From: Escherichia phage vB_EcoM-S1P5QW
Sequence record: OL956808.1
Strand: one strand, 5' to 3'
Length of the DNA stretch: 64,000 bases
Shown: positions 1-64,000 of the stretch, piece after piece
Position numbering within the stretch: position 1 is the stretch's first letter
How the letters are laid out: each line of letters starts with the position of its first letter
Position numbers and translations under genes: made by a program
Notes under the pieces: model-generated
Databases searched by the model: none
What the model saw: the letters and a program-made list of their open reading frames with translations, nothing else
What the model was told of the DNA's origin: nothing

Positions 1-49
1 GCGGATAACTTGGAAATTCTGAGACTAGTGACTGAAGGTGCTTTTACTG

Positions 50-2032
50 TCATTGTGATATAGGCTCCAAATCGATAGTTAAGTATTGTGGACGTAAGTC
101 ATTTTCAAATACAATCAGTGAACCATCGCGAGTAAAGATAACATCATCGGTTGGGTCAGAATATAATTCAATAGTCTGAACTTCAAATTTTTCAGATGTT
201 AAATTAATTTTAGCGATATTCCAGTAAATTGTGTCAGCTGGATAGTTTATTTCACCGATAACATAGTATTTGTCACGTCCTGTGGAGTTTGCTAATTTGT
301 TAAAATCGTTTCCTGTATACGGCTGAATGTTTTCATTTTCTGTAACATCGCCAGAAGCAAATGGACCAATAATAACTTTACCAATTCCTTTAGAATCTCG
401 GTCTGTTGATACTATACGAACGTCATATAATACATCTTCTTCTAAACCAGTATCAGGATTTACAACCTTTCGTCCAGAATTAAATGAAAACGTATTAGAT
501 TCCATAGAACGATCTTTTATTTGATTATTGTATTTAATACCTGCTTCAGGCGTTTTATAGAAGTTTTGTACTTCACGAACAATTTGAATTGTCGCTGATG
601 AACCAATGATAGAATGATCTGCATCATCTACATATGTCAACATCTTAGACTTGGCAAAAGACGAGTTAAAAATTTCTACATCTTCGGTATAATAACGATC
701 AATTTTATCAATTATTTGACCTTCGAGCCACTGTTCGGATTCTTGTAGCTTATTTAAAGCATATGTGACTTTTAAATTAGTCTTAATGAAAAGATAATTA
801 GGAGAAATAATTGACGGCGTAATAGGTGCTAAATTATAATCTTTGAGATAATTTTTAATATCTTCACGCTGCACAGTAGTTAAATATAATCCTGATTTAG
901 GTTTAGCAGCAATAAATGCATAACCAGGTTTAGTAGAATCAGTGAAAGTCTGAACGGCTTGAATAATAGAACCAAATCTTTCTGAGACAAATGTATCATA
1001 ATCTGTCGCAGTTACACATCGCTGCTGAGTTTCACGCTTAATAGTACCCAATTCGCGAATACGTTCAATATCTTCTGGATCACCACCACCATCAGCACCA
1101 ACAAAATCTGGGTCGTCGTTTGGATTTTCATTAATATTGATGACAGTTATATTTGTTAATGTATCTGCATATGAAAATCCGACTGCGCCATTCGCATCTG
1201 CACCGTTAGTACTGATGTACTCAATAACAATAGTAGAGTTCTGGGTAGGTTTAAGACCTCCGATATAATTAGCGGTCAAAGCTCCTTCAGAAGCATTAAC
1301 AGAAATTTCACCTTCACCAAAATAGAATTCAGTGTTTCCGTCAATAGTTTCACGCATATAGTAAATCGTTGATGTTGAACCAGCATGAACCATTGACTTT
1401 CTCGTCCAGTTAATCCATTCCGCTCCATCAACATATAATTTAACCTGGTTTCTATCAATATTTTTATCATAAATGATAATAGGTGTTAATTTATCATAAA
1501 TGATTTCAGTTCTTACTATACGTCCCTGGGCCAATTTTAAACGTGGAAAATATTGGTTATTTTTATCACGAATAGCAATAACGTCTTCGGTAGAAACGAA
1601 GTTATATGGATTAACAGAAGTATCTTTTGCATATGCTAAAAAGCGAGTTCCGCGAGGAATAGTAATGTAATTCCTATTCAATGCGTCGGTGCATGTTAAC
1701 ATAATTTCGGTCTGCGCAGCGGATTTTGAAGTAGGTAAATATCCGTTATCTTGTGCAGCTTGAACAACTGAACTTCGTAAGTTAGCAGTACGCATAAAGC
1801 TTTCGTACACAGCAGCATTACCAAACTGCTGAATGTACAATGTATTATAAGCCAAAAGGTCACACAGAACGTTTAATCTTGAGCCTTCAAAATCATAATC
1901 CAAAAATTCATTTTGGCCATTAAGCCATTCAATGAGGTTTTGTTTTATTTCAGCAAACGTACCCCCGACGAATATCTCGGGAATAGCATTTGCTGTTCTT
2001 GTTAATTGATAATTTACAGGGGTATTTGCCAT
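50..2032 (-). CDS. 6: baseplate wedge subunit gp6
   Basis: 660-aa ORF; length and position downstream of 53-5-5.1-5.4 on the same strand match T4 gp6. Confidence 0.85.
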   Translation of the reverse strand: MANTPVNYQLTRTANAIPEIFVGGTFAEIKQNLIEWLNGQNEFLDYDFEGSRLNVLCDLLAYNTLYIQQFGNAAVYESFMRTANLRSSVVQAAQDNGYLPTSKSAAQTEIMLTCTDALNRNYITIPRGTRFLAYAKDTSVNPYNFVSTEDVIAIRDKNNQYFPRLKLAQGRIVRTEIIYDKLTPIIIYDKNIDRNQVKLYVDGAEWINWTRKSMVHAGSTSTIYYMRETIDGNTEFYFGEGEISVNASEGALTANYIGGLKPTQNSTIVIEYISTNGADANGAVGFSYADTLTNITVININENPNDDPDFVGADGGGDPEDIERIRELGTIKRETQQRCVTATDYDTFVSERFGSIIQAVQTFTDSTKPGYAFIAAKPKSGLYLTTVQREDIKNYLKDYNLAPITPSIISPNYLFIKTNLKVTYALNKLQESEQWLEGQIIDKIDRYYTEDVEIFNSSFAKSKMLTYVDDADHSIIGSSATIQIVREVQNFYKTPEAGIKYNNQIKDRSMESNTFSFNSGRKVVNPDTGLEEDVLYDVRIVSTDRDSKGIGKVIIGPFASGDVTENENIQPYTGNDFNKLANSTGRDKYYVIGEINYPADTIYWNIAKINLTSEKFEVQTIELYSDPTDDVIFTRDGSLIVFENDLRPQYLTIDLEPISQ

Positions 2033-2040
2033 TTTAAATC

Positions 2041-2334
2041 CTATTTAATGAATACTTTAGATGATGCCTGAGCCACAGTATCACCGCATGATATTGGATC
2101 AGCCATTTGAACAGCTTTCTTTCCAGTGACATATACCTTAGAAGTTCTAGGTTGTGTCACTCCGCCATGTGTTTCATATGGCTTTTTAATTTCTGTATGT
2201 TCTGTAATTGGATCACCTGCTACGAGAACAGCAATTCCTCCAGTGAATACTTTACTTTGTGTAGCATTCACAACTGTTGGAGGCCATGCTTCATGGCCGG
2301 CAGTAACACACTTATCATAACTTAATCCTGACAT
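2041..2334 (-). CDS. 5.4: PAAR-repeat baseplate spike tip protein
   Basis: 97 aa, Gly/Thr-rich PAAR-like sequence, located between gp5/5.1 and gp6 as in T4. Confidence 0.85.
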
Positions 2335-2892
2335 TTATGGCCTCTCATACACATAGCTTCTCAATTTATTAGCCCAACGACTCCAATTTCCAACTATAGT
2401 TTTTGTGTAATTTTTAACAAGAGTTTTTCTTATTGGAGCTGGAGGATTCGTTGGTTCAGTAGTATCAGAAGATGACCTAGAATTACTGCCAGAACCTCCA
2501 GATTCACCTTGTTCTTGGTAGTCATATATTAATGTTACTTCGTAAGTGAATGTCTTCTGGAGGTTTTGAGGAGCTTTCCATAAATATAACTGAGTATTAG
2601 AATCAGTTGGAAGGTCTTCCCATGAAGCAGCGGTTTTAAATTCATTATCTAAACGATATTTCAACGCATCATTTCCAAATCCAAATACAGATTCATACGT
2701 TCCATATAAACGATTTTCTTCTACTAAAACCCCAGGAGTTTCTTCGTAACTAGTTATATTTATAGATACTAACGTTTCACCTGTTTCTAATTGAGCGGTA
2801 AAGGTGACGTCGATAGAAGAACCTTCCATGGATTCTCCTAAATCAGCGCTCATTGGAAGTATATTAGCCAATGTCAATCCTCGATCCATCAA
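2335..2892 (-). CDS. hypothetical protein in gene 5.1 position
   Basis: 185-aa ORF between gp5 and the PAAR gene; annotated start overlaps gp5 stop so the true start may be an internal ATG. Confidence 0.6.
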
Positions 2893-4591
2893 TTGTGTAT
2901 TGACCAGATGAAATAGAACTCATAGATGCCATTTTTTCTGTCCAATCACCACCAACGTCCCAATCAACTGTCCCAGCAACTTTCCAAGAAAGATTTCCAT
3001 TTACTGTATTAGTCTGATTTCCTTCAACTAAAGTGGTAGCATCTCCTTTAACTGTAATGTCAGCATTACCTTCAACTACAATAGTAACATTACCTTTAAC
3101 TAGGATAGTTCCATTACCTTCAACCGTCTTAGTTTCATCGCCACGTACAAATATTGTATTGCTTCCATCTATTTGGTGGAGACGATTATCCATGTTGTAA
3201 TAAATTTCTGACCCACCGACGTTAGTCTTTTTATCGCCAGCTACCAAAAAATTACCATCAGCATTTGTTATATCATACAAATTATCAACAGTTTTTCTTG
3301 TTTTTCTTCCTGACGGTGATACTTCCTCATATGTTCCAGTCGGATGAACTAATCTGTATCGTTCTTGTCCCGGGGTATCGTCAAATTCCTGAATATGACC
3401 GCTTTCAGTTTCCATTGTGTGAACATACGGGTATTCACCTTTATATGAAGAAACAGGTTCTTTAAATAAAATTCTCGAATCATTCGGAATAGGAGGGTCA
3501 GCTGGATCAGAAGACTTTGCTACAGCAGCAGCCATTGCTGACAAAGACCTAGCCGGTGTTTTCACTTCAATACCGTATGATTCCAAATTACCGGTAAGAA
3601 TAATCATGGTAACACGGGATGCACGGCCTTTTGTTTGTTGATACCACAATGAATCACGACCGGCTTTATATGCTTTTTCCCAATCTCCAGCTAACATAGC
3701 AGTTAACATTGTGTTAAATTTAGCTACACCGCCAACACCCATCTGAAATGCCATATTTTCTAACGCCATTTGACGAGAACGATTAACTGCTTGCCAAACT
3801 GGGCCAACTTTAGAATGTGATTTAATGTCACGTTGCATATCAGCCAAATCACGTTCAAATAAAGCTACCGCTTCTTCCATTGTAATAGAACCTGGATTTC
3901 CGGTAATTTCACGACCAACTTGTTTTGATAAAACTTTATTAATTTGAGTCATATCACGAACTGGCTGCTTCATGATAAGATGACCAATACCAATTGTCGG
4001 ATATCCTTCAGTATCCCAATAAACCTTTAGTCTTAATCCTTCATCACGGCGAAGCATTTCAGCCATTGACATATTTGGATTATCATCAGTTGGAATTTCT
4101 GATAGCGGTCTATCATCGGGATTTATCGCAGTATCTAGATTGCTATCTTGGATAATATTAGAAGACGAATCATATCCTACTTCTCCGCCTTGGTTTAATA
4201 CGTTAGTATCATTTCCTAGACGTCTAGGATACTGTCCAGTCGGGTCAGAAAATCCTTCAAGTCTATTCGGTTTTTCGCGAACTATTCCACCATACGTACC
4301 AAGGACAATTCCGTTAGTTTTCCATTTGTCTAAAAAATGACCATAAACTCTAGTTCCTTCTACTGGACCAGTAACGGAGCCTCCAATTCCAGACATTGCT
4401 GCAGAAGTTATAGGTTGAATAACTGACATCCATGGTAATTTATCAGTTGGAATACCCATTACGTCGCCTTGCGCTCTTTGAGGTGGATGCAGACCAACTA
4501 CACGAACACGAACACGACCTAATTTTAATGGGTCCATTCTATCTTCAACAACACCAACAAACCAATTAAGGTTATTACTTATCATTTCCAT
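2864..4591 (-). CDS. 5: baseplate central spike protein with tail lysozyme domain gp5
   Basis: 575 aa; internal T4-lysozyme-like domain (LRLKVYWDTEGYPTIGIGHL) and C-terminal VxGxxxxxx beta-helix repeats. Confidence 0.95.
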   Translation of the reverse strand: MEMISNNLNWFVGVVEDRMDPLKLGRVRVRVVGLHPPQRAQGDVMGIPTDKLPWMSVIQPITSAAMSGIGGSVTGPVEGTRVYGHFLDKWKTNGIVLGTYGGIVREKPNRLEGFSDPTGQYPRRLGNDTNVLNQGGEVGYDSSSNIIQDSNLDTAINPDDRPLSEIPTDDNPNMSMAEMLRRDEGLRLKVYWDTEGYPTIGIGHLIMKQPVRDMTQINKVLSKQVGREITGNPGSITMEEAVALFERDLADMQRDIKSHSKVGPVWQAVNRSRQMALENMAFQMGVGGVAKFNTMLTAMLAGDWEKAYKAGRDSLWYQQTKGRASRVTMIILTGNLESYGIEVKTPARSLSAMAAAVAKSSDPADPPIPNDSRILFKEPVSSYKGEYPYVHTMETESGHIQEFDDTPGQERYRLVHPTGTYEEVSPSGRKTRKTVDNLYDITNADGNFLVAGDKKTNVGGSEIYYNMDNRLHQIDGSNTIFVRGDETKTVEGNGTILVKGNVTIVVEGNADITVKGDATTLVEGNQTNTVNGNLSWKVAGTVDWDVGGDWTEKMASMSSISSGQYTIDGSRIDIG

Positions 4592-5165
4592 AAGATTTCT
4601 CCATTATACGTATAAGGTCGTTCATAAATGAATTGATGTCTGATTTTGCTATTATTTTTATTTGACGAAGTTTTTCATTTTCAAGAACAGCAGCTTCATA
4701 CGTATCGACCGCGGCAAGTGCTCCTTCATATTGAGGATATTTTCTAGCTTTATCACCTTTGTCATACCAAACATATGGATTATCATCATATGATACTAAA
4801 TTATAAAATTTTTCACCATTTTCATTCACATGATATACTATTTGGTCTCCACCTACGTTTTTGTATTTTTGTATAGATGCTTGATAAGCAGCTTCTTGCG
4901 AAGTAATCCATCCATAATACGGATCATAATTATCATTACACATCAATAAAACCCAATACAACTGCGGATTTCCATATATAGCATTTGCTAATTCTTCCGG
5001 GCGTGGTGAACCTTTAATATAATAAGTACGTAAGCGGTATCCCGCAAGAGCACGTTTGAAATAGTCTTTATAGTTTCTAAAAATATCTGTCATAGGAATA
5101 GTCGGCGCGTTTTTATTCACCGTTTTGGCCGCATATTCAATCGGATCAAAAAATGTAAAGAGCAT
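4575..5165 (-). CDS. 53: baseplate wedge subunit gp53
   Basis: 196 aa, immediately upstream of gp5 on same strand; divergent from gene 4. Confidence 0.8.
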   Translation of the reverse strand: MLFTFFDPIEYAAKTVNKNAPTIPMTDIFRNYKDYFKRALAGYRLRTYYIKGSPRPEELANAIYGNPQLYWVLLMCNDNYDPYYGWITSQEAAYQASIQKYKNVGGDQIVYHVNENGEKFYNLVSYDDNPYVWYDKGDKARKYPQYEGALAAVDTYEAAVLENEKLRQIKIIAKSDINSFMNDLIRIMEKSYGNDK

Positions 5166-5178
5166 GGGCCCTCCTGTT

Positions 5179-5202
5179 TATAAATATATTATCTATTTAT
5201 AA
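5179..5202. promoter_or_regulatory. divergent late promoters (TATAAATA on + at 5179-5186 for gene 4; on - at 5195-5202 for genes 53/5)
   Basis: exact T4 late-promoter -10 octamer TATAAATA read on both strands in the 47-bp divergent intergenic region. Confidence 0.6.
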
Positions 5203-5212
5203 GGAGAATCCA

Positions 5213-5665
5213 ATGGCATATTCTGGAAAATGGGTTCCTAAAAATATATCAAAATATAGAGGTGACCCTAAAAAAATTACGTATAGATCAAATTGGGAAA
5301 AATTCTTTTTTGAATGGTTAGATAAAAATCCAGAAATTATTGCATGGGGTAGTGAAACAGCAGTAATTCCTTATTTTTGTAATGCAGAAGGGAAAAAACG
5401 TAGATACTTCATGGATATTTGGATGAAAGATTCTTCTGGACAAGAATTTTTTATTGAAATAAAACCTAAAAAAGAAACACAACCACCAGTTAAACCGGCA
5501 CATCTAACAACTGCAGCGAAGAAAAGATTTATGAATGAAATTTATACATATTCCGTTAATACTGACAAATGGAAAGCAGCGCAAGCTTTAGCTGAAAAGC
5601 GTGGAATAAAATTTAGAATTCTAACAGAAGATGGATTAAGAGCTCTTGGCTTTAAGGGGGCATAA
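5213..5665 (+). CDS. 4: head completion protein gp4
   Basis: 150 aa; synteny 53|4-2-3-1 and recalled T4 gp4 length. Confidence 0.85.
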
Positions 5666-6489
5666 TGGCTATTTTTCAAATAATTAATGAAAGCACTCCC
5701 CAAGTTCCAAAGGTTAAGCAATCATTAAACGAAAAGAAATGGATTCAGATAGGTCTTGAATACAGAAAGGCCAAAGCAAAAGGAATGACAGGAAAGCAAT
5801 TTGCTGAAGAAAGAGGAATCAAATACTCTACGTTTACTTCGGCAATGTCAAAATATGCTTCAGGAATTAAAACAGCTGAAAAGATTCAAAAGCTTGAATC
5901 AAAACCAATGAATAAACTCAATAAGCAAGAAAGACAACTGCTTATGATAAATTCATTCAGGCAAACATTGCGTGATAAAATTCGTAATGAAGGTGCAGCA
6001 ATTAATAATAAAACCAGAAAGTGGTTTGCTGAAACTATTAAGCAAGTAAAAGGACATAAAGTTGTTCGCCCGCAGCCGGGACGAATATATGCTTTTGCTT
6101 ATGATGCTAAACACAAGGAAACTCTTCCTTACTGGGATAAATTTCCTTTGATAATTTACCTTGGTTTAGGTAAGCATAATTTAATGTACGGATTAAACTT
6201 GCACTATATTCCACCTAAAGCTCGTCAGCAATTTCTAGAAGAGCTTTTAAAGCAATATTCAAATACACCTACTATTACTAATAAAACGAAATTAAAAATT
6301 GATTGGAGTCAAGTGAAAGGATTTAGGGGTGCAGACCAAATGATTAAGGCATATATACCTGGTAATATTATGGGTAGCCTTGTTGAAATCGCCCCGAAAG
6401 ACTGGGCGAACGTTGTATTAATGCCACTTCAGCAGTTCGTTTCAAAAGGAAAACGTTTCTCTGCAAACAAAGTCTGGTCAAATATCTAA
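5665..6489 (+). CDS. 2: DNA end protector protein gp2
   Basis: 274 aa, start overlaps gp4 stop (ATGA-type coupling); T4 gene order. Confidence 0.85.
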
Positions 6490-6595
6490 TTCTATTATCT
6501 TCCATTCTTTTCTATTGTTTGTTCTAATTGGAATTGAATGGAAGGGACTTAGACCCATTATACCACCAACATTTATGAAGCATTATGAGGAATAT

Positions 6596-7126
6596 ATGTC
6601 GCAAGCACTACAACAAATTTTTAACCAAGCAAATACAACTAACTTTGTAGTATCAATACCGCATAGTAATACTACATCTGCTTTTACTTTAAATGCTCAG
6701 TCAGTTCCTATTCCGGGAATTAGGATACCTGTTACTGATACCGTGACTGGGCCGTTTGGACTAGGCCGAGCACAACGTCCAGGTGTTACATTTGAGTACG
6801 ACCCACTCATCGTGAGATTTATAGTTGATGAAGAGCTTAAATCATGGATAGGAATGTATGAATGGATGCTAGGAACTAGTAACTATCTTACAGGCGAAAA
6901 TACTGCCCAAAAAACAGGTCCTGAATACATTACGCTTTACATTTTAGATAATAGTAAAACTGAAATCGTGATGTCAATAAACTTTTATAAGCCTTGGGTT
7001 TCTGACCTGTCTGAAGTAGAATTTAGCTACACAGAAGATTCAGACCCAGCCTTAGTATGCACAGCAACGATTCCTTATACGTATTTTCAAGTAGAAAAAG
7101 ATGGCAAAATTATAGCAGAAGTTTAA
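6596..7126 (+). CDS. 3: tail completion / sheath stabilizer gp3
   Basis: ATG at 6596 preceded by GAGG gives 176 aa, the T4 gp3 length; the longer ORF from 6515 has no RBS. Confidence 0.8.
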   Translation: MSQALQQIFNQANTTNFVVSIPHSNTTSAFTLNAQSVPIPGIRIPVTDTVTGPFGLGRAQRPGVTFEYDPLIVRFIVDEELKSWIGMYEWMLGTSNYLTGENTAQKTGPEYITLYILDNSKTEIVMSINFYKPWVSDLSEVEFSYTEDSDPALVCTATIPYTYFQVEKDGKIIAEV

Positions 7127-7149
7127 TGCTTCAGTTTCATGTGTTATAA
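7127..7149 (+). promoter_or_regulatory. candidate MotA-dependent middle promoter upstream of gene 1
   Basis: TGCTTCA (MotA-box-like) followed ~10 nt later by extended -10 TGTTATAAT. Confidence 0.4.
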
Positions 7150-7175
7150 TCTTAACTAAATTTGAGGAGAAACAT

Positions 7176-7888
7176 ATGAAACTAATCTTTTTAAGTGGTG
7201 TAAAGCGTAGCGGAAAAGATACTACTGCAGATTTTATCATGAATAATTATTCTGCAGTTAAATATCAACTTGCTGGTCCTATTAAGGATGCATTGGCTTA
7301 TGCATGGGGTGTATTTGCAGCAAACACTGACTATCCTTGCTTAACTCGTAAAGAGTTTGAAGGAATTGACTATGATCGTGAGACTAATTTAAATCTGACT
7401 AAATTAGAAGTAATTACGATTATGGAACAAGCATTTTGCTATCTTAATAGTAAAAGCCCAATTAAAGGTGTGTTTGTTTTTGATGACGCAGTTAATTTCG
7501 TAGCATTTAATAAGATTGCTGACGTTATAAATAATATTGAAGATCAATGGTCAGTCCGTCGTCTGATGCAAGCCCTAGGTACGGATTTGATTGTTAATAA
7601 CTTCGACCGCATGTATTGGGTAAAATTATTTGCTTTAGATTATCTTGATAAATTTAACTCAGGTTATGATTATTATATCGTTCCTGATACTCGTCAAGAT
7701 CATGAAATGGATGCGGCTAGGGCGATGGGTGCTACAGTAATTCATGTAGTTCGTCCTGGTCAAAAATCCAATGATACTCATATTACAGAAGCTGGATTGC
7801 CAATTCGTGATGGCGATTTAGTAATTACAAACGATGGTTCTCTTGAAGAACTTTTTTCTAAAATTAAAAATACACTAAAGGTACTATA

Positions 7889-7889
<1 letters not shown>
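7176..7889 (+). CDS. 1: deoxynucleoside monophosphate kinase gp1
   Basis: 237 aa, P-loop GVKRSGKDT at N-terminus, RBS GAGGAGA; T4 gene order. Confidence 0.9.
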
Positions 7890-8586
<697 letters not shown>

Positions 8587-8598
8587 TTTCACAAAGTT

Positions 8599-8630
8599 GT
8601 TTACACAGGGTTTTAGTAGTGATACTATTA
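8599..8630 (+). promoter_or_regulatory. T4-type early promoter (GTTTAC -35, extended -10)
   Basis: TTTCACAAAGTTGTTTACA...GTGATACTAT read in sequence upstream of the internal-protein gene. Confidence 0.55.
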
Positions 8631-8662
8631 CCCTATCAAAACAAAACCAAATGGAAATCAAA

Positions 8663-8896
8663 ATGAAAACTTTCAAAGAGTTTATCGCTGAATCTTCTGA
8701 TGTAAAAGTTGAGTTTATTTACACCGGCAAGAAAGATAAAATGGGTGAAATGCCTCATGGAGTTCTTCGTGATGCATTAGATAATTTCGGTCAACTCGCC
8801 GCAGAAGATTACGGTGATAAAATTGTTGTTACTGGTCCTGCTGCAGTTATTGAAAAATGGGCAGCAGAAAATAAATCAATTTTTCGTAAAAAATAA
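8663..8896 (+). CDS. internal (capsid-packaged) protein with capsid targeting sequence
   Basis: N-terminus MKTFKEFIAE matches T4 internal-protein CTS (MKTYQEFIAE); gene flanked by near-identical promoter/stem-loop repeats. Confidence 0.7.
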   Translation: MKTFKEFIAESSDVKVEFIYTGKKDKMGEMPHGVLRDALDNFGQLAAEDYGDKIVVTGPAAVIEKWAAENKSIFRKK

Positions 8897-8927
8897 GTTT
8901 ACTTTTAGATAGGGTAGTGATACTATT
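8897..8927 (+). promoter_or_regulatory. T4-type early promoter with stem-loop
   Basis: GTTTAC...AGGGTAGTGATACTATTACCCT (inverted repeat around -10). Confidence 0.5.
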
Positions 8928-8954
8928 ACCCTATCAACTACCGAGGAGAATAAA

Positions 8955-9140
8955 ATGAAACGTTGTGAATTAATTCGAAATGTTGCTATTGCAATTTCTG
9001 CTTCTGCTTTTAGTTTTTCAATGTTTGTTGGATTTATATGCGGATTATTGACTACAGCAGAAAATGTTTTTTCACTTGTAGCAGCATTTTTAATTGGTTT
9101 AATTGCTATCGTTATGGATAAAATTTCTAAAGGTGAATAG
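8955..9140 (+). CDS. small hydrophobic membrane protein
   Basis: 61 aa, two hydrophobic segments, RBS GAGGAGA. Confidence 0.5.
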   Translation: MKRCELIRNVAIAISASAFSFSMFVGFICGLLTTAENVFSLVAAFLIGLIAIVMDKISKGE

Positions 9141-9141
9141 A

Positions 9142-9525
9142 ATGTATAAAGTGTACGCGGATTATCAGGCTAATCCATCTGAAAAGCCAGGTTGTCAAAT
9201 TGGATGGGCTCATGATACTTTGCTTGAAGCAGTAGATGCTGCTCAAAAATTAGGATATAAATATGTAGAGATTGTTCAACTACCATCAGGAAAAGTTATT
9301 ACTCTTGAAGAGTTCAATAATATTAAACCAAACTTTTTACTTTTTGCAGGTGATAATTATTATCCTCGTGGTGGATATGCTGATTTAATCGCGAAAGCCG
9401 CTACCGAAGATGAACTTCGTGATATTATTAAAGAAAATGAAAATAAACCGATGTATGGTTCTAATCGTTTTGACTGGTGGCAAATTGTAAATGCCCATAC
9501 TCATACTATTGTTGATGAAGGCTGA
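9142..9525 (+). CDS. hypothetical protein
   Basis: 127 aa from ATG 9142 (RBS AAAGGTGAA). Confidence 0.55.
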   Translation: MYKVYADYQANPSEKPGCQIGWAHDTLLEAVDAAQKLGYKYVEIVQLPSGKVITLEEFNNIKPNFLLFAGDNYYPRGGYADLIAKAATEDELRDIIKENENKPMYGSNRFDWWQIVNAHTHTIVDEG

Positions 9526-9527
9526 TA

Positions 9528-9815
9528 ATGATTCTTTATGCGAAAGTATCATCCATTGAAAATGGATATAAATATGATCAAGACGCGACTAAAGCCTTGA
9601 TTGATGATTATGGCATTTTAACATGTTTTGAAGTTGAAAAGGTTTACATTGACCGTTCATCTTCTCAGGTTAAATTAGTGAAGGAAGACCGTAAATTTAA
9701 TACAGTAAATTTTGATTTCTTTATTGAAACAGAAAAAGGTCCTCTTGAATATGATATTTTCAAGAATCCTTTGGGTCTTGAATGCATCGTAAATATGTAT
9801 TATCATAAATGGTAA
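9528..9815 (+). CDS. hypothetical protein
   Basis: 95-aa ORF tightly packed after previous gene. Confidence 0.5.
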   Translation: MILYAKVSSIENGYKYDQDATKALIDDYGILTCFEVEKVYIDRSSSQVKLVKEDRKFNTVNFDFFIETEKGPLEYDIFKNPLGLECIVNMYYHKW

Positions 9816-9912
9816 ATATGCTTTAAGAATTATTTGTTATTATTAACTCATACCGCACTGATTAATACCCTCTATCATCAAGGGTTCTTGCTTAAGAGCC
9901 TTTGTTAATAAT

Positions 9913-9985
9913 TGGGAATTAGCCAAGTTGGTAAGGCACTGGATTTTGATTCCAGGATGCAAAGGTTCGAGTCCTTTATTCCCAG
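9913..9985 (+). tRNA. tRNA-Gln (anticodon UUG)
   Basis: cloverleaf folded by eye: acceptor TGGGAAT/ATTCCCA, anticodon loop TTTTGAT, T-arm GGTTCGAGTCC; no encoded CCA. Confidence 0.8.
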
Positions 9986-9986
9986 C

Positions 9987-10073
9987 GCGAGAATGGTCAA
10001 ATTGGTAAAGGCACAGCACTTAAAATGCTGCGGAATGATTTCCTTGTGGGTTCGAGTCCCACTTCTCGCACCA
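9987..10073 (+). tRNA. tRNA-Leu (anticodon UAA)
   Basis: acceptor GCGAGAA/TTCTCGC, anticodon loop CTTAAAA, long variable arm, encoded CCA. Confidence 0.8.
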
Positions 10074-10078
10074 AATTT

Positions 10079-10152
<74 letters not shown>

Positions 10153-10156
10153 ATTT

Positions 10157-10807
10157 ATGTCTCGTCGTGAGACGCTCAGTTCTTTATTAGGGACTGATAT
10201 GCATTTTTATCTTTATAAAATAACAAATAAAATTAATAATAAAATTTATATTGGTGTGCATTCTACCGAAAATTTAGATGATGGATATATGGGTTCTGGT
10301 AAATTATTAAAAAGAGCCCAAGATAAATATGGTATAGAAAATTTTTCTAAAGAAATATTAGAGTATTTTGATGATAAAGAATCTATGCTTGAAGCCGAGA
10401 AAAATATTGTCACAGAAGAGTTTTTAAATAGACCAGATGTGTATAATTTAAAACTTGGAGGTGAAGGTGGATGGGATCATATAAATAATTATCCTATGAC
10501 AGATCAGCAACGCGAATTAATTTCATTGGGTGTTAAAAAGGCACATTCTAACGGAAAATTAAAAGGATGGTCTTCAAATGGATTAATGAAAAATGGCTTT
10601 GCTGGTAAAACTCATTCTCAAGAAGCTAAACGTAAAATAGCAAAAGCAAACGAAGCAAAAGTTTCTGCGAATGAAAGAAAAAGAAGAATAGAAATTTCTA
10701 AATTATATGATTTTTCTAAGCGGGGTGAATTATCTAAATATGCTAAGCATATTGGCGTAAGTCATACTCAAGCAAAAAGAATTCTAAATCAAATTAACAA
10801 TATATAA
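10157..10807 (+). mobile_element. segB: GIY-YIG homing endonuclease (SegB-like) inserted in tRNA cluster
   Basis: 216-aa ORF with GIY-YIG motifs (FYLYKI...KIYIGVHS) and repeated NUMOD3-like motifs; lies between tRNA-Gly and tRNA-Ser. Confidence 0.8.
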
Positions 10808-10813
10808 ATATTT

Positions 10814-10903
10814 GGAGGCGTGGCAGAGTGGTTTAATGCACCGGTCTTGAAAACCGGCAGTCGCTCCGGCGACTCATAGGTTCAAATCCTATCGCCTCCG
10901 CCA
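10814..10903 (+). tRNA. tRNA-Ser (anticodon UGA)
   Basis: acceptor GGAGGCG/CGCCTCC, anticodon loop CTTGAAA, long variable arm, CCA. Confidence 0.8.
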
Positions 10904-10908
10904 GTTTT

Positions 10909-10985
10909 GCTGATTTAGCTCAGTAGGTAGAGCAACTCACTTGTAATGAGAAGGTCGGCGGTTCGATTCCGTCAATCAGCACCAA
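10909..10985 (+). tRNA. tRNA-Thr (anticodon UGU)
   Basis: acceptor GCTGATT/AATCAGC, anticodon loop CTTGTAA, CCA. Confidence 0.8.
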
Positions 10986-10986
10986 G

Positions 10987-11061
10987 GCCCTGTAGCTGGA
11001 AGGTTCAAGCAAGCGACTCATAATCGCCAGATGGTGGTTCAATTCCACCCAGGGCCACCAA
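10987..11061 (+). tRNA. tRNA with CAU anticodon (Ile by analogy with T4 tRNA-Ile, or Met)
   Basis: acceptor GGCCCTG/CAGGGCC, anticodon loop CTCATAA; D-arm atypical. Confidence 0.65.
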
Positions 11062-11070
11062 ATTAATTTG

Positions 11071-11157
11071 GGGAGTTATCCCGTAGAGGTAGCGGTGTGG
11101 ACTGTAAATCCATTGTCATTGCGACTCGGGTGGTTCGACTCCATCACTCCCCACCAA
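11071..11157 (+). tRNA. tRNA-Tyr (anticodon GUA), type II
   Basis: acceptor GGGGAGT/ACTCCCC, anticodon loop CTGTAAA, long variable arm resembling bacterial tRNA-Tyr. Confidence 0.65.
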
Positions 11158-11160
11158 TTT

Positions 11161-11235
11161 GGATGTGTAGCTCAATGGCAGAGCGATCGCCTGTTAAGCG
11201 ATTGGTTATAGGTTCGAATCCTATCACTTCCGCCA
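11161..11235 (+). tRNA. tRNA-Asn (anticodon GUU)
   Basis: D-arm GCTCAATGGCAGAGC, anticodon stem ATCGC/GCGAT with loop CTGTTAA, T-arm ATAGGTTCGAATCCTAT, CCA; one acceptor mismatch. Confidence 0.65.
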
Positions 11236-11349
11236 AATTTGTGACAACTGTCACATTAATATCTACTTGACGCGATTATCGGGGTTGAACTGATCACTCT
11301 TCTCTTAATTTCGTGTGAAGACATCTTGATTGTTGGAGTAGGTATTAAT

Positions 11350-11425
11350 GTGGCCGTAGTTCAGTTGGTAGAACTCGAGATTGTGATTCTCGTAGTCATG
11401 GGTTCGACTCCCATCGGTCACCCCA
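11350..11425 (+). tRNA. tRNA-His (anticodon GUG)
   Basis: anticodon loop TTGTGAT, discriminator C73 then CCA, T-arm ATGGGTTCGACTCCCAT. Confidence 0.7.
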
Positions 11426-11429
11426 ATTA

Positions 11430-11505
11430 CGGGGCATAGCTCAGAAGGAAGAGCAAGGACCTTCTAAGTCCTGGGTCGTAGGTTCGATCCCTACTGCCTC
11501 GACCA
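11430..11505 (+). tRNA. tRNA-Arg (anticodon UCU)
   Basis: anticodon loop CTTCTAA, T-arm GTAGGTTCGATCCCTAC, CCA encoded. Confidence 0.8.
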
Positions 11506-11820
11506 AACAAGAAGCCGGGTCGCTACCGGTAAGTCGTCGGACTGATGTTCCCTGGGTAAGGACTGGCATTAACAAATCTTTACGATCGGTTAATGCCCCC
11601 TTACATCACAGCAGAAACGGCGCACCGAATTATCGATTCGAGGAAATATCTTTGCCGTAAGCCGAGTAGCGTTTTTGACGGAACGTTCGGATATGGTCGA
11701 GATATGGCCTTTTAAAATATTAAGTAGCGTCAACTGCTTAATAACCGGGTTCGAATCCCGGCGTTTCGTACAAACACTTGCCTTAGCAGGTGGAACCCCG
11801 ACAAGGTTGCCGCAAGGCTT
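11506..11820 (+). ncRNA. candidate small stable RNA region (T4 species 1/2, RNA C/D-like)
   Basis: ~300 nt without convincing ORF, relatively GC-rich, contains tRNA-like T-arm CCGGGTTCGAATCCCGG, ends at a hairpin terminator. Confidence 0.35.
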
Positions 11821-11848
11821 AGCCCCGACCGAAAGGTTGGGGCTTTTT
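11821..11848 (+). terminator. intrinsic terminator hairpin plus T-run
   Basis: GCCCCGACCGAAAGGTTGGGGC followed by TTTTT. Confidence 0.7.
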
Positions 11849-11850
11849 AG

Positions 11851-11858
11851 TATAAATA
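11851..11858 (+). promoter_or_regulatory. late promoter TATAAATA
   Basis: exact octamer 37 nt upstream of the 11895 ORF. Confidence 0.5.
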
Positions 11859-11894
11859 AGTATATTAAAACCACGAATTAAAACAGGAAATAAG

Positions 11895-12368
11895 ATGAAA
11901 TCATATGCTCAATTTTTAAATGAAGCGGTGTTAAATGAAGCATCTAGCACCGAAATTCAAGCCGTTGCAAAAGCTGCCATTGCCGCGGGTAAATATTCCT
12001 ATAAAGATGCTTCTGATGAGTCACGATTCCAATTTGCTCGCGATATGAAAGCGGAAGGATTTACAGGGAATGCAGTTAGTATGGCCTGGAAAAGTCTAGT
12101 TGCTACTGGAGCTGCTTTTGCAAAGGCTTCGGGTAAACCTGCTCCTAAAGCAGATCCTAAAGTCACACAAGAGAAAAATATTGTTAAAGGAATTATCTCC
12201 AAATATGAAGCTATCCTTAAAGAGCTTTTAGTAATCAAAACTGAAGGCCAAAAACTGGCTCGTGCTTATAGTTTCAAAGATAACCCACATGCTCACTCTC
12301 TTGAGTATGTTGAAGACATCCAAAAAATTATTAAAGACCGCATTTGGTCTGCTAAACAAATCAAATAA
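11895..12368 (+). CDS. internal-protein-like protein (degenerate capsid targeting sequence)
   Basis: 157 aa, N-terminus MKSYAQFLNEA resembles CTS; Ala/Lys-rich. Confidence 0.55.
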   Translation: MKSYAQFLNEAVLNEASSTEIQAVAKAAIAAGKYSYKDASDESRFQFARDMKAEGFTGNAVSMAWKSLVATGAAFAKASGKPAPKADPKVTQEKNIVKGIISKYEAILKELLVIKTEGQKLARAYSFKDNPHAHSLEYVEDIQKIIKDRIWSAKQIK

Positions 12369-12375
12369 CATTCTT

Positions 12376-12403
12376 AGCCCCGACAGAAAGGTTGGGGCTT
12401 TTT
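12376..12403 (+). terminator. intrinsic terminator hairpin plus T-run
   Basis: AGCCCCGACAGAAAGGTTGGGGCT then TTTTT; near-duplicate of the 11821 hairpin. Confidence 0.7.
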
Positions 12404-12499
12404 GGCATCTAGGCTTTTCCGGGCCTCTCTAGGCATCATTTAGTTTATATCCTTTATAATATATTATCCTATCCTTTGATTTCCCCTCCCTGCCCTAGA

Positions 12500-12597
12500 A
12501 TTCCCTAAAACTTTTTAAAAATTTTTTCACAAAACTGTTTACATCCCTGTTCTTCCATGGTACTATATAACTATCAACTACTGATACAGAAAACAAC
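12500..12597 (+). repeat. promoter/stem-loop cassette (PeSL-like) copy
   Basis: ATTCCCTAAAA...TTTCACAAAACTGTTTACA...CTGTTCTTCCATGGTACTATA: ~85% identical to 54297-54386. Confidence 0.6.
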
Positions 12598-12873
12598 TTG
12601 GAGAACGAAATGGATAATTACGGCGAACTGTTCAACTTCTTTATGAAATGTGTTTCAGAAGATTTCGGTCGTACAGTGAATGATATTAAAGTTATCGGTC
12701 CTGATCATCCGATGTTTGAAACTTATGCGGTAATGGGCAATGAAGACGGTCAGTGGTATACTGTAAAGGTTGTGATTAACATGTTCACTGCTGAAAGTTA
12801 TGTTAAACTGTCTTCTAAAGTTTACCATGATAACGACGAAATCGCAGAAGAATATTTCAATAATATGAAATAA
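12598..12873 (+). CDS. hypothetical protein
   Basis: 91-aa ORF downstream of early promoter cassette. Confidence 0.5.
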   Translation: MENEMDNYGELFNFFMKCVSEDFGRTVNDIKVIGPDHPMFETYAVMGNEDGQWYTVKVVINMFTAESYVKLSSKVYHDNDEIAEEYFNNMK

Positions 12874-12903
12874 GTTTACATAGGCTCATGATTGAGATAT
12901 TAT
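12874..12903 (+). promoter_or_regulatory. early promoter with stem-loop
   Basis: GTTTACA then inverted repeat TAGGCTCAT...ATGAGCCTA spanning the -10. Confidence 0.5.
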
Positions 12904-12929
12904 GAGCCTATAACTTTGAGGAGAACATA

Positions 12930-13328
12930 ATGAATATTAAAGATAAAGAAATGCGAGAGTTATATAATTCATTAACACCCGAACAACAAAAATCTGTTAA
13001 AGAATTAGAGAAAGCTCTTAGTTTAAGCTTGACAAAAACTGATTGGGTCGCCGTGTATGAAGAAAAAATGAGATCGGAAAATGAAGCTGTCGAGAGAAAT
13101 GAATGGATTGTAGACACCAAGATTGGTGATGATGGATGTTCTGTTGAGGTGTCAGCTGTAGTTAAAGGTACTCATGGCGAAGAATCATGGGGTTGGCATA
13201 ATGAGGCAAACAAATATATTGTTCTCTCAACGTCAAAAACTTATGGTCAAAAGGTTCCTGTATCCAAAGCTATTATTAAGCAAGCTCAATGGGAAGCCAA
13301 TGAAATCTGCCTCGCAAAAATGAAATAA
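12930..13328 (+). CDS. hypothetical protein
   Basis: 132 aa, RBS GAGGAGAA. Confidence 0.55.
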   Translation: MNIKDKEMRELYNSLTPEQQKSVKELEKALSLSLTKTDWVAVYEEKMRSENEAVERNEWIVDTKIGDDGCSVEVSAVVKGTHGEESWGWHNEANKYIVLSTSKTYGQKVPVSKAIIKQAQWEANEICLAKMK

Positions 13329-13331
13329 CAT

Positions 13332-13361
13332 GTTTACAAACTCTCGGGAGTAGAGTATAAT
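13332..13361 (+). promoter_or_regulatory. early promoter with stem-loop
   Basis: GTTTACA...GGGAGTAGAGTATAATACTCCC (TATAAT inside hairpin loop). Confidence 0.5.
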
Positions 13362-13405
13362 ACTCCCACGGATTATAAAACCCTTAATTAACTAAAGGAA
13401 ATGCT

Positions 13406-13999
13406 ATGAACATGCTGAAGAAAATTGTTGAGTTTATTCGCACTAAACTTGGTTCTGCTATGGCTAAAAATCTATCTGTTGAAGAGCAGTATACTGCCGC
13501 AGCAGCAAAACTACTTGATAAAATTAAAGATCTAAAAACTGCTTCTGTTAAATCTATTAATGAAGAAAAGCGTATTCGTGAACTTATTGTCGAAAAGAAT
13601 CGACAGGCCGAATCAAAAGAGCGTGAAATTCGCAAGCTTCTTTCGGAAGGTCAAGATGTAACAATGCATGCTAAACTTGGTTTACTATATCGTCGAACAG
13701 CTGAGCAGTTGACTACTAAAGCTGATGGTTATGCTGAAATGCGAATTGAAATCGCCAAGAAAGTAGTTGAGTTAGATGATGCTCGCCAAGAACTTGCAGT
13801 TAAATTGGAATATATCCGTGAAACTCGCGCCGCGAATGCCCTCGGAATTAGTACTGCTGATGATGTAGTTGAAATTGCAGCACTGACTAAGGTTGATATT
13901 GAAGATACTCTTGCTCGAGTTGAAACCTTTAATGGCAATATTTCTGGGGTTGAAACTACCTCTGCCGATGTTCAGGAATACATTAATTCTCTGAAATAA
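13406..13999 (+). CDS. coiled-coil protein
   Basis: 197 aa, heptad-rich throughout; a PspA/IM30 resemblance was considered but is not convincing. Confidence 0.5.
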
Positions 14000-14005
14000 T
14001 GATAA

Positions 14006-14024
14006 GGGGCTTCGGCCCCTATTA
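14006..14024 (+). terminator. GGGGCTTCGGCCCC hairpin
   Basis: perfect 5-bp GC stem with UUCG tetraloop after stop codon. Confidence 0.55.
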
Positions 14025-14040
14025 CTTGGAGTAAGTAGGA

Positions 14041-14646
14041 ATGAAAATGCAAAGTGATTTCAATTCAATGTTTGAAGAGTTCCAAAGACAGGTTGATGTT
14101 CCAGACCAATTATTAAATGCTCTTAAACGTATGGCAGAAGGACGTAATTATTATTGGGGTTCTTCATATGAAACTGATGAAAGTCTTTCTGGATTTTATA
14201 AAGGTAAAAAGTCTTTAATACGTCCTGGAATACTTATTAACAGTATTGAATCAATTCATTCATTAACATGTGATTTTGATGTTGAATTTACTGATTTCAT
14301 TTCTCCTGAATGGACAGTATGTTATTTAAACGACGATTATGATTATCTTGGCGTTTACAGTTTAAGTGACGCATGGTTTAAACGTAATTTACAAAAGTCA
14401 AATTTGTTCTATATTGATACTACGGTAAAATTTCAGGGAAAGAAATATTTCTTTACTCTTATAGTTGACTCTGAAACAAAATATGAAAATAAGCGTATTC
14501 TTAATAAAAAGAATATCTTAACTATCGTTGATGATCTTTTTGATAAATTCGTGGAAAATCCTAATTTTGAAAGCGATTTATTATTAGAAAAATTTGTTAA
14601 GGAATGTAGAGAATATGTCAAAGCCATCACTATACCTTCCAAGTAA
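14041..14646 (+). CDS. hypothetical protein (first of tandem family with C-terminal FVxECR motif)
   Basis: 201 aa; C-terminus EKFVKECREY. Confidence 0.5.
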   Translation: MKMQSDFNSMFEEFQRQVDVPDQLLNALKRMAEGRNYYWGSSYETDESLSGFYKGKKSLIRPGILINSIESIHSLTCDFDVEFTDFISPEWTVCYLNDDYDYLGVYSLSDAWFKRNLQKSNLFYIDTTVKFQGKKYFFTLIVDSETKYENKRILNKKNILTIVDDLFDKFVENPNFESDLLLEKFVKECREYVKAITIPSK

Positions 14647-15007
14647 ACCCTTAAAGTATGAACTAAAGCGTCAGCTAATTCCTACTGATGTATTAATAGG
14701 TCCTGTGACAGCTATATCATTTGTAATTCTATTGGTTGTTGGAATGGTTATAGACTTTATGACTGATATTGAATCTGGCGTAATATTTTTGTTAGTATTA
14801 ATTCTTCCATTAGTAGTTCCATTTTTATTGGTACCTGTAAATTGGGTAGGATATTGGTATCAAGGAAGACATTATCGTAAACGTGTACGTGAATGGAAAG
14901 CTCAGTGTAAAAAGATTAAAAAGGAACACCAGCTTAAATTAGATATGCATGAATTTAACGAAATTATGAAATTTGTTAAGGAATCACGATGCAAAAGCCA
15001 AAACTAA
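14615..15007 (+). CDS. small membrane protein (tandem family)
   Basis: 130 aa from ATG 14615; hydrophobic N-terminal half, C-terminus KFVKESRCK. Confidence 0.5.
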   Translation: MSKPSLYLPSKPLKYELKRQLIPTDVLIGPVTAISFVILLVVGMVIDFMTDIESGVIFLLVLILPLVVPFLLVPVNWVGYWYQGRHYRKRVREWKAQCKKIKKEHQLKLDMHEFNEIMKFVKESRCKSQN

Positions 15008-15363
15008 ATAAAGTCAAATATTCTTTTTCTGAGTCATTTTTAATTTTTGCTGTGGCGTTGGCTGCAGCTCTTGCTGGTAGTCTTATTGGATTAATGATTG
15101 ACTGTATTATTTTAAACATCCGCAGTAATGTCAGCGGTATAGTAGATATAATAGAAGTTTGGAGTGAACTTCATTATACTATAGCGATTTCATTATTTTC
15201 ATTCTTTGGTATTATTTTATATTTTCATTATGATAATTTTAAAATAAATTGGCAAAGAAAAAAGGATTACAAAATACAATTAAAAGAATATAATAACTAC
15301 ATGTCTTATATTGAAAATGAATCAATGAAAGAATTCGTGAATGATTGTAGGAAAATCAAATGA
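14989..15363 (+). CDS. small membrane protein (tandem family)
   Basis: 124 aa; hydrophobic segments, C-terminus EFVNDCRKIK. Confidence 0.5.
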   Translation: MQKPKLNKVKYSFSESFLIFAVALAAALAGSLIGLMIDCIILNIRSNVSGIVDIIEVWSELHYTIAISLFSFFGIILYFHYDNFKINWQRKKDYKIQLKEYNNYMSYIENESMKEFVNDCRKIK

Positions 15364-15848
15364 TTTTAAAAACTCGCTGGTATGATTTAGATGATGGGGA
15401 TGATGGCATTTCAGTTGATAGAGTTGACTGGAATGGCTGTTCCGAAGATATGAAAAATTTGCTGATTAGGGAGTTTAGAATGGGATATCAACCAGTTAAG
15501 CCATCTACTGCAACAGATGATAAATTCGTGTGTATTCATAATGGTCGCGCTAAATTAACGAACACTGATTGGTTCACAGATAAGATTATGATTCTGTGGT
15601 ATATTATTAGTTTTCCTGTGACATCATTTGTATTTTGCTTCTTTGGAGAAAGTCCAGTAGACAGAACGGGAGATTGGATTATTTTAACCATACTTGTTAA
15701 TATTTTTACAGCAGCAATATTATCTGGGATATGGTACACGTTCATTGAAATGCCATGGCGTTTACGTAGGCAGCAAAAGATTTTTGATGAAAAGAAATAT
15801 ACTCAAAATTTAAATAATTTTATCACCGAATGCAGGAAATTAAAATGA
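15360..15848 (+). CDS. small membrane protein (tandem family)
   Basis: 162 aa; hydrophobic segments, C-terminus NFITECRKLK. Confidence 0.5.
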   Translation: MILKTRWYDLDDGDDGISVDRVDWNGCSEDMKNLLIREFRMGYQPVKPSTATDDKFVCIHNGRAKLTNTDWFTDKIMILWYIISFPVTSFVFCFFGESPVDRTGDWIILTILVNIFTAAILSGIWYTFIEMPWRLRRQQKIFDEKKYTQNLNNFITECRKLK

Positions 15849-16285
15849 AAACATTATCAGCTGGTATTATCTTTATGACAGAAGATAAAGATTTATTCAT
15901 GGGACGGGTTACTGGTTCTCGTAAGCCTGGAATGATGGCACATCGCTGGGATATTCCAAAAGGCCGTGTAGAAAATTCTGATTTGAGCGCACTAGATGCA
16001 GCACGAAGAGAATGCTTAGAAGAGACCGGTTTTAGCAATTATAATCCAGACCTTCTAGAAGACCTAGGTGTATTTAAATATTCTAGTAATAAAGACTTAC
16101 AGCTGTTTTATTATACGATTCCAGTAGAGCATGAGATGTTTAGAAATTGCCATTGCGAGTCTTATTTTGAAAATAAAGATGGTGTTATGATTCCAGAGAT
16201 GGATGCTTTTGCTCTTATTCCTCGTACTCAGTGGCAATATGTGATGGGTCCTTCACTTTACCGAATAATGAACAGCCTCTTTTAA
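15845..16285 (+). CDS. nudE: Nudix hydrolase NudE
   Basis: Nudix box around DAARRECLEETGF; directly upstream of lysozyme e as in T4; start at ATG 15845 after AGGAAA. Confidence 0.8.
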   Translation: MKTLSAGIIFMTEDKDLFMGRVTGSRKPGMMAHRWDIPKGRVENSDLSALDAARRECLEETGFSNYNPDLLEDLGVFKYSSNKDLQLFYYTIPVEHEMFRNCHCESYFENKDGVMIPEMDAFALIPRTQWQYVMGPSLYRIMNSLF

Positions 16286-16816
<531 letters not shown>

Positions 16817-16910
16817 AGTTATTTACTTTCTCCTAGAATTGTGATAGTATATTCACAGTTACTTGAAGAGATAAATTATTAATTAAAATATTTACATTTA
16901 AAGGATACAC

Positions 16911-17384
16911 ATGAAAACATATCAAGAATTTATTACTGAAGCAGCTATTAATTCTCAAATTATTGCTGAATCTTTTACTGATCTTTTGAAATTTAAAAAA
17001 GGACAGAAAATCACTGCTGTACTGGATGATGGTACAGAAGTTGAGATGGATGTACAGGGATATAATTATGCAGTAGATGGAAAACTGTATAATAAATCTC
17101 ATGCTAAATTTGATTCATTTGACGACTTTGTTAATACAGTTGAAGATGAAAAAACTCGTCGATCCATTGCAACAGGTGATGCTAAGGTTCTTATGGCACA
17201 TGGTCATGAACGTATTCGCGCTAAACAGAATAAAATGGGTGAAGATAATTTTGCATTAGTTGGTTATCAATCTGGTAAACAAACTTATGGCTATCAACGT
17301 ACTGCTACCATGTATAACAAAAATGGTAAAATTGCCTTTGTGAATAGTAAAGGTTCTATTCAGTACGTTAAATCGTTCAAATAA
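16911..17384 (+). CDS. internal protein with capsid targeting sequence
   Basis: N-terminus MKTYQEFITEA matches T4 internal-protein CTS; 157 aa. Confidence 0.7.
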   Translation: MKTYQEFITEAAINSQIIAESFTDLLKFKKGQKITAVLDDGTEVEMDVQGYNYAVDGKLYNKSHAKFDSFDDFVNTVEDEKTRRSIATGDAKVLMAHGHERIRAKQNKMGEDNFALVGYQSGKQTYGYQRTATMYNKNGKIAFVNSKGSIQYVKSFK

Positions 17385-17537
17385 GCAAATAAGAAATATG
17401 GGAACAACCTGGACCTCATGATTCTGTGAGGGATTCCCGCCAACCTGTAATAAGGTCGAGCCCAAGTGCGGTAATGGGTAAATACAGAAATGGACAATTC
17501 ATGCGCCACGGAATGGCCCAAACCTAGAGAGAATAAA

Positions 17538-18077
17538 ATGAGAACATTTTTAACTGGTCCTTATCTATCCCTGATGAATGCTTTTACACACCATTCTGAT
17601 GCTAGAGTAGAAGAAATTTGTAAAAACGAATATATCCCGCCATTTGAAGAATTACTTAAACAGTATTGCACACTTCGACTAGATGGTGGACGTCAATCCG
17701 GTAAATCAATTGCTGTGACTAACTTTGCTGCTAATTGGTTGTATGATGGCGGAACAGTTATCGTTCTTTCTAATACTTCAGCTTACGCTAAAATTTCTGC
17801 AAATAACATTAAAAAGGAATTTTCGCGTTATTCTAATGATGATATACGTTTTCGTTTATTTACTGATTCTGTGCGCAGTTTTATTGGTAATAAAGGAAGC
17901 AAGTTCAGAGGTTTATCGCTTTCGCGAATTTTGTATATAATTGATGAGCCTGTCAAATCTCCTGATATGGATAAGATTTATAGTGTCCATATTGAGACTG
18001 TACACTACTGCTGTAATAGTAAATGTTGTATTGGTGGTATTACTCGTCCACAGTTTTTCGTAATCGGAATGCAATGA
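17538..18077 (+). CDS. small P-loop NTPase-like protein
   Basis: 179 aa from ATG 17538 (RBS GAGAGAA); Walker-A-like GGRQSGKS and Walker-B-like ILYIIDE. Confidence 0.5.
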   Translation: MRTFLTGPYLSLMNAFTHHSDARVEEICKNEYIPPFEELLKQYCTLRLDGGRQSGKSIAVTNFAANWLYDGGTVIVLSNTSAYAKISANNIKKEFSRYSNDDIRFRLFTDSVRSFIGNKGSKFRGLSLSRILYIIDEPVKSPDMDKIYSVHIETVHYCCNSKCCIGGITRPQFFVIGMQ

Positions 18078-18403
18078 TGACAGACACTCAGCTTTTCGAA
18101 TATCTTTATTTTTCGCCAAAAACTATTAAAAATAAATTGGTGAATCATTTTGAAATTTTGGCAAATAACAACGTCTTGAGCGAATTTTATCCTAAGCAAT
18201 ACAAATTACAAAAAGGCGTATTCAAAGGATGCAGAGTTTTGTGTACTGCTCCTAATGCACGGCTAATGAATAAAATTCCATATTTTACCATGGAATTTAT
18301 TGATGGTCCTTTTAAAGGACTAATCACCCAAAGTTTAATGGCATATGATTCTGAGCCATTTTTAATTAAAGAACAATCTTGGATAAATTTATTTTCTAAT
18401 TGA
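18074..18403 (+). CDS. hypothetical protein
   Basis: 109 aa; start ATG overlaps upstream stop (ATGATGA). Confidence 0.5.
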   Translation: MMTDTQLFEYLYFSPKTIKNKLVNHFEILANNNVLSEFYPKQYKLQKGVFKGCRVLCTAPNARLMNKIPYFTMEFIDGPFKGLITQSLMAYDSEPFLIKEQSWINLFSN

Positions 18404-18409
18404 GGTTAT

Positions 18410-18772
18410 ATGAAAGCATATCAAATTCTTGAAGGCACACATAAAGGTACTATTTATTTTGAAGATGGTATTCAAGCACGAATTATTGTCTCTAAAACCT
18501 TTAAAGAGGACTCTTTTGTAGACCCAGAAATTTTCTACGGTTTGCATGCCCGTGAAATTGAAATTGAGCCACAGCCTACAGTTAAAATTGAAGGTGGTCA
18601 ACACCTGAACGTTAACGTTCTGCGTCGTGAAACTCTGGAAGATGCAGTTAAGCATCCGGAAAAATATCCGCAGCTGACCATCCGTGTATCCGGTTATGCA
18701 GTTCGCTTTAACTCTCTGACTCCGGAACAGCAGCGCGACGTTATCGCTCGTACCTTTACTGAGAGTCTGTAA
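18410..18772 (+). CDS. autonomous glycyl radical cofactor (GrcA/YfiD-like; T4 Y06I homolog)
   Basis: C-terminal ~60 aa ([39 protein letters not shown]...) carry the glycyl-radical RVSGY motif and look essentially identical to E. coli GrcA. Confidence 0.85.
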
Positions 18773-18993
18773 TGGCAAAGATAATTATTGAAGGTTCTAA
18801 AGATGTGCTAAATGCTTTCGCAGAATGGTTTAGTAATTCAGGCGAACAGCAATTTAATGAAGCCTGGAATATGGGTGATATTGATGGAATTTATCCTACG
18901 ACAGAAATTTCTGTTCAAGGATATGGCATTCATGAACCTATTCGTTTAGTTGAATATGATTTATGCACTGGTGAGGAAGTCAAATATGATTGA
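18772..18993 (+). CDS. hypothetical protein
   Basis: 73-aa ORF, ATGA overlap with upstream gene. Confidence 0.5.
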   Translation: MAKIIIEGSKDVLNAFAEWFSNSGEQQFNEAWNMGDIDGIYPTTEISVQGYGIHEPIRLVEYDLCTGEEVKYD

Positions 18994-19252
18994 AGATATT
19001 AAAGGTTATAAGCCACATACCGACGAAAAAATCGGTAAAGTAAATGCTATTAAAGACGCTGAAGTTCGTTTAGGACTTATCTTTGATGCTTTATACGATG
19101 AATTTTGGGAAGCATTTGATAGCTGTGAAGATGATGAACTCGCGAAGAATTACGCCGAAAGCCTCGATCAGTTAACTATTGCTAAAACGAAACTCAAAGA
19201 AGCCAGTATGTGGGCTTGTCGTGCAGTGTTCCAACCAGAGGAAAAATATTAA
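18986..19252 (+). CDS. hypothetical protein in vs.4 position (possible Acb2-like anti-CBASS sponge)
   Basis: 88 aa; assignment by synteny only (second gene from regB, next to the GrcA-like vs.6 position). Confidence 0.4.
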
Positions 19253-19530
19253 TGGCTCAATTAAGCGCAGGGTTTGGTTATGAGTATTATACTGCCCCTC
19301 GTCGTGTATCTGCCGCTCCTAAGAAAATTCAAAGTCTTGATGACTTCCAGGAAGTAGTCCGTAAAGCTTTCCAGGACTATGCACGTTATCTTAAAGAAGA
19401 TTCACAGGACTGTCTTGAAGAAGATGAAATTGCTTACTATGAGCAACGTCTTGAACAGCTTAAAAACCTACATGAGGTCCGTGCAGAAGTTTCAAAGTCT
19501 ATGAATAAATTGATTAGATTTAAAGAATAA
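19252..19530 (+). CDS. hypothetical protein
   Basis: 92 aa from ATG 19252. Confidence 0.5.
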
Positions 19531-19532
19531 CT

Positions 19533-19562
19533 GTTTACTTTTCCTCTTGACTGTGGTATAAT
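19533..19562 (+). promoter_or_regulatory. early promoter (GTTTAC ... TGGTATAAT)
   Basis: CTGTTTACTTTTCCTCTTGACTGTGGTATAAT upstream of regB. Confidence 0.6.
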
Positions 19563-19589
19563 TTTTCTATCAGTTAAGAGGAGAATAAC

Positions 19590-20051
19590 ATGACTATCAA
19601 TACAGAAGTTTTTATCCGTCGAAATAAGCTTCGTCGTCACTTTGAGTCGGAGTTTCGTCAAATTAACAATGAGATTCGTGAGGCATCAAAAGCAGCAGGG
19701 GTCTCATCGTTTCATCTAAAATATTCTCAGCATCTTCTTGATCGTGCAATTCAACGGGAGATTGATGAGACATATGTTTTTGAATTATTCCATAAAATAA
19801 AAGACCATGTTTTAGAAGTTAATGAATTCCTGAGTATGCCTCCGCGTCCTGACATTGACGAGGATTTTATTGATGGGGTTGAATATCGTCCTGGACGTTT
19901 AGAAATCACAGATGGAAATCTTTGGCTTGGATTTACGGTTTGTAAGCCTAATGAGAAGTTCAAAAACCCGTCACTTCAATGCAGGATGGCAATTATCAAC
20001 AATCGTCGTTTACCAGGAAAGGCTTCTAAAGCAGTAATTAAAACTCAATGA
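19590..20051 (+). CDS. regB: site-specific RNA endonuclease RegB
   Basis: 153 aa, N-terminus MTINTEVFIRRNKLRRHF as recalled for T4 RegB; RBS GAGGAGA. Confidence 0.85.
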   Translation: MTINTEVFIRRNKLRRHFESEFRQINNEIREASKAAGVSSFHLKYSQHLLDRAIQREIDETYVFELFHKIKDHVLEVNEFLSMPPRPDIDEDFIDGVEYRPGRLEITDGNLWLGFTVCKPNEKFKNPSLQCRMAIINNRRLPGKASKAVIKTQ

Positions 20052-20058
20052 GGTAAGC

Positions 20059-20604
20059 ATGAGAAAAGCACTACTCGCTGGTCTATTGGCCATTTCAATG
20101 ATGGCACATAGCTCCGAGCATACTTTCAGTAATGTCCAACTCGATAACATGCGTTACGCGTATCAATTCGGGGAACAATTTTCTAAGGATGGAAAATATA
20201 AAACACACAAAAATATCCACAAGAGCGGATTAGGTCATATAATGGCTGCCATTTTATGGCAAGAAAGCTCTGGCGGAGTTAATTTAAAATCTAAACCAAA
20301 GCATCACGCCTACGGAATGTTCCAAAATTATTTGCCTACTATGCGAGCAAGAGTTAAGGAACTTGGTTATAATATGACCGATGCTGAAATAAAAAGAATG
20401 TTGAATAAACGGTCCAATTCAGCTTCCTGGGCGTACATTGAACTTTCTTATTGGTTAAATATACATAAGGGCGATATAAGAAAAGCAATATCCTCTTATA
20501 ATTCGGGATGGAATGTTAAAGCAGGTTCTAAATATGCTTCTGAAGTCCTAGAAAAGGCTAATTACCTTAAAAATAATAAACTTTTGGAAATAGTAAATGA
20601 CTAA
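20059..20604 (+). CDS. secreted lytic-transglycosylase-like protein
   Basis: 181 aa with N-terminal signal peptide; SLT-like motif ILWQESSGG...YGMFQ. Confidence 0.55.
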   Translation: MRKALLAGLLAISMMAHSSEHTFSNVQLDNMRYAYQFGEQFSKDGKYKTHKNIHKSGLGHIMAAILWQESSGGVNLKSKPKHHAYGMFQNYLPTMRARVKELGYNMTDAEIKRMLNKRSNSASWAYIELSYWLNIHKGDIRKAISSYNSGWNVKAGSKYASEVLEKANYLKNNKLLEIVND

Positions 20605-20938
20605 AATTTTGGTTTTATGTATAGGATTAATTTCATTTTCTGCGTTAGCAGATACATCATATACTGAAATTAGAGAGTATGTAAACCGTACTGCAGCGGA
20701 TTATTGCGGGAAAAATAAAGCATGCCAAGCTGAATTTGCGCAGAAATTAATATATGCATATAAAGACGGAGAAAGAGATAAATCAAGCAGATACAAAAAC
20801 GATACATTGTTAAAACGATATGCTAAAAAGTGGAATACCTTAGAATGTTCAGTTGCGGAGGAAAAAGATAAAGCCGCTTGTCATTCAATGGTTGACCGTT
20901 TGGTAGATTCTTATAATCGAGGATTGAGTACTAGATGA
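20597..20938 (+). CDS. secreted hypothetical protein
   Basis: 113 aa with signal-peptide-like N-terminus MTKILVLCIGLISFSALA and several Cys. Confidence 0.5.
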   Translation: MTKILVLCIGLISFSALADTSYTEIREYVNRTAADYCGKNKACQAEFAQKLIYAYKDGERDKSSRYKNDTLLKRYAKKWNTLECSVAEEKDKAACHSMVDRLVDSYNRGLSTR

Positions 20939-21414
20939 TTGTAAAATATATCAAGGGCGATATTGTCGCCCTCTTTCTTGAAGGTAATATTATTGCGCAT
21001 GGGTGTAACTGTTTTCATACAATGGGCAGTGGTGTAGCTGGTCAATTAGCAAGAGCCTATCCCAAAATTTTAGAAATAGATAAAACCACTACTGAGTACG
21101 GTTCTCGTGATAAATTAGGCGATATGTCTATTGTTTTTAAACATAAACCTAATGGTTTTGGCATATGTTATAACTTGTATACGCAATACGAACCAGGTCC
21201 TAATCTTGATTATGGTGCTTTAGTAAACTGCATGATAGAATTAAATCTACAGGCAGAAACCCTTTTGTTTAAACCAGTAATTTACATTCCACGCATAGGT
21301 TGTGGTATTGCTGGCGGCGATTGGGATAAGGTTTCTAAATTAATCGACATGTTTACTCCTGATATTGATTTAATAGTGGTGGATTATGAAAGTACATTAC
21401 CCACATCCGTTTGA
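20935..21414 (+). CDS. macrodomain protein (ADP-ribose binding/hydrolase-like)
   Basis: 159 aa; motifs HGCNC...MGSGVAGQLA and IGCGIAGG resemble macro-domain N-x(6)-GGGV and G-x-G signatures. Confidence 0.6.
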   Translation: MIVKYIKGDIVALFLEGNIIAHGCNCFHTMGSGVAGQLARAYPKILEIDKTTTEYGSRDKLGDMSIVFKHKPNGFGICYNLYTQYEPGPNLDYGALVNCMIELNLQAETLLFKPVIYIPRIGCGIAGGDWDKVSKLIDMFTPDIDLIVVDYESTLPTSV

Positions 21415-21598
21415 TCCTAAAAACAAAGTGGAAATTATTCGTCAATGGGAACGCATTTGCCGTACTAAATGTCCAATTAATAGTCCACATGATGTAGATA
21501 AAGACTACATTGGAACATTCGTTGAATATACCTTTATTGATAAGAAAGGTCGTAAACAACATGTAGAAGAATATTGCTTAAAGGTTACATGGTTATGA
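21386..21598 (+). CDS. hypothetical protein
   Basis: 70-aa ORF overlapping the macrodomain gene end. Confidence 0.4.
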   Translation: MKVHYPHPFDPKNKVEIIRQWERICRTKCPINSPHDVDKDYIGTFVEYTFIDKKGRKQHVEEYCLKVTWL

Positions 21599-21801
21599 GC
21601 CAAACTAGTATTCTTAAAAATGCCCACTGTGAAAAGTGTAAGTGGCCTGTTGTTTTTGCTTTATGTAATGATGAAATGGCTTGTGATTTCGATTATTGGT
21701 GCTATTGTTCTAATAAAGGATGCATCAATCATAAAGGTGAAGGATTTTATTCGGGATTTTATCCTTATCCTGATTTCGTTAAAGAAGGTAAACCAAAATG
21801 A
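21574..21801 (+). CDS. Cys-rich small protein (putative zinc-binding)
   Basis: 75 aa with CEKCKW...CNDEMACDFDYWCYCSNKGC. Confidence 0.45.
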   Translation: MLKGYMVMSQTSILKNAHCEKCKWPVVFALCNDEMACDFDYWCYCSNKGCINHKGEGFYSGFYPYPDFVKEGKPK

Positions 21802-21974
21802 ATGATGATTTAAAATATCAATTATTACGTGAACTTGATGTTTTGATTGAACTTTCTGCGCAAAAAGGATTTATAATTGGATCAGGTCAAAAAGACCCCA
21901 ACGGTCATTCAATCGTAGCGGTTATGAATCAGAAACGAGTCATTTTAAAACTTTTGGGGATTGACATACTGTGA
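21798..21974 (+). CDS. hypothetical small protein
   Basis: 58-aa ORF below the track cutoff; ATGA overlap upstream and GTGA overlap downstream. Confidence 0.4.
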   Translation: MNDDLKYQLLRELDVLIELSAQKGFIIGSGQKDPNGHSIVAVMNQKRVILKLLGIDIL

Positions 21975-22156
21975 GTCTAAGCAAAGAACAAAAAGATAAA
22001 TTGTTTGAGCTTATCCATGAACTTCTAGATGAGCATATAGAAGCAAACACCTTTTATGATGAATACGGCCCGCTATCTCCAGAACAGCAGGAAGAATTTG
22101 CTGATCGGTTTGATAAGAAAGAAAATGAATTAATAGCTTATGTGAATACGCTTTAA
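21971..22156 (+). CDS. small helical protein (paralog family)
   Basis: 61 aa, GTG start; resembles the ~60-aa family at 23975-24888. Confidence 0.45.
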   Translation: MSLSKEQKDKLFELIHELLDEHIEANTFYDEYGPLSPEQQEEFADRFDKKENELIAYVNTL

Positions 22157-22165
22157 GAAGGTGAT

Positions 22166-22747
22166 ATGGCGAGTTTAATTTTTACTTATGCAGCAATGAA
22201 TGCTGGAAAATCTGCTTCTCTTTTGACTGCTGCACATAATTATAAAGAACGTGGAATGAGTGTATTAGTTCTTAAGCCTGCTATTGATACTCGCGATTCT
22301 GTCTGTGAAGTTGTTTCTCGCATTGGAATTAAACAGGAAGCGAATATTATTACAGATGATATGGATATTTTCGAGTTCTATAAATGGGCTGAAGCACAAA
22401 AAGATATTCATTGCGTATTTGTAGATGAAGCTCAGTTTTTAAAAACTGAACAGGTGCATCAATTAAGTCGAATTGTTGATACATATAATGTTCCTGTTAT
22501 GGCTTATGGATTAAGGACTGATTTCGCTGGAAAATTGTTTGAAGGTTCTAAAGAACTTTTAGCGATTGCAGATAAACTTATTGAACTAAAGGCAGTTTGT
22601 CATTGTGGTAAAAAAGCGATTATGACAGCTCGATTAATGGAAGATGGAACACCAGTTAAAGAAGGTAATCAAATCTGTATTGGTGATGAAATTTATGTTT
22701 CTTTGTGCAGAAAACATTGGAATGAATTAACTAAAAAGCTCGGTTAG
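22166..22747 (+). CDS. tk: thymidine kinase
   Basis: 193 aa; P-loop NAGKSASL and C-terminal Cys cluster typical of type II thymidine kinases; RBS AAGGTGA. Confidence 0.9.
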   Translation: MASLIFTYAAMNAGKSASLLTAAHNYKERGMSVLVLKPAIDTRDSVCEVVSRIGIKQEANIITDDMDIFEFYKWAEAQKDIHCVFVDEAQFLKTEQVHQLSRIVDTYNVPVMAYGLRTDFAGKLFEGSKELLAIADKLIELKAVCHCGKKAIMTARLMEDGTPVKEGNQICIGDEIYVSLCRKHWNELTKKLG

Positions 22748-22756
22748 TGCAAAAGT

Positions 22757-22764
22757 TATAAATA
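22757..22764 (+). promoter_or_regulatory. late promoter TATAAATA
   Basis: exact octamer upstream of the 22790 ORF. Confidence 0.45.
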
Positions 22765-22789
22765 GGTTTATCTAACTAAAGGGGTATAT

Positions 22790-23002
22790 ATGCTACAATT
22801 AACTGAAAAGCAACTTCGCAATCTTACTGTTCTTCAATTAGATGAAATTCGTAGGGAAGTTGGAAATATCATTTCAGCTTTGCGTCGAGAAGTATCACTC
22901 AACCAATCTCCGGCAGACTATACTAGATTGCGAAATTTTGAAAAATACCTTGATAAAGTTAAGGCCGTGCATCGGCATAAAGTAAATACAGGACAAAAAT
23001 GA
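22790..23002 (+). CDS. hypothetical protein (rI-adjacent)
   Basis: 70 aa, RBS AAAGGGG. Confidence 0.5.
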
Positions 23003-23014
23003 TAGGAGGCCTTT

Positions 23015-23308
23015 ATGGCCTTAAAAGCAACGGCACTTTTTGCCATGCTAGGATTGTCATTTGTTTTATCTCCATCGATTGAAGCGAATGTCGATCCTCA
23101 TTTTGATAAATTTATGGAATCTGGTATTAGGCACGTTTATACACTTTTTGAAAATAAAAGCGTAGAATCGTCTGAACAATTCTATAGTTTTATGAGAACG
23201 ACCTATAAAAATGACCCGTGCTCTTCTGATTTTGAATGTATAGAACGAGGCGCGGAGATGGCACAATCATACGCTAGAATTATGAACATTAAATTGGAGA
23301 CTGAATGA
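23015..23308 (+). CDS. rI: lysis inhibition regulator RI (periplasmic antiholin)
   Basis: 97 aa with signal-anchor N-terminus MALKATALFAMLGLSFVLSPSIEA; matches recalled T4 RI; RBS GGAGG. Confidence 0.85.
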   Translation: MALKATALFAMLGLSFVLSPSIEANVDPHFDKFMESGIRHVYTLFENKSVESSEQFYSFMRTTYKNDPCSSDFECIERGAEMAQSYARIMNIKLETE

Positions 23309-23691
23309 AATTCAGCGACTTTTCACAAAGTGGAAAACCTTCAAAGGCAGATGAATACTTAGGTTTATTAATGGCTGCACAAGCTTATTTTCATTCTGCA
23401 CATTTTGAAACTAAAAGTTATGCTAGACACAAAGCATACGATTTTATTTTCTCCGAGTTGCCAGATTTGATTGATAAATTTGGTGAGCAATATTTGGGGT
23501 ATTCTGGTAGAAAATACACGCCTTCAATTCCAGATGCCAGTAAACTTCCTACCGACACAATTAAAATGATTGATCGCATACTAGACCAATCTAACAGCAT
23601 TTATAAAGAAATGCCTCCAGCCATTCAAAGCACGATAGATGATATTACTGGAATGTTTTACCAGAGTAAGTATCTTCTTTCCCTCGAATAA
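23305..23691 (+). CDS. hypothetical protein (rI.1 position)
   Basis: 128 aa, ATGA overlap with rI. Confidence 0.55.
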
Positions 23692-23695
23692 CATT

Positions 23696-23719
23696 AGTCT
23701 CCTTCGGGAGACTTTTTTC
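23696..23719 (+). terminator. intrinsic terminator hairpin plus T-run
   Basis: AGTCTCCTTCGGGAGACT followed by TTTTTT. Confidence 0.7.
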
Positions 23720-23728
23720 ATTTTACCG

Positions 23729-23759
23729 GTTTACTTTCCGTTTGAGCTGTGATACTATA
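23729..23759 (+). promoter_or_regulatory. early promoter cassette
   Basis: GGTTTAC...GTGATACTATACAACTATC, same -10 module as other cassettes. Confidence 0.55.
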
Positions 23760-23786
23760 CAACTATCGGATAAAGAGGAGAACATC

Positions 23787-23975
23787 ATGAAAATTGAAGC
23801 ACTCAATCAAGAAGGAAATATCTACGTCATCATTAATGGTGATTTTTTCGTCGACATGGATGAAGTTACTAGTGAAGAACTTGTAGAATTTCTTAAGAAA
23901 CGTTATAATATGTGTGATGAAGTTGCAACTCACATGGCATGTGCAATATTCTCTCTTTCATATGTGGTGGAATAA
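23787..23975 (+). CDS. small protein
   Basis: 62 aa from ATG 23787 after RBS AAAGAGGAGAA. Confidence 0.5.
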
Positions 23976-24178
23976 TGATTAGTATCGAACAAGCGGATAA
24001 AATTAAGGAATTGGTAGCTTTAATTCGTAAAGCAGATGAGGAACTTAGTGACTTTGCTTGGTTTTCGTCAGGCATTGCAAATAAAGGTATTGATGAACTT
24101 GAAGCTAAAGTTGATAATGCTTTAGAAGCGTTAGATATGTTTCTTGATGAAATTATCGATCATAATACGAGAGTTTAA
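23975..24178 (+). CDS. small helical protein (paralog family)
   Basis: 67 aa; start overlaps upstream stop. Confidence 0.5.
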   Translation: MISIEQADKIKELVALIRKADEELSDFAWFSSGIANKGIDELEAKVDNALEALDMFLDEIIDHNTRV

Positions 24179-24180
24179 GT

Positions 24181-24375
24181 ATGCTAACACGCGAACAGTT
24201 TGAAAAAATCATTAAATTAGCACGTGATATTGAAATAGATTCATACCAATTAGCAGTTGAGCATTGTGAAGGATATTCATACGACGGTATAGAAGCAGCT
24301 AAAAAGGATTTGGATAAATCTAAAGCTAAGTTAGTTCAATATCTTGAAATGATTAGGTGGAATAATGAAAACTGA
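24181..24375 (+). CDS. small helical protein (paralog family)
   Basis: 64 aa. Confidence 0.5.
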   Translation: MLTREQFEKIIKLARDIEIDSYQLAVEHCEGYSYDGIEAAKKDLDKSKAKLVQYLEMIRWNNEN

Positions 24376-24538
24376 AAAGCAGATGTTTTTAATGAAACTA
24401 ATTGAAGAATATGCTAATGCAGTTTCTGACTATGAATGTTCTTCTCGGGAAAGAGGTACAGCTTTCGCCAAAGAAGAAATGAAAATCATGGTTGATGCTC
24501 ACACAAAGCTTCAGAATTTTATTGAAAACGTCATTTAA
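24365..24538 (+). CDS. small helical protein (paralog family)
   Basis: 57-aa ORF missed by the 60-aa cutoff; MKTEKQMFLMKLIEEYANAV resembles neighbours. Confidence 0.4.
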   Translation: MKTEKQMFLMKLIEEYANAVSDYECSSRERGTAFAKEEMKIMVDAHTKLQNFIENVI

Positions 24539-24540
24539 TG

Positions 24541-24570
24541 GTTTACAAGTTGGCAAGGTTATGGTATAGT
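24541..24570 (+). promoter_or_regulatory. early promoter (GTTTAC ... TGGTATAGT)
   Basis: read in sequence directly after upstream stop. Confidence 0.5.
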
Positions 24571-24702
24571 AATCTTGTCAACTTCCAAGGAGAAGAGAAT
24601 GAAAGTTTTGTTTGTTGTGTATGTGATGATTCAATATAATTACCCAATGTTTACTTATAATTTGGTAAACAACATTATTGATATGATTCAGAGGAGTATG
24701 TA

Positions 24703-24888
24703 ATGACAAGTGAGCAGGCTTTTAAATTAAGAGAATTAATTGAGACGTATAGTAAAGCTGTTCATACATCAACAATTATTGATGAATCAGCTTTCTCCGG
24801 ACATGCTAACAAGATTAAATACAAAACTCTTATGGAAGAAGCTAAAGTAAATCTTGATTCTTATATTGAAACTTTAATTGGTAAATAA
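24703..24888 (+). CDS. small helical protein (paralog family)
   Basis: 61 aa, RBS AGAGGAG. Confidence 0.5.
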   Translation: MTSEQAFKLRELIETYSKAVHTSTIIDESAFSGHANKIKYKTLMEEAKVNLDSYIETLIGK

Positions 24889-24889
24889 T

Positions 24890-25432
24890 ATGAAAGCTGT
24901 AATTGAAACAACTGATTTGTTCGGTGACCTAGTTATCGAAAAACGCGGTAATGTATACGTTCTGACGCAGGAAGACGATAGTATTACTATTCTTCCTATG
25001 GAACTGGCTGCGATTTTATCTTATGCTCCCTCAGGAGTTACCGGTGTAACTAATATTACAGGTGACCTCCAAGTTCGTTTTTATCGTGGCCTTTACGGCG
25101 GTAATATTGAAACTGAATTTATGTGTCTTTCTATCAACAATTGGGCAACATTCGTTGCCAAGGTGAAAGAATTCTTAGAATCTGAAACAGCCGAAACACC
25201 CGAAAAGGCTAAACTTCAATGGGCTAAAGATCGCGGTGCTAACATTATTAATCCAGTAGCTGCAAACTATACTACGACTTTGGATGTCAAGACTTCTTAT
25301 GAAGATGGCGATGTCGTACTTGTTCGCCAAAATGATGATTCTCGAGCACATATTGTCACATTTACCAAAGACGAAGCTATTGCGCTAAAGACTTATCTTG
25401 ATTCTGTCATTCCAACTATGATTTCAAAGTGA
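24890..25432 (+). CDS. hypothetical protein (paralog A)
   Basis: 180 aa from ATG 24890; shares N- and C-terminal motifs with the 25439 ORF. Confidence 0.55.
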   Translation: MKAVIETTDLFGDLVIEKRGNVYVLTQEDDSITILPMELAAILSYAPSGVTGVTNITGDLQVRFYRGLYGGNIETEFMCLSINNWATFVAKVKEFLESETAETPEKAKLQWAKDRGANIINPVAANYTTTLDVKTSYEDGDVVLVRQNDDSRAHIVTFTKDEAIALKTYLDSVIPTMISK

Positions 25433-25438
25433 GGAAAT

Positions 25439-25960
25439 ATGTTTATTTCAAGTGGAAGTGGTTTAATTCGTGTTGAATTTAAAAATGACATCTTTCTTAT
25501 TCAAGGAGATGATATTATTAAAATGAGTTATGACGAAATCAAGAAAATTTGTCATGCTCTTGAAAGTCATGGAAAAGTGAACGCTGTTATTGATATTGGC
25601 GATTTATGGGTGACGCTTTATGAAGTATCCGAAGGATTTAACATTGAAGATGAAAATAACATTTTAGCTATTGATAAAAGAACTGATTTGCTTGATATAT
25701 TAAAAGCCTATGAGCAGTCAAATGGCGGAAGAAAAGCTGCATTGATTTATCAAAAACCGCATTCATGTGGAACTGCTTCAATCATTTCAAATATTGAAGG
25801 CGAAGTTGATACTTATATGTGTGTTTTAAAAGCTGGTGGTGACCGTCATCCGGATTTTATTTCTATTCGTCAAAGCAATGGAGAAATTTCATTATCAAAA
25901 TCAGAAGCTGAAGCTATGATTAAGTATTTAACAACCGTTACGCCTTCAATGAAAGGATAA
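25439..25960 (+). CDS. hypothetical protein (paralog B)
   Basis: 173 aa; C-terminus EAMIKYLTTVTPSM parallels EAIALKTYLDSVIPTM of upstream gene. Confidence 0.55.
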   Translation: MFISSGSGLIRVEFKNDIFLIQGDDIIKMSYDEIKKICHALESHGKVNAVIDIGDLWVTLYEVSEGFNIEDENNILAIDKRTDLLDILKAYEQSNGGRKAALIYQKPHSCGTASIISNIEGEVDTYMCVLKAGGDRHPDFISIRQSNGEISLSKSEAEAMIKYLTTVTPSMKG

Positions 25961-25962
25961 TT

Positions 25963-26424
25963 ATGATTATTAATGAAAACTCTTGGCATTATAAATTATT
26001 CAAATTGTTTAACGACGAATGGCAACGACCTAAGACACTATGCGCATATTTTTGGTCTATTGCCATTCCTACATTTTTCGTTTCTATTTTTGGATGTGCT
26101 ATACTCGTAGGGCTAACAATTATTTGTGCAGAAAGCCTACAACGTTGGCTTATTTTCGGTAGTTTATGGACTCTTCTTCCATCGGCATTTATACTTGCAC
26201 TTTTGGTTGTTTTACTTATTATCGGTTCATTTGTTATTCCTGCACATTTGCGTGAAAAATATAAAGATTATAAATGGAAAAAGGATTATGCTTTACGCGT
26301 AGAAAATATTGATAGGGCGTATAAAGGTTTACCTCCTATTCAACCCAAGAAATCGATTATCGTTGAATTTTTAAAAGCTCGTAAAGCTAAAGTATGTCCT
26401 GTTATTGAATATAAGGCTGAATGA
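25963..26424 (+). CDS. membrane protein
   Basis: 153 aa with two long hydrophobic segments. Confidence 0.55.
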   Translation: MIINENSWHYKLFKLFNDEWQRPKTLCAYFWSIAIPTFFVSIFGCAILVGLTIICAESLQRWLIFGSLWTLLPSAFILALLVVLLIIGSFVIPAHLREKYKDYKWKKDYALRVENIDRAYKGLPPIQPKKSIIVEFLKARKAKVCPVIEYKAE

Positions 26425-27434
26425 TGAAAACAGTAATGAAAAGCTATTTTGGTAGTCATCTTTATGGAACTTCTACCCCAGAATCTGATGTAGATTTTAA
26501 AGAAATCTTTGTTCCTCCTGCTCGCGATATTCTTATCGGAAATGTCAAAGAGCACATGAGTAAAAACACTAACAACACATCATCTAAAAACACTAAAGAT
26601 GATATTGACCATGAACTATACAGTCTTAAATATTTCTTTAAATTAGCAGCAGATGGTGAAACTGTAGCATTGGATATGCTTCACACTCCACCTGAATTAG
26701 TGGTTAAATCTGATTTGCCTGATGTGTGGAAGTTTATTCAAGACAACCGTTCTCGTTTTTATACGACTAACATGAAATCATATTTAGGATATGTTCGCAA
26801 GCAAGCTTCTAAATACGGTGTCAAGGGTTCTCGTTTGGCTGCATTACGTGATGTATTGAAAGTAGTTAATCAAATCCCTGAGCAATGGGTTGATTACCAA
26901 GAAGACGGTTCCATTAAGCATCGTCGAACTAAAGTTGAAGATATTAAGCATCGTCTTCCAGAGAACGAATTCTGTGAATGGGTATTCCATAATCATGAGA
27001 AAACAGGTCCACAAACGTTCTACACTGTGTTGGGTCGTAAATATCAAACAACGCTTTCTCTCATTGAGCTTAAGCAGTCTTTGAATAAACTTGATGCTGA
27101 ATACGGCGAACGTGCTCGTAAGGCTGAAGCGAATGAGGGCATTGACTGGAAAGCTCTGAGTCATGCTTGCCGTGGTGGACTCCAACTATTGGAAATTTAC
27201 AAAACTGGTGACTTAGTCTATCCACTTCAAGATGCTCCATTTATTCTTGACGTGAAGTTGGGTAAGCATCCATTTAAAACGGTTCAAGAGTTTTTAGAAG
27301 ATGTGGTCGATCAAGTAGAAGCAGCATCTACTGAAGCTTCTAAGAACGGTATGCAGCAAAAAGTAGACATGAGTTTCTGGGATGACTTCCTTGAGAAGGT
27401 GTATCTCGAAAACCATCGAAGTTATTATAAATGA
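26421..27434 (+). CDS. predicted nucleotidyltransferase (Pol-beta superfamily minimal NTase motif)
   Basis: 337 aa; N-terminal YFGSHLYGTSTPESDVDF matches the hG[GS]-x(9-13)-DhD NTase signature. Confidence 0.55.
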   Translation: MMKTVMKSYFGSHLYGTSTPESDVDFKEIFVPPARDILIGNVKEHMSKNTNNTSSKNTKDDIDHELYSLKYFFKLAADGETVALDMLHTPPELVVKSDLPDVWKFIQDNRSRFYTTNMKSYLGYVRKQASKYGVKGSRLAALRDVLKVVNQIPEQWVDYQEDGSIKHRRTKVEDIKHRLPENEFCEWVFHNHEKTGPQTFYTVLGRKYQTTLSLIELKQSLNKLDAEYGERARKAEANEGIDWKALSHACRGGLQLLEIYKTGDLVYPLQDAPFILDVKLGKHPFKTVQEFLEDVVDQVEAASTEASKNGMQQKVDMSFWDDFLEKVYLENHRSYYK

Positions 27435-27437
27435 TAG

Positions 27438-27461
27438 GGAGCCTTCGGGCTCCCTTTTTTA
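27438..27461 (+). terminator. intrinsic terminator hairpin plus T-run
   Basis: GGGAGCCTTCGGGCTCCC followed by TTTTTT. Confidence 0.7.
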
Positions 27462-27464
27462 TTT

Positions 27465-27548
27465 CAAAAATTTTTCACAAAGTTGTTTACAAGCATAAAG
27501 CTTTATGGTACTATACAACTATCAACTGATACGGATTTGGAGAATAAA
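27465..27548 (+). repeat. promoter/stem-loop cassette (PeSL-like) copy
   Basis: TTTTTCACAAAGTTGTTTACA...TATGGTACTATACAACTATCAACTG shared with cassettes at 12500, 28920, 54297. Confidence 0.6.
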
Positions 27549-28517
27549 ATGAAAACTGTAACTATCAATAAGGGTATCTACTTCGGTAAAGAAATCTCTG
27601 GAACTTTTGAGCTCTTAGGCGAATGGTTCCCAGATAATGCTCCGGTGGATGCACAAGGAGATGGTAAAGTTTTTGTTGAAATTGACGGTAAGCGTCGCGG
27701 TGTTTGGGTTTACAAATCAGACATTTCATATGATGGTGTAAAAGTTGAAGAAGTTAAAGAATCATATGAAGATATGAAAACCCGCATTAATAAAAGATTT
27801 AATGTTATGGGAATGATGACGAATGGTATTATTAACGGAAACATTCGTTCATTAATTATCTCTGGTGCGGCGGGTATTGGTAAAACGTATTCTTTAGATA
27901 AAGCTTTAAATAAAGCAAATGATATTGGATACATTGAATATAAAAGCATTAACGGTAAAATCTCCGGTATCGGTCTTTATGAACAACTTTGGAATAATCG
28001 TGAAGAGAATTCTGTCCTTTTGATTGATGATGTGGATGTTTTCTCTGATATGGACATTCTTAATCTTCTAAAAGCTGCTCTGGACACTGGAGAGACCCGT
28101 AAAGTCTGCTGGAGCACTGCATCTTCTTACTTAGAAGAAAAAGGCATTGAGCGTGAGTTTGAATTTAAAGGAACGATTGTTTTTATCACAAACGTTGACA
28201 TTGACCGCGAATTAGACCGTGGTACTAAACTTGCTCCACATTTACAAGCATTAGTGTCCCGCTCAGTTTATTTGGATTTGGGTGTTCACACTAATGAAGA
28301 AATTATGGTCAGGGTTGAAGATGTTATTCTTTCAACTGACATGATGCAAAAGCGCGGTCTTTCTGATGAAGAAACTTATAAAGCATTATCATGGATGAAA
28401 GTCAATGTTAATCGTTTACGCAATGTTTCACTGCGTACTGCTCTTTATCTTGCTGACTTTATTATGACCGACAAAAACGGTTGGGAAGAAATTGCTGAGG
28501 TTACTCTTCTGAAATAA
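27549..28517 (+). CDS. AAA+ ATPase
   Basis: 322 aa from ATG 27549; Walker A GAAGIGKT, Walker B VLLIDDVD. Confidence 0.6.
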   Translation: MKTVTINKGIYFGKEISGTFELLGEWFPDNAPVDAQGDGKVFVEIDGKRRGVWVYKSDISYDGVKVEEVKESYEDMKTRINKRFNVMGMMTNGIINGNIRSLIISGAAGIGKTYSLDKALNKANDIGYIEYKSINGKISGIGLYEQLWNNREENSVLLIDDVDVFSDMDILNLLKAALDTGETRKVCWSTASSYLEEKGIEREFEFKGTIVFITNVDIDRELDRGTKLAPHLQALVSRSVYLDLGVHTNEEIMVRVEDVILSTDMMQKRGLSDEETYKALSWMKVNVNRLRNVSLRTALYLADFIMTDKNGWEEIAEVTLLK

Positions 28518-28606
28518 TTCATAAGAGGACTTCTATGACAAAAAGGCAGTTCAGAAATAGATTATATGGACTGCCATTAAAAAGATGACTAGAATTAAAC
28601 TGGTGA

Positions 28607-28921
28607 ATGGAGGTAGTGATGTTATACTCAAAGGCTCGTGAAATTTATGAAACTAAAATTAAAGACGCGGTTCATCAGTTCGCAACGACAATGCGTTGGA
28701 CAAATGATTGGGAGTATTCAAAAAATCATAAGAAGCCCTTGGTGACAAGAAAGGCTCATATGTTAGTGTTAATAGACCGTGAGCAGATTAAAGCCCGAGA
28801 AGCCCTCCAGAATCATAAAAAGGCTGCTTTTGAATGGTTTATGGATAACACTGCTCCTGAGACTAAGAAAGCAGTGAGCGCTTGGTTCAGTGGAAAAAAT
28901 TGTGAAAGAAGTTTCTTTTAG
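28607..28921 (+). CDS. hypothetical protein
   Basis: 104-aa ORF, RBS GGAGG. Confidence 0.45.
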   Translation: MEVVMLYSKAREIYETKIKDAVHQFATTMRWTNDWEYSKNHKKPLVTRKAHMLVLIDREQIKAREALQNHKKAAFEWFMDNTAPETKKAVSAWFSGKNCERSFF

Positions 28922-28981
28922 TTGTTTACAAGACCGTTCCTCTGTGGTACTATACAACTATCAACTACGGAGGAACACAAA
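28920..28981 (+). repeat. promoter/stem-loop cassette (PeSL-like) copy
   Basis: GTTTACA...GGTACTATACAACTATCAACTACGGAGGAACACAAAATG; last 41 nt identical to 54350-54390. Confidence 0.6.
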
Positions 28982-29509
28982 ATGAACGCTAAAGATATTT
29001 TCAACCTGGTAAATTACAACGATGGTAAATTTAAATCTGAAGCACAAAGCAAGTTCTTTAATGACATCTCAATCGGAGGTGAAATCACGGTTGATGGAGG
29101 ACAAATTTACAAATCCCGTTGGAATTGGATCGTTATTATCGATGAGATTGGTATTGTAGAAATTTACAAGAATACGAATAAAAATCGTACATTACACTGG
29201 TCTCGTGATACTAATGAACAGTACAAAAAGGATAAAGCATCTAAATTATCTCGTGTAACTCAAGAAGATATTGAGTTCATCAAGAAAGATATTTTGATGT
29301 ATGATAACTTAATTGCTGAAGAGCAAGCTGTTATTGATAAATTTGACGAGATTAAAGCTTCTCGTGAAATTCCTGATTTTATGAAAGAATCAGTAAATGA
29401 ACGATACACTCTCATTTCAGAGCGTATTGAAACTTACAAAAAGCAAAGAGCTGAACGCCAGAATACTCTTCGGAAGTTTGAAGAACGGTTAAAGACGGTA
29501 CTCGCATAA
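28982..29509 (+). CDS. hypothetical protein
   Basis: 175 aa from ATG 28982 directly downstream of promoter cassette; C-terminal coiled coil. Confidence 0.55.
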   Translation: MNAKDIFNLVNYNDGKFKSEAQSKFFNDISIGGEITVDGGQIYKSRWNWIVIIDEIGIVEIYKNTNKNRTLHWSRDTNEQYKKDKASKLSRVTQEDIEFIKKDILMYDNLIAEEQAVIDKFDEIKASREIPDFMKESVNERYTLISERIETYKKQRAERQNTLRKFEERLKTVLA

Positions 29510-29564
29510 CCGCTTTATACCAAGGATGGTATAATGGTTCTAAGCCCTTTTAATTGAGATTATT

Positions 29565-29966
29565 ATGAAACAGTTGATAATTAAAAGATTGAATTTATTG
29601 ATATGTTGTTTATGTATAGTAATTGCATATGGTTATTACGCAATTAATGATTATATGCATTATAAAGATTATGATGTTACTGTAGTTAATACCTTTACAG
29701 GAACTCAAGGAAAGGGGTCTAGTTTATCGTTTATTGCCGTATATGAACTAAATGACGGTTATAGATTTAGCGAATATATTTCACCGGAGATGTATTCTTC
29801 AATAGAAAAAGGTGATAATATTACTGTAAGTTTACGTCCTTTCGACGTAAAACAGACATTGTTTGATAATATTGTTTGGTTCTTTGGAATGGTATTAGTT
29901 CAATCTGTGTGTGGTGCTTATATAGTCTTTTCCATCATATTCTGCGTATTTAGTAAAATTGAGTGA
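29565..29966 (+). CDS. membrane protein
   Basis: 133 aa, hydrophobic segments at both ends. Confidence 0.5.
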   Translation: MKQLIIKRLNLLICCLCIVIAYGYYAINDYMHYKDYDVTVVNTFTGTQGKGSSLSFIAVYELNDGYRFSEYISPEMYSSIEKGDNITVSLRPFDVKQTLFDNIVWFFGMVLVQSVCGAYIVFSIIFCVFSKIE

Positions 29967-29973
29967 GGAAAAT

Positions 29974-30861
29974 ATGTCAGTAGTAATTAATAATGTCAAT
30001 GCAGTAATTAAATCTTTAGTTAATAAAAAATTGAATGAATGGACTGTACTTCGTCGTGGAGAGCCAGATAAATTTTTTCATAGATTTAACCCAACTTTGG
30101 ATTTGAATGTTATTGACAGAGATGTTCATGCTGAAATTTTAGATAAATTTAAAGTTGATATTGGGTTTGGATTAGATAAACATTTACAACGAACAAACGG
30201 GTCTGGAATGGGTTTATCTAATCGCATCATGAAAGCCCTTAATAAAATTGGAGCGTTGTCTCGTATTAACGCGAGTGAAATTCTTCGCAATTATAATAAA
30301 GGATATGACCTTTATGGTAGACTAATGCCGAAATTGTCATTCGATCAAATGATTGCGGATTTGTGGGAAAATCAACGACGATTATTAGCATTAGGCGCTC
30401 GATTAGCTAAAGGTCTAGATAAACAAATGATTTTTAAGACCAATAATACAGAAGACCTTAAATGCTTTAAATTTAGTATTCGCGGCGATGATTATTATAT
30501 CAGAGCTCGCTCTACAGATTATGTTAATATGGGGCATCATCTCTGTTTAGCTTTTGAAGTTTTAAAAGAAGCTGGAACGTTAGAATATTCATCTGGTGCT
30601 AAATGCCCGATTGGTTCAAATTGCATTTTAATTTATCGCCCGGATGAATCCAGTTTAACTAAATTTCCTACAAAACCTGTACCAGTTCGTAGTAACGAAA
30701 AACATTCTGAACAAATTGATTATTTTAATAAGCAAATTGAAGAGCTAAATATTTCTATTCAACAATATGACGATGAAATTTTCAGACTATCTGGACTGAG
30801 TAGTAAAGCTAAATCTGAACGTGAAAAATTAATTAAAATTGTTGATTTACTTAAATCTTAA
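29974..30861 (+). CDS. tandem-family protein 1 (N-terminal globular domain plus C-terminal coiled coil)
   Basis: 295 aa from ATG 29974 (RBS GAGTGAGGAA); C-terminal heptad-rich tail. Confidence 0.55.
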   Translation: MSVVINNVNAVIKSLVNKKLNEWTVLRRGEPDKFFHRFNPTLDLNVIDRDVHAEILDKFKVDIGFGLDKHLQRTNGSGMGLSNRIMKALNKIGALSRINASEILRNYNKGYDLYGRLMPKLSFDQMIADLWENQRRLLALGARLAKGLDKQMIFKTNNTEDLKCFKFSIRGDDYYIRARSTDYVNMGHHLCLAFEVLKEAGTLEYSSGAKCPIGSNCILIYRPDESSLTKFPTKPVPVRSNEKHSEQIDYFNKQIEELNISIQQYDDEIFRLSGLSSKAKSEREKLIKIVDLLKS

Positions 30862-30869
30862 GGAACACC

Positions 30870-31889
30870 ATGAAAACTCGTTCTCAAATTGAAGATATGG
30901 TTCGTAATGCCAGCTATACTCGTGATGTTATGACATTTTTGTGCCAAAATAATTTAGACCCTGATAAAGTTAATCGTGATATTCACTTTAAATATATGAA
31001 TAGCAGTGAATGGTTACGTCATTTTAGTAAAGCGGGGTATATTACACAAATGACTGCTCGTGAGCAGCTCACCGATTTCTGTAAAACTATTGATTATAAA
31101 AATCCTCTATTTGTTCAAGGTGTTGGTCAGAGTAAGGTCGATTTATCATCTGGATTTTTCAATCCAAATCATTATCGTATTGAATGGAGATTTATTGCTC
31201 TATTCCGTAAACAATTAAAGCAAATTTTGTCGACGGCTAGTCGATTAAAAGGTTCTGATATTAACTTAAAGAACCTGAAATTTGATGGTTATACTCTTCA
31301 GATGGAAGTAAGACCATTAAAAGAAAATAATAGAACTGCACGAATTAGCTTTAAACCTAATACAAAAAATTCTCTTTCAATTTGTGAATGTCTTAAATCA
31401 CAGCTGACAGAAGCATTTAAGTATATGGATGTTGTTGCTGCTGTTCAATCTAAGATTTCGCAGCATTTCGAACGATTTAAATTAGATACGACAACATATG
31501 AACTTGATATGATCGTTTCATTTAAATACGATTTTTTGAGAAAGGACGAAGTCCCGCAAGAGAAAAAGCAGGAAGTGCAAGATAACTTAAATTTATCTAA
31601 TTACTCATCAAACGATCCTAAATTTTGGATGTATAGTTCAGGTAATAAAGATGCATGGAAATTCAATAAAGTGAATTTTCTTCCTATTGAAAATCCGAGT
31701 CTTAAACCTGTTGAAAAATGGCACGCGGATGCGATTGAGAAGTCCCTTAAGGCAGTAGATGATGAACTCGTTAAAGCGACCAATGAAGTGTTAGAAGCTG
31801 AAAAGATGCTAGAAAAAGCACAAGAAAAAGTCAAAAATCTCACGAAGCAACGTTCTAAACTGAACAATGCACTAAATGCACTGAACTAG
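30870..31889 (+). CDS. tandem-family protein 2
   Basis: 339 aa; shares central W/R-rich motif and C-terminal coiled coil with neighbours. Confidence 0.55.
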   Translation: MKTRSQIEDMVRNASYTRDVMTFLCQNNLDPDKVNRDIHFKYMNSSEWLRHFSKAGYITQMTAREQLTDFCKTIDYKNPLFVQGVGQSKVDLSSGFFNPNHYRIEWRFIALFRKQLKQILSTASRLKGSDINLKNLKFDGYTLQMEVRPLKENNRTARISFKPNTKNSLSICECLKSQLTEAFKYMDVVAAVQSKISQHFERFKLDTTTYELDMIVSFKYDFLRKDEVPQEKKQEVQDNLNLSNYSSNDPKFWMYSSGNKDAWKFNKVNFLPIENPSLKPVEKWHADAIEKSLKAVDDELVKATNEVLEAEKMLEKAQEKVKNLTKQRSKLNNALNALN

Positions 31890-31919
31890 TTTACTTTGCC
31901 ACAAGGATGTGGTATAATG
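31889..31919 (+). promoter_or_regulatory. early promoter (GTTTAC ... TGGTATAAT)
   Basis: TAGTTTACTTTGCCACAAGGATGTGGTATAAT at the gene junction. Confidence 0.55.
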
Positions 31920-31946
31920 TTCTTACTTTCTACTGAGGAGATTAAT

Positions 31947-32948
31947 ATGACTCGTAACGAATATATCAAATCATTCAATAGCGTTATTGATGATAAAGCT
32001 ATACCGATGTTTGGTCAAAATATCGTTCTTTCTATTATCAATCAATGGCTCAATAGTGTTGATGCAAGTATTGTTTCTTCTACTAAATTTATTCATGAAA
32101 TTCGTAAAATTTCTAGCCGTGTAGATAAAGATGTTATCAAGAAAACCTTTAAAGAGTCTCGTCTTCTTTCATATTTGGTTAATCGGGATATTCTTGGTAA
32201 TTTTGGGAAAGAAATTAAACGAACTAAAGATGTAGTAGGATATAATTGGTTCGGTGATGTTAATTCTTATCATCTTAATAATAAAGAAGACCCTGAGAAT
32301 ATTTTTACTCGTCGTTGGATTAGTAATTTCAGACTTTTCAAAGGACAGATTCTAAAATCAGCTTCTAAATTATGTTATGGCGATTATCGTCAAATTCATC
32401 CTTTGGCTTCTGATATGATTATCATAAAAGAATATGAGCTTGATAAAAATAAAGTAGCTATTTTTGTGAATTATGGATTTTTTACACCAGAAACTAACCA
32501 AAAGAACATTAATAAATTTTTCTCAATTGCTAGCACTATAACTCGTCAATTAGAGACCGCATTACTTTGTATGGAAACAGTAGAAAATATTCATACATAT
32601 CCTTTTAAGAATATATGCGGTTGGGAAGGATATAAAATTGTAGTTAGTCTTCGTGAAGTGAAATGTACTTATTCACTTACTAGTAAAGAAATTTACCAAC
32701 AAAAATGTGATGAAATTGTGAATACTCCTAAAGAAGAAACTACCCTTGAGGAACTAATGGAATGTCTTGATGATTCGCCTGAACCTGTAGAAATTCGTCC
32801 AGAAGTTATTGCACTAGAAAAAGCTTATAAAGAAGTTCTAGAAATTTCTAATAAAGCGCAGAAAGAATATGAGCAGGCTAAAAGGATTTGGGAAGAATCT
32901 GTTAATCGTCTTGATCGTTTGGAACAAGCTTTACAGTTAATTAAGTAA
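31947..32948 (+). CDS. tandem-family protein 3
   Basis: 333 aa from ATG 31947 (RBS GAGGAGA). Confidence 0.55.
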   Translation: MTRNEYIKSFNSVIDDKAIPMFGQNIVLSIINQWLNSVDASIVSSTKFIHEIRKISSRVDKDVIKKTFKESRLLSYLVNRDILGNFGKEIKRTKDVVGYNWFGDVNSYHLNNKEDPENIFTRRWISNFRLFKGQILKSASKLCYGDYRQIHPLASDMIIIKEYELDKNKVAIFVNYGFFTPETNQKNINKFFSIASTITRQLETALLCMETVENIHTYPFKNICGWEGYKIVVSLREVKCTYSLTSKEIYQQKCDEIVNTPKEETTLEELMECLDDSPEPVEIRPEVIALEKAYKEVLEISNKAQKEYEQAKRIWEESVNRLDRLEQALQLIK

Positions 32949-33000
32949 TTTAAAGCCAAGGATGGCTCGGAGTATAAATCATTAACCAAGTGAGAAGAAC

Positions 33001-33927
33001 ATGAAAACTCGTAAACATTATATTGATTATTTTGACAGTCTTATTACTAAACATCGTAATTATCAGATAGGACACAGAGCAGTAATCAATAATATTCTTC
33101 GTGATTTTTTAGACTATATTGGATGGGAAAACCATATTTGTAAAGATACACAAAATGCGTATTCACATTCTCTTGGTTCTTTGCTCGAGTGGTTCAAACG
33201 TTCCAGATTACTATCTTCTGTGATAGCTGTTAATAATGTTAAAAAATTTATGTATCCAAGCTACATTGAGACTAATGTATCAAATGCTAATGTTGTTACA
33301 TTTAATATTATTAATGACGTGAAAAGAACTTATTTAGAAGAATGGTTTTCTAAAAATAGTAAAGAAAAATTTGCCAGTGAGTTTTCACACGAATTTAATA
33401 ATAATGTGAATATGCTTTTTAAGCATTCTCGTAGACTGTTTTGTCATGGCGATGATCGTACTATTAATGTAAATGTAAAAGATTGGGTTACGGCTAAATT
33501 CATTCCATCATCACAGAATGGACCATTTGAATTGTCAATTATTGTTTGTGCTCCGCATGAAATATATAAAAATCTTCCATATATGAAACCATGTGAAGCT
33601 AATAAACATAATAAAACGATTCGTTCTTTGACTTATAATCTTCGTACGTTATTGTCTAAAATGGACGTAGTTGAATCCTTTGATGATAATACGAATTATG
33701 GTCTTTCACTGTTTGAAACTAAAGTTGTTATTAAGTTAAAGGACCCTAATAAATTTAAACCTACGCCAAAGCCCAATCATGGGAATGATACTATGAAAGA
33801 AGAACGCGAATATCTCAGTGCCCGTTTGGTTGAAGTTGAAAAACAGATTGAAGAGCATACTAAAGTTATTAAGGCTTTAACCGCCAAAGCAAATGGTTTA
33901 CGTGATGCTATTGAGGTACTGAAATGA
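33001..33927 (+). CDS. tandem-family protein 4
   Basis: 308 aa; N-terminus MKTRKHYIDYF parallels MKTRSQIEDMV of protein 2; C-terminal coiled coil. Confidence 0.55.
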   Translation: MKTRKHYIDYFDSLITKHRNYQIGHRAVINNILRDFLDYIGWENHICKDTQNAYSHSLGSLLEWFKRSRLLSSVIAVNNVKKFMYPSYIETNVSNANVVTFNIINDVKRTYLEEWFSKNSKEKFASEFSHEFNNNVNMLFKHSRRLFCHGDDRTINVNVKDWVTAKFIPSSQNGPFELSIIVCAPHEIYKNLPYMKPCEANKHNKTIRSLTYNLRTLLSKMDVVESFDDNTNYGLSLFETKVVIKLKDPNKFKPTPKPNHGNDTMKEEREYLSARLVEVEKQIEEHTKVIKALTAKANGLRDAIEVLK

Positions 33928-34220
33928 AAAAGCGTTTATTAGAAGATATTGCCGAAGCTTCAGATTTTCCTGAATGGACTCCATGCGCTGGGTTTGATAA
34001 AGGACTGCTAGTTACTGACGATTTAGATTTTAAACCTCCAGCATGGGATGCTATTATGGCTATGGTTGAACGACGTGAAAGAGCTTCTAAAAACGTTCCT
34101 AATTGCCCTGAGTGTGGAACTGAACAGGTGCAATTGGTCCATTGGCAGACTAATAATCTTCGTTATAAATGTCGTCATTGTAAACGCCGATTTGACCGAG
34201 AAGAAAATGACAAAGCGTAA
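33924..34220 (+). CDS. zinc-ribbon protein
   Basis: 98 aa with CPECG...CRHCKRRF. Confidence 0.5.
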
Positions 34221-34449
34221 AGAATATATGGAGGCTGCTGAAAAGGCAGTCCGTGAATTAGCAATAGCTTATTATAATGAACATGGTAAATTTCCTGATA
34301 GATACAGCGTGCTTAAATCAGCTTTAACTCGTTCATATAAAAATATGCTATCAGAAGTAAGTGATATTATATACAAACATAAAGAACAAACGGGCCAAAG
34401 TCTTGATTACGACGAGACTTTTAAACAAGTACTAGGAATTAAGGAATAA
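34207..34449 (+). CDS. hypothetical protein
   Basis: 80 aa from ATG 34207. Confidence 0.45.
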
Positions 34450-34450
34450 T

Positions 34451-34714
34451 ATGTTTAAAGTATATGGTTATGATAGCAACATCCATAAATGCGTGTACTG
34501 CGATAATGCAAAACGTCTTTTGACTGTGAAGAAACAGCCGTTTGAATTTATCAACATTATGCCAGAAAAAGGTGTTTTTGATGATGAGAAAATCGCTGAG
34601 CTTCTGACTAAACTAGGTCGTGATACTCAAATCGGCTTGACAATGCCTCAGGTATTTGCTCCTGATGGAAGTCATATTGGTGGATTTGACCAACTGCGAG
34701 AATACTTTAAATGA
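34451..34714 (+). CDS. nrdC: glutaredoxin (phage thioredoxin) NrdC
   Basis: 87 aa with CVYC redox motif near N-terminus; matches recalled T4 NrdC. Confidence 0.85.
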   Translation: MFKVYGYDSNIHKCVYCDNAKRLLTVKKQPFEFINIMPEKGVFDDEKIAELLTKLGRDTQIGLTMPQVFAPDGSHIGGFDQLREYFK

Positions 34715-34926
34715 TGCTCGAAGGAAATGACTATATTCATGATTATCGTGGAAGCGCGGTATATGTAGGTGATGAAGTTGCAGTTTATTATGGGTATGGA
34801 ACTTTGATGACAGCCAAGGTTATTCAAATTAAAAATAATCGTGCTAAACTCGAAGTTTATTATTCTAATGGTGAAAAGTCTATTTCTAAGTGGAAATACG
34901 GCGATTGCATGGTCAAACTGGGGTAA
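34711..34926 (+). CDS. hypothetical protein
   Basis: 71 aa. Confidence 0.45.
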   Translation: MMLEGNDYIHDYRGSAVYVGDEVAVYYGYGTLMTAKVIQIKNNRAKLEVYYSNGEKSISKWKYGDCMVKLG

Positions 34927-34928
34927 AT

Positions 34929-35099
34929 ATGATATACGATATTAGTGCAGCAAGAGCTCCATCAATGGTTACTATTCCTGTTGAAGAATTAGATCGTCTT
35001 CATAAAATTGAAGAACTTCTTTGGGAAATTGAATGTGACCTGCCATCAGGATTAGAATCCTGGATTGATTATGAAGAACTTAATAAGCTTCGGGGTTAA
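34929..35099 (+). CDS. hypothetical small protein
   Basis: 56 aa from ATG 34929. Confidence 0.4.
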   Translation: MIYDISAARAPSMVTIPVEELDRLHKIEELLWEIECDLPSGLESWIDYEELNKLRG

Positions 35100-35221
35100 A
35101 CCTTGGTGGGCGGCTAGATGGGAAACTGTAGAGCCAGAGCCGGAAGAACCGGTTTACACTGATGAAGAAACAATATATAATGAACCAACGATAAATGACT
35201 TAATTGATATGGAGATGGGAC

Positions 35222-35668
35222 ATGATTACAGTAGATAAGTGGTTTAGAATTAATCGTGCTGATACAGGGCTGTGTAATTACTGGCCGGAACTTAGTGCAG
35301 GTACTGTCTTTAAAGTTCGTGAACTTGCAAAAGAATGTGAAGATGATATAGAACCTGATACTGGAATTATTGAAATTGAACTTTCTGATGGAAAGATTAT
35401 TAACATCTATGATAAGCCAATTACGTATTGGTGCTTGTGGAATACTGAATCAGTCGAAAATGGCGAAATTGAAGAAGTTGTAGAGCGAACTAATCAAGTT
35501 GTTCAGAAGCCTAAAGCCGGTTTTCAAGGTGAACGTATTTCATACGCATTAGCTAAATCGGCGTTGAAAAAAGATATTGATGATTACGAAGGAAATTTGA
35601 TGCAAGCTGCGGCAGAATATATTGAATGGCTTGAAACTCAAATTTCTTTTTCTGACCGAGCATTTTAA
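35222..35668 (+). CDS. hypothetical protein (possible pin-position gene)
   Basis: 148 aa from ATG 35222 (RBS GGAGATGGGA); lies between nrdC and gene 49 where T4 carries pin. Confidence 0.45.
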   Translation: MITVDKWFRINRADTGLCNYWPELSAGTVFKVRELAKECEDDIEPDTGIIEIELSDGKIINIYDKPITYWCLWNTESVENGEIEEVVERTNQVVQKPKAGFQGERISYALAKSALKKDIDDYEGNLMQAAAEYIEWLETQISFSDRAF

Positions 35669-35717
35669 TACTTGAAAATAATAAATACCCTTATCTATTT
35701 AAGGTAAGGGTTTTATT

Positions 35718-36191
35718 ATGTTATTGACTGGCAAATTATATAAAGAAGAAAAACAGAAATTTTATGATGCACAAAACGGTAAATGCTTAATTTGCCAACG
35801 AGAACTAAATCCTGATGTTCAAGCTAATCACCTCGACCATGACCATGAATTAAATGGACCAAAAGCAGGAAAGGTACGTGGATTGCTTTGTAATCTCTGC
35901 AATGCCGCAGAAGGTCAAATGAAGCACAAATTTAATCGTTCTGGCTTAAAGGGACAAGGTGTTGATTATCTTGAATGGTTAGAAAATTTACTTACTTATT
36001 TAAAATCCGATTACACCCAAAATAATATTCACCCTAACTTTGTTGGAGATAAAACAAAGGAATTTTCTCGTTTAGGAAAAGAGGAAATGATGGCTGAGAT
36101 GCTTCAAAGAGGATTTGAATATAATGAATCTGACACCAAAACACAGTTAATAGCTTCATTTAAGAAGCAGCTTAGAAAGAGTTTAAAATGA
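35718..36191 (+). CDS. 49: recombination endonuclease VII (Holliday junction resolvase)
   Basis: 157 aa; matches recalled T4 endo VII including zinc-binding CLICQ...HDHE...CNLCN. Confidence 0.92.
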   Translation: MLLTGKLYKEEKQKFYDAQNGKCLICQRELNPDVQANHLDHDHELNGPKAGKVRGLLCNLCNAAEGQMKHKFNRSGLKGQGVDYLEWLENLLTYLKSDYTQNNIHPNFVGDKTKEFSRLGKEEMMAEMLQRGFEYNESDTKTQLIASFKKQLRKSLK

Positions 36192-38005
36192 CAATTGAAA
36201 AAGAAATTGAAGGATTGATTCATAAAACTAATAAAGACCTTTTAAACGAGAATGCTAATAAAGATTCTCGTGTTTTTCCAACTCAACGGGACCTTATGGC
36301 TGGTATTGTGTCTAAACACATTGCCAAAAATATGGTCCCGTCTTTTATTATGAAAGCGCATGAAAGCGGAATTATTCATTTCCATGATATTGATTATTCC
36401 CCTGCTCTTCCATTTACTAATTGTTGTTTAGTAGATTTAAAAGGAATGCTTGAGAACGGATTTAAGCTTGGTAATGCACAGATTGAAACTCCTAAATCAA
36501 TTGGAGTTGCTACTGCAATTATGGCACAAATTACTGCACAGGTTGCTTCCCATCAATACGGCGGAACGACTTTTGCTAATGTAGATAAAGTACTTTCTCC
36601 TTATGTTAAACGCACCTATGCAAAACATATTGAGGATGCAGAAAAATGGCAAATCGCTGATGCGTTGAATTATGCTCAATCTAAAACAGAAAAAGACGTA
36701 TACGATGCATTCCAAGCTTATGAATATGAAGTAAATACTCTCTTTAGTTCAAACGGGCAAACACCTTTTGTAACAATTACATTTGGTACAGGAACTGACT
36801 GGACTGAACGAATGATTCAGAAAGCAATTCTGAAAAATCGTATTAAAGGTCTCGGTCGTGATGGGATAACTCCTATTTTTCCTAAGCTTGTTATGTTCGT
36901 CGAAGAAGGCGTTAATCTTTACAAAGACGATCCGAATTACGACATTAAGCAACTTGCTTTAGAGTGTGCAAGCAAAAGGATGTATCCTGATATTATTTCA
37001 GCTAAGAATAATAAAGCTATCACTGGTTCATCTGTTCCTGTTTCTCCAATGGGTTGCCGTAGTTTCTTGAGCGTATGGAAAGATTCGACTGGTAATGAAA
37101 TTCTTGATGGACGTAATAATCTTGGTGTTGTAACACTGAATCTTCCTCGCATTGCATTAGATTCTTATATTGGAACACAATTTAACGAACAGAAATTTGT
37201 TGAATTATTCAATGAACGAATGGATTTATGTTTTGAAGCTTTGATGTGTAGAATTAGTTCCTTAAAAGGAGTTAAAGCGACTGTTGCTCCTATTCTTTAC
37301 CAAGAAGGTGCATTCGGGGTTCGTCTTAAACCTGATGACGATATAATTGAGTTATTTAAAAACGGCAGAAGTTCAGTGTCTTTAGGATACATAGGTATTC
37401 ATGAATTGAATATTCTTGTTGGTCGTGACATTGGACAAGAAATTTTAACTAAAATGAATGCTCATCTTAAACAGTGGACTGAAAGAACCGGATTTGCTTT
37501 TAGTTTATATTCGACTCCTGCTGAAAACCTTTGTTATCGCTTCTGTAAACTCGATACAGAAAAATATGGAAGCGTAAAAGATGTTACCGATAAAGGTTGG
37601 TACACTAACAGTTTCCATGTTTCAGTAGAAGAAAATATTACTCCGTTTGAAAAGATTTCTCGTGAAGCGCCATATCATTTCATTGCGACAGGTGGTCACA
37701 TTTCTTATGTTGAACTTCCTGATATGAAAAATAACTTAAAAGGTCTTGAGGCCGTGTGGGATTATGCTGCACAGCATTTAGATTATTTTGGTGTTAATAT
37801 GCCGGTAGATAAATGTTTTACATGTGGAAGTACCCATGAAATGACTCCTACTGAAAACGGATTTGTTTGTTCTATTTGTGGAGAAACTGATCCTAAAAAG
37901 ATGAACACAATAAGAAGAACATGTGGTTATTTGGGAAATCCGAACGAACGCGGATTTAATCTCGGTAAAAATAAAGAAATCATGCATAGGGTTAAACACC
38001 AATGA
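36188..38005 (+). CDS. nrdD: anaerobic ribonucleoside-triphosphate reductase NrdD (uninterrupted)
   Basis: 605 aa; C-terminal glycyl radical region and CxxC pairs (CFTCGSTHEMTPTENGFVCSICG); no intron. Confidence 0.9.
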   Translation: MTIEKEIEGLIHKTNKDLLNENANKDSRVFPTQRDLMAGIVSKHIAKNMVPSFIMKAHESGIIHFHDIDYSPALPFTNCCLVDLKGMLENGFKLGNAQIETPKSIGVATAIMAQITAQVASHQYGGTTFANVDKVLSPYVKRTYAKHIEDAEKWQIADALNYAQSKTEKDVYDAFQAYEYEVNTLFSSNGQTPFVTITFGTGTDWTERMIQKAILKNRIKGLGRDGITPIFPKLVMFVEEGVNLYKDDPNYDIKQLALECASKRMYPDIISAKNNKAITGSSVPVSPMGCRSFLSVWKDSTGNEILDGRNNLGVVTLNLPRIALDSYIGTQFNEQKFVELFNERMDLCFEALMCRISSLKGVKATVAPILYQEGAFGVRLKPDDDIIELFKNGRSSVSLGYIGIHELNILVGRDIGQEILTKMNAHLKQWTERTGFAFSLYSTPAENLCYRFCKLDTEKYGSVKDVTDKGWYTNSFHVSVEENITPFEKISREAPYHFIATGGHISYVELPDMKNNLKGLEAVWDYAAQHLDYFGVNMPVDKCFTCGSTHEMTPTENGFVCSICGETDPKKMNTIRRTCGYLGNPNERGFNLGKNKEIMHRVKHQ

Positions 38006-38472
38006 ATTACGATAGATTTTATCCCTGTGATTTTGTGAATGGCCCTGGATGCAGGGTCGTTCTTTTCGTTACAGGTTGTTTGCATAAATGCGAAGGGTGT
38101 TATAATAAATCAACATGGAATGCTAGAAATGGTGCTCCATTCACTGGTGAAACACTAGAACAATTAATTGAATGTTTGAATAATGATTATATAGAAGGAT
38201 TAACTATAACCGGAGGAGACCCTCTTTATCCTGATAACAGAGACGTGATTCACTCTGTGGTTCAAACTATTAAAAATCTTTATCCCAATAAAAGCATTTG
38301 GTTGTGGACAGGATATAAGTTTGAAGATATTAAACAACTAGAAATGCTTAAATATGTTGATGTTATTATTGATGGGAAGTATGAGAAAAATCTTCCGACC
38401 AAAAAGCTGTGGCGAGGATCAGATAATCAGCGGCTTTGGTCAAATACCGATGGGGTGTGGAAACATGATTAA
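38002..38472 (+). CDS. nrdG: anaerobic RNR activating protein NrdG (radical SAM)
   Basis: 156 aa; Cys cluster CLHKCEGC. Confidence 0.85.
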   Translation: MNYDRFYPCDFVNGPGCRVVLFVTGCLHKCEGCYNKSTWNARNGAPFTGETLEQLIECLNNDYIEGLTITGGDPLYPDNRDVIHSVVQTIKNLYPNKSIWLWTGYKFEDIKQLEMLKYVDVIIDGKYEKNLPTKKLWRGSDNQRLWSNTDGVWKHD

Positions 38473-38587
38473 ATTGAATTATATTATGGATACTATAAAT
38501 GATATGATTTTTCATTTTGGTCCAGAATTTTATTCCCAATATAGTTTAGTGCTTATCAATGCTTGGTTAATTAATTAAGGGTAAAAT

Positions 38588-38800
38588 ATGTATAAATTTC
38601 GTAAAGGTTTAGCTGATTTTCTTACAACTGTAACATTCTTTCTGTTTATGGCAGTTGGAGCTATTTTCCTTATTCCTTTTATTGTTATATTTTTCGTAAT
38701 TAGTTTGATTTCTCCAGAAAAGGGCTTATCTTCTAGTGAGTTCAATGAGCGTCTGGATAAAATTACTAATAAGCTGAATGCTGCTCTTAGTAAGGAATAG
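38588..38800 (+). CDS. small membrane protein
   Basis: 70 aa, central hydrophobic stretch. Confidence 0.45.
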   Translation: MYKFRKGLADFLTTVTFFLFMAVGAIFLIPFIVIFFVISLISPEKGLSSSEFNERLDKITNKLNAALSKE

Positions 38801-38802
38801 TT

Positions 38803-39111
38803 GTGAAACAAAATAAGATTGAAGTCTATGGAATTCCAGATGAAGTAGGTCGTTGTCCTGGATGTCAATCAGTTACAAAACTCCTAAAGGAGCTCAATGC
38901 TCCTTTTACTTTCTATAAAGTTCTTACAAATAATGGTAAGATTGAGTATGATCGTCCACTGATTGTATCTCTTGCTAAACGCGCTGGATTCACATCTCTT
39001 AACATTCGTTATCCGGTCATTTTCATTAATGATTCTAGACAAAAGAACATTAAACACTTCAAAGAAACTCTCATTTCACTTGGATATGATAGAGATATCA
39101 TAGAAGACTAA
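38803..39111 (+). CDS. nrdH: glutaredoxin-like protein NrdH
   Basis: 102 aa with CPGC motif. Confidence 0.8.
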   Translation: MKQNKIEVYGIPDEVGRCPGCQSVTKLLKELNAPFTFYKVLTNNGKIEYDRPLIVSLAKRAGFTSLNIRYPVIFINDSRQKNIKHFKETLISLGYDRDIIED

Positions 39112-39113
39112 GA

Positions 39114-39134
39114 CGGGCCCTCTGGGCCTTTCTT
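39114..39134 (+). terminator. hairpin terminator
   Basis: GGGCCCTCTGGGCC followed by T-rich run. Confidence 0.5.
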
Positions 39135-39208
39135 TCTCACATTCTGTATATTACCATTCTAAGCTATCGTTCCCTTCTTATCATTCCCTAAAATAATTTT
39201 CACAAAGT

Positions 39209-39240
39209 TGTTTACAACAAGTTCAAACCGTGGTATTATT
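39209..39240 (+). promoter_or_regulatory. early promoter cassette
   Basis: TTTTCACAAAGTTGTTTACA...GTGGTATTATT. Confidence 0.55.
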
Positions 39241-39269
39241 AACATATGAATTACCTTTGAGGAATTGAT

Positions 39270-39446
39270 ATGGTTGATAAAGAGATTAAAATTGACCAGT
39301 ACTATCGTGTTAACGGACATATCGTTATTGTTACAGCAGTCGATGATTTAGATGTTCATTATACTGTGATTAAATGGAACAAACGTATGATTTGTGATCG
39401 TGCTGTATTTAGTTCAGTTGCTAAGGAAATTAAACTCCATGGGTAA
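39270..39446 (+). CDS. hypothetical small protein
   Basis: 58-aa ORF below the track cutoff, directly downstream of promoter, RBS GAGGAA. Confidence 0.4.
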   Translation: MVDKEIKIDQYYRVNGHIVIVTAVDDLDVHYTVIKWNKRMICDRAVFSSVAKEIKLHG

Positions 39447-39732
39447 AACGTATCGTCGTAAAGACTTAAAAGTGCGTGATTATGACTATTTCGGAAAGCG
39501 TAAAGCTCCTGATGGGGTAAGTCATAAAGATATGGTTGAAAACATTTTTCGCTCAGATAAATGGCGTAGAATGAAAGGTATTGATTCAGAAGTTAAAGAT
39601 GAGTTAAATCGTCAATTACGTGGTGAAGTAAGAAAGTTGAAAAAATCAGTTTACATTGACGATGATTTTGATTATAATACTTCTCAACGAGTTGCTAAAC
39701 GTAAATCAAACGAGTGTTATCGTTACAGCTGA
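39439..39732 (+). CDS. highly basic small protein
   Basis: 97 aa, Lys/Arg-rich. Confidence 0.45.
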   Translation: MGKTYRRKDLKVRDYDYFGKRKAPDGVSHKDMVENIFRSDKWRRMKGIDSEVKDELNRQLRGEVRKLKKSVYIDDDFDYNTSQRVAKRKSNECYRYS

Positions 39733-39739
39733 GGAAAAT

Positions 39740-39871
39740 ATGAATATCAAACGAATGCTTTTTAAGCAAGGGCTATATACTTTAAATGTTACTCCAAAAG
39801 GTGATACAACTAAGTGGTCAGTAAATGACTGGATTAAATTTATTGATGAAAACGGTAACTGGAAAATTTAA
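39740..39871 (+). CDS. hypothetical small protein
   Basis: 43 aa after RBS GAGGAAAA. Confidence 0.35.
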   Translation: MNIKRMLFKQGLYTLNVTPKGDTTKWSVNDWIKFIDENGNWKI

Positions 39872-40072
39872 ATGAATCCTGAATCTAAATTATCACAACG
39901 AATTGCCGAATCTCGTCGTCAGTTCTTTGAAAATATGATAGCCCAAGGTATTGATGATGAAGTTTTTCTAAACTGGTTTTGGAATCACAAATATTCGAGT
40001 TGCTCAGGAGCAATATTAATATCAGCCGCAATGATGTACGAAGGCTGGAAGGGTGCCAAAAAGTTTAGCTAA
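39872..40072 (+). CDS. hypothetical protein
   Basis: 66 aa, followed by GGGCTTCGGCCC hairpin. Confidence 0.45.
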   Translation: MNPESKLSQRIAESRRQFFENMIAQGIDDEVFLNWFWNHKYSSCSGAILISAAMMYEGWKGAKKFS

Positions 40073-40089
40073 GGGCTTCGGCCCTTTTT
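40072..40089 (+). terminator. GGGCTTCGGCCC hairpin plus T-run
   Basis: AGGGCTTCGGCCCT then TTTTT. Confidence 0.65.
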
Positions 40090-40124
40090 GGATAATAAAA
40101 TTTTAACGTAATTGAGGATAATGT

Positions 40125-40451
40125 ATGACTATTCAAATTAAAAACGTCATTAATTCTTACGCATATGATAAAGTAGTTTCTTTGCTAGAAAAAGGCGATA
40201 TTGTAACTCCTCAAATTTTGGATAAATGGGAAAAAGAGCTTCATCAAATGATGAAACAGAATGATCAGAAGATTGGACGCAATACTGTCCGTGAATTGTT
40301 GGTTCAATATATCTTGTCAGAATTTGATGTTAAAGCTTTTGGTGTAGAATCTAAAGCTTATCAAAAGCATGAAATTTCCGATAAAACTATTCGTCGCATG
40401 AAAAATCAACGCAAGAAAAAATTTGCAGACCTGAAAATTACTAAGGTATAA
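40125..40451 (+). CDS. hypothetical protein
   Basis: 108 aa, RBS GAGGA. Confidence 0.5.
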   Translation: MTIQIKNVINSYAYDKVVSLLEKGDIVTPQILDKWEKELHQMMKQNDQKIGRNTVRELLVQYILSEFDVKAFGVESKAYQKHEISDKTIRRMKNQRKKKFADLKITKV

Positions 40452-40453
40452 TT

Positions 40454-40669
40454 ATGAACGAAGCTCTTATTAACGATTTGCGTCTTGCCGGATATGAAGT
40501 AAATACAAATGGCATTGGTTTAACTCAAATTGAAGGAAACGGATTCATCCTTGAGTATGAATTTAGCCAATGGTGGTTATATGCCAATTACGGCGAATTG
40601 ATTGAATATGTTGATCAATTTGATTCATTAGATGCAGCTCTTGAAGCGGCTAAGTTGATGAATGTATGA
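40454..40669 (+). CDS. hypothetical protein
   Basis: 71 aa. Confidence 0.45.
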   Translation: MNEALINDLRLAGYEVNTNGIGLTQIEGNGFILEYEFSQWWLYANYGELIEYVDQFDSLDAALEAAKLMNV

Positions 40670-40935
40670 AATTTATTAATATTTCTATTACTATTGAAAA
40701 TTATGGCATTTTCTATGTTGACCAATACATGAAAATTTCATTTTTCCCAAATAAGACTGGTGTTGGATATTGGGAAAGCCATGTTTCTGAATTAAATGAA
40801 AGTGAATATGCTAGCACACATGAAAAGTTTTTAGACTTTTTATATCATGCTGATTTAACTAGTCATTATATAGATATTCATGAATTTAAAAAGATGATGG
40901 AGAAAGTATTCCAAGCATACTGCTTACTTAGATAA
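40666..40935 (+). CDS. hypothetical protein
   Basis: 89 aa. Confidence 0.45.
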   Translation: MKFINISITIENYGIFYVDQYMKISFFPNKTGVGYWESHVSELNESEYASTHEKFLDFLYHADLTSHYIDIHEFKKMMEKVFQAYCLLR

Positions 40936-41013
40936 CTGATATCCTCTATGCTTTAAGATAGATCTTCAAATATTATGATATAATAGATCTATGAATTGAG
41001 CTAAGAGGTGAAA

Positions 41014-41571
41014 ATGTCAGAAACTAAGCCTAAATATAATTACGTAAACAATAAAGAGCTTTTACAAGCTATTATTGATTGGAAAACAGAATTAGCAAAT
41101 AATAAAGACCCAAATAAAGTAGTTCGTCAGAATGATACTATCGGATTGGCCATTATGCTTATCGCAGAAGGCTTATCTAAACGTTTCAACTTTTCAGGAT
41201 ACACCCAATCCTGGAAACAAGAAATGATTGCAGATGGTATAGAAGCTTCTATTAAGGGGCTTCATAATTTTGATGAAACGAAATATAAAAACCCACATGC
41301 ATATATAACTCAAGCTTGTTTTAATGCATTCGTCCAACGTATTAAAAAAGAACGTAAGGAAGTTGCAAAGAAATACAGTTACTTCGTTCACAATGTCTAT
41401 GACAGTCGTGACGACGATATGGTTGCGTTAGTAGATGAAACTTTTATTCAAGACATCTACGATAAAATGACGCATTACGAAGAATCAACCTATAGAACAC
41501 CGGGGGCTGAAAAGAAAAGTGTTGTAGACGATTCTCCTAGTTTGGATTTTTTATATGAGGCTAACGATTAA
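41014..41571 (+). CDS. 55: late-transcription sigma factor gp55
   Basis: 185 aa from [20 protein letters not shown], as recalled for T4 gp55. Confidence 0.92.
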
Positions 41572-41773
41572 CCTCTCCGGATTCTTGGAAGAAATACCTG
41601 AAGTTGAAGCTATTCCCTATTTGCTTAAAATGTATCTCAGGGAAGTTTTAGCTCTTGACATTGATATTGATCCAGAAAATCCGTATGATACCGCTTTTAA
41701 ATCTAATGGTGTAGAATTAAATTACAGGTATCATTTAACAGATGATGATTTTTATTTTATATTAGAGAAATAA
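41555..41773 (+). CDS. hypothetical protein
   Basis: 72 aa overlapping gp55 end. Confidence 0.4.
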
Positions 41774-41774
41774 T

Positions 41775-42092
41775 ATGACTGATAAACCCGAAATTAATGA
41801 TGAAGTGGAAAAGCTTATTTCTTCTATTGAAGAAAAGAACCGTCTTGAAGCAGAAAGAAAAGCAAATAAGTTATTGTCTAAAAACAAACGTGAACTGAAT
41901 CGTCTTTATAAGCACGCTCAGATCGCAGCTGAAAATAATAATTTTGCTCAATACGAATATGCTATCAAGAAAAGTCGGGATATTCTAAAACAGCCATATA
42001 ACGATGAACTCATCAGTATTCTTTGGAAGACTACTAGATCGCAAATTGAGGATATGATTGATGCTTACACACGTAAAATTCAAGCGTCTTAA
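41775..42092 (+). CDS. hypothetical coiled-coil protein
   Basis: 105 aa. Confidence 0.45.
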   Translation: MTDKPEINDEVEKLISSIEEKNRLEAERKANKLLSKNKRELNRLYKHAQIAAENNNFAQYEYAIKKSRDILKQPYNDELISILWKTTRSQIEDMIDAYTRKIQAS

Positions 42093-42264
42093 AATTAATG
42101 CAGGATTTACTGAATCTTTGAATGGTCATCTTTGTGTGAAAATTTCTGAAAAAGAATACCATGATAGTTCAATTAAAGAAGTTAATCCTCCTATTGTAAG
42201 AGCAGACCCTAATATGAAAGTGTGGGTTGATTCTTATCAAGTCAAAAAATGGTGGCAGTTATGA
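42058..42264 (+). CDS. hypothetical protein
   Basis: 68 aa. Confidence 0.4.
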   Translation: MMLTHVKFKRLKINAGFTESLNGHLCVKISEKEYHDSSIKEVNPPIVRADPNMKVWVDSYQVKKWWQL

Positions 42265-42267
42265 AAG

Positions 42268-42441
42268 ATGAACACCCAGACTTCTGAAATAGATTATAAT
42301 AAAATTCGTTCCTCTAAAGAGGAAATGATGAGACTCTTTAAAGAGTCTCATGATAAAGCTAAAGCAGAAGGAACTATAAAATATAAGCGCATAAAATTTA
42401 AAAGTTCTAACGAGCCTCTGTATGGCGTATTATGTGGATAG
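42268..42441 (+). CDS. hypothetical small protein
   Basis: 57-aa ORF below the cutoff; stop overlaps the AGGAGCTTCGGCTCCT hairpin. Confidence 0.35.
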   Translation: MNTQTSEIDYNKIRSSKEEMMRLFKESHDKAKAEGTIKYKRIKFKSSNEPLYGVLCG

Positions 42442-42507
42442 GAGCTTCGGCTCCTATATTGCTTTATAAATTTTTGGTAAAATAAACCAAAACAAAGAGG
42501 ATATTAA

Positions 42508-43710
42508 ATGAAAGTATGTATTTTTATGGCTCGAGGTCTTGAAGGTTGTGGTGTAACAAAATTCTCACTCGAGCAACGTGATTGGTTTATTAAAAATAGT
42601 CATGAAGTGACTTTGGTTTATGCTAAAGATAAATCATTTACTCGTAATTGCGCGCATGATTATAAATCATTTTCAATTCCGGTTTTATTGGCAAAAGAAT
42701 ATGATAAAACACTTAAGCTGGTAAATGATTGTGATATTCTAATTATCAATTCAGTTCCTGCTACTTCGGTTGAAGAAGACACGATTAATAACTATAAAAA
42801 AATTATTGATAACATTAAACCTTCTGTTCGTGTTGTAGTTTATCAACATGACCATTCTTCTCTTTCTTTGCGTCGAAATTTGGGATTAGAAGAAACTGTT
42901 CGTCGAGCTGATGTTATTTTTAGCCATTCTGATAATGGTGATTTTAATAAAGTTCTGATGAAAGAGTGGTATCCAGAAACTGTTTCTCTGTTTGATGATA
43001 TTGAAGAAGCACCGACCGTATATAACTTTCAGCCTCCTATGGATATTGCGAAGGTTCGATCAACCTACTGGAAAGATGTTTCTGAAATTAACATGAATAT
43101 CAACCGTTGGATTGGTCGTACGACTACATGGAAAGGTTTTTATCAGATGTTTGATTTTCACGAAAAACATCTTAAACCTGCAGGACTAAGTACTATTATG
43201 GAAGGTCTGGAACGTTCTCCAGCGTTCATTCCTATTAAAGAAAAAGGAATTCCATACGAGTATTATCGTCTTCATCAAGTAGACCAAATTAAAATTGCTC
43301 CTAATTTGCCAACGCAAATTCTTGACCGTTATGTAAATAGCGAAATGCTTGAACGTATGAGTAAATCCGGATTTGGTTATCAGTTGAGTAAGTTGGATAA
43401 AAAATATCTACAGCGCTCTTTAGAATATACTCATCTCGAGCTTGGTGCATGTGGAACAATTCCGGTATTTTGGAAATCTACTGGCGAAAATTTAAAATTC
43501 CGTGTTGATAATACTCCTTTGACCTCGCATGATAGCGGTATCATTTGGTTTGATGAAAATGATATGGAATCAACATTTGAACGTATTAAAGAACTGTCAT
43601 CTGACCGAGCTCTTTATGACCGTGAGCGAGAAAAAGCATATGAATTTTTGTATCAGCATCAAGATTCAAGCTTCTGCTTTAAAGAACAGTTTGACATTAT
43701 TACAAAATAA
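42508..43710 (+). CDS. a-gt: DNA alpha-glucosyltransferase
   Basis: 400 aa; close to recalled T4 alpha-gt (CIFMARGLEGCGVTKFSLEQRDWFIKN...). Confidence 0.9.
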   Translation: MKVCIFMARGLEGCGVTKFSLEQRDWFIKNSHEVTLVYAKDKSFTRNCAHDYKSFSIPVLLAKEYDKTLKLVNDCDILIINSVPATSVEEDTINNYKKIIDNIKPSVRVVVYQHDHSSLSLRRNLGLEETVRRADVIFSHSDNGDFNKVLMKEWYPETVSLFDDIEEAPTVYNFQPPMDIAKVRSTYWKDVSEINMNINRWIGRTTTWKGFYQMFDFHEKHLKPAGLSTIMEGLERSPAFIPIKEKGIPYEYYRLHQVDQIKIAPNLPTQILDRYVNSEMLERMSKSGFGYQLSKLDKKYLQRSLEYTHLELGACGTIPVFWKSTGENLKFRVDNTPLTSHDSGIIWFDENDMESTFERIKELSSDRALYDREREKAYEFLYQHQDSSFCFKEQFDIITK

Positions 43711-43730
43711 AGGGCTTCGGCCCTTTAGCT
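43711..43730 (+). terminator. GGGCTTCGGCCC hairpin
   Basis: AGGGCTTCGGCCCT immediately after alpha-gt stop. Confidence 0.55.
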
Positions 43731-43749
43731 TTATACGGAGTTTGATATA

Positions 43750-43890
43750 ATGATATTTCTTGGATATGTGATACTTTTTCTTGCATTTTATCTATTCACT
43801 AGAGCATGCTGGATTGGGTTCTTTAGCACTCCAGATGGATTTATTTCAATAATTTTATTTTGCATTTCAATGACGGTTCTTGATATATGA
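43750..43890 (+). CDS. small hydrophobic peptide
   Basis: 46-aa ORF almost entirely hydrophobic; stop overlaps gene 47 start. Confidence 0.35.
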   Translation: MIFLGYVILFLAFYLFTRACWIGFFSTPDGFISIILFCISMTVLDI

Positions 43891-44906
43891 AAATTTTAAA
43901 TTTAGGTGATTGGCATTTAGGCGTTAAAGCCGATGATGAGTGGGTTCAATCCATTCAGTTAGATGGAATTAAACAAGCAATAGAATATTCTAAGAAAAAT
44001 GGAATTACTACCTGGATTCAATATGGCGATATTTTTGATGTGCGAAAAGCAATCACGCATAAAACTATGGAGTTCGCTCGTGAAATAGTTCAAATGCTTG
44101 ATGATGCTGGTATTACCCTACATACTGTTGTAGGAAACCATGATATGCACTTTAAAAATACTTTAACTCCAAATGCCTCTACTGAGCTTTTGGCTAAATA
44201 TCCTAATGTTAAAGTATATGATAAGCCTACTACAGTAGATTTTGACGGATGTTTAATTGATTTAATTCCTTGGATGTGTGAAGAAAATACTGGTGAAATT
44301 CTCGAGCACATAAAAACTTCTTCTGCTTCTTTTTGTGTTGGTCACTGGGAACTGAATGGATTTTATTTTTATAAAGGAATGAAATCTCACGGTCTTGAAC
44401 CTGATTTCCTTAAGACTTATAAAGAAGTGTGGTCTGGTCACTTCCATACTATTTCTGAGGCTGCAAACGTCAAATATATTGGGACACCATGGACACTAAC
44501 TGCAGGTGACGAGAATGACCCTCGTGGGTTCTGGATGTTTGATACAGAAACAGAACGAATGGAATTTATTCCAAACAACACTACCTGGCATCGTAGAATT
44601 CATTATCCATTTAAAGGAAAAATTGACTATAAAGATTTTACAAATCTATCAGTACGTGTTATAGTAACTGAGGTAGACAAAAATCTGACGAAGTTCGAAT
44701 CTGAACTAGAAAAAGTTGTGCATTCATTACGAGTTGTGTCAAAGATTGATAACTCTGTCGAGTCAGATGACAGTGAAGAAGTTGAAGTTCAATCTCTTCA
44801 GACGTTAATGGAAGAATACATTAATGCAATTCCAGACATCACTGATTCTGATCGTGAAGCACTTATTCAATATGCAAATCAGTTATATGTAGAGGCAACA
44901 CAATGA
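43887..44906 (+). CDS. 47: recombination nuclease subunit gp47 (Mre11-like)
   Basis: 339 aa; phosphoesterase motifs DWHLG, GNHD, GHWE. Confidence 0.9.
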   Translation: MKILNLGDWHLGVKADDEWVQSIQLDGIKQAIEYSKKNGITTWIQYGDIFDVRKAITHKTMEFAREIVQMLDDAGITLHTVVGNHDMHFKNTLTPNASTELLAKYPNVKVYDKPTTVDFDGCLIDLIPWMCEENTGEILEHIKTSSASFCVGHWELNGFYFYKGMKSHGLEPDFLKTYKEVWSGHFHTISEAANVKYIGTPWTLTAGDENDPRGFWMFDTETERMEFIPNNTTWHRRIHYPFKGKIDYKDFTNLSVRVIVTEVDKNLTKFESELEKVVHSLRVVSKIDNSVESDDSEEVEVQSLQTLMEEYINAIPDITDSDREALIQYANQLYVEATQ

Positions 44907-45166
44907 TTTTTGATGAATTTAAAGATGTCATGATGAGTCAGCATTTTGAATGCGAAGTAAAAGATGATATTGGGCATAAAGAAATTATTGAATATTGGTT
45001 TGAACCGCTAGAAGTTGAAGATAATTGTATTAAAAAGGTTACAGTCTGCACTGACTGGGCTGTATCTTTTAACTTCAACATTTTAGATAATGACACACCT
45101 AAATCATTACGAGATATGGCTGTATCTTGTATTAAGGATGCATACTGTGAAGTTTTCGACATTTGA
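44903..45166 (+). CDS. hypothetical protein (possible 5' part of a frameshifted gene)
   Basis: 87-aa ORF; overlaps the next ORF by 77 nt in another frame. Confidence 0.4.
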   Translation: MIFDEFKDVMMSQHFECEVKDDIGHKEIIEYWFEPLEVEDNCIKKVTVCTDWAVSFNFNILDNDTPKSLRDMAVSCIKDAYCEVFDI

Positions 45167-45353
45167 CATTAATGATGAATTCATAGCAAATATTGATTAT
45201 ACCGAAGAAGATTCTAGATATGTTGGAATAATTTATATTACATCAAAAACAGCACAAGGTGTTGTTTGCATGGCTGAATTTGATGAATACTTTTTAGATT
45301 ATGATGATATGATAGAATGGTCTAAAAGATACATTAAAAGGAATCTTTTGTGA
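45090..45353 (+). CDS. hypothetical protein (possible 3' part of a frameshifted gene)
   Basis: 87-aa ORF ending 1 nt after gene 46 start; no convincing RBS. Confidence 0.35.
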   Translation: MTHLNHYEIWLYLVLRMHTVKFSTFDINDEFIANIDYTEEDSRYVGIIYITSKTAQGVVCMAEFDEYFLDYDDMIEWSKRYIKRNLL

Positions 45354-47032
45354 AGAATTTTAAACTAAACCGAGTTAGGTATCAAAATATAATGTCAGTA
45401 GGTGGAAATCCTATTGACATTCAATTAGATAAGGTTCAAAAAACTCTTATTACTGGCCGAAATGGCGGTGGTAAGTCTACTATGTTAGAAGCCATCACAT
45501 TTGGGCTTTTTGGCAAGCCATTTCGTGATGTAAAGAAAGGTCAATTAATAAACAGCACAAATAAGAAAGAACTTTTAGTTGAACTGTGGATGGAATATGA
45601 TGAGAAAAAGTACTATATCAAAAGAGGACAAAAACCGAACGTTTTCGAAATCACCGTTAACGGTACACGTCTTAATGAATCTGCCAGCAGTAAAGATTTC
45701 CAAGCAGAATTTGAACAGCTTATCGGAATGTCATATGCCAGTTTCAAGCAGATTGTTGTTCTTGGTACAGCAGGGTATACCCCTTTCATGGGTTTGTCGA
45801 CCCCTGCGCGAAGAAAGCTTGTGGAAGACCTGCTTGAGGTAGGAACATTAGCTGAAATGGATAAGCTTAATAAAGCACTAATACGTGAATTAAATTCACA
45901 AAACCAAGTGCTTGATGTTAAAAAAGATAGTATTATCCAACAAATTAAAATATATAATGATAACGTTGAACGCCAGAAAAAATTAACGGGTGACAACCTT
46001 ACTCGTCTTCAAAATATGTATGATGATTTGGCAAAAGAAGCTAGAACGCTAAAATCGGAAATAGAAGAAGCTAACGAAAGATTAGTTAATATTGTTTTGG
46101 ATGAAGACCCGACTGATGCATTTAATAAAATCGGTCAAGAAGCATTTTTAATTAAATCAAAAATTGATTCGTATAATAAAGTCATTAATATGTATCACGA
46201 AGGTGGATTATGTCCAACCTGTTTGTCACAATTAAGTTCCGGTGATAAAGTTGTTTCTAAAATTAAAGATAAAGTTTCTGAATGCACGCATTCATTTGAA
46301 CAGCTTTCAACACATCGTGATAATTTAAAAGTTCTTGTTGATGAATACCGAGATAATATTAAAACCCAGCAGACGTTGGCAAATGATATTCGCAATAAAA
46401 AGCAATCTCTAATCACGACGGTAGATAAAGCTAAAAAAGTTAAAGCAGCTATAGAAAAAGCATCATCCGAGTTTATTGACCATGCTGATGAAATAGCACT
46501 GCTTCAAGAAGAACTTGATAAAATTGTTAAGACAAAAACTAATTTAGTAATGGAAAAATACCACAGAGGAATTTTGACTGACATGCTCAAAGATTCTGGT
46601 ATTAAAGGTGCTATTATTAAAAAGTACATTCCATTATTTAATAAGCAGATTAACCATTATCTTAAAATAATGGAAGCGGATTATGTGTTTACATTAGATG
46701 AAGAATTTAATGAGACAATTAAATCCCGTGGTCGTGAAGATTTTAGTTATGCTTCATTTAGTCAAGGTGAAAAAGCACGAATTGATATTGCTCTTTTATT
46801 TACTTGGCGTGATATTGCTGAAAAAGTTTCAGGTGTTAAAATAAACACACTAATTCTTGATGAAGTTTTTGATTCAGCGACCGACGTTGAAGGTGTAAAA
46901 GCTATTTCAACTATTTTAGATAGTTTAAAAAATACTAATGTTTTTGTTATTTCACATAGAGACCATGACCCGCAAGCATACGGTCAGCATCTTCAAATGA
47001 AGAAAGTTGGTCGATTTACTGTAATGGTTTAA
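45350..47032 (+). CDS. 46: recombination nuclease ATPase subunit gp46 (Rad50-like)
   Basis: 560 aa; Walker A GRNGGGKST, central coiled coil with CPTC zinc hook, signature SQGE, Walker B LILDE. Confidence 0.92.
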   Translation: MKNFKLNRVRYQNIMSVGGNPIDIQLDKVQKTLITGRNGGGKSTMLEAITFGLFGKPFRDVKKGQLINSTNKKELLVELWMEYDEKKYYIKRGQKPNVFEITVNGTRLNESASSKDFQAEFEQLIGMSYASFKQIVVLGTAGYTPFMGLSTPARRKLVEDLLEVGTLAEMDKLNKALIRELNSQNQVLDVKKDSIIQQIKIYNDNVERQKKLTGDNLTRLQNMYDDLAKEARTLKSEIEEANERLVNIVLDEDPTDAFNKIGQEAFLIKSKIDSYNKVINMYHEGGLCPTCLSQLSSGDKVVSKIKDKVSECTHSFEQLSTHRDNLKVLVDEYRDNIKTQQTLANDIRNKKQSLITTVDKAKKVKAAIEKASSEFIDHADEIALLQEELDKIVKTKTNLVMEKYHRGILTDMLKDSGIKGAIIKKYIPLFNKQINHYLKIMEADYVFTLDEEFNETIKSRGREDFSYASFSQGEKARIDIALLFTWRDIAEKVSGVKINTLILDEVFDSATDVEGVKAISTILDSLKNTNVFVISHRDHDPQAYGQHLQMKKVGRFTVMV

Positions 47033-47050
47033 TTTATAAGAGATTATGCT
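47027..47050 (+). promoter_or_regulatory. candidate MotA-dependent middle promoter
   Basis: TGCTTTA box followed 11 nt later by TATAAT inside an inverted repeat. Confidence 0.45.
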
Positions 47051-47087
47051 TTAATTTATTAGAGTATAATCTCTATGGAGGAAAAAC

Positions 47088-47276
47088 ATGGAATATTCAA
47101 CTGGACAGCATCTATTAACTATTCCTGAAATAAAACGATATATTCTGAGAAATAATTTTTCTAATGAAGAGCATATAGTTACTGAATATATGCTTAGGAA
47201 TGCATTTAAAGCAGAATATACAAAAATAATGTCCAATAGAAATGAAGCTTGGACTGTTACTGATTATTATGACTAA
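47088..47276 (+). CDS. hypothetical protein
   Basis: 62 aa, RBS GGAGGAAAAA. Confidence 0.5.
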   Translation: MEYSTGQHLLTIPEIKRYILRNNFSNEEHIVTEYMLRNAFKAEYTKIMSNRNEAWTVTDYYD

Positions 47277-47285
47277 AGGTGTATT

Positions 47286-47675
47286 ATGACTAAAATTACT
47301 GTGAATTATACTGTTGATGTAAAAGATATTCAGCCAAAACACGTGCGTTCTGAATCAAATCCACAAAACCAAAATAAAATCCGTCGAGCATGGGTTTTGT
47401 CTCTTTCTGATAACGCAATGGAAGTTATTCAGAACAAAATTAAATCTGCACCTGCTCGTCATGCGTATTATGAAGCTATCGATCGTGAAGTAAGTAATAA
47501 ATGGATTGAACTAATGCGCAAACATACTACAGAATCTCTAAACGCCGGTGCTAAATTTATTATGACTTCATGTGGTGAACGCCTTGAAGATGATTATTGC
47601 GGTAATGCAGATGAACGTCTGATTGTTGCTGCACAAATTGTTGCGGAAACAATTGTGGCCGAGTTTAATAAATGA
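47286..47675 (+). CDS. rpbA: RNA polymerase binding protein RpbA
   Basis: 129 aa in the rpbA position between 46 and 45; length matches recalled T4 RpbA. Confidence 0.6.
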
Positions 47676-48559
47676 ATTTAGTATATCTTATTAGCTTTCC
47701 AGAGCGGGAAGCTAAAAATATTTTTCCGTGTTATTATATAGGTTCAAAAATTAACGCAATTTTCGATGGAACAAATATAATTGATTCAGCTGGAAAGATT
47801 TATACTGGAAGCGTGTCATCGAGTTATAGCGATGAATATTTTGAACTTATTAAAACCACTAAATATACCGTCAAAATTTTAGCTGAAACTATATTAGATC
47901 CAAGAAAATTGGAGAGATTTTTTCAATTAAAAGTTAAAGCAAAGAGTAATATAAAATATTTTAATAAAGCATACGCAGATGAAAATACTTTAATTGGTGC
48001 TAAAGGATATGGAACATATAAAAATGTTTTAACTGGAAAAATTGTAAAGCTTTCGCAATCTGAAATTACGCCTGAGTATGTCGGTATTCGTAAAGGTTAC
48101 AAACATAGTTCTGAAGTAAAATACAAAATATCTAATTCAATGAAGAATCACTGGACCGATGAGAAAAAGCTTAAACTCTCAAATAAGATGAAATTGAAAT
48201 ATCTTGATTGTAGTTATGCTAAAAAGTTTAGTGATATAATGAATTCAGAAAGTGTAAGATCAAAAATTTCTAAATCTCAAAAAGAATTATGGAATAATGC
48301 TGAAAGAAGACAGAGAGCTTCAATTCAAGCAACTGTTAGAAATAATTTACCGGAATTCAAATCAAAATTTAGAAAATCTAAAGCTAGAGGAACTTGGATT
48401 GAACATGAAGATGAATTAAAATCTTTATGGCATGCTTACGGAAAACCAAGTTATAATAAATTTCGTAAAATTGCAGTAGCTAATGGGTTTAACGACGAAT
48501 CTTATCAGGGTGCTGTACGGTCCTGGTCTAACTATTATGTAAATAGGAAATTGAAATGA
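47672..48559 (+). mobile_element. freestanding GIY-YIG homing endonuclease (Seg-like) between rpbA and gene 45
   Basis: 295 aa; GIY-YIG motifs (LVYLISF...CYYIGSK) and repeated NUMOD3-like C-terminal motifs; ATGA overlaps on both sides. Confidence 0.7.
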
Positions 48560-49242
48560 AATTATCTAAAGACACACTGAATATTTTGAAAAATTTCGCT
48601 ACTATTAACTCTGGCATTATGCTTAAATCAGGTCAATTTATTATGACTCGCGCAGTTAATGGTACAACTTATGCAGAAGCAAATATTTCTGACACTATTG
48701 ATTTTGATGTAGCGATTTACGATTTGAACGGTTTTCTCGGTATTCTGTCTCTAGTTAATGATGATGCAGAAATTTCCCAGTCAGAAGATGGAAATATTAA
48801 AATTGCTGATGCCCGCTCAACAATTTTTTGGCCAGCAGCCGATCCGAGTACAGTAGTTGCTCCTAATAAACCAATTCCATTCCCGGTAGCATCTGTTGTT
48901 ACTGAAATTAAAGCTGAAGACCTTCAACAACTGTTGCGTGTATCTCGTGGTCTGCAAATTGATACAATTGCTATCACGGTAAAAGAAGGTAAAATCGTAA
49001 TTAATGGTTTTAATAAAGTAGAAGATTCTGCTCTTACCCGTGTTAAATATTCTTTGACTCTTGGTGATTATGATGGTGAAAATACATTTAATTTCATTAT
49101 CAATATGGCAAATATGAAAATGCAACCAGGAAATTATAAACTTCTGCTCTGGGCAAAAGGTAAACAAGGCGCTGCTAAATTTGAAGGTGAACACGCGAAT
49201 TATGTAGTAGCTCTTGAAGCTGATTCTACCCACGATTTTTAA
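48556..49242 (+). CDS. 45: sliding clamp gp45
   Basis: 228 aa, N-terminus MKLSKDTLNILKNFATINSGIMLKSGQF as recalled for T4 gp45. Confidence 0.92.
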   Translation: MKLSKDTLNILKNFATINSGIMLKSGQFIMTRAVNGTTYAEANISDTIDFDVAIYDLNGFLGILSLVNDDAEISQSEDGNIKIADARSTIFWPAADPSTVVAPNKPIPFPVASVVTEIKAEDLQQLLRVSRGLQIDTIAITVKEGKIVINGFNKVEDSALTRVKYSLTLGDYDGENTFNFIINMANMKMQPGNYKLLLWAKGKQGAAKFEGEHANYVVALEADSTHDF

Positions 49243-49245
49243 TAG

Positions 49246-49259
49246 AGGGCTTCGGCCCT
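49246..49259 (+). terminator. GGGCTTCGGCCC hairpin
   Basis: AGGGCTTCGGCCCT between 45 and 44. Confidence 0.5.
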
Positions 49260-49293
49260 TTATAATTTACACTAAAACTTGAATGAGGAAATT

Positions 49294-50253
49294 ATGATTA
49301 CCGTAAATGAAAAAGAACACATTCTTGAACAGAAATATCGTCCATCTACTATCGATGAATGTATTCTTCCCGCCTTTGATAAAGAAACCTTTAAATCTAT
49401 TACAAGTAAAGGTAAGATTCCACATATTATTCTTCATTCTCCTTCTCCAGGAACAGGTAAAACAACTGTAGCAAAAGCATTGTGTCATGATGTAAATGCT
49501 GATATGATGTTTGTGAATGGATCAGACTGTAAAATTGATTTCGTTCGTGGTCCTTTGACTAATTTTGCCAGCGCCGCTTCATTTGATGGTCGTCAAAAAG
49601 TAATAGTTATTGATGAATTTGACCGCTCAGGATTAGCAGAGTCTCAGCGACATCTTCGTTCCTTTATGGAAGCTTATAGTTCAAACTGTAGTATTATTAT
49701 TACTGCTAACAATATTGATGGTATTATTAAACCGCTTCAGTCACGCTGCCGAGTTATTACGTTCGGTCAACCGACCGATGAAGATAAAATTGAAATGATG
49801 AAGCAGATGATTCGTCGATTGACTGAAATCTGCAAGCATGAAGGAATTGCTATAGCTGATATGAAAGTTGTAGCAGCTTTGGTTAAAAAGAATTTTCCTG
49901 ATTTTCGTAAAACTATTGGCGAGCTCGATAGTTATTCATCTAAAGGTGTTTTGGATGCTGGTATTTTATCACTGGTTACTAACGATCGTGGTGCTATTGA
50001 TGATGTTCTTGAGTCTCTCAAAAATAAAGATGTTAAACAACTCAGAGCTTTAGCACCAAAATATGCGGCTGATTATTCGTGGTTCGTTGGTAAACTTGCC
50101 GAAGAAATCTATACACGCGTAACTCCACAAAGTATTATTCGTATGTATGAAATTGTTGGTGAAAATAACCAGTATCACGGAATTGCGGCTAATACGGAAT
50201 TACATTTAGCATATCTTTTCATTCAATTGGCATGCGAAATGCAGTGGAAGTGA
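49294..50253 (+). CDS. 44: clamp loader large subunit gp44 (AAA+)
   Basis: 319 aa from ATG 49294 (RBS GAGGAA); Walker A GTGKTT, DEFD box. Confidence 0.92.
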
Positions 50254-50254
50254 T

Positions 50255-50818
50255 ATGAGCTTATTTGAAGATGATATTCAATTAAACGAGCATCAAGTTG
50301 CTTGGTATTCAAAAGATTGGACAGCTGTCCAATCCGCTGCTGATTCTTTTAAAGAAAAAGCTGAAAATGAATTTTTTGAAATAATTGGAGCTATTAATAA
50401 TAAAACTAAATGCTCTATTGCTCAAAAAGATTATTCAAAATTCATGGTCGAAAATGCATTATCACAATTTCCAGAGTGCATGCCAGCTGTATATGCTATG
50501 AATTTAATTGGATCAGGTTTAAGTGATGAAGCCCATTTTAATTATCTGATGGCTGCAGTTCCTCGTGGTAAAAGATATGGTAAATGGGCAAAACTGGTCG
50601 AAGATTCCACCGAAGTATTGATTATTAAGTTACTTGCTAAGCGGTATCAAGTTAATACAAATGATGCAATTAACTATAAATCAATTCTTACTAAAAATGG
50701 AAAACTACCTTTAGTATTAAAAGAACTTAAAGGATTAGTCACGGATGATTTTTTAAAAGAAGTGACTAAGAACGTAAAAGAACAGAAACAACTCAAAAAA
50801 CTAGCATTGGAATGGTAA
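50255..50818 (+). CDS. 62: clamp loader small subunit gp62
   Basis: 187 aa immediately after gene 44. Confidence 0.88.
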
Positions 50819-50819
50819 A

Positions 50820-51188
50820 ATGATTGAAATTACTCTTAAAAAACCTGAAGATTTTCTGAAAGTAAAAGAAACTTTGACTCGTATGGGAATTGCTAATAAT
50901 AAAGATAAAGTTCTGTATCAGTCCTGTCATATTCTTCAGAAAAAAGGACTATACTATATCGTTCATTTTAAAGAAATGCTTCGTATGGATGGCCGGCAAG
51001 TTGAAATGACAGAAGAAGATGAAGTTCGTCGTGATTCGATTGCATGGCTGTTAGAAGATTGGGGACTGATTGAAATCGTTCCTGGACAAAGAACTTTTAT
51101 GAAAGATTTAACTAATAACTTCCGAGTTATTTCTTTTAAACAAAAACATGAATGGAAACTCGTTCCTAAATATACGATTGGTAATTAA
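50820..51188 (+). CDS. regA: translational repressor RegA
   Basis: 122 aa, MIEITLKKPEDFLKVKETLTRMGIA as recalled for T4 RegA. Confidence 0.92.
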   Translation: MIEITLKKPEDFLKVKETLTRMGIANNKDKVLYQSCHILQKKGLYYIVHFKEMLRMDGRQVEMTEEDEVRRDSIAWLLEDWGLIEIVPGQRTFMKDLTNNFRVISFKQKHEWKLVPKYTIGN

Positions 51189-51198
51189 GGTAAATTAT

Positions 51199-51435
51199 AT
51201 GACACAATCAGAGATTCAGTTTACCGAAGCTTTTCTAATATTCGAAAATCTAAAACAAACATATGGTCTGTCTTCTACTCAACTGGTTTTTGACCTCCCG
51301 GAAGATAAACAAATAGAATTCCAAAAAGAATTCCAACGATTAGTTTACCCACGCCAACGCGCATTTCATGCGATTATCAAAACCACAAATAAAGATGGCA
51401 AGTCCGTTATATCGCGTCGTACAATAGAAATTTAA
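51199..51435 (+). CDS. hypothetical protein
   Basis: 78 aa from ATG 51199 (RBS AAGG). Confidence 0.5.
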   Translation: MTQSEIQFTEAFLIFENLKQTYGLSSTQLVFDLPEDKQIEFQKEFQRLVYPRQRAFHAIIKTTNKDGKSVISRRTIEI

Positions 51436-51440
51436 AGCAA

Positions 51441-51456
51441 AGGGGCTTCGGCCCCT
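51441..51456 (+). terminator. GGGGCTTCGGCCCC hairpin
   Basis: perfect GC stem with UUCG loop upstream of gene 43. Confidence 0.5.
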
Positions 51457-51515
51457 TATTTGGAGTATAATATATCAAGAGCCTAATAACTCGGGCTATA
51501 AACTAAGGAATATCT

Positions 51516-54212
51516 ATGAAAGAATTTTATATCTCTATCGAAACAGTCGGAAATAATATTGTTGAACGTTATATTGATGAAAACGGAAAGGAACGTACTC
51601 GTGAAGTAGAATATCTTCCGACTATGTTTAGGCATTGTAAGGAAGAGTCAAAATACAAAGACATCTATGGTAAAAACTGCGCTCCTCAAAAATTTCCATC
51701 AATGAAAGATGCTCGAGATTGGATGAAGCGAATGGAAGACATCGGTCTCGAAGCTCTCGGTATGAACGATTTTAAACTCGCTTATATCAGTGATACGTAT
51801 GGTTCAGAAATTGTTTATGACCGAAAATTTGTTCGTGTAGCTAACTGTGACATTGAGGTTACTGGTGATAAATTTCCTGACCCAATGAAAGCTGAATATG
51901 AAATTGATGCTATCACTCATTACGATTCAATTGATGATCGTTTTTATGTTTTCGACCTTTTGAATTCAATGTACGGTTCAGTATCAAAATGGGATGCAAA
52001 GTTAGCTGCTAAGCTTGACTGTGAAGGTGGTGATGAAGTTCCTCAAGAAATTCTTGACCGAGTAATTTATATGCCATTCGATAATGAGCGTGATATGCTC
52101 ATGGAATATATCAATCTCTGGGAACAGAAACGACCTGCTATTTTTACTGGTTGGAATATTGAGGGATTTGACGTTCCGTATATCATGAATCGCGTTAAAA
52201 TGGTTCTCGGTGAACGTAGTATGAAACGCTTCTCTCCAATCGGTCGAGTAAAATCTAAACTAATTCAAAATATGTACGGCAGCAAAGAAATTTATTCTAT
52301 TGATGGCGTATCTATTCTTGATTATTTAGATTTGTATAAGAAATTCGCATTTACTAATTTGCCGTCATTCTCTTTGGAATCAGTTGCTCAGCATGAAACC
52401 AAAAAGGGTAAATTACCATACGACGGTCCTATTAATAAACTTCGTGAGACTAATCATCAACGATACATTAGTTATAACATCATTGACGTAGAATCAGTTC
52501 AAGCAATTGATAAAATTCGCGGGTTTATCGATCTAGTTTTAAGTATGTCTTATTACGCTAAAATGCCTTTTTCCGGTGTAATGAGTCCTATTAAAACTTG
52601 GGATGCTATTATTTTTAACTCATTGAAAAGTGAACATAAGGTTATTCCTCAACAAGGTTCGCACGTTAAACAAAGTTTTCCGGGTGCATTTGTATTTGAA
52701 CCTAAACCGATTGCTCGTCGATACATTATGAGTTTTGACTTGACGTCTCTGTATCCTAGCATTATTCGTCAGGTTAACATTAGTCCTGAGACTATTCGTG
52801 GGCAGTTTAAAGTTCATCCAATTCATGAATATATCGCAGGAACAGCTCCTAAACCGAGTGATGAATATTCTTGTTCTCCGAATGGATGGATGTACGATAA
52901 GCATCAAGAAGGTATCATTCCAAAGGAAATCGCTAAAGTATTTTTCCAGCGTAAAGATTGGAAAAAGAAAATGTTCGCTGAAGAAATGAATGCCGAAGCT
53001 ATTAAAAAGATTATTATGAAAGGCGCAGGGTCTTGTTCAACTAAACCTGAAGTTGAACGATATGTTAAGTTCAGTGATGATTTCTTAAATGAACTATCGA
53101 ATTATACTGAATCTGTTCTCAATAGTTTGATTGAAGAATGTGAAAAAGCAGCTACACTTGCTAATACAAATCAGCTGAACCGTAAAATTCTTATTAACAG
53201 CCTTTACGGTGCTCTTGGTAATATTCATTTCCGTTACTATGATTTGCGAAATGCTACTGCTATCACAATTTTTGGTCAAGTTGGTATTCAGTGGATTGCT
53301 CGTAAAATTAATGAGTATCTGAATAAAGTATGTGGAACTAATGGCGAAGATTTCATCGCAGCAGGTGATACTGATTCGGTATATGTTTGTGTAGATAAAG
53401 TTATTGAAAAAGTAGGTCTTGACCGATTCAAAGAGCAGAACGATTTGGTTGAATTTATGAATCAGTTCGGTAAGAAAAAGATGGAACCTATGATTGATGT
53501 TGCATATCGTGAGTTATGTGATTATATGAATAACCGCGAGCATCTGATGCATATGGACCGTGAAGCTATTTCTTGCCCTCCGCTTGGTTCAAAGGGTGTT
53601 GGTGGATTTTGGAAAGCGAAAAAGCGTTATGCTCTGAACGTTTATGATATGGAAGATAAGCGTTTTGCTGAACCACATCTAAAAATCATGGGTATGGAAA
53701 CTCAGCAGAGTTCAACGCCTAAAGCGGTCCAAGAAGCTCTCGAAGAAAGTATTCGTCGTATTCTTCAGGAAGGTGAAGAGTCTGTCCAAGAATATTACAA
53801 GAACTTCGAGAAAGAATATCGTCAACTTGACTATAAAGTTATTGCTGAAGTAAAAACTGCGAACGATATAGCGAAATATGATGATAAAGGTTGGCCAGGA
53901 TTTAAATGCCCGTTCCATATTCGTGGGGTGCTAACTTATCGTCGAGCTGTTAATGGTCTGGGTGTAGCTCCAATTTTGGATGGAAATAAAGTAATGGTTC
54001 TTCCATTACGTGAAGGAAATCCATTTGGTGACAAGTGTATTGCTTGGCCGTCGGGCACAGAACTTCCAAAAGAAATTCGTTCTGACGTACTGTCTTGGAT
54101 TGACTACTCAACTTTGTTCCAAAAATCGTTTGTTAAACCGCTTGCAGGCATGTGTGAATCGGCTGGTATGGACTATGAAGAAAAAGCTTCGTTAGACTTC
54201 CTGTTTGGCTGA
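51516..54212 (+). CDS. 43: DNA polymerase gp43 (family B)
   Basis: 898 aa; exonuclease and polymerase motifs (YGDTDS, KILINSLYG), N-terminus as recalled for T4 gp43. Confidence 0.97.
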   Translation: MKEFYISIETVGNNIVERYIDENGKERTREVEYLPTMFRHCKEESKYKDIYGKNCAPQKFPSMKDARDWMKRMEDIGLEALGMNDFKLAYISDTYGSEIVYDRKFVRVANCDIEVTGDKFPDPMKAEYEIDAITHYDSIDDRFYVFDLLNSMYGSVSKWDAKLAAKLDCEGGDEVPQEILDRVIYMPFDNERDMLMEYINLWEQKRPAIFTGWNIEGFDVPYIMNRVKMVLGERSMKRFSPIGRVKSKLIQNMYGSKEIYSIDGVSILDYLDLYKKFAFTNLPSFSLESVAQHETKKGKLPYDGPINKLRETNHQRYISYNIIDVESVQAIDKIRGFIDLVLSMSYYAKMPFSGVMSPIKTWDAIIFNSLKSEHKVIPQQGSHVKQSFPGAFVFEPKPIARRYIMSFDLTSLYPSIIRQVNISPETIRGQFKVHPIHEYIAGTAPKPSDEYSCSPNGWMYDKHQEGIIPKEIAKVFFQRKDWKKKMFAEEMNAEAIKKIIMKGAGSCSTKPEVERYVKFSDDFLNELSNYTESVLNSLIEECEKAATLANTNQLNRKILINSLYGALGNIHFRYYDLRNATAITIFGQVGIQWIARKINEYLNKVCGTNGEDFIAAGDTDSVYVCVDKVIEKVGLDRFKEQNDLVEFMNQFGKKKMEPMIDVAYRELCDYMNNREHLMHMDREAISCPPLGSKGVGGFWKAKKRYALNVYDMEDKRFAEPHLKIMGMETQQSSTPKAVQEALEESIRRILQEGEESVQEYYKNFEKEYRQLDYKVIAEVKTANDIAKYDDKGWPGFKCPFHIRGVLTYRRAVNGLGVAPILDGNKVMVLPLREGNPFGDKCIAWPSGTELPKEIRSDVLSWIDYSTLFQKSFVKPLAGMCESAGMDYEEKASLDFLFG

Positions 54213-54224
54213 TAGAATAAATCT

Positions 54225-54247
54225 AGGGACCTCCGGGTCCCTTTTTC
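54225..54247 (+). terminator. intrinsic terminator hairpin plus T-run
   Basis: AGGGACCTCCGGGTCCCT followed by TTTTT. Confidence 0.7.
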
Positions 54248-54296
54248 ATACAAGTAATATAAATCTATACTTATGAAAAACAGATGATTCTGGACC

Positions 54297-54386
54297 TTTA
54301 GAATTCCCTAAAAAAATTTCACAAAACTGTTTACAAGACTGTTCTTCCATGGTACTATACAACTATCAACTACGGAGGAACACAAA
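54297..54386 (+). repeat. promoter/stem-loop cassette (PeSL-like) copy
   Basis: AGAATTCCCTAAAAAAATTTCACAAAACTGTTTACAAGACTGTTCTTCCATGGTACTATACAACTATCAACTACGGAGGAACAC; near-duplicate of 12500-12590 and 28920-28981. Confidence 0.65.
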
Positions 54387-54638
54387 ATGAAAAATATTCA
54401 AACTAATTTTATTCAAAATTTAAAAGTTGTTAACGCAGAAAAAGCTAATAAACTCTTTAAAGTTAAAGAATTTGAAAATGAAGGTAACACTTACGGTATT
54501 ATAGAACAAAATGGAATGGTTACTGGATTAGAAATTTATAATGGTAAAGGAAAATTTCAGTCACAGCCAATTTCTGTTATGGGTGTAAGAAAAGGAATTA
54601 AAACTGAAGATGCTTTAAAGTTATTTGTTAAGTTTTAA
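54387..54638 (+). CDS. hypothetical protein
   Basis: 83 aa downstream of promoter cassette. Confidence 0.55.
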   Translation: MKNIQTNFIQNLKVVNAEKANKLFKVKEFENEGNTYGIIEQNGMVTGLEIYNGKGKFQSQPISVMGVRKGIKTEDALKLFVKF

Positions 54639-54650
54639 GAGGAAATTATT

Positions 54651-55031
54651 ATGAAAATCGCTATTTTGGTTATTGCATTAGGTCTTACTGGTTGTGTGGC
54701 TCAAGGACCGGTAGTAAATCAGTCTGATGTAGGAAAAATTGTAAACTGTTCAAGCAAGTTTTATAATCCTAATGTCAAGTGTTATAAAGAAGCTCCAAAG
54801 CAAACAGTAGAACAAATGCAGGCGAATTTTGACGAAGCTATTCGTCCAGATGAATCTGCTCAAGCATATCGTAATTCGGATGTAATTACACGCGAAGAAA
54901 AAATTGAAAACTACTGCGCCGAGCTTTGGGCTAATTGGGCTAATAATTACCAATGGCGTACCGGTAAAAATGCTCCGATGGAGTATGTAGTGAATTCTTA
55001 TAATTCATGCGTAAAAAATTTGACTAAGTGA
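54651..55031 (+). CDS. predicted lipoprotein
   Basis: 126 aa; signal peptide with lipobox LTGC; RBS GAGGAAA. Confidence 0.6.
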   Translation: MKIAILVIALGLTGCVAQGPVVNQSDVGKIVNCSSKFYNPNVKCYKEAPKQTVEQMQANFDEAIRPDESAQAYRNSDVITREEKIENYCAELWANWANNYQWRTGKNAPMEYVVNSYNSCVKNLTK

Positions 55032-55038
55032 GGAAAAC

Positions 55039-55290
55039 ATGGAAACTTTAGTAGCAGGTTCAATTTTTATGGTTTTAGTTTCAGGCGTGTTGGCTATTAT
55101 TATATACATGCTTCCATGGTTTATCGCCTTGATGCGTGGGTCAAAATCGACAGTAGGAATCTTTTTCACGTCTTTACTGTTTAACTGGTCAATTATTGGT
55201 TGGTTTATTACATTTATTTGGTCAATTGCGGGTGAAACTAAAAAGTCTGCACAGCCAAATCAGGTAATTATCATCAGAGAGAAGGAATGA
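55039..55290 (+). CDS. imm: superinfection immunity membrane protein Imm
   Basis: 83 aa, two transmembrane segments, located between 43 and 42 as in T4. Confidence 0.8.
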   Translation: METLVAGSIFMVLVSGVLAIIIYMLPWFIALMRGSKSTVGIFFTSLLFNWSIIGWFITFIWSIAGETKKSAQPNQVIIIREKE

Positions 55291-55436
55291 AAAGCAAAAT
55301 TATAGCAGTGTTGCTTTTAATCTTGATGATTATAATAAGTATATACTATAGTGTAACGGTTCCTCTTATGATTCCAACTATTATTTTAGGTTGGAGCTTA
55401 TTACTGTTACAAGTTAAATATGAATGTATCAATTGA
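55287..55436 (+). CDS. small hydrophobic peptide
   Basis: 49-aa ORF below the cutoff, ATGA overlap with imm. Confidence 0.4.
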   Translation: MKSKIIAVLLLILMIIISIYYSVTVPLMIPTIILGWSLLLLQVKYECIN

Positions 55437-55443
55437 GGTTTAA

Positions 55444-56184
55444 ATGATTAGTGACTCTATGACAGTTGAAGAAATCCGTCTTCATTTGGGGCTTGCATTA
55501 AAGGAAAAAGATTTCGTAGTTGATAAAACTGGTGTTAAAACTGTTGAAATTATTGGCGCATCATTTGTAGCAGATGAACCCTTTATTTTTGGCGCTCTTA
55601 ATGATGAATACATTCAGCGTGAACTTGAATGGTACAAGTCTCAAAGTCTGTTTGTTAAAGATATTCCAGGTGAAACACCAAAGATTTGGCAGCAGGTAGC
55701 ATCTTCTAAAGGCGAAATTAACTCGAATTATGGTTGGGCTATTTGGTCAGAAGATAACTATGCCCAGTATGATATGTGTTTAGCTGAACTTGGTCAAAAT
55801 CCTGATTCTCGACGTGGTATCATGATTTATACTCGTCCATCTATGCAGTTTGACTATAATAAAGATGGTATGTCAGATTTCATGTGCACGAATACAGTAC
55901 AGTACCTGATTCGTGACAAGAAAGTCAATGCAGTAGTAAGCATGCGCTCAAATGACGTGGTCTTCGGATTCCGTAATGATTATGCATGGCAAAAATACGT
56001 ATTAGATAAATTAGTATCTGATTTGAATGCAGGCGATTCAACTCGTCAGTATAAAGCAGGTTCTATTATATGGAATGTTGGAAGTCTTCATGTATATTCT
56101 CGTCATTTTTACTTGGTTGATCATTGGTGGAATACTGGCGAAACTCATATTGTGAAAAAAGACTATAAAGGTGAGTGGAAATGA
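55444..56184 (+). CDS. 42: dCMP hydroxymethylase gp42
   Basis: 246 aa; thymidylate-synthase-like fold, matches recalled T4 gp42 closely. Confidence 0.92.
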   Translation: MISDSMTVEEIRLHLGLALKEKDFVVDKTGVKTVEIIGASFVADEPFIFGALNDEYIQRELEWYKSQSLFVKDIPGETPKIWQQVASSKGEINSNYGWAIWSEDNYAQYDMCLAELGQNPDSRRGIMIYTRPSMQFDYNKDGMSDFMCTNTVQYLIRDKKVNAVVSMRSNDVVFGFRNDYAWQKYVLDKLVSDLNAGDSTRQYKAGSIIWNVGSLHVYSRHFYLVDHWWNTGETHIVKKDYKGEWK

Positions 56185-57023
56185 TTCAATTCGTAATTCC
56201 AAGTTATCAACGTGTCGGGGCAGTTTCTGCCCTTGATATGTTTCCGACTGATTATGAACCGCATATTGTAGTGCGTGAACACGAAGAAAAAGCTTATTAT
56301 GATGCTTATGGGTCTAGAGCTAAAATTATAACTATTCCTGATGATGTAAACGGAATTGCCGGTACTCGTAAAGCAATTACTGATATGTATGCAGGTCAAC
56401 GAATTTGGATGATTGACGATGATACTACTATTCGTATGAGTTCAATGCGAAAAAGAGATGACCGTCGTTGTGTGGATAAAGTCAATCAATTGACTCATGA
56501 ACAGTTCTATGAATTGATTCAATATGTTGAGGATGCCATGGATTGTGGGTATTATCATGGCCATGCTCGTCTACCTATTTTTAAAATTACTTCATCTTGG
56601 GGCAATTATCGTGAAAATTCATATGGATTCACGAATACATGGTATGACCTCGGAAAACTTACTACAGAACAAATTGGGTATGGAAAAATTGATTTATGCG
56701 AAGATATGTATGCATTTCTCAATTTAATTAGTCAAGGTTATCCGCATTTGGCCTTGTTCAAATATCTGGTTGTATCTGGAAAAGCACAAGCTCCTGGCGG
56801 GTGTAGTTCAATTCGTAGTAATTCTAAACATAATAGAGCGCTTGAGCAAATCAATAGAGAGTTTCCAGAGCAAGCTCGTTGGAAAACTTCTAATATTGAA
56901 AAACGAAAATCGTTGGGTGAAGAAGACGAGCCATTAAAGGTTCTTCGCATGTGTGTTTCACGTAAAGAAAAATCAGAAGCATTTCATAAGTTTAATGCTA
57001 TTCATCCAATAGCAGTTGATTAA
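56175..57023 (+). CDS. DNA glycosyltransferase in the beta-gt locus (GT-A fold with DxD; likely T2/T6-type beta-glucosyl-HMC-alpha-glucosyltransferase)
   Basis: 282 aa with WMIDDDTT DxD motif; unlike the 351-aa T4 beta-gt but in the same position. Confidence 0.6.
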   Translation: MEMIQFVIPSYQRVGAVSALDMFPTDYEPHIVVREHEEKAYYDAYGSRAKIITIPDDVNGIAGTRKAITDMYAGQRIWMIDDDTTIRMSSMRKRDDRRCVDKVNQLTHEQFYELIQYVEDAMDCGYYHGHARLPIFKITSSWGNYRENSYGFTNTWYDLGKLTTEQIGYGKIDLCEDMYAFLNLISQGYPHLALFKYLVVSGKAQAPGGCSSIRSNSKHNRALEQINREFPEQARWKTSNIEKRKSLGEEDEPLKVLRMCVSRKEKSEAFHKFNAIHPIAVD

Positions 57024-57100
57024 TGCCTAAATTTATTGTGTTATAATTACTCTATCTTTAACCAGTGAGGAAAATATAATGATGCCTATGGAAAAAATGA

Positions 57101-58282
57101 ATGTCTATTGCAGATTTAAAATCCCGTTTGATTAAAGCTTCCACTTCTAAAATGACTGCTGAACTGACTACATCTAAATTCTTTAATGAAAAGGATGTAA
57201 TCCGTACAAAAATCCCAATGCTTAATATTGCTATTTCTGGTGCGATTGATGGCGGCATGCAGTCTGGTTTAACTATTTTCGCAGGGCCTTCTAAACACTT
57301 TAAATCAAATATGTCTTTGACTATGGTTGCGGCATATTTGAACAAATATCCTGACGCGGTTTGTCTATTCTATGATAGCGAATTTGGTATTACTCCAGCT
57401 TATTTACGATCCATGGGAGTTGACCCGGAACGAGTAATTCATACGCCAATTCAGTCAGTTGAACAGCTGAAAATTGATATGGTGAACCAGCTTGAAGCTA
57501 TTGAGCGTGGTGAAAAGGTTATTGTATTCATCGACTCAATCGGTAATATGGCTTCTAAGAAAGAAACGGAAGATGCCTTGAATGAAAAATCTGTGGCAGA
57601 TATGACTCGTGCTAAATCACTGAAGTCATTATTCCGTATTGTTACTCCTTATTTTAGCATTAAAAATATTCCATGTGTTGCGGTTAACCATACAATTGAA
57701 ACAATTGAAATGTTTAGTAAAACCGTGATGACAGGTGGTACAGGCGTAATGTATTCGGCTGATACTGTATTCATTATCGGTAAACGCCAGATTAAAGATG
57801 GTTCTGATCTTCAGGGGTATCAATTTGTTCTAAATGTAGAAAAATCTCGTACCGTTAAAGAAAAAAGTAAATTCTTTATTGATGTTAAATTTGACGGTGG
57901 TATCGATCCTTATTCTGGATTGTTAGATATGGCTCTAGAATTAGGATTTGTTGTAAAACCTAAGAATGGTTGGTATGCTCGTGAATTTCTTGACGAAGAA
58001 ACTGGCGAGATGATTCGCGAAGAAAAATCTTGGCGTGCAAAAGATACCAACTGCACTACATTCTGGGGTCCTTTATTTAAGCATCAACCATTCCGAGATG
58101 CTATTAAACGTGCTTATCAGTTAGGTGCTATTGATAGTAATGAAATTGTTGAAGCTGAAGTTGATGAATTGATTAACTCAAAGGTTGAAAAATTTAAATC
58201 TCCAGAAAGTAAAAGTAAATCAGCAGCTGATTTAGAAACTGACCTCGAGCAGTTAAGTGATATGGAAGAATTTAATGAATAA
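57101..58282 (+). CDS. uvsX: RecA-like recombinase UvsX
   Basis: 393 aa; Walker A GPSKHFKS and near-identity to recalled T4 UvsX over most of its length. Confidence 0.95.
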   Translation: MSIADLKSRLIKASTSKMTAELTTSKFFNEKDVIRTKIPMLNIAISGAIDGGMQSGLTIFAGPSKHFKSNMSLTMVAAYLNKYPDAVCLFYDSEFGITPAYLRSMGVDPERVIHTPIQSVEQLKIDMVNQLEAIERGEKVIVFIDSIGNMASKKETEDALNEKSVADMTRAKSLKSLFRIVTPYFSIKNIPCVAVNHTIETIEMFSKTVMTGGTGVMYSADTVFIIGKRQIKDGSDLQGYQFVLNVEKSRTVKEKSKFFIDVKFDGGIDPYSGLLDMALELGFVVKPKNGWYAREFLDEETGEMIREEKSWRAKDTNCTTFWGPLFKHQPFRDAIKRAYQLGAIDSNEIVEAEVDELINSKVEKFKSPESKSKSAADLETDLEQLSDMEEFNE

Positions 58283-58616
58283 AGATGATTTAGACTTAGA
58301 TCTAGAAATTATCGATGAATCCCCCTCTTCGGAGGGGGAAGAAAGAAAAGAACGTCTTTTTAACGAGTCTCTTAAGATAATTAAATCTGCCATGGAAAAT
58401 GTTATCCAGGAGATTGTCATTAAACTAGAAGATGGTTCTACACATATAGTGTATGTAACTAAACTGGATTGGGTTGATGGAAAGGTTGTAATGGACTTTG
58501 CTGTTCTTGACCAAGAAAGAAAAGCTGAGTTAGCTCCTCATGTAGAAAAATGTATTACAATGCAACTACAAGATGCATTTAATAAAAGGTCAAAGAAAAA
58601 GTTTAAATTCTTTTAA
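58257..58616 (+). CDS. 40: head vertex assembly chaperone gp40
   Basis: 119-aa ORF between uvsX and 41; alternative start ATG 58275 (113 aa) has RBS GGAAGAA. Confidence 0.65.
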   Translation: MIWKNLMNKDDLDLDLEIIDESPSSEGEERKERLFNESLKIIKSAMENVIQEIVIKLEDGSTHIVYVTKLDWVDGKVVMDFAVLDQERKAELAPHVEKCITMQLQDAFNKRSKKKFKFF

Positions 58617-58625
58617 GGAGTAAGT

Positions 58626-60053
58626 GTGGTAGAAATTATTCTTTCTCATCTTATATTTGATCAAGCTTATTTTTCAAAAGTTTGGCCATATATGGATTCA
58701 GAATATTTTGAAAGTGGTCCAGCTAAAAATACATTCAAATTAATTAAATCTCATGTCAATGAGTATCATAGCGTTCCATCTATTAATGCGTTAAATGTTG
58801 CATTAGAAAATAGTTCATTTACTGAAACAGAATATTCTGGTGTAAAAACACTTATTTCAAAACTGGCTGATTCTCCAGAAGACCACAGCTGGTTAGTAAA
58901 AGAAACAGAAAAATATGTTCAGCAAAGGGCGATGTTTAATGCTACGTCTAAAATAATCGAAATTCAAACTAATGCTGAGCTTCCTCCGGAAAAACGAAAT
59001 AAGAAAATGCCGGATGTTGGTGCTATTCCTGACATCATGCGGCAAGCATTATCTATTTCATTTGATAGTTACGTTGGTCATGATTGGATGGATGACTATG
59101 AAGCACGTTGGCTATCTTATATGAATAAAGCTCGTAAAGTTCCATTTAAACTCAGAATTCTAAACAAAATTACTAAAGGCGGAGCTGAGACTGGAACACT
59201 GAACGTTTTAATGGCTGGCGTTAACGTTGGTAAATCATTAGGTCTGTGTTCATTAGCAGCAGATTATTTACAGCTCGGACATAATGTTCTTTACATTTCC
59301 ATGGAAATGGCAGAAGAAGTCTGTGCTAAGCGTATTGACGCTAACATGCTTGATGTTTCTCTTGATGACATTGATGATGGGCATATTTCTTACGCTGAGT
59401 ATAAAGGAAAAATGGAAAAATGGCGTGAGAAATCTACTCTCGGTCGTTTAATCGTTAAACAGTATCCTACTGGTGGAGCAGACGCTAACACATTCAGGTC
59501 TCTCTTGAATGAATTGAAGCTCAAGAAGAATTTTGTTCCAACAATCATTATTGTCGACTATCTAGGTATTTGTAAATCTTGCCGCATCAGAGTTTATTCA
59601 GAAAATAGTTACACAACTGTTAAAGCTATTGCAGAGGAATTGCGTGCTCTGGCTGTTGAAACCGAAACTGTTCTTTGGACTGCAGCACAGGTTGGTAAAC
59701 AAGCTTGGGACTCTTCCGATGTTAACATGAGCGATATTGCAGAATCTGCTGGTCTTCCAGCAACAGCTGATTTTATGCTTGCGGTCATTGAAACCGAGGA
59801 GCTAGCAGCTGCTGAACAACAACTCATTAAGCAAATCAAATCACGATATGGCGATAAGAACAAATGGAATAAGTTTTTGATGGGTGTTCAAAAAGGAAAT
59901 CAGAAATGGGTAGAAATTGAACAAGATTCTACTCCAACCGAAGTGAGTGAAGTAGCAGGTTCACAACAGATTCAGGCTGAACAGAATCGCTATCAAAGAA
60001 ACGAATCAGCTCGAGCTCAGTTAGATGCTTTGGCAAATGAATTAAAATTTTAG
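58626..60053 (+). CDS. 41: replicative DNA helicase gp41 (DnaB-like)
   Basis: 475 aa, GTG start; Walker A GVNVGKS; N-terminus MVEIILSHLIFDQAYF as recalled for T4 gp41. Confidence 0.95.
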   Translation: MVEIILSHLIFDQAYFSKVWPYMDSEYFESGPAKNTFKLIKSHVNEYHSVPSINALNVALENSSFTETEYSGVKTLISKLADSPEDHSWLVKETEKYVQQRAMFNATSKIIEIQTNAELPPEKRNKKMPDVGAIPDIMRQALSISFDSYVGHDWMDDYEARWLSYMNKARKVPFKLRILNKITKGGAETGTLNVLMAGVNVGKSLGLCSLAADYLQLGHNVLYISMEMAEEVCAKRIDANMLDVSLDDIDDGHISYAEYKGKMEKWREKSTLGRLIVKQYPTGGADANTFRSLLNELKLKKNFVPTIIIVDYLGICKSCRIRVYSENSYTTVKAIAEELRALAVETETVLWTAAQVGKQAWDSSDVNMSDIAESAGLPATADFMLAVIETEELAAAEQQLIKQIKSRYGDKNKWNKFLMGVQKGNQKWVEIEQDSTPTEVSEVAGSQQIQAEQNRYQRNESARAQLDALANELKF

Positions 60054-60082
60054 TTTACAGGCTGACAAGACTATGGTATAGT
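60054..60082 (+). promoter_or_regulatory. early promoter with stem-loop
   Basis: GTTTACAGGCTGACAAGACTATGGTATAGTAGTCTTGT (inverted repeat around -10). Confidence 0.55.
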
Positions 60083-60111
60083 AGTCTTGTTGGTTAAATG
60101 AGGAGATTGTT

Positions 60112-60294
60112 ATGGAATTGGTAAAGGTAGTTTTTATGGGGTGGTTTAAGAATGAAAGCATGTTTACTAAAGAAACCACAATGATGAAAGATGACGTTCA
60201 ATGGGCTACTACTCAATATGCTGAAGTTAATAAAGCATTAGTTAAAGCTTTCATTGATGACAAGAAAGTATGTGAAGTAGATTGCCGAGGATAA
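60112..60294 (+). CDS. dmd: Dmd (discriminator of mRNA degradation; antitoxin of RnlA/LsoA)
   Basis: 60 aa; sequence recalled as T4 Dmd (gene 61.5); adjacent to gene 41; RBS GAGGAGA. Confidence 0.75.
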   Translation: MELVKVVFMGWFKNESMFTKETTMMKDDVQWATTQYAEVNKALVKAFIDDKKVCEVDCRG

Positions 60295-60295
60295 T

Positions 60296-60553
60296 ATGCA
60301 TATTGTTTTATTTAAACCTACTCCGTATAACGTCAGGAAAAATACTCAATTCAAAGCACTTATTGCAGATACGTGGGAATTGGTGCTAGATATTCCAGCA
60401 GAAGAAAGTCCTCCATTTGGTCGAGTGGAATTTATTAAGTTTGTTGTACGTCCTACGAAGAGGCAGATTCGTCAGTGTAAAAGGCATTTTCGTAAGATCG
60501 TTAAGCTAGAGAAACAGTTTGTAACATGTGATTATGCAGAAGTTTTAAAATAG
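60296..60553 (+). CDS. hypothetical protein
   Basis: 85 aa, basic. Confidence 0.5.
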   Translation: MHIVLFKPTPYNVRKNTQFKALIADTWELVLDIPAEESPPFGRVEFIKFVVRPTKRQIRQCKRHFRKIVKLEKQFVTCDYAEVLK

Positions 60554-60555
60554 CT

Positions 60556-60585
60556 GTTTACTTTTGTTGGAAATTGAGATACTAT
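60556..60585 (+). promoter_or_regulatory. early promoter
   Basis: GTTTAC...GAGATACTATAT upstream of sp. Confidence 0.5.
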
Positions 60586-60613
60586 ATAAACATAAACTAC
60601 TGAGGAGATTATC

Positions 60614-60907
60614 ATGAAAAAATTTATTTTTGCTACAATTTTTACTTTGGCTTCTTGTGCTGCTCAGCCTGCTATGGCAGGTTATGATAAAGATTTGTGT
60701 GAATGGTCTATGACTGCAGATCAGACTGAAGTTGAAACTCAAATTGAAGCGGATATTATGAATATCGTTGAGCGTGATCGTCCTGAAATGAAAGCTGAAG
60801 TACAAAAACAGCTTAAGTCTGGTGGTGTAATGCAGTATAATTATGTTCTGTATTGCGATAAAAACTTTAATAACAAAAATATCATCGCTGAAGTGGTAGG
60901 TGAATAA
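60614..60907 (+). CDS. sp: periplasmic protein Spackle (superinfection exclusion; lysozyme inhibitor)
   Basis: 97 aa with signal peptide MKKFIFATIFTLASCAAQPAMA; length and locus match T4 sp (61.3). Confidence 0.7.
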   Translation: MKKFIFATIFTLASCAAQPAMAGYDKDLCEWSMTADQTEVETQIEADIMNIVERDRPEMKAEVQKQLKSGGVMQYNYVLYCDKNFNNKNIIAEVVGE

Positions 60908-61533
60908 TGCTTTATCAAATGCACAAGTGCAAAGATACATACAAATATAAAGGTGCCCAGTGTTATATCATTAATCGTGAAAACGCGGGTCCAGGTCATT
61001 CGCATCAATCACGGTTTGTATTCGTTAAAAACAATGAAATTATAGCAGTTGCTAATTACATGCTTGTGACTAATGATGTTAATCCGGTGCCTTTTACATA
61101 TTATAATCTAATGGATTTGGCGTACGATTATAATTGGTTTAATCATGACACTTTGGCTCATATCGAAGGCGTAGGATTTGACATCTCTTATTCTAGTTAT
61201 TCGTTGTGTCCTATGAGCCGAGCTCATAAAGAGCCTGAATATTTTTCATTTCGTCGGCGTGTAGACTTTAAACGCAGTACAGAGTATGTCGGTGGAATCT
61301 TTGTTAAAGATAATCGAATTACTCGCATTATTTATCCTTTGGGCTGTGGTCAAAAAGATATTGATGTTGATTTAGACTTTACTGAAAACATCATTAATCA
61401 TATTGCTTCTGTATATTTTGATATTGATCACAAAATTGTAATATGTGGATATGAATTGCCATCTGAAAAACAGTCTAAAGTAAATGTTTCTATTGATGAC
61501 CAAATTTTTAATGCTTTTATGAATAGAGGTTAA
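60907..61533 (+). CDS. hypothetical protein
   Basis: 208 aa, Cys/His-containing. Confidence 0.5.
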   Translation: MLYQMHKCKDTYKYKGAQCYIINRENAGPGHSHQSRFVFVKNNEIIAVANYMLVTNDVNPVPFTYYNLMDLAYDYNWFNHDTLAHIEGVGFDISYSSYSLCPMSRAHKEPEYFSFRRRVDFKRSTEYVGGIFVKDNRITRIIYPLGCGQKDIDVDLDFTENIINHIASVYFDIDHKIVICGYELPSEKQSKVNVSIDDQIFNAFMNRG

Positions 61534-61534
61534 T

Positions 61535-61699
61535 ATGAAAACATATAAAGAATTTATTAAAGAAGATATGGTCGCTGGAGATTCAGGCGGTAATCCTGAA
61601 AATATCTCTACTGGAACAACGTCAGGCGCTGTAGTAAATAAAGGCCCTGAACAGATTCCTAAAAAGAAAAAAGAGGAATCTAAAGAAAAAGAAGAGTAA
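61535..61699 (+). CDS. small protein with capsid-targeting-like N-terminus
   Basis: 54-aa ORF below the cutoff; N-terminus MKTYKEFIKE resembles internal-protein CTS; Lys/Glu-rich tail. Confidence 0.45.
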   Translation: MKTYKEFIKEDMVAGDSGGNPENISTGTTSGAVVNKGPEQIPKKKKEESKEKEE

Positions 61700-61701
61700 A
61701 A

Positions 61702-62730
61702 ATGTCATCAATACCTTGGATTGATAATGAGTTTGCATACCGTGCATTAGCTCATTTACCTAAATTCACACAAGTAAATAATAGTTCAACTTTTAAATTA
61801 CGGTTTAGATGTCCTGTTTGTGGAGATTCAAAAACCGACCAGAATAAAGCTCGTGGATGGTATTATGGTGATAATAATGAAGGAAATATTCATTGTTATA
61901 ACTGTAATTATCATGCACCAATCGGAATATATTTAAAGGAGTTTGAACCTGATTTATATCGTGAGTATATCTTTGAAATAAGAAAAGAAAAAGGTAAAAG
62001 TCGTCCAATAGAAAAACCTAAAGAACTTCCTAAGCAACCTGAGAAGAAAATAATTAAATCTCTTCCGTCATGTGTTAGATTAGATAAACTGGCGGAAGAC
62101 CATCCAATTATAAAATATGTAAAAGCTCGTTGTATTCCAAAGGATAAATGGAAATATCTTTGGTTTACAACCGAATGGCCTAAATTAGTTAATAGCATAG
62201 CACCGGGAACATACAAAAAGGAAATTTCTGAGCCTCGTCTTGTTATTCCAATTTATAATGCTAATGGAAAAGCTGAGTCTTTTCAAGGACGTGCATTAAA
62301 GAAAGATGCTCCTCAAAAATATATCACCATTAAAGCTTATCCTGAGGCAACAAAAATTTACGGTGTTGAACGAGTTAAAGATGGTGATGTATATGTTCTA
62401 GAAGGACCTATAGATTCACTTTTTATTGAAAATGGTATAGCTATTACGGGTGGTCAATTAGACCTAGAAGTTGTTCCATTTAAAGATAGACGAGTGTGGG
62501 TTTTAGATAATGAACCTCGTCACCCTGACACTATCAAACGAATGACTAAATTAGTTGATGCAGGAGAAAGGGTTATGTTTTGGGATAAATCTCCCTGGAA
62601 ATCAAAAGATGTCAATGATATGATTAGAAAGGAAGGTGCAACCCCTGAACAAATTATGGAATATATGAAAAATAATATTGCCCAGGGGTTGATGGCTAAA
62701 ATGCGGCTATCTAAATATGCTAAGATTTAA
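61702..62730 (+). CDS. 61: DNA primase gp61
   Basis: 342 aa; zinc-binding CPVCGDS...CYNCNYH and TOPRIM-like region; as recalled for T4 gp61. Confidence 0.92.
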   Translation: MSSIPWIDNEFAYRALAHLPKFTQVNNSSTFKLRFRCPVCGDSKTDQNKARGWYYGDNNEGNIHCYNCNYHAPIGIYLKEFEPDLYREYIFEIRKEKGKSRPIEKPKELPKQPEKKIIKSLPSCVRLDKLAEDHPIIKYVKARCIPKDKWKYLWFTTEWPKLVNSIAPGTYKKEISEPRLVIPIYNANGKAESFQGRALKKDAPQKYITIKAYPEATKIYGVERVKDGDVYVLEGPIDSLFIENGIAITGGQLDLEVVPFKDRRVWVLDNEPRHPDTIKRMTKLVDAGERVMFWDKSPWKSKDVNDMIRKEGATPEQIMEYMKNNIAQGLMAKMRLSKYAKI

Positions 62731-62927
62731 ATCAACCCAACTAAAGCAAATGCTAAATCTACAAATGTATCAAGAGTAACTACTGGAATATTAATACCAT
62801 GTGCAATTGCAATTGGTGATAAAATAAAGTTCCAGAGTAAAATTCCTACCATAGCAGAAATAGTAAAAGCTATACGTTTTTTATTACCTTTTATGGCATT
62901 AACAAGTGCCATTAATTTTTGTACCAT
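62727..62927 (-). CDS. small membrane protein on opposite strand
   Basis: 66 aa, two hydrophobic segments; strong SD AAGGAGGA 7 nt upstream of ATG on the minus strand; convergent with primase. Confidence 0.65.
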   Translation of the reverse strand: MVQKLMALVNAIKGNKKRIAFTISAMVGILLWNFILSPIAIAHGINIPVVTLDTFVDLAFALVGLI

Positions 62928-62998
62928 ATGTCCTCCTTATTGCTTTATATATTTATTGTATAATTAATCTACTAACCCATGAATTGAAAGGAAAAATA

Positions 62999-63517
62999 AT
63001 GGCTTACTTTAATGAATGTGCTCATTTGATCGAAGGTGTTGATAAAGCAAATCGTGCATATGCTGAGAATATTATGCACAATATTGACCCACTGCAGGTT
63101 ATGCTTGACATGCAGCGGCATTTACAGATTCGTTTGGCTAATGATAAACCAGAAACAAATCGTCATCCTGATTCACTTGAAACTGCAGGAGAAGTTCTTG
63201 CTTGGTTGCGAAACCAAGACGATTATATCGCAGATGAAACTCGCGAGCTATATACTTCTCTTGGTGGTATGAGTAATGGTGAAAAAGAAGCTTCTGCTGT
63301 ATGGAAACCTTGGAAGAAACGTTATTCTGAAATGCAATCCAAGAAAATTCAAGATTTATCTCCTGAAGATCAGCTTGAAATTAAATTTGAACTGATTGAC
63401 CAATTTCACTTTTTCATGAATAAATTTATTGCTCTTGGAATGTCAGCTGAAGAAATCTTTAAACTTTATTACCTGAAAAATGCTGAAAACTTCGCTCGTC
63501 AAGACCGAGGTTATTAA
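62999..63517 (+). CDS. 56: dCTP pyrophosphatase gp56 (MazG-like)
   Basis: 172 aa from ATG 62999 (RBS AAAGGAAAA, -10 TATAAT upstream); T4 gp56 is ~171 aa. Confidence 0.8.
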   Translation: MAYFNECAHLIEGVDKANRAYAENIMHNIDPLQVMLDMQRHLQIRLANDKPETNRHPDSLETAGEVLAWLRNQDDYIADETRELYTSLGGMSNGEKEASAVWKPWKKRYSEMQSKKIQDLSPEDQLEIKFELIDQFHFFMNKFIALGMSAEEIFKLYYLKNAENFARQDRGY

Positions 63518-63717
63518 TGGCTCGTTTAAATAAGCGTCAGCTCAAGAAAGCCCATAAGAAACGTATTGACCAGCTATTTAAAGATTATAACAAGGAGCTC
63601 GTATGTGAGCTCTTAACTAATCAACTTCGTATGGTTGATTGGGTTATAGAAGAAGGTCCTGACGAAATTTTTGTCAGCGAAGAAGCCTTAAAATTAATTA
63701 TAGAGCATTCAAAATGA
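63517..63717 (+). CDS. hypothetical protein
   Basis: 66 aa, basic N-terminus. Confidence 0.45.
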   Translation: MARLNKRQLKKAHKKRIDQLFKDYNKELVCELLTNQLRMVDWVIEEGPDEIFVSEEALKLIIEHSK

Positions 63718-63923
63718 AATTTGATTTCTACGCGTGGCAAAAAGCCGGGAGACCGGCTACTCGAGCATTTGGTTCTGATGGATATAATATTAGAGCCCAT
63801 TGGAAATTTAATGCTCCAGAAGATTATTCTCCGGTAATTATTAACGGCGATGTTGTTATATTAACTAAAATCGGGTATTTTAACGTTCCGCGAGAATTTA
63901 TTATAAATAATCATGTAATTTAA
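63714..63923 (+). CDS. hypothetical protein
   Basis: 69 aa. Confidence 0.45.
   Translation: MKFDFYAWQKAGRPATRAFGSDGYNIRAHWKFNAPEDYSPVIINGDVVILTKIGYFNVPREFIINNHVI
63902..63909 (+). promoter_or_regulatory. late promoter TATAAATA upstream of soc
   Basis: exact octamer 30 nt before soc start. Confidence 0.55.
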
Positions 63924-63939
63924 ATAAAAGGAGAATTAC

Positions 63940-64000
63940 ATGGCTAGTACTCGCGGTTATGTTAATATTAAAACATTTGACCAAGCAGTTGATGGTGGTA
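63940..64000 (+). CDS. soc: small outer capsid protein Soc (5' fragment, runs off window)
   Basis: N-terminus MASTRGYVNIKTFDQAVDGG matches recalled T4 Soc start; RBS AAAGGAG. Confidence 0.75.
   Translation, partial: MASTRGYVNIKTFDQAVDGG

Follow-up and report, generated by a model that had tools for sequence, protein, structure and literature searches.

How does a gene of a T-even phage that begins as AT-rich, phage-like DNA come to carry a stretch identical to the chromosome of its host? The question is raised by a small gene at positions 18410 to 18772 of a 64,000-nucleotide stretch of Escherichia phage vB_EcoM-S1P5QW (OL956808.1), the whole of which we call the window. An earlier note had described this gene as a compositional mosaic, in which a GrcA-like glycyl radical cofactor would owe its 3' half to a relatively recent acquisition from the host. 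Our analysis supports this reading in a refined form, namely that a long-resident phage homolog of grcA very probably had its radical domain overwritten by host grcA, and that such host-to-phage transfer occurred independently at least twice, with E. coli and K. pneumoniae as the donors. The features of the locus are as follows.

18402 to 18405, + strand: GAGG, a Shine-Dalgarno-like motif 4 nt 5' of the ATG; seen in the sequence, function presumed.
18410 to 18772, + strand: vs.6/Y06I-type gene encoding a GrcA homolog (autonomous glycyl radical cofactor, 120 aa); from the ORF list, Pfam, a PDB match and annotated orthologs.
18410 to 18587, + strand: phage-native 5' half, comprising codons 1-59 and the first bases of codon 60; from its low GC and GC3, phage codon usage and the lack of a blastn match to E. 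coli.
18588 to 18760, + strand: host-derived conversion tract of 173 nt encoding the glycyl radical domain (residues 61-117); from 100% identity to E. coli grcA, a breakpoint and the codon log-likelihood ratio (LLR).
18692 to 18694, + strand: GGT codon of Gly95, the predicted radical-bearing glycine of RVSGYAVRF, equivalent to G102 of E. coli GrcA; from the codon alignment, the role of this glycine being known for GrcA and PFL (via PMC8683613).
18761 to 18772, + strand: phage-type 3' end GAG AGT CTG TAA with a GAGAG Shine-Dalgarno-like motif, the stop overlapping the next ATG (TAATG); from comparison with relatives.
18772 to 18993, + strand: vs.5-like downstream ORF of 73 aa, translationally coupled to vs.6; from the ORF list and the vs.5 annotation in relatives.

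The product is recognisable as a member of the GrcA family. Residues 61-101 match the Pfam profile Gly_radical (PF01228) with 66.8 bits, where the cutoff is 22.2, and the best PDB match found by phmmer is the NMR structure of E. coli YfiD (6owr_A, E = 8.6e-42, residues 22-120 aligned). As a small stand-alone protein with a C-terminal Gly_radical domain containing RVSGYAV, it has the features of TIGR04365/IPR011140 (GrcA/YfiD). Because its N-terminal half is divergent, it stays below the NCBIfam GrcA equivalog cutoff of 170, with 153.3 bits over residues 20-120 as against 233.9 for E. coli GrcA. The same ORF is annotated in Tequatrovirus relatives as vs.6 or 'autonomous glycyl radical cofactor GrcA', and vs.6 is one of a small number of ORFs noted as conserved throughout the T4-like genomes (PMC1524935). 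Its surroundings are T-even early genes, with vs.6 lying between the T4 lysozyme gene e (16322-16816) and regB (19590-20051), nudE being a further member of this group, and over the 5.7 kb around the gene Tequatrovirus genomes, that of Shigella phage Sf22 among them, share 97-99% identity with the window. The window protein differs from the T4_ev240 copy at two residues (P54Q and I60V), both outside residues 61-120.

Base composition changes sharply within the gene. In 100-nt windows the GC content rises from 0.26-0.34 at 18375-18450 to 0.45-0.52 at 18575-18675, and returns to about 0.35 after 18775. The 5' half has a GC of 0.350 and a GC3 of 0.220, compared with 0.492 and 0.426 for the 3' half. 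Set against all 63,828 windows of the same size in the 64 kb, the 173-nt tract (GC 0.491) has a z of 3.2, and the only other places that reach this level are the tRNA cluster at 10.8-11.7 kb and a single position, 59642. Codon usage was scored per codon, in bits, as the log-likelihood ratio between E. coli and phage codon tables in 61-codon windows, the tables being drawn from 61 long window ORFs and 37 annotated E. coli genes. A value of +0.359 was obtained for the 3' half, against an E. coli gene mean of +0.48, and one of -0.263 for the 5' half; the phage null distribution (11,572 windows) is -0.361 +/- 0.137 with a maximum of +0.140, so that no phage window attains the value of the 3' half. 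The tract is the most E. coli-like codon window of the whole 64 kb. The earlier note had placed a switch to E. coli-like codon usage near 18580, downstream of an AT-rich, phage-like N-terminal half, and both observations are borne out by these figures.

The nucleotide comparison locates the switch at 18588, where a maximum chi-square scan places a breakpoint with 73 of 151 sites identical to E. coli grcA to its left and 180 of 182 to its right (Fisher p = 1e-30). By blastn, each of the 5,426 complete E. coli genomes gave an alignment of grcA to nt 179-363 of the gene at 98.9% identity, and none gave one to nt 1-178. With the tract taken by itself, 5,156 of the 5,426 reach 99% identity or more. 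In a codon alignment with grcA of E. coli SK1144 there is no difference at all between 18588 and 18760, synonymous sites included (dS = 0), and from the start of the tract to the end of the gene only two differences occur, both synonymous, in codons 118 and 119 (GAG for GAA and AGT for AGC). Residues 61-120 are therefore identical to E. coli GrcA, RVSGYAVRF included, where the earlier note had proposed near-identity. When positions 1-25000 of the window were compared with the E. coli chromosome by megablast, the tract gave the only match and the number of hits was the same as for the tract alone. Host-level identity is hence confined to a segment with a supported breakpoint, and neither a uniform base composition nor an equal host identity in the two halves, either of which would have spoken against a mosaic, was observed.

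A refinement of the mosaic first described is that the 5' half, too, is homologous to grcA, although diverged. Its best in-frame ungapped nucleotide identity to the 5' half of grcA is 37%, which is at the random level. Nevertheless, an alignment of profiles built from 15 phage and 70 distinct bacterial N-terminal halves gave an hhalign probability of 95.1% (E = 3.1e-8 over 49 columns), and homology to bacterial GrcA therefore extends over the full length, for the N-terminus at the profile level only. Orthologs of the 5' half occur in all T4-like genera with a conserved pattern that includes ...ARI.VSK, and the 5' half is 87.6-100% identical in about 650 Tequatrovirus and Mosigvirus records. 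That both halves are homologous to the matching halves of bacterial GrcA would also be expected had the whole gene been captured once from E. coli, after which the 5' half diverged very fast and selection froze the 3' half; the radical domain protein is indeed strongly constrained, being 100% identical across many Enterobacteriaceae. We consider this very unlikely, since constraint on the protein cannot keep some 44 synonymous sites identical (dS = 0) beside a 5' half at 37%. Moreover, orthologs of the 5' half occur in genera in which an AT-rich 3' half shares only 75-80% identity with hosts, and the last codons are of the phage type. Constraint acting on the synonymous sites themselves, and so holding 173 nt identical, is contradicted by the AT-rich copies of the Karamviruses.

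The anatomy of the 3' end emerges from a comparison with 80 IMG/VR viral homologs and some 20 annotated phage records. In Tequatrovirus the last codons before the stop are GAG AGT CTG or GAG AGT TTG, and in Mosigvirus they end in CTA, as against GAA AGC CTG in E. coli. GAG AGT is common to Mosigvirus, Slopekvirus (L019/L020, Roth90) and RB16-type Pseudotevenvirus contigs (L014/L016), the exception being RB43 itself (L017/L018), which has the E. coli-like GAA AGC. The stop/start overlap TAATG is found at the end of the gene in every lineage compared. In most of them the last codons hold a purine-rich, Shine-Dalgarno-like sequence (GAGAG, GAGG or AAGGAAA), RB43 having only GGAAAG, and in Klebsiella phage Mineola the ribosome-binding site annotated by the depositors for the downstream gene sits inside the equivalent codons. 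Retention of such a motif for the downstream gene would provide a selective rationale for keeping the last codons of the phage.

Phage-lineage sequence is hence found on both sides of the host segment within the same gene. Because the last four codons are of phage lineage, what was converted is a pre-existing full-length phage gene, rather than a host fragment having been fused to a phage ORF; as judged from its sequence, the host segment is an internal gene-conversion patch and not a fused 3' end. The idea of a recent host acquisition thus stands for 173 nt without a single difference from E. coli grcA, but not for the 3' half as a whole. The replaced codons, 60/61-117, coincide exactly with the region that is homologous to the radical domain at the C-terminus of PFL (residues ~697 to 759). 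In gene coordinates the tract of T4 starts at 178G and stops before 348, and that of the window starts at 179 and stops after 351.

The donor of the tract is E. coli. The tract has no differences from E. coli, 2 from a neighbouring Escherichia species and 14 from Citrobacter, and its dS is 0 to E. coli, 0.38 to Citrobacter, 0.59 to K. pneumoniae and 1.13 to Salmonella. At all 21 sites that separate E. coli from K. pneumoniae grcA, the window carries the E. coli state. The C-terminal glycyl radical domain of PflB/TdcE is homologous to the part of GrcA encoded by the tract, and the 3' end of pflB/tdcE was accordingly considered as a source; a PFL fragment was ruled out, as pflB matches the tract at only ~80% as against 100% for grcA.

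Identity between two sequences gives of itself no direction, and one might suppose that the 3' halves of E. coli and K. pneumoniae grcA had instead come from phages. This is extremely unlikely. The codon usage and GC of the tract are those of the host and not of the phage, and the native sequences of phage relatives are quite different. Furthermore, the 3' halves of grcA diverge in step with the 5' halves among Enterobacteriaceae, the dS between E. coli and K. pneumoniae being 0.69 in the 5' half and 0.59 in the 3' half, and the gene occupies the same locus, ung-grcA-eamB, in every one of the 5,426 E. coli genomes. The parallel divergence of the host halves, the constant context and the host codon usage of the tract together establish that the transfer ran from host to phage.

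A second case is found in the Klebsiella Jiaodaviruses (Mineola, LilPanda and KPV15, the last being L028), which have a phage-type 5' half and a phage-type 3' end around a middle tract with a GC of 0.56. Compared with grcA DNA of K. pneumoniae, K. variicola, K. aerogenes and K. michiganensis, the KPV15 tract is 99.4% identical to K. pneumoniae over 158 nt with an exact run of 140 nt. KPV15 has the K. pneumoniae state at 19 of the 21 diagnostic sites, as does LilPanda. The 5' junction lies at the same place as in the E. coli phages (GAAGG...) and the 3' junction about 25 nt before the stop. The K. pneumoniae tract is matched at 95% or more by 115 phage records, and those sampled were all Klebsiella phages. 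The donor can thus be assigned in each case to the phage's own host species. The K. pneumoniae tract of the Jiaodaviruses beside the E. coli tract of the E. coli phages demonstrates at least two independent host-to-phage conversions, from two host species.

The unconverted native segment is still present in related phages. In the Karamviruses (Entb_43 and L009-L013, of which L009-L012 are 91-96% identical to Entb_43) the 3' half is phage-native; the GC is flat along the gene (0.38/0.39 for the two halves) with a GC3 of 0.22-0.30, and against some 90 bacterial grcA genes the 3' half reaches only 75-80% identity. RB43/RB16 (L017-L018 being 99-100% identical to RB43) and Slopekvirus are intermediate, showing the GC shift and host-type amino acids with only ~82% identity to any sampled host; these tracts could be older conversions or derive from unsampled donors. 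A general rule by which every T4-like or T5-like phage tracks its host was considered and does not hold, as near-identity to a host was seen, among the 80 IMG/VR loci, in the Tequatrovirus/Mosigvirus group and KPV15 alone. The T5-like and most other phage copies are 70-84% identical to hosts, and the T5-like versions are native. A Salmonella-type tract above 90% was seen in no phage record searched, and an Enterobacter-type tract in one record only, at 90-95%, with none above. This lack of universality for the Salmonella and Enterobacter types is to be set against a reading as conversion.

In E. coli phages the tract is widespread, being at least 95% identical in 642 phage records; almost none fall at 90-95%, and the next records lie at 80-90%. 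Host DNA does occur in phage lysates, and a single record of this kind might reflect a chimeric assembly or contaminating host reads. We regard such an artefact as practically negligible here, given that the same in-frame junctions recur in ~640 independently sequenced records, including T2, T4, RB27 and PP01, that phage copies carry derived substitutions of their own, and that the Y06I protein of T4 has been produced and assayed, as related in PMC8683613.

For the 5' half, 480 records are at least 95% identical and about 170, all Mosigvirus, are at 87-95%. Comparison of the window with a Mosigvirus (L008) gives no difference in the tract against a dS of 0.40 in the 5' half and flanking genes only 70-88% identical, and over the carriers of the two genera the dS is 0-0.12 in the tract as against 0.40 in the 5' halves. 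Since the tract is identical where the flanks and the 5' half have diverged, it must be younger than the split of Tequatrovirus and Mosigvirus. It either entered both genera independently or moved between them. The tract does not follow the isolation host, as Tequatroviruses isolated on Yersinia or Citrobacter keep the E. coli tract, which likewise speaks against the conversion reading.

Whether the exchange with the host happened once or repeatedly in this group is a closer question. A single host-to-phage conversion in one Tequatrovirus or Mosigvirus ancestor, followed by phage-phage spread at co-infection and no repeated exchange with the host, has in our judgement a little under an even chance. 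Such a history would fit the junctions, which are the same in both genera within resolution, and the tract diversity within each genus, which is about that of the 5' half; the 5' half of vs.6 is also more alike between the genera (~90%) than the flanking genes are. The five variants of Mosigvirus AV118 are absent from all 5,426 E. coli genomes, and the two-SNP haplotype 192G+219C of L003 is likewise found in no E. coli genome. Against it, all five sampled Escherichia tract polymorphisms (192G, 219C, 282A, 204A and 282T) recur in phage copies, and the tract endpoints of T4 and the window are unlike. The distance of 21 phage copies from the E. coli consensus is in addition over-dispersed, with 0-9 differences, all synonymous, a mean of 2.3 and a variance of 5.1. 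Homoplasy at four-fold degenerate sites could account for the shared polymorphisms, the endpoint differences and the over-dispersion alike.

A broader possibility, which we hold only tentatively and think rather doubtful, is that lytic T4-like phages repeatedly re-copy the radical domain from their current host, so that phage and host copies evolve in concert and stay matched to PflA and PflB. Under repeated copying, 173 bp of perfect identity would ease further conversion and the process would be self-reinforcing. The Tequatrovirus/Mosigvirus, Jiaodavirus, Pseudotevenvirus and Slopekvirus tracts might then represent successive stages of conversion followed by drift towards phage composition.

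Returning to the conversion of a resident phage gene by host grcA, we propose a model where codons 60/61-117 of vs.6 would have been replaced by homologous recombination (gene conversion) with chromosomal grcA at infection, the active T4 recombination system taking the chromosomal gene as template for the homologous part of vs.6. The 5' junction lies where similarity between phage and host starts (GAAGGTGG, EGGQH), which would set this limit, and the 3' limit would be set by the end of homology together with the need to retain the ribosome-binding motif of the downstream gene in the last codons. The initial event would have been a recombination at only ~80% identity, which is expected to be rare and counts against the conversion reading.

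The function of such proteins suggests what might maintain the tract. E. coli YfiD/GrcA and T4 Y06I are given in PMC8683613 as the two validated spare-part proteins, and for T4 Y06I the radical was installed by the PFL activase and the protein bound oxygen-cleaved PFL with restoration of activity (Wagner et al. 2001, as cited in PMC8683613). By analogy, the 14-kDa product of the window would be a 'spare part' in which host PflA puts a glycyl radical on the C-terminal domain, which would then plug into oxygen-cleaved host PFL. The phage product resembles GrcA and Y06I in being small and stand-alone and in carrying RVSGYAVRF, and the same activation by PflA and docking into O2-cleaved PflB are expected. 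It differs from E. coli GrcA in its length (120 aa as against 127) and in its N-terminal 60 residues, which are only remotely similar, and its gene differs from grcA in lying in an early-gene cluster and in being translationally coupled to vs.5. The exact domain of the host may be advantageous as it must fit host PflA and PflB.

A link to anaerobic nucleotide metabolism had also been put forward, and the two genes concerned are in the window.

36188 to 38005, + strand: presumed nrdD, anaerobic ribonucleotide reductase, 605 aa; ORF, named from its N-terminal sequence.
38002 to 38472, + strand: presumed nrdG, its activase, 156 aa; ORF, named from its N-terminal sequence.

We take these ORFs to be nrdD and nrdG from their N-terminal likeness to T4 NrdD and NrdG. 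NrdD uses formate made by PFL as its reductant. Formate from a repaired PFL may hence serve phage NrdD, which would link vs.6 to anaerobic dNTP synthesis; the suggested investment in anaerobic glycyl radical enzymes is in this respect reasonable.

The gene and the function of its protein are already known, and the phenomenon is of a known type; for the host patch we found no published description. More precisely, no account of a host-identical tract in vs.6 was found in the literature searched on vs.6/Y06I/GrcA and on host-phage gene conversion, and the T4 genome review (PMC150520) may contain an earlier mention. The closest parallel is given by psbA and psbD of cyanophages, where intragenic host-phage recombination and patchy %G+C have been described (Zeidner et al. 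2005; Sullivan et al. 2006, PMC1484495). As there, vs.6 is an auxiliary metabolic gene of a lytic T4-like phage with host patches seen by patchy %G+C and recombination signals, and its product must work with partner proteins of the host. In contrast to psbA/psbD, the patch in vs.6 is single, sharply bounded and 100% identical to a donor species that can be named; its carriers are the best-studied coliphages, which have hydroxymethylcytosine DNA and degrade the DNA of the host, and a natural replicate from another host species exists in a sister genus. No evidence was found at vs.6/grcA for the phage-to-host direction. A mechanism for the patch would be supplied by marker rescue, a classical tool of T4 genetics. 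In it, homologous DNA present in the cell is readily taken over into the phage genome by the T4 recombination enzymes; this is a laboratory procedure with cloned phage DNA on plasmids, whereas for vs.6 a native chromosomal gene was the donor and the outcome became fixed in nature.

The tract also carries a practical caution. For Straboviridae, a PCR marker based on grcA has been put forward (PMC12845203), and the part of the gene that is conserved best is identical to the E. coli sequence. As a locus, the tract can be used to measure host-to-phage gene flow and to test the match of a phage repair part to a host enzyme. T-even phages destroy the DNA of their host and modify their own cytosine, and they are generally regarded as almost without nucleotide similarity to E. 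coli. A tract identical to the host and fixed in hundreds of isolates, together with the parallel from another host in the phages of Klebsiella, offers clean evidence from nature that T-even genomes take up chromosomal DNA by homologous recombination, and it also suggests that selection keeps the result.

The vs.6 copies of Pseudotevenvirus and Slopekvirus, which are homologs of the phage GrcA-like gene studied here, also show a compositional step. GC content jumps from 0.38 to 0.49 within vs.6 of RB43 (L017 and L018), of the RB16-like phages (L014-L016) and of Slopekvirus (L019, L020 and L165). In the radical domain, RB43 and the RB16-like phages have LEDAVKH, the E. coli type, and Slopekvirus has LLDAVEH, the Klebsiella type; in all three groups the amino acids of the domain match the type of the phage's own host exactly. 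At the nucleotide level the best identity of these copies to any sampled grcA is around 82% and dS is saturated. These tracts could be older conversions by host grcA that are drifting back to phage composition.

Several of the viral loci from IMG/VR carry GrcA-like reading frames that are interrupted or out of frame, the first being located as follows.

About 1452-1862 of L028, the IMG/VR copy of Klebsiella phage KPV15: vs.6 copy

In this copy the 5' half and the radical domain lie in different frames, and the frame of the domain gives several stop codons in the 5' half. The mismatch stems from a sequencing error or else from pseudogenisation of the 5' half, beside a freshly host-identical tract. 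Two further contigs of 85-152 kb (L037 and L039) have an in-frame stop in the N-terminal half of the GrcA-like ORF (…ARCIC*VNGKY…), with the radical domain intact on the 3' side of this stop codon.

Other loci differ in architecture or origin. In two contigs of 109-118 kb (L038 and L042) a stop-free frame extends for around 120 residues before the radical domain, compared with around 60 in vs.6. Here the tblastn match is limited to query residues 51-120, and the upstream part did not resemble the 5' half of vs.6 in this search; if translation begins at an early start codon, these two loci represent a different fusion architecture. The grcA of a 19-kb contig (L031) is fully bacterial in type (MITGIQITKA…) and its 3' half is 91% identical to Yersinia grcA. 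Despite the viral label of the contig, this gene probably represents host DNA or the flank of a prophage rather than a phage copy.

Three other features of the window were compared with the grcA tract of vs.6 or with related phages.

10079-11771: nine clustered tRNA genes (Gly, Ser, Thr, Met, Tyr, Asn, His, Arg and Lys)
16911-17384: ORF of 157 aa, directly downstream of lysozyme e, within the segment 16910-17400
34048-34449: ORF holding the second most E. coli-like 61-codon stretch of the window

The log-likelihood ratio of E. coli against phage codon usage is far lower in this stretch of the last ORF (+0.14) than in the grcA tract (+0.36). Elsewhere in the window, the tRNA cluster is the sole region whose GC content is as high as that of the tract. 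Around 260 E. coli plasmid records match some part of window 1-25000 with identities of 80-90%, and among the matches listed window 11067-11159 (annotated tRNA-Tyr) is 90.5% identical to a plasmid record. These records may be phage-plasmids with related tRNA genes.

The segment downstream of lysozyme e looks like a swappable cassette. It is unrelated to its counterpart in two relatives (L003 and L004; identity 31-53%), whereas the rest of these relatives is 97-99% identical; a conserved version is present in L005 and L006. Internal head proteins are annotated at this position in relatives.

grcA was picked as a PCR/qPCR marker gene for Straboviridae in a 2026 typing study (PMC12845203). Because the best-conserved part of the phage gene is identical to the E. 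coli chromosomal grcA, primers sited there would co-amplify host DNA.

Follow-up and report, generated by a model that had tools for sequence, protein, structure and literature searches.

The gene between vs and tk.3 in a Tequatrovirus (T4-like phage) genome, analyzed here over a window of 64,000 nucleotides (the whole stretch of DNA under study), encodes a stand-alone macrodomain orthologous to T4 Tk.4, now named AdfM; it is quite likely that the protein removes DarT2-made ADP-ribose from phage DNA and in this way defeats DarTG2. The open reading frame, its fold and class, its active-site equivalences, its orthology and the mosaic origin of the locus were all obtained from the present analysis. 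For the T4 ortholog this biology has already been described, and the Gln-type active site and the exchange of the gene between genera are small additions to it. Both the invariant Gln84 at the position of a catalytic Lys and the exchanged allele appear to be new.

Earlier work had predicted the existence of a further anti-DarT factor in T4, as phage devoid of both adfA and adfN were still resistant to DarTG2 (PMC11825919). When a T4 transposon library was applied to a host expressing DarTG2, a single significant match was recovered, viz. tk.4 (HIDEN-SEQ; bioRxiv 10.1101/2025.11.20.689424, November 2025). A clean knockout of tk.4 rendered T4 sensitive to DarTG2, and the gene was consequently renamed adfM, for anti-DarT factor Macrodomain; noting the structural likeness of T4 Tk.4 to DarG, the authors inferred that ADP-ribose is removed enzymatically from DNA (bioRxiv 10.1101/2025.11.20.689424). 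The evidence for the role of T4 tk.4 in DarTG2 resistance is genetic and was presented in a preprint (bioRxiv 10.1101/2025.11.20.689424). The original prediction on the present gene had proposed that its product could reverse ADP-ribosylation of the DarT type. With the T4 ortholog needed for resistance to DarTG2, as demonstrated by the knockout, this proposal is both supported and already known, and an anti-defense gene was thus correctly picked out from its sequence alone.

The region spanning positions 19500-22800 shares 99.8% identity with Shigella phage Sf22, and hundreds of Tequatrovirus genomes also match it. As judged from annotated records, T4 itself and tblastn of T4 proteins, the open reading frame (Table 1) occupies the slot of T4 tk.4, with vs on one side and tk.3 on the other, upstream of tk. 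In existing records it is labeled as a 'phosphatase', a 'macro domain protein' or a 'hypothetical protein'. The translated product matches PHROG 335 (E=1.6e-71) and is a full-length homolog of T4 Tk.4, with 58% identity over 155 amino acids (E=4e-70). The neighborhood originally described, a macrodomain gene near tk and regB, was recovered, with regB found upstream and tk downstream. The two adjoining proteins (20059-20938) that had been noted as carrying signal peptides were identified as Vs.1 and Vs; by inspection only, the N-termini of both are signal-peptide-like, with MRKALLAGLLAISMMAHS/SEH in Vs.1 and MTKILVLCIGLISFSALA/DTS in Vs. No functional tie between these proteins and the macrodomain was found, both being conserved and unchanged beside the very different T4 allele.

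Vs is of some interest in its own right: it is annotated as a cytoplasmic valyl-tRNA synthetase modifier, yet it possesses the signal-peptide-like start together with five cysteines, as does T4 Vs, and secretion would fit poorly with the annotated function. HIDEN-SEQ identified vs as being required in minimal medium (bioRxiv 10.1101/2025.11.20.689424).

Table 1. Features of the tk.4 locus, with positions in the window and the basis of each assignment.
Feature	Position	Strand	Basis
Early-promoter-like site TTTACT-17-TG-TATAAT, directly upstream of regB	19534..19562	+	Consensus scan only
regB	19590-20051		PF10715, E=4e-69
vs.1, SLT-domain protein (context only)	20059..20604	+	100% identity to T4 Vs.1; PF01464
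vs, valyl-tRNA synthetase modifier, upstream neighbor (context only)	20597..20938	+	97% identity to T4 Vs; PHROG 1256
ATGA overlap, vs stop (TGA) and tk.4 start (ATG)	20935..20938	+	Sequence; T4 junction identical
tk.4/adfM CDS, 159-aa stand-alone macrodomain, ATG start	20935..21414	+	ORF list, Pfam, PHROG 335, AF2
First ADP-ribose-binding loop, residues 22-39, HGCNCFHTMGSGVAGQLA	20998..21051	+	H22 = SCO6735 His24 and N25 = SCO6735 Asn27 (residue alignment to 5e3b)
Gln84, codon CAA	21184..21186	+	Profile alignment (TARG1), phmmer alignment (5e3b), 119/119 invariance; Q84 = SCO6735 Gln85 (residue alignment to 5e3b)
Diphosphate-binding loop, residues 119-130, PRIGCGIAGGDW	21289..21324	+	G122 = SCO6735 Gly126 and G124 = SCO6735 Gly128 (residue alignment to 5e3b)
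tk.3 (DUF7202) start, 29-nt overlap with tk.4 3' end	21386..21414	+	ORF list; PF23832
tk	22166-22747		99.5% identity to T4 Tk

The macro-domain signatures that led to the original prediction are present in the translation, the first as the loop of residues 22-39 and the second, IGCGIAGG, as residues 121-128, and residues 22-136 align with positions 2-117 of the 118-position Pfam Macro profile (PF01661) at 33.1 bits (E=6.2e-8; gathering cut-off of 22 bits). Using a 60-sequence alignment drawn from at least 782 database homologs, AlphaFold2 returned a model with a mean pLDDT of 94.1 and a pTM of 0.89, which displays the three-layer alpha/beta/alpha macro fold. When this model was compared to the PDB with Foldseek, the macrodomains of TARG1, BT1257, Poa1p and DarG were the top matches (E=3e-10 to 4e-8; TM of approximately 0.7-0.8), and by both structure and sequence the ALC1-like class is nearer to the protein than are the MacroD, viral and PARG classes. 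Together, the model and its Foldseek matches identify the protein as the predicted macrodomain and assign it to the ALC1-like class (TARG1/DarG/Poa1p/SCO6735). Structure prediction had been suggested as a check on the assignment, and a macro fold was obtained; the alternative outcome, a non-macro fold, was not seen.

Conservation within the family is centered on the presumed substrate pocket. Across an alignment of 119 members that includes T4 Tk.4, every sequence carries H22, G23, N25, C26, G33, A35, D49, N80, Y82, Q84, P119, and W130, and G122 and G124 are invariant or nearly so. In TARG1 (K84) and DarG (K80), the position of Gln84 is taken by the catalytic Lys. In the profile alignment, Thr83-Gln84 is found opposite Thr83-Lys84 of TARG1, and Ala126 opposite its Asp125; the Lys/Asp dyad of TARG1 is therefore missing. 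By phmmer, Q84 is aligned with Q105 of the 5e3b chain, which is the native Gln85 of SCO6735. The alignment to 5e3b was made with a chimeric query comprised of window residues 1-112 and the exact C-terminal 30-mer of 5e3b, and the published SCO6735 numbers are obtained when a 20-residue tag is subtracted from those of the 5e3b chain. The lysines with which SCO6735 positions DNA are not kept in these alignments: Lys34 is replaced by Ser32 (Ala in most relatives; 5e3b and family alignments), and the five-residue insertion of the mobile loop with Gly87 and Lys89 is absent. With Gln84 and Asn25 as the equivalents of Gln85 and Asn27, the chemistry of the protein is probably of the SCO6735 type and not of the DarG type.

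With SCO6735, Gln85, stabilized by Asn27, takes the place of DarG Lys80 and TARG1 Lys84. This enzyme hydrolyzes ADP-ribose linked to thymidine on DNA, an activity that is abolished in both the Q85A and the N27S variants, and the mechanism proposed for it is water-mediated, with the Gln positioning the distal ribose (PMC9411070). A similar pathway is proposed for Tk.4. The host toxin DarT2 attaches ADP-ribose to thymidine in single-stranded phage DNA, and Tk.4 would then hydrolyze the thymidine-linked ADP-ribose such that the phage DNA stays replicable and DarTG2 is neutralized. Within the active site, Gln84, held by Asn25, would orient the distal ribose so that water can attack it, involving neither a Lys nor a Lys/Asp pair. 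Given that the catalytic residue would be Gln and not Lys, a Q84A variant, rather than a lysine mutant, is predicted to be the right dead-enzyme control. By analogy, the 58%-identical allele would be expected to act as T4 Tk.4 does; counted against this proposal are the 42% of positions at which it differs from the tested T4 protein and the loss of the DNA-positioning lysines of SCO6735.

Hydrolysis need not be the sole mechanism of protection, however, because SCO6735 that has lost its catalytic activity can still bind DarT and inhibit it (PMC9411070). Indeed, inhibition of DarT in vitro was seen with each of the inactive variants SCO6735 Q85A, DarG K80A and TARG1 K84A, that of SCO6735 being the strongest (PMC9411070), and the variable middle of Tk.4 (residues ~44-118) could represent a fast-evolving surface for contact with the toxin. 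Nevertheless, the residues conserved in the family are those of the ADP-ribose pocket (H22, N25, Q84, G122 and G124), which points to catalysis and disfavors toxin binding, and Tk.4 lacks the C-terminal domain with which DarG binds DarT, the match to DarG being confined to positions 2-142 of 338. Neutralization of DarT2 mainly by stoichiometric binding or blocking of the toxin, and not by removal of ADP-ribose from DNA, is hence considered unlikely, and hydrolysis would be the principal mode of action. Alternatively, Tk.4 might act on small molecules and clear metabolites derived from NAD, either as an ADP-ribose-1''-phosphate phosphatase or as a deacetylase of O-acetyl-ADP-ribose. Consistent with such an activity, the H-x-C-N-C motif and the loop following it match Poa1p (6lfu, E=1.8e-9, residues 3-79), RefSeq applies the label 'phosphatase', the T4 record lists an 'A1pp phosphatase motif', and relatives are named O-acetyl-ADP-ribose deacetylase by JGI. 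The residues of Poa1p probed by mutation, H23, S30 and F152, correspond to H22, which is conserved, T29 and A126, respectively, with strong alignment over residues 3-79 only, and the replacement of F152 by Ala126 may argue against the phosphatase. The NCBIfam model for O-acetyl-ADP-ribose deacetylase, with a score of 16.7 bits, stays below its cut-off of 291. Poa1p is not known to carry a Gln at the central position. The tRNA repair of T4 (Pnkp, Rnl) is not known to produce Appr-1''-p, which was likewise counted against a small-molecule substrate. In addition, the sole phenotype reported for the T4 ortholog is sensitivity to DarTG2 (bioRxiv 10.1101/2025.11.20.689424). A metabolic role is thus judged very unlikely.

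T4-like phages encode three ADP-ribosyltransferases of their own, and this was counted in favor of an eraser of the protein marks made by Alt, ModA and ModB, or of ModB RNAylation, by which host take-over would be tuned. Alt and Mod enzymes modify arginine, however, and the ALC1-like macrodomains known to us act on Glu/Asp esters and thymidine and not on the N-glycosidic bonds of Arg; reversal of the phage's own Alt/Mod modifications, the alternative offered in the original prediction, accordingly found no support, the chemistry of the class being unfit for arginine. Moreover, no alt or mod gene is situated near the tk.4 locus in the window. SCO6735 does also act on protein substrates (PMC9411070), but on plain K-12 T4 can do without tk.4, and only in the presence of DarTG2 is the gene needed (bioRxiv 10.1101/2025.11.20.689424). 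Taken together, an eraser of self-inflicted marks appears extremely unlikely. There is, finally, the question of whether the divergent allele is aimed at a different ADP-ribose-based defense, be it another DarT2 lineage, RNA ADP-ribosylation (CmdT), or immune signals derived from ADP-ribose. The limitation of the cassette replacement described below to tk.4 and the very broad diversity of alleles (2773 matching phage records, most below 60%) would be in keeping with a shift in target, but all pocket residues are common to the window and T4 alleles, and neither allele is linked by data to RNA or signal substrates. The chance of such a shift is rated as very small, and removal of DarT2-made ADP-ribose from DNA is retained as the preferred explanation.

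A comparison of the locus with those of T4 and JS98 revealed its mosaic origin. The proteins encoded by regB, vs.1, vs, tk.3, tk, rI.1, and rI share 93-100% identity with those of T4, compared to 58% for that of tk.4. Likewise, a 60-nt sliding comparison with T4 DNA gave identities of 0.9-1.0 up to 20940, 0.4-0.9 across 20940-21420, and 0.87-1.0 in tk.3, with a collapse in tk.2/tk.1 (21600-22150) and 0.98 in tk. With Dhakavirus JS98, it is Tk.4 that is closest (94% amino acid identity), and the flanking proteins have diverged (Vs, 45%; Vs.1, 67%; RegB, 58%; Tk.3, 74%; Tk, 70%). The gene thus looks like a JS98 (Dhakavirus)-type cassette swapped into a T4-type backbone. The window and JS98 genes are separated by 41 synonymous and 9 non-synonymous codon differences, indicating that tk.4 is under purifying selection. 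Relatives of tk.4 were found by tblastn in 2773 of 50,697 phage records, mostly at less than 60% identity; the gene behaves as a cassette exchanged between genera, a mark typical of an arms-race locus.

The DNA comparison also delineated two sharply bounded islands of low identity, at 20940-21420 (tk.4) and 21600-22150 (tk.2/tk.1); the rest of the backbone shares 97-100% identity with T4. The tk.1-tk.3 segment of T4 contains no equivalent of a 75-residue open reading frame at 21574-21801 that encodes a phage zinc-binding domain (PF23895, E=3e-29), and a second one of 58 residues (21798-21974) is absent from T4. At 18772-18993, T4 Vs.5 (58 residues) is matched in two reading frames (18772-18822 and 18824-18946), which points to a frameshift difference from T4; the open reading frame of the window in this region is 73 residues long and differs from T4 Vs.5 at its C-terminus.

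Scans for a dedicated promoter, a MotA box, and a RegB GGAG site at the ribosome-binding site of tk.4 found none, and on the + strand the consensus scan detected no promoter-like site directly upstream of tk.4 that is comparable to the one preceding regB. As the latter is the sole strong promoter-like site nearby on this strand, the overlapping, same-strand genes regB-vs.1-vs-tk.4 may be transcribed from it, and early co-transcription is envisaged, with tk.4 probably expressed early together with regB, vs.1, and vs. The ATGA overlap of vs and tk.4 further suggests translational coupling of the two genes. An 8-bp GC-rich hairpin (AGGGCGATATTGTCGCCCT) with a T-rich stretch after it is positioned 20 nt into the tk.4 coding sequence (20954-20972). 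T4 has the hairpin in identical form, although the gene sequences part soon afterwards; it could be either an RNA structure close to the start of translation or a product of chance.

Three anti-DarT layers are now known in T4-like phages: AdfA (61.2), AdfN (30.3) and AdfM (tk.4). A homolog of T4 61.2 (adfA), with 97% identity, was located at 60907-61533, and hence the window carries two of the three anti-DarTG genes known in T-even phages; the NADAR gene adfN (T4 30.3) was not found within its 64,000 nt. The presence of Gln in place of Lys suggests that Tk.4 has an ancestry different from that of DarG. As a broader and rather speculative view, toward which we remain doubtful, AdfM proteins of the T4 family may not have arisen from DarG antitoxins but could be phage descendants of stand-alone Gln-type (SCO6735/BT1257-like) hydrolases whose water-mediated mechanism does not depend on a lysine. 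Under this view, the tk.4 slot would be hot-swappable between genera, and its alleles might match different DarT2 variants or other ADP-ribosylating defenses.

Among known systems, T4 Tk.4/AdfM has the same vs-tk.3 locus, the same overlap with vs and an identical stretch of the first 14 residues. The pocket residues, including Gln84, are common to both proteins, whereas the phosphate loop reads GAGIGKGNW in T4 and GCGIAGGDW in the window. PhiKZ gp104, which is also named AdfM, is a stand-alone macrodomain that counters DarTG2; it has been shown biochemically to de-ADP-ribosylate DNA, and it is imported into the phage nucleus (Cell Rep 2026, PMC13309987). Its relationship to the T4 family was found to be remote (hhalign probability of 96% and 22% identity; short fragments only with BLASTP), which rules out close kinship, and it has Thr-Lys where the T4 family has Thr-Gln, in a segment for which the alignment is unreliable. 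The two AdfM proteins were probably acquired independently. Yeast Poa1p (ADP-ribose-1''-phosphate phosphatase, PDB 6lfq) has good sequence alignment with the window protein for the N-terminal half only.

Human TARG1/OARD1 (PDB 4j5s) is the best Foldseek match (E=3e-10; TM 0.73-0.82) and has in common with Tk.4 the PRIGCG loop and the Thr83-x84 position, but it differs by its K84/D125 dyad, which is Q84/A126 in the window protein. TARG1 is likewise reported to remove DarT-made ADP-ribose from DNA (PMC8501950). With DarG (DarG2; PDB 5m3i, 5m31, and 7omu), the catalytic Lys80 of the Thermus aquaticus protein contrasts with the invariant Gln84. The NCBIfam DarG equivalog NF048014 scored 27.8 bits against a cut-off of 250, over the partial match noted above, and the PADLOC DarG model 27.7 bits. 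A C-terminal DarT-binding domain is absent from the 159 residues of Tk.4, and there is no darT next to its gene, the neighbors being vs and tk.3. Assignment as a DarG equivalog was thus rejected on the basis of score, domain content, catalytic residue and gene neighborhood; Tk.4 is DarG-like in countering the same toxin, yet it does not belong to the DarG antitoxins. Among solved structures, its nearest relatives are SCO6735 of Streptomyces coelicolor (PDB 5e3b) and BT1257 of Bacteroides (2afc/2fg1), both of which are stand-alone, ALC1-like macrodomains of the Gln type.

Follow-up and report, generated by a model that had tools for sequence, protein, structure and literature searches.

The region around tk and rI in Escherichia phage vB_EcoM-S1P5QW (OL956808.1) raises the question of whether several of its small ORFs are diverged copies of a single gene and, if so, what a set of such proteins would contribute to infection. 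The window, by which we mean the whole 64-kb (64,000-nt) stretch of DNA that was analyzed, is from a Tequatrovirus and is 99.5% identical to Shigella phage Sf22. A sequence-only reading of it had proposed that at least five ORFs encode paralogs of ~60 aa with a common sequence pattern. ORF calls found all five listed ORFs on the + strand at the positions given there, and the same five gene calls are present in the record of phage Sf22. The five proteins are referred to here as A to E:

Paralog A, 21971-22156, + strand: 61 aa, GTG start; PF24219 E 3.2e-19, model positions 1-57 of 57; phrog_653.
Paralog B, 23975-24178, + strand: 67 aa; PF24219 E 2.5e-15; AlphaFold2 hairpin.
Paralog C, 24181-24375, + strand: 64 aa; PF24219 E 1.5e-17; phrog_653.
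Paralog D, 24365-24538, + strand: 57 aa; PF24219 E 3.7e-15; phrog_2758.
Paralog E, 24703-24888, + strand: 61 aa; PF24219 E 1.4e-15; phrog_4859; AlphaFold2 hairpin.

Analyses of the relationships among the five proteins indicated that they belong together. In a Pfam scan, all five matched PF24219 (DUF7438; model length 57 positions, curated gathering cut-off 25 bits) over model positions 1-57 (1-56 for D), with scores of 56.5-69.5 bits and E values from 3.7e-15 to 3.2e-19. Pairwise BLASTP similarity among them was weak (19-34% identity, best E 4e-4). When HMMs were trained on four of the proteins, the omitted one was always the top non-training ORF among the 938 ORFs of the window (E values 0.036 to 3e-7), and for each of A-E no more than 1 in 2000 composition-preserving shuffles scored as high as the real sequence. 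In addition, hhalign comparisons of the orthologue-group alignments connected all five via co-linear, near full-length matches (P of 3e-6 for mobD.4-mobD.3, 1e-5 for mobD.4-E, 2e-5 for mobD.2a-E and 5e-4 for tk.2-mobD.3). Together, the Pfam matches, leave-one-out HMMs, shuffles and hhalign results indicated that the similarity among the five ORFs is not a product of chance or composition, and that A-E have diverged from one another as paralogs within a single small family, Pfam DUF7438. The proposal of five ~60-aa paralogs was thereby borne out, with the leave-one-out HMMs and shuffles giving a significant relationship beyond composition.

The window contains exactly five members of this family, as determined with an HMM built from five seeds and then with an enlarged family HMM built from 29 seeds and the ORFs these recovered, each searched against the 938 six-frame ORFs. 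The family HMMs excluded rI.1 (22790-23002), a 58-aa ORF at 21798-21974, and mobD.5. The Pfam entry already includes T4 Tk.1, Tk.2, MobD.2a, MobD.3 and MobD.4, and the five window proteins are members in which nothing is different. This work thus confirms a known domain and describes no new kind of system. The earlier picture of duplicated, small, helical early proteins held with respect to paralogy, helical fold and early transcription units, with the qualification that the family was already a catalogued Pfam DUF.

Comparison to the T4 proteins by BLASTP assigned four of the five to T4 counterparts. A is the orthologue of Tk.2, not of Tk.1 (52% identity), has a net charge of -10 and is encoded directly upstream of tk. 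B is the orthologue of MobD.4 (76% identity, net charge -9), and C is that of MobD.3 (97% identity). D is the full-length form of MobD.2a, whose copy in the T4 reference genome is frameshifted, with fragments in two frames; in T4D, mobD.2a is listed as a 174-nt gene (10.1101/2025.11.20.689424). E has no counterpart in T4 and was found by tblastn in 192 phage records; its gene immediately precedes that of the y05I-like MobD.1. T4 has a further paralog, tk.1, which the window lacks, so that the T4 reference genome differs from the window in the absence of E, the broken MobD.2a and the presence of Tk.1. The mobD.x gene names of T4 are a numbering from the homing-endonuclease gene mobD. The net charges of the five proteins range from -10 to -1, with three of them at -9 to -10 and having few basic residues.

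The alignment of the five proteins contained the pattern described in the sequence-only reading, namely an N-terminal EQ/K segment, a central aromatic/acidic patch and a C-terminal helix. The N-terminal segment common to all five is [ST]xEQxxK[IL]xxL, the middle is a loop of Gly, aromatic and acidic residues, and the C-terminal helix ends in LxxF/Y[LI]xxL. The single-domain architecture of 57-67 aa agrees with the length and two helices of DUF7438 members. AlphaFold2 models, made as single chains of two of the five paralogs (B and E), predicted antiparallel two-helix hairpins, with helices at residues 4-30 and 39-66 in B (pLDDT 90.6) and at 3-28 and 34-60 in E (pLDDT 93.3), so that the expected helical structure was also predicted. 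The two-helix hairpin is the simplest helical fold, is generic and recurs by convergence. Foldseek searches of the PDB and BFVD with these models returned only generic hairpins or T4-like proteins that are themselves uncharacterised, with no match at E <= 0.001, and a PDB sequence search with the family profile gave no match below E 0.7. No relative of known function was found for DUF7438 by these fold and sequence searches or in the literature.

The genes of the family lie in early transcription units, whose signals in the window are as follows:

23696-23713, + strand: intrinsic-terminator-like stem-loop and T run, 3' of rI.-1, between the mobD.5 operon and the unit of rI, which it separates.
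23729-23758, + strand: T4-early-type promoter (GTTTAC, 17-nt spacer, TGaTACTAT), heading the mobD.5-B-C-D operon.
24542-24570, + strand: T4-early-type promoter (TTTACA, 17 nt, TGgTATAGT), heading mobD.2 and E.

The first of these promoters is nearly identical to the T4 mobD.5 promoter, which was active in infected cells and was mapped by primer extension on their RNA; the RNA sequenced in that work had been collected 3 min after infection (PMC1702504). The second has 10 of 12 matches, including an extended -10, and is identical to T4 at 64 of 67 positions. It had been suggested that several of the genes are preceded by early promoters; two early-type promoters are indeed present, but each serves a cluster, and A, which lacks a dedicated promoter, is linked by translational coupling into the gene chain from vs.1 to tk. 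The start of A overlaps the stop of the preceding ORF (GTGA), the ATG of B overlaps the mobD.5 stop (TAATG), and the first 11 nt of D lie within the end of C. The main text of a time-resolved T4 omics paper names none of these genes.

Searches of large sequence collections matched the family in 122 clusters of 5.8 billion sequences and in 21 of 1.84 billion cluster representatives, all of them small T4-like proteins except for one coiled-coil false positive. By these matches, DUF7438 is nearly confined to T-even-like phages of enterobacteria. Well above the gathering score, PF24219 was also matched by T4 Tk.1 and Tk.2 and by the proteins encoded next to tk in Klebsiella phage JD18 and Yersinia phage TG1. 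The position adjacent to tk is conserved in Mosigvirus, Dhakavirus, Gaprivervirus, Jiaodavirus and Tegunavirus, and expansion to arrays was observed in Tequatrovirus and Gaprivervirus, with the sampled Tequatrovirus genomes having five or six copies each. Family genes are retained across several genera and hundreds of genomes. Copy number and alleles differ between otherwise near-identical phages, and Tk.1 and E may each be present or absent. E and Tk.1 are not mutual replacements, as phage wV7 has both, with six members in total. One member was located on a Stephanstirmvirinae-like contig, from an unrelated coliphage lineage, and the gene is thus portable between unrelated coliphages.

A few matches departed from the single-domain architecture. 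A 786-aa protein (P0121) was a false positive due to coiled-coil repeats. Among apparent domain fusions, P0053 was a read-through of D into MobD.2; P0087 (79 aa, PF24219 and PF01206), from a contig of 603 bp, joins a truncated D-like part to an N-terminal stretch that is unrelated; and in P0106 and P0112 a deletion has fused the N-terminus of MobD.3 with the C-terminus of NrdC.11. We take none of these fusions as a true domain architecture.

The dN/dS values were 0.07-0.39 in every inter-genus pair for which they could be computed, which shows the genes to be real coding genes under purifying selection. Within Tequatrovirus, the variation was mosaic: neighboring genes are 97-100% identical to T4, yet Tk.2 is 52% and MobD.4 76% identical. 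At the DNA level, MobD.4 of the window and of T4 differ only in nt 71-150, which correspond to the predicted hairpin tip, and the differences include a 21-nt (7-residue) indel; the flanks are identical. Column entropy was higher at the center than at the ends in both MobD.4 (n=48; 0.84 versus 0.48 and 0.11) and Tk.2 (n=27; 0.94 versus 0.31 and 0.56), but in E, MobD.3 and MobD.2a the center was not more variable than the ends. The hairpin tip is thus hypervariable in two of the five subfamilies, MobD.4 and Tk.2, only, and the MobD.4 pattern could also come from a short recombination patch.

Database labels for these proteins were found to be inconsistent. PHROGs splits what is here one homologous family into three groups, with A, B and C in phrog_653, D in phrog_2758 and E in phrog_4859, although cross-matches join all three. 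Both phrog_653 and phrog_2758 are labelled "unknown function", whereas phrog_4859 is labelled "helicase loader". This label, also given to E in RefSeq, is unsupported, as no helicase-loader family was found in Pfam, NCBIfam or PDB sequence searches; a Pfam scan of E at E <= 1 listed DUF7438, one weak, unrelated, sub-threshold match (Toast-rack_PspC-Cterm) and nothing else. RefSeq also names MobD.4 and neighboring genes as molybdopterin-guanine dinucleotide biosynthesis protein "MobD". There is no such match in Pfam or NCBIfam, and we infer that the label, which coincides with the T4 gene names mobD.x, was taken over from them. The only match in the NCBIfam scan was a sub-threshold one of B to SASP Tlp (17 bits versus a cut-off of 73), and the five proteins had no match to a catalytic domain in Pfam, NCBIfam or the PDB. 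Both misleading names are spreading in the annotation of T4-like genomes, and we flag them here.

The T4 genes tk.1, tk.2, mobD.2a, mobD.3 and mobD.4 were all non-essential in the HIDEN-SEQ transposon screen (Extended Data Table 6; 10.1101/2025.11.20.689424), and on E. coli K-12 the loss of any one of these genes is tolerated. The screens in this preprint took in the defence systems RexAB, RnlAB, CBASS and DarTG1/2 as well as minimal medium and several uropathogenic isolates; the main text names none of the T4 orthologues, and in one comparison table the adjusted P was 1 for all of them (10.1101/2025.11.20.689424). Redundancy among the paralogs could mask an effect in screens of this kind. The neighborhood includes proven accessory genes: tk.4 is AdfM, which counters DarTG2, and nrdC.1, at a greater distance in T4, is anti-Septu (10.1101/2025.11.20.689424). 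In the library of papers searched, no main text mentioned mobD.3, mobD.4, mobD.2a or DUF7438 and no paper joined "phage T4" with "tk.2", and a paper on the LSm fold in Tevenvirinae made no mention of mobD, tk.2 or helical hairpins.

Taken as one claim, we are almost certain that these proteins are paralogs with hairpin folds (modelled for B and E), a narrow range, purifying selection, expression from early units, five to six copies per genome and dispensable T4 orthologues. The explanation that we favor as a whole, to which we give a little short of an even chance, is that this catalogued paralog family is made up of small protein-binding accessory modules. More tentatively, and with the odds somewhat against it, we propose as the mechanism that DUF7438 proteins would be small, soluble, protein-binding modules, not enzymes, that modulate the host and possibly act against its defences. 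The N-terminal end of helix 1 (the [ST]xEQ N-cap and K[IL]xxL core) would pack on the C-terminal end of helix 2 (LxxF/Y[LI]xxL) to form the scaffold, and a broad hydrophobic stripe would allow pairing with another hairpin, from an identical or a different paralog, in a four-helix bundle. The modules are thus probably dimeric; we infer both dimerization and binding solely from how large the proteins are, their fold and the hydrophobic pattern. The loop-proximal half, with its Gly, aromatic and acidic residues and its hypervariability in MobD.4 and Tk.2, may set the binding target of each paralog, the likeliest targets being host proteins whose presence differs among strains. Given the range in net charge from -10 to -1, the five need not have one target type in common. 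The family would then supply accessory factors that are of use under some conditions and are made within the first few minutes of infection.

A rival explanation, along the lines of the sequence-only reading, in which the proteins are dedicated anti-defence inhibitors, with each paralog blocking a different bacterial immune protein and the tip variation reflecting an arms race, seems doubtful to us, even though an anti-defence role for the family is plausible. Early expression, dispensability and small size are in keeping with it, as are the proven counter-defence genes tk.4/AdfM in the neighborhood and nrdC.1 further along in T4, the hypervariable tip and allele exchange in MobD.4 and Tk.2, and the spread of the gene to another coliphage lineage. 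However, three subfamilies are without tip hypervariability, no known anti-defence protein was matched by fold or sequence, and the screen names none of the T4 orthologues in its main text and, in the one table referred to above, records no significant change for them. We consider it less likely still, although worth stating, that the family is a "mini-binder" scaffold, with a conserved hairpin base and an exchangeable aromatic-rich tip, kept in five to six versions whose tip cassettes are shuffled by recombination and neutralize strain-specific host proteins, immune sensors or effectors; paralog redundancy would in that case lead single-gene screens to detect nothing. Aqs1 of Pseudomonas phage DMS3 (PDB 6v7w), a small helical inhibitor of host proteins, resembles the DUF7438 proteins in being early, dispensable, helical and about 60-70 residues in length, but as a shape match it was weak (rank 40, TM 0.65 in Foldseek), a generic fold likeness with no sequence relationship.

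The remaining explanations differ from the protein-binding modules in what the hairpins would act on, if anything. Gene order would suggest modulation of neighboring phage products, for example with thymidine kinase or the Tk.4 macrodomain as the target of Tk.2 and Tk.1, and the y05I-like MobD.1 as that of E: a DUF7438 gene adjoins tk in six Tevenvirinae genera, an annotated macrodomain ("phosphatase") gene lies one gene further upstream in PhAPEC2, VR5, JD18 and TG1, and in the window, as also on a divergent T4-like contig from metagenomic data, an E-like gene stands immediately next to a y05I-like one. Such adjacency carries little weight, as T-even gene order is broadly conserved. Moreover, the member on the Stephanstirmvirinae-like contig has none of these neighbors, and in the sampled Gaprivervirus what comes after the E-like gene is not a y05I-like gene but MobD.4-like and MobD.3-like ones, and we regard this modulation as decidedly unlikely. 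Shape, by comparison, would point to RNA. Rop, the ColE1 repressor of primer, has 63 residues folded as a helical hairpin; its homodimer is a four-helix bundle that binds RNA kissing complexes. The DUF7438 proteins are of similar size, the models of B and E are likewise antiparallel two-helix hairpins, and Rop variants ranked among the closest in shape (Foldseek TM 0.85, with an rmsd of 1.0-1.3 over 57 residues), so that they might be RNA-binding hairpin dimers modulating the pairing or stability of phage or host RNA early in infection. These matches had a Foldseek E of about 1 and 16% identity, in a range where many unrelated hairpins also score, and so simple a fold arises by convergence. 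The Pfam scan at E <= 1 listed no Rop family, hhalign of the family profile against Rop gave a probability of 0.1%, on which we reject homology to Rop, and three of the paralogs are strongly acidic; an RNA-binding role is very unlikely. Finally, the individual dispensability and weak pairwise BLAST similarity could be taken to mean that the proteins have no function of their own and are neutral filler, spacers for translational coupling or a by-product of AT-rich, helix-prone composition. This is largely refuted by the dN/dS values well below 1 between genera, by shuffles of the same composition almost never matching the real scores, and by the profile-profile comparison, which like the Pfam matches extended over the full length; with the genes also kept in so many genomes, we find it scarcely credible.

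Even in T4, which has been studied more than any other virulent phage, many early genes are without a function, and families like DUF7438 are part of that gap. The recognition of tk.1, tk.2, mobD.2a, mobD.3 and mobD.4, together with E, as one hairpin family, along with its varying copy number and the hypervariable tip of two members, provides a concrete experimental handle on it.

All five small ORFs that a sequence-only reading had described as helical paralogs around tk and rI were present as described, and the record of Shigella phage Sf22, 99.5% identical to the window stretch 21700-25000, has identical gene calls. That stretch was matched by 589 phage records, nearly all Tequatrovirus. 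Comparison with T4, whose minus strand is the counterpart of the window plus strand, assigned the ORFs (A-E) as follows.

A, 21971-22156, + strand: T4 Tk.2 (not Tk.1), 52% identity
B, 23975-24178, + strand: T4 MobD.4, 76% identity
C, 24181-24375, + strand: T4 MobD.3, 97% identity
D, 24365-24538, + strand: MobD.2a, intact form, 89% identity across the 38 aa of the T4 annotation
E, 24703-24888, + strand: no T4 counterpart (absent from T4), located between mobD.2 and mobD.1

Pairwise BLASTP similarity among A-E was weak (19-34% identity, best E 4e-4 in a five-sequence database), so that chance or composition had to be considered. Each of the five ORFs matched PF24219 (DUF7438) essentially end to end at 56-70 bits, the family cut-off being 25 bits. 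Leave-one-out HMMs, each trained on the four remaining window proteins only, ranked the left-out ORF first among ~934 non-training window ORFs (E 0.036 to 3e-7), and at most 1 of 2000 composition-preserving shuffles per left-out protein attained the real score. In addition, hhalign comparison of orthologue-group alignments made from database homologues joined all groups into one connected set through co-linear, near full-length alignments (mobD.4-mobD.3, P 3.4e-6; mobD.4-E, P 1.2e-5; mobD.2a-E, P 2.2e-5; mobD.4-mobD.2a, P 1.4e-4; tk.2-mobD.3, P 4.5e-4). With independent statistics, these four lines of evidence confirm paralogy and reject similarity from composition alone. An enlarged family HMM found exactly five DUF7438 members in the 64-kb window, and three PHROG groups are unified here into one family. 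The orthology of A is corrected to tk.2; T4 Tk.1 is an additional member that the window phage lacks. In the T4 reference NC_000866, mobD.2a (retrieved record L001, 2997-3178, minus strand) is frameshifted to 38 aa, with its C-terminal half in another frame. Intact copies of 57 aa occur in the window, RB3, wV7, CrRp10, F1 and PYps11T, and the T4D genome of the HIDEN-SEQ transposon screen has the gene at 174 nt (10.1101/2025.11.20.689424).

The gene order of the region was vs.1, vs, tk.4, tk.3, ..., tk, rI.1, rI, rI.-1, mobD.5, mobD.4, mobD.3, mobD.2a, mobD.2, ..., mobD.1, ..., nrdC.11. Since vs.1, vs, tk, rI.1, rI, rI.-1, mobD.5 and nrdC.11 were 97-100% identical to T4 but Tk.2 (52%), Tk.4 (58%), MobD.4 (76%) and MobD.1 (47%) had diverged, the region is a mosaic with local hot spots. 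Further features were as follows.

21574-21801: PF23895 zinc-binding protein, 75 aa (with the start of the longest ORF)
21798-21974: ORF of 58 aa between tk.3 and the tk.2 orthologue
23696-23713: intrinsic-terminator-like hairpin after rI.-1
23729-23758: T4-early-type promoter (GTTTAC at 23729, 17-nt spacer, TGaTACTAT to 23758) heading mobD.5-B-C-D
24542-24570: second early-type promoter, heading mobD.2-E
24890-25432: MobD.1-like ORF, T4_y05I_N and T4_y05I_C domains, 47% identity to T4 MobD.1
25439-25960: second y05I-like ORF, T4_y05I_N and T4_y05I_C domains, 25% identity to T4 MobD.1

The diverged Tk.4 macrodomain protein (20935-21414) is flanked by genes 93-100% identical to those of T4. The two ORFs between tk.3 and the tk.2 orthologue had no match among the T4 proteins compared (vs.1-nrdC.11 region). 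The y05I-like genes form a second tandem paralog pair directly downstream of E and are labelled 'putative transcription factor'. T4 mobD.1 is followed by mobD, which encodes an HNH homing endonuclease; in the window, the y05I-like ORF at 25439-25960 and a 153-aa ORF (25963-26424) separate MobD.1 from nrdC.11. T4 MobD had no match among the window ORFs compared, and the 153-aa ORF gave weak, sub-threshold matches to membrane-protein families and nothing else.

In AlphaFold2, with 23 and 28 family sequences aligned, E and B were each modelled as a single antiparallel hairpin, with helices 3-28 and 34-60 in E (mean pLDDT 93.3) and 4-30 and 39-66 in B (mean pLDDT 90.6). Family-wide conservation was seen in [ST]xEQxxK[IL]xxL at the start of helix 1 and LxxF/Y[LI]xxL at the end of helix 2, two segments that are neighbours at the open end of a hairpin. 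As [ST]xE at a helix start resembles an N-cap, conservation there is probably structural. The aromatic/acidic patch noted in the sequence-only reading, which also contains Gly, maps to the loop and adjoining helix ends. Net charge ranged from -10 (A) and -9 (B) to -3 (C), -2 (D) and -1 (E).

Between genera, dN/dS was 0.07-0.39 wherever dS was unsaturated, and these are therefore real genes under purifying selection. Between the window phage and T4, pairwise dN/dS of mobD.4 was ~1. Nucleotides 1-70 and 151-204 of this gene are identical in the two phages, and all differences, including a 21-nt in-frame indel, fall within nucleotides 71-150 (window 24045-24124), which encode the hairpin tip. Database mobD.4 alleles included combinatorial variants of the tip segment, one with a GIK duplication. 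The tip variation could reflect diversifying selection or patch recombination. For MobD.4 (48 cluster representatives) and Tk.2 (27 cluster representatives), central columns had clearly more entropy than those at the ends; E, MobD.3 and MobD.2a had no central excess.

The taxonomic range of the family is narrow, with one transfer out of Straboviridae. Searched by word index, 5.8 billion sequences yielded 122 clusters, nearly all carrying PF24219, and those with names took them from T4-like phages or E. coli/Shigella records. When 1.84 billion cluster representatives were scanned exhaustively with HMMER, only 21 matched, one of these being a coiled-coil repeat false positive. E was found in 192 phage records (versus the 589 matching the region), T4-type Tk.1 in 191 and the A-type Tk.2 allele in 445. 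Among sampled Tequatrovirus genomes, five copies were present in the window phage, T4, RB3, CrRp10, F1 and PYps11T and six in wV7, which carries Tk.1 and E together. A member lies directly upstream of tk in Mosigvirus, Dhakavirus, Gaprivervirus, Jiaodavirus and Tegunavirus, and Gaprivervirus TH54 has a contiguous E-like, MobD.4-like, MobD.3-like array; the sampled tk regions of Serratia phage PS2 and one Krischvirus had no member. The transfer is shown by the protein entry P0125, a divergent MobD.4-like member (L012 5001-5195, Logan contig SRR30535852_4990, and L013 3538-3732), because its 142-kb, 42% GC contig has Phapecoctavirus (Stephanstirmvirinae), outside the T-even group, as closest cultured relatives. 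The gene is embedded in a long series of small genes lacking annotation, and its allele was in no cultured phage of the collection searched at 60% identity or above. In a divergent metagenomic T4-like contig (L011 152-863, Logan contig SRR27558799_35231), an E-like gene abuts a y05I-like gene, as in window 24703-25432, and the adjacency predates the genus Tequatrovirus. An RlaP/NrdC.11-like nucleotidyltransferase lies two genes beyond.

The mobD.5, B, C and D genes overlap or abut. At both early-type promoters the T4 sequence is almost the same, and the promoter of T4 mobD.5 was mapped on infected-cell RNA by primer extension (PMC1702504). A has no promoter of its own, and the GTG with which it starts shares bases with the stop codon before it. 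In two protein entries from T4-derived and Shigella records (P0106 and P0112), ~35-40 N-terminal residues of MobD.3 are joined to ~30 C-terminal residues of NrdC.11. These fusions imply that some T4 stocks or relatives carry natural or laboratory deletions that start with mobD.2a and take out most of nrdC.11, again indicating dispensability.

Two product names are flagged here as wrong. Neither 'helicase loader' (RefSeq/PHROG, E) nor 'molybdopterin-guanine dinucleotide biosynthesis protein MobD' (MobD.4 and neighbours) had support in Pfam, NCBIfam or PDB; records with these names include RefSeq NC_042039, NC_000866 and NC_025419. The former is also put on Tk.1/Tk.2 in one record, and the latter falls on MobD.4, MobD.5 or MobD.1, depending on the record. 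The molybdopterin label was apparently carried over from the name, as it matches the T4 mobD.x gene names, whose numbering starts from mobD, a homing-endonuclease gene. The adjacent rI.-1 is labelled 'starvation-inducible transcriptional regulator', its sole match being DUF5856.

The family profile had no sequence relatives in PDB. Foldseek matches were confined to generic hairpins (Fap1, DUF683, Rop variants, HR1 domains, BAR segments, Aqs1) with E >= 0.5 throughout, and the best matches in a viral structure library were other uncharacterised proteins, mostly from T4-like phages. Rop is the most suggestive analogue by size and fold, but profile comparison gave it 0.1% probability and the Pfam scan listed no Rop family, and we consider Rop-like RNA binding improbable. 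Slightly less doubtful is an effect on phage proteins encoded nearby (Tk, the Tk.4 macrodomain or the y05I-like MobD.1), and that these genes have no function is the least credible explanation.

A specifically anti-defence role ranks above these but is still unlikely. Accessory genes nearby include tk.4, which is AdfM (anti-DarTG2), vs, which matters in minimal medium, and the anti-Septu nrdC.1 (10.1101/2025.11.20.689424). In Extended Data Table 6 of the same preprint, T4 tk.1, tk.2, mobD.2a, mobD.3 and mobD.4 are non-essential, with 91-100% of TA sites hit. Its main text, which spans screens against RexAB, RnlAB, CBASS, DarTG1/2, minimal medium and uropathogenic isolates, does not name these five genes, and one comparison table shows a significant change for none of them (10.1101/2025.11.20.689424). 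Redundancy among five to six paralogs is a plausible explanation for the silence of single-gene transposon screens.

The family is not new, as it is catalogued in Pfam as DUF7438 and its genes are known from hundreds of sequenced T-even phages. Added here are the orthology, PHROG unification, hairpin models, narrow range, tip-restricted variation of MobD.4 and Tk.2, and the flagging of wrong names. Lacking catalytic motifs and carrying a broad hydrophobic stripe along each of its helices, a hairpin of ~60 residues would be unlikely to act alone and, by analogy with Rop-type hairpins, would probably pair into a four-helix bundle, with itself or another paralog, and act by binding something. Based on the conserved base and variable tip in two paralogs, copy number varying between near-identical phages, early expression with dispensability, and portability to an unrelated coliphage, we tentatively favor the possibility that DUF7438 proteins are small accessory binding modules aimed at host components that vary between strains, to which the tip may add specificity.

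Follow-up and report, generated by a model that had tools for sequence, protein, structure and literature searches.

Tandem nrdC.6 to nrdC.3 genes of a T4-like phage: probable ancient paralogs of the anti-Dsr1 factor NrdC.5 and candidate immune inhibitors

The products of four consecutive genes of Escherichia phage vB_EcoM-S1P5QW, NrdC.3-6, are probably anciently diverged paralogs that form one superfamily restricted to T4-like phages (Straboviridae) and act as stoichiometric inhibitors of host immunity. The window analysed is a 64,000-nt stretch of this Tequatrovirus (T4-like) genome (OL956808.1). The array comprises ORF A (nrdC.6, 29974..30861), ORF B (nrdC.5, 30870..31889), ORF C (nrdC.4, 31947..32948) and ORF D (nrdC.3, 33001..33927); all are + strand ORFs, and the coordinates and lengths (295, 339, 333 and 308 aa) given in the preliminary description were correct. 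Identity to the T4 proteins is 94-97%: 96.9% for NrdC.6 (259 aa aligned), 93.8% over 340 aa for NrdC.5, 97.3% for NrdC.4 and 96.1% for NrdC.3. ORF B also has the same map position as its T4 counterpart (order nrdC.6-nrdC.5-nrdC.4). The array lies in an early accessory block, between nrdC.11 and nrdC, with nrdC/nrdD on one side and nrdC.10/nrdC.11 on the other; in this region, no competing ORF of more than 88 aa was found on the opposite strand, and no Rfam family was detected.

ORF B matched Pfam DUF7235 (PF23882, the NrdC.5 family) over its full length (1-339) with 410.9 bits and an E value of 4.8e-123, for a gathering cut-off of 30 bits. The three other ORFs remained below this cut-off: D scored 14.6 bits, in the tail only, and A and C gave no match to DUF7235. 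ORF A belongs to phrog_2257 (E 2e-152), and C and D both belong to phrog_1435 (E 1.9e-167 and 3.4e-100, respectively). In precomputed tables, homologs of A carry PF26899, and PF26897, the family of NrdC.4 and NrdC.3, is found on ORF C homologs. In databases, phrog_1435/PF26897 and PF26899 are separate families with no assigned function; their link with each other and with DUF7235 is drawn here. Profile comparison places A, C and D outside DUF7235 membership but as distant paralogs of NrdC.5, and functional data concern NrdC.5 only. Searches of PADLOC and NCBIfam gave no informative match for the array proteins, and no match to a housekeeping T4 family was found in Pfam or NCBIfam.

Plain BLASTP linked only C and D, which share 24% of their residues in a 241-aa alignment (E 0.003), whereas profile-profile comparison linked all four proteins beyond controls, reversed and column-shuffled controls giving E values of 0.056-0.77. 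ORF D is the sister of ORF C: hhalign aligned them with a probability of 98.1% (E 6.8e-14), and an HMM of the C family recognized D orthologs with E values of 1e-13 to 1e-17. Similarity of B to C was found by hhalign (probability 81.5%, E 1.1e-5) and to a C+D profile (probability 89%, E 2.1e-6), the latter in the globular part of B only (B50-235). A is the most diverged paralog. Without the sequence of a CC31 homolog, its comparison with B, C or D yielded E values of 0.008-0.067, little better than those of reversed controls (0.13-0.36), and its N-terminus does not resemble the starts of the other three proteins, as would be expected if A were not homologous to them and had arrived independently at a comparable length and a coiled-coil tail. 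However, addition of this single intermediate brought the E value of A versus C+D to 1.5e-5 (probability 79.6%) in an alignment of 130 collinear core columns, for which the controls gave 0.1 or more; in addition, a Foldseek search of BFVD with the C model retrieved JS10 NrdC.6 (E 4.7e-5, probability 1.0, 342 columns), and from the motif helices through the tail the secondary structure elements follow one another identically in A and C. Convergence of A is therefore very improbable. The adjacent nrdC.8 and nrdC.9 are unrelated to the array proteins, and no paralogy with nrdC.1 or 49.2 was detected.

Two of the shared features first proposed for these proteins needed correction. Similar N-terminal starts are present in B and D, which begin with MKTR (MKTRSQIEDMV and MKTRKHYIDYF), and C (MTRNEYIKSF) fits this pattern, but A (MSVVINN) does not. 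Similarly, the central W/R-rich stretches of A, B and C are truly equivalent, as hhalign aligns the B motif RIEWRFIALFRKQLKQILSTASRLKGSD with the C motif RRWISNFRLFKGQILKSASKLCYGD, and the A motif LWENQRRLLALGARLAKGLDKQ with FRLFKGQILKSASKLCYGDYRQ of C, but the stretch quoted for D, EEWFSKNSKEKF, was misplaced: in alignment A4, the segment of D that corresponds to the motif is SEFSHEFNNNVNMLFKHSRRLFCHGDDR, some 12 residues further downstream. The helices of the W/R motif are part of a conserved core, which in A spans residues 83-215 (30220..30618, + strand) and is aligned by hhalign with residues 62-226 of C.

AF2 models were obtained for A (pLDDT 79.3, pTM 0.67) and C (pLDDT 83.0, pTM 0.68), and the order of elements is identical in both from the motif helices onward. 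In A, a helical N-domain and an alpha/beta core are followed by a disordered linker (residues 227-241) and C-terminal helices. Foldseek matched the C model to NrdC.3 (E 3.3e-8) as well as to NrdC.6, and the match lists of the A and C models had at least eight proteins in common, of about 300-346 aa and from other T4-like phages; no DUF7235 entry was present in either list. TM-scores among family members were modest (0.37-0.49). According to these two models and their Foldseek matches, the fold is apparently common to A, C and D; profile alignment predicts the same fold for B. In the common architecture, an N-terminal helical bundle, which is variable, would precede a conserved alpha/beta core made of two motif helices, a beta-hairpin, a helix and a second beta-hairpin; a flexible linker and a heptad tail about 45-50 residues long would follow. 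An identity as thioredoxin or glutaredoxin was rejected, as no thioredoxin match was found in Pfam or NCBIfam and the modelled proteins combine a helical bundle with an alpha/beta sandwich and a coiled coil; some records put 'thioredoxin' on all eight genes of the block.

The heptad-rich C-terminal tail of about 50 aa was confirmed in all four proteins. In the last 49 residues, 71-93% of the a/d positions are hydrophobic in a single unbroken register (shuffle mean 0.45-0.54; p 0.000-0.011). The tail of A (residues 242-295, 30697..30858) is modelled as two helices, 242-271 and 277-294 (heptad p=0.002), and that of C (residues 285-333, 32799..32945) as a single 48-residue helix, 285-332 (p=0.011). 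The a/d hydrophobic fraction of the last 49 residues is 0.93 in B (31740..31886, p<0.001) and 0.79 in D (33778..33924, p=0.003), these four segments being on the + strand like the genes. Residues 286-336 of B gave weak matches to coiled-coil Pfam families. The four tails share a terminal motif, L-x-x-A-[LIV]-x-x-L-[KN] or, more broadly, L-x-x-A/I-[LIV]-x-x-L-[KN], which in D reads L-x-x-A-I-x-x-L-K. Reference T4 NrdC.6 has no tail, owing to a frameshift.

Members of the family occur only in T4-like phages, with one to four copies per genome depending on the genus; single-copy relatives were found in Klebsiella, Enterobacter, Citrobacter and Acinetobacter phages. In Tequatrovirus the four genes are near-universal (501 records carry A, 495 B, 464 C and about 472 D). 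This presence is steadier than that of many accessory anti-defence genes, which counts against an anti-defence reading. The genes had been taken for strongly diverged tandem duplicates; they are paralogs but not simple recent duplicates, and three lineages (A, B and C/D) had separated before Tequatro-, Mosig-, Dhaka- and Gaprivervirus diverged. Two alleles of D coexist: the present one is the minority ('T4-type') allele, found at 80% identity or more in 139 phage records, and 333 records carry an allele at 60-80%. The two share 61% identity, and one of them has 78% identity with a Mosigvirus gene.

Diversifying selection, which had been suggested for these genes, was not supported gene-wide. 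Pairwise NG86 dN/dS values were 0.09 for A, 0.16 for B, 0.21 for C and 0.26 for D, 2-5 times those of the flanking genes (0.01-0.08 for most of them), yet well below 1, and none of the four exceeded 1. The array genes thus evolve faster than their neighbours and are still under purifying selection gene-wide. Within Tequatrovirus, variability clusters at residues ~21-60 and ~181-280 and the core is nearly invariant (entropy 0.01-0.04 at residues 81-160 of A). Signatures that would fit an arms race are the raised dN/dS, the two D alleles, the clustered variability and the varying copy number.

Just upstream of nrdC.4, a promoter-like site is present on the + strand at 31889..31918 (GTTTAC, 17 nt, TGGTATAAT with an extended -10); it matches the consensus at 10 of 12 positions, with the TG present, and agrees with the T4 early-promoter consensus. 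In T4, transposon data indicate that each of nrdC.3-6 is non-essential. The array genes appear to be transcribed early and to be dispensable on laboratory hosts.

The preliminary description proposed host takeover, exclusion or anti-defence for the array and could not assign any function; for one copy, an anti-defence function was already published. Srikant, Guegler and Laub 2022 (PMC9391042) describe T4 NrdC.5 as an anti-Dsr1 factor on genetic grounds: when nrdC.5 is supplied in trans, a deletion mutant regains the ability to plate on MG1655 carrying dsr1. In the literature on NrdC.5 we found no mechanism, binding data or structure, and no mention of the adjacent paralogs. ORF B is the ortholog of this factor, and its own activity is predicted from this relationship. 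This early accessory block also contains nrdC.1 and 49.2, which in T4 counter Septu and OLD, respectively; they lie at most about 2 kb downstream and are non-essential, and each acts on one defence system. Unlike the array proteins, they are small, and they are unrelated to them. The activities of nrdC.5, nrdC.1 and 49.2 support an anti-defence reading of the array, known for one of its members.

We propose that NrdC.3-6 would inhibit host immune proteins stoichiometrically. NrdC.5 would neutralize the SIR2-TPR NADase Dsr1, most likely by binding it ahead of the late synthesis of the major capsid protein, which triggers Dsr1. The coiled coil would render the inhibitor oligomeric, and target specificity would be conferred by the variable N-terminal segment (residues ~21-60) and the segment that follows the core (~181-280). 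A, C and D would most likely inhibit other sensors, or other variants of Dsr1, in this way. DSAD1, an inhibitor of the SIR2 NADase DSR2, is a functional analogue only: both DSAD1 and NrdC.5 are phage blockers of defence-associated sirtuins, and both sirtuins have a late structural trigger, the tail tube for DSR2 and the major capsid protein for Dsr1. The target of DSAD1 is DSR2, not Dsr1, and the coiled-coil tail and tandem paralog array are not known to have a counterpart.

Alternatively, the four proteins might be subunits of one hetero-oligomeric complex, assembled via their similar coiled coils and acting jointly on one target. The tails are indeed all heptad-periodic with a common terminal motif, and alignment between paralogs is easiest in this part (B-D tail, E 5e-5); moreover, nearly every Tequatrovirus genome has all four genes, which here form one co-directional block. 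However, several genera have a single copy, so that homo-oligomers must be functional, reference T4 NrdC.6 is tail-less, and plasmid-borne nrdC.5 alone sufficed to restore plating on a Dsr1 host (PMC9391042), although the text consulted does not name the other paralogs that the mutant retained. We regard such a complex as unlikely.

A more specific and rather unlikely version of the inhibitor model is that NrdC.3-6 might be early-expressed mimics of a phage structural protein: derived from a tail-terminator-like fold and rendered oligomeric by a common coiled coil, each paralog could plug the pattern-recognition (TPR-type) sensor of a different immune receptor (Dsr1, Avs-like) before the late structural trigger appears, the array being a modular, evolvable 'decoy cassette' directed at receptors of the conserved phage proteome. 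The tail terminator or completion proteins compared were lambda gpU (3fz2), GTA (6tba_4A), SaPI1 DUF3168 (9mu2_D), T5 p142 and those of Mu and phage 812. They are 4-14% identical to the NrdC proteins, which differ from them by an extra N-terminal helical bundle and the coiled-coil tail, and no Pfam tail family was matched by the four proteins, nor by the 32 members of alignment A4 at E<=5. The likeness might be one that small alpha+beta sandwiches share in general.

The proteins could also be host-takeover or metabolic helpers, such as regulators of nucleotide metabolism, in which case NrdC.5 would counter Dsr1 indirectly (e.g. via altered NAD+ or nucleotide pools). Their 'nrdC' names, their location between nrdC/nrdD and nrdC.10/nrdC.11 and the 'thioredoxin' label in many GenBank records would agree with this. 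A metabolic bypass is conceivable since Dsr1 works through NAD+, and NAD+-reconstitution pathways are known counter-defences; we nevertheless consider this explanation improbable. Finally, a structural role in the virion or its assembly, akin to that of tail terminators and distinct from anti-defence, is barely credible; the array genes are non-essential in T4 and lie outside the structural module, in an early accessory block with an early-type promoter.

These genes are long-annotated T4 ORFs and one of their functions is published, so the present analysis refines known biology and does not describe a new kind of system. nrdC.5 is the only gene known to counter Dsr1. As NrdC.5 is known to switch off Dsr1, nrdC.6, nrdC.4 and nrdC.3 are good candidates for new factors of immune evasion, and their single-copy relatives in the Klebsiella, Enterobacter, Citrobacter and Acinetobacter phages mentioned above are candidates as well. 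Natural variants are on hand, namely the two D alleles and tail-less T4 NrdC.6. The conserved scaffold is set apart from two hypervariable patches, which could be swapped for specificity. If the resemblance to tail terminators were true, a structural phage fold would have been recruited as an immune decoy.

The window is Tequatrovirus (T4-like) sequence; 593 phage records match its segment 29500-34300, most closely that of phage Aplg8 (99.0%). Four ORFs on the + strand, named after their counterparts in the annotated PP01 and T4 records, form the array: nrdC.6 (here A; 29974-30861, 96.9% identical to the T4 protein), nrdC.5 (B; 30870-31889, 93.8%), nrdC.4 (C; 31947-32948, 97.3%) and nrdC.3 (D; 33001-33927, 96.1%). 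The coordinates and lengths in the preliminary description were correct. The co-directional order is nrdC.11, nrdC.10, nrdC.9, nrdC.8, nrdC.7, A-D, nrdC.2, nrdC.1, nrdC, gene 49 and nrdD; across the array the opposite strand holds only ORFs of at most 88 aa, and an Rfam scan of the array region matched no family. In the window nrdD (36188-38005) is one unbroken 605-aa ORF, so this phage is without the I-TevII intron that splits nrdD in the T4 reference, where mobC follows. Shortly after nrdC comes a 71-aa ORF (34711-34926) with 99% conservation across five other Tequatrovirus loci; it gave no tblastn match in the T4 reference locus (NC_000866); T4 has gene 49.3 in its place.

An early-type promoter was predicted ahead of nrdC.4 (GTTTAC, 17 nt, TGGTATAAT; 31889-31918), all promoter calls being consensus matches. 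TTG-initiated ORF extensions upstream of nrdC.10 (27483-27545), nrdC.8 (28922-28981) and nrdC.4 (31896-31946) translate alike (MFTSIKLYGTIQLSTDTD, MFTRPFLCGTIQLSTTEEHK and MPQGCGIMFLLSTEEIN, respectively); their likeness comes from a repeated T4 early-type promoter/leader cassette, which is non-coding.

The preliminary description had credited all four proteins with similar N-termini, a W/R-rich motif and a heptad-rich tail. Similar starts are present in B and D (MKTR) and in C (MTR), and A differs. The motif stretches of A, B and C are truly equivalent in profile alignments, and the stretch picked in D precedes its true counterpart by about 12 residues. The tails were borne out in all four proteins: the heptad register is unbroken over the last 49 residues, the hydrophobic fraction at a/d positions is 0.71-0.93 compared with 0.45-0.54 in shuffled sequences (p<=0.011), and the pattern L-x-x-A/I-[LIV]-x-x-L-[KN] closes every tail. 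Common tails of this kind might hold A-D together in a hetero-oligomeric complex, which we consider unlikely. In their action the proteins may be likened to DSAD1-type single-protein anti-defence inhibitors, as a functional analogy that claims no homology.

A-D are long-annotated T4 ORFs, for one of which a function is published. An evolved T4 deletion clone lost infection of ECOR17 owing to Dsr1, a SIR2-TPR NADase of bacterial immunity (Srikant, Guegler and Laub, eLife 2022, PMC9391042), and the T4 ortholog of B, NrdC.5, counters Dsr1 (PMC9391042). Full-text searches of the literature found no follow-up on the NrdC.5 mechanism and no statement of nrdC.5 paralogs. Among nearby genes, nrdC.1 inhibits Septu (bioRxiv 10.1101/2025.11.20.689424) and gp49.2 inhibits OLD (PMC13096335). 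HIDEN-SEQ data class nrdC.3, nrdC.4, nrdC.5 and nrdC.6 as non-essential in the laboratory host. Many GenBank genomes label every gene of the nrdC.1-nrdC.11 block 'thioredoxin', up to 8-10 per record. None of A-D matches a thioredoxin family despite these labels, which look like a misannotation spread from gene names. An indirect metabolic or host-takeover role of A-D is improbable.

Tandem paralogy of the four ORFs, also proposed earlier, was upheld by profile comparison. All-versus-all BLASTP aligned C with D (24% identity over 241 aa, E 0.003) and otherwise gave short coiled-coil matches only, and is thus inadequate at such divergence. PHROGs places C and D in one family (phrog_1435), and Pfam recognises B alone, as DUF7235. 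Profiles were built from the collected homologs and the syntenic genes of other genera, and were compared by hhalign. C aligned with D (probability 98.1%, E 6.8e-14, 228 columns) and B with C (81.5%, E 1.1e-5, 235 columns); B also aligned with merged C+D over the globular part only (B50-235 / C66-256; 89.3%, E 2.1e-6, 177 columns). Reversed and column-shuffled control profiles gave E 0.056-0.77. Compared directly with B, C or D, A reached no significance (0.8-4.8%, E 0.008-0.067, 83-91 columns), as would be expected if A were not homologous to B-D. Once A was combined with its 332-aa CC31 relative, it aligned with C+D over 130 core columns (79.6%, E 1.5e-5), RIMKALNKIGALSRINASEILRNYNKG being matched to VIKKTFKESRLLSYLVNRDILGNFGKE and the motif helices being paired too; the membership of A depends on this one intermediate sequence and on Foldseek, and we regard its non-homology as very unlikely. 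It is highly probable that A-D are paralogs of one diverged superfamily. nrdC.8, whose C-terminus is helical and charged, and nrdC.9 are non-members (E 0.1-0.6 against the array family).

B is a DUF7235 member and the ortholog of the T4 anti-Dsr1 factor NrdC.5. The DUF7235 cut-off excludes A, C and D, which are remote paralogs of B; databases list A as PF26899, and C and D as PF26897 / phrog_1435. PADLOC and NCBIfam searches of A-D returned nothing informative, and Pfam on all 32 members of the family alignment gave scattered sub-threshold matches only. PDB sequence matches of the A, B and C profiles (a ribosomal protein, E 0.036; designed helical repeats, about E 1e-3) were dismissed as noise or low-complexity helix. 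We found no earlier description of these four 'unknown' families as one superfamily, nor of its copy-number pattern.

A and C were chosen for modelling because their alignments were the most diverse (A: pLDDT 79.3, pTM 0.67; C: pLDDT 83.0, pTM 0.68). In both models an N-terminal helical bundle comes first, and the elements after it run in one order: two helices (A 123-132 and 134-144; C 119-130 and 132-140), a short helix (A 147-150; C 145-148), a beta-hairpin (A 165-178; C 158-174), a long helix (A 186-199; C 185-208) and a second beta-hairpin (A 204-221; C 212-235), then a linker predicted at low confidence and long C-terminal helices. The BFVD matches of the C model included NrdC.3 from phage fPS-65 at E 3.3e-8; its match to JS10 NrdC.6 extended over 342 columns (E 4.7e-5, probability 1.0). 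At least eight matches, from T4-like phages of Pectobacterium, Enterobacter, Klebsiella, Yersinia, Serratia and Acinetobacter, are common to the A and C models; these are uncharacterised proteins of about 300-346 aa with 12-17% identity and modest TM-scores (about 0.4-0.5), the models being multi-domain. DUF7235 entries are absent from the match lists of both models, which cover A and C, so for B the evidence on fold comes from its profile alignment. The modelled core may be tail-terminator-like, and neither this possible likeness nor the division into scaffold and variable patches had, as far as we found, been described. A structural, tail-related role is hardly credible; A-D fail to qualify as tail terminators.

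Identity and dN/dS were computed from six Tequatrovirus loci. Mean amino acid identities of A, B, C and D are 96.7, 93.3, 92.8 and 85.0%, compared with 95.5-99.6% for flanking genes except nrdC.2, and their dN/dS values are 0.09, 0.16, 0.21 and 0.26, compared with 0.01-0.08 for most flanking genes (nrdC.7, 0.15; nrdC.2, 0.34). A-D thus evolve faster than their neighbours, but without gene-wide positive selection; these values give no demonstration of the diversifying selection suggested in the preliminary description. Within the genus, variability clusters at residues about 21-60 and 181-280, and the core (about 61-180) and extreme C-terminus are almost invariant. The gene nrdC.2 (33924-34220), which overlaps the nrdC.3 stop codon, is more variable than the array, with two allele classes 63-68% identical among Tequatrovirus loci; the pattern CPECG…CRHC in its protein resembles a zinc ribbon.

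By tblastn against 50,697 phage records, A was found in 741 (501 at >=80% identity), B in 583 (495), C in 553 (464) and D in 653 (139 at >=80%, 333 at 60-80% and 181 below 60%), so nearly every Tequatrovirus carries A-D. Dhakavirus and Gaprivervirus have A-B-C, Mosigvirus has A-B-D, and Jiaodavirus JD18, Karamvirus CC31 and Moonvirus Moon have one recognisable member apiece. Acinetobacter phage Berthold has one syntenic 335-aa gene immediately upstream of its nrdC-like gene (orf119, syntenic, with a weak sequence link, E 0.004 to B), and no syntenic member was found downstream of nrdC.11 in Slopekvirus Matisse. Between genera, orthologs are only 21-51% identical. An exhaustive phmmer search with D among 1.84 billion representatives gave four matches; a restriction of D to Tequatrovirus, read from this result, was dropped as the third gene of Mosigvirus APCEc01 fits the D profile (E 4.5e-152). 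D is strongly dimorphic: its two alleles share about 61% identity; the window has the minority T4-type allele, and the other is 78% identical to that third APCEc01 gene. Judged from sequence, this suggests inter-genus exchange or ancient allelic lineages.

Rearranged members were also observed. The reference T4 NrdC.6 (positions 10067-10894 of the T4 locus; 275 aa as annotated) diverges past residue 258 (…QIEELIFLFNNMMMKFSDYLD) in a frameshift-like manner and loses the coiled-coil tail; NrdC.6 has 295-296 aa in the window and most relatives, and nrdC.6 is 891 nt in the T4 annotation of the HIDEN-SEQ study. Either strain variation or a reference sequencing error accounts for the short form, which is in effect a natural tail-less variant. 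In the NrdC.6 homolog of Shigella phage Sf25 (378 aa), the stretch equivalent to A 176-258 is present twice, which points to ongoing rearrangement within the family. A 299-aa hybrid ORF (P0056, on a 167,058-bp contig) joins an equivalent of B 145-271 (95% identity) to a C-terminal half of D type, which shares 56% identity with D of the window, at a short common NKVN/NNVN stretch; its sequence suggests recombination between paralogs that deleted nrdC.4. No long DNA repeats were seen between A-D, only microhomologies of 16-23 nt at equivalent positions. Those of 19-23 nt link the A and D tails (30725-30745 / 33836-33856), the B and C tails (31809-31831 / 32814-32836), and the B and D start regions (30863-30881 / 32994-33012). 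They may be relics of shared ancestry, and are possible substrates for microhomology-mediated deletion, a process described for T4.

The earlier guess of host takeover, exclusion or anti-defence stands for B, through its published T4 ortholog (PMC9391042), and B very probably acts against Dsr1 in the present phage. A, C and D are plausible, if tentative, candidates for an anti-defence role; direct binding of the sensor is a more tentative proposal still. A 2026 preprint reports that the major capsid protein triggers the TPR sensor of Dsr1, which Avs7 also has (PMC12803255); a specific tail-terminator decoy for Dsr1 was accordingly set aside, and only the more general decoy idea is retained, as a speculative reading. 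In the mechanism that we judge most likely, A-D would be made early and would bind host immune proteins stoichiometrically, NrdC.5 occupying or locking Dsr1 ahead of the late build-up of the capsid trigger. The coiled coil would raise avidity by making the proteins oligomeric, specificity would lie in the variable patches, and A, C and D may be aimed at other sensors or sensor variants.
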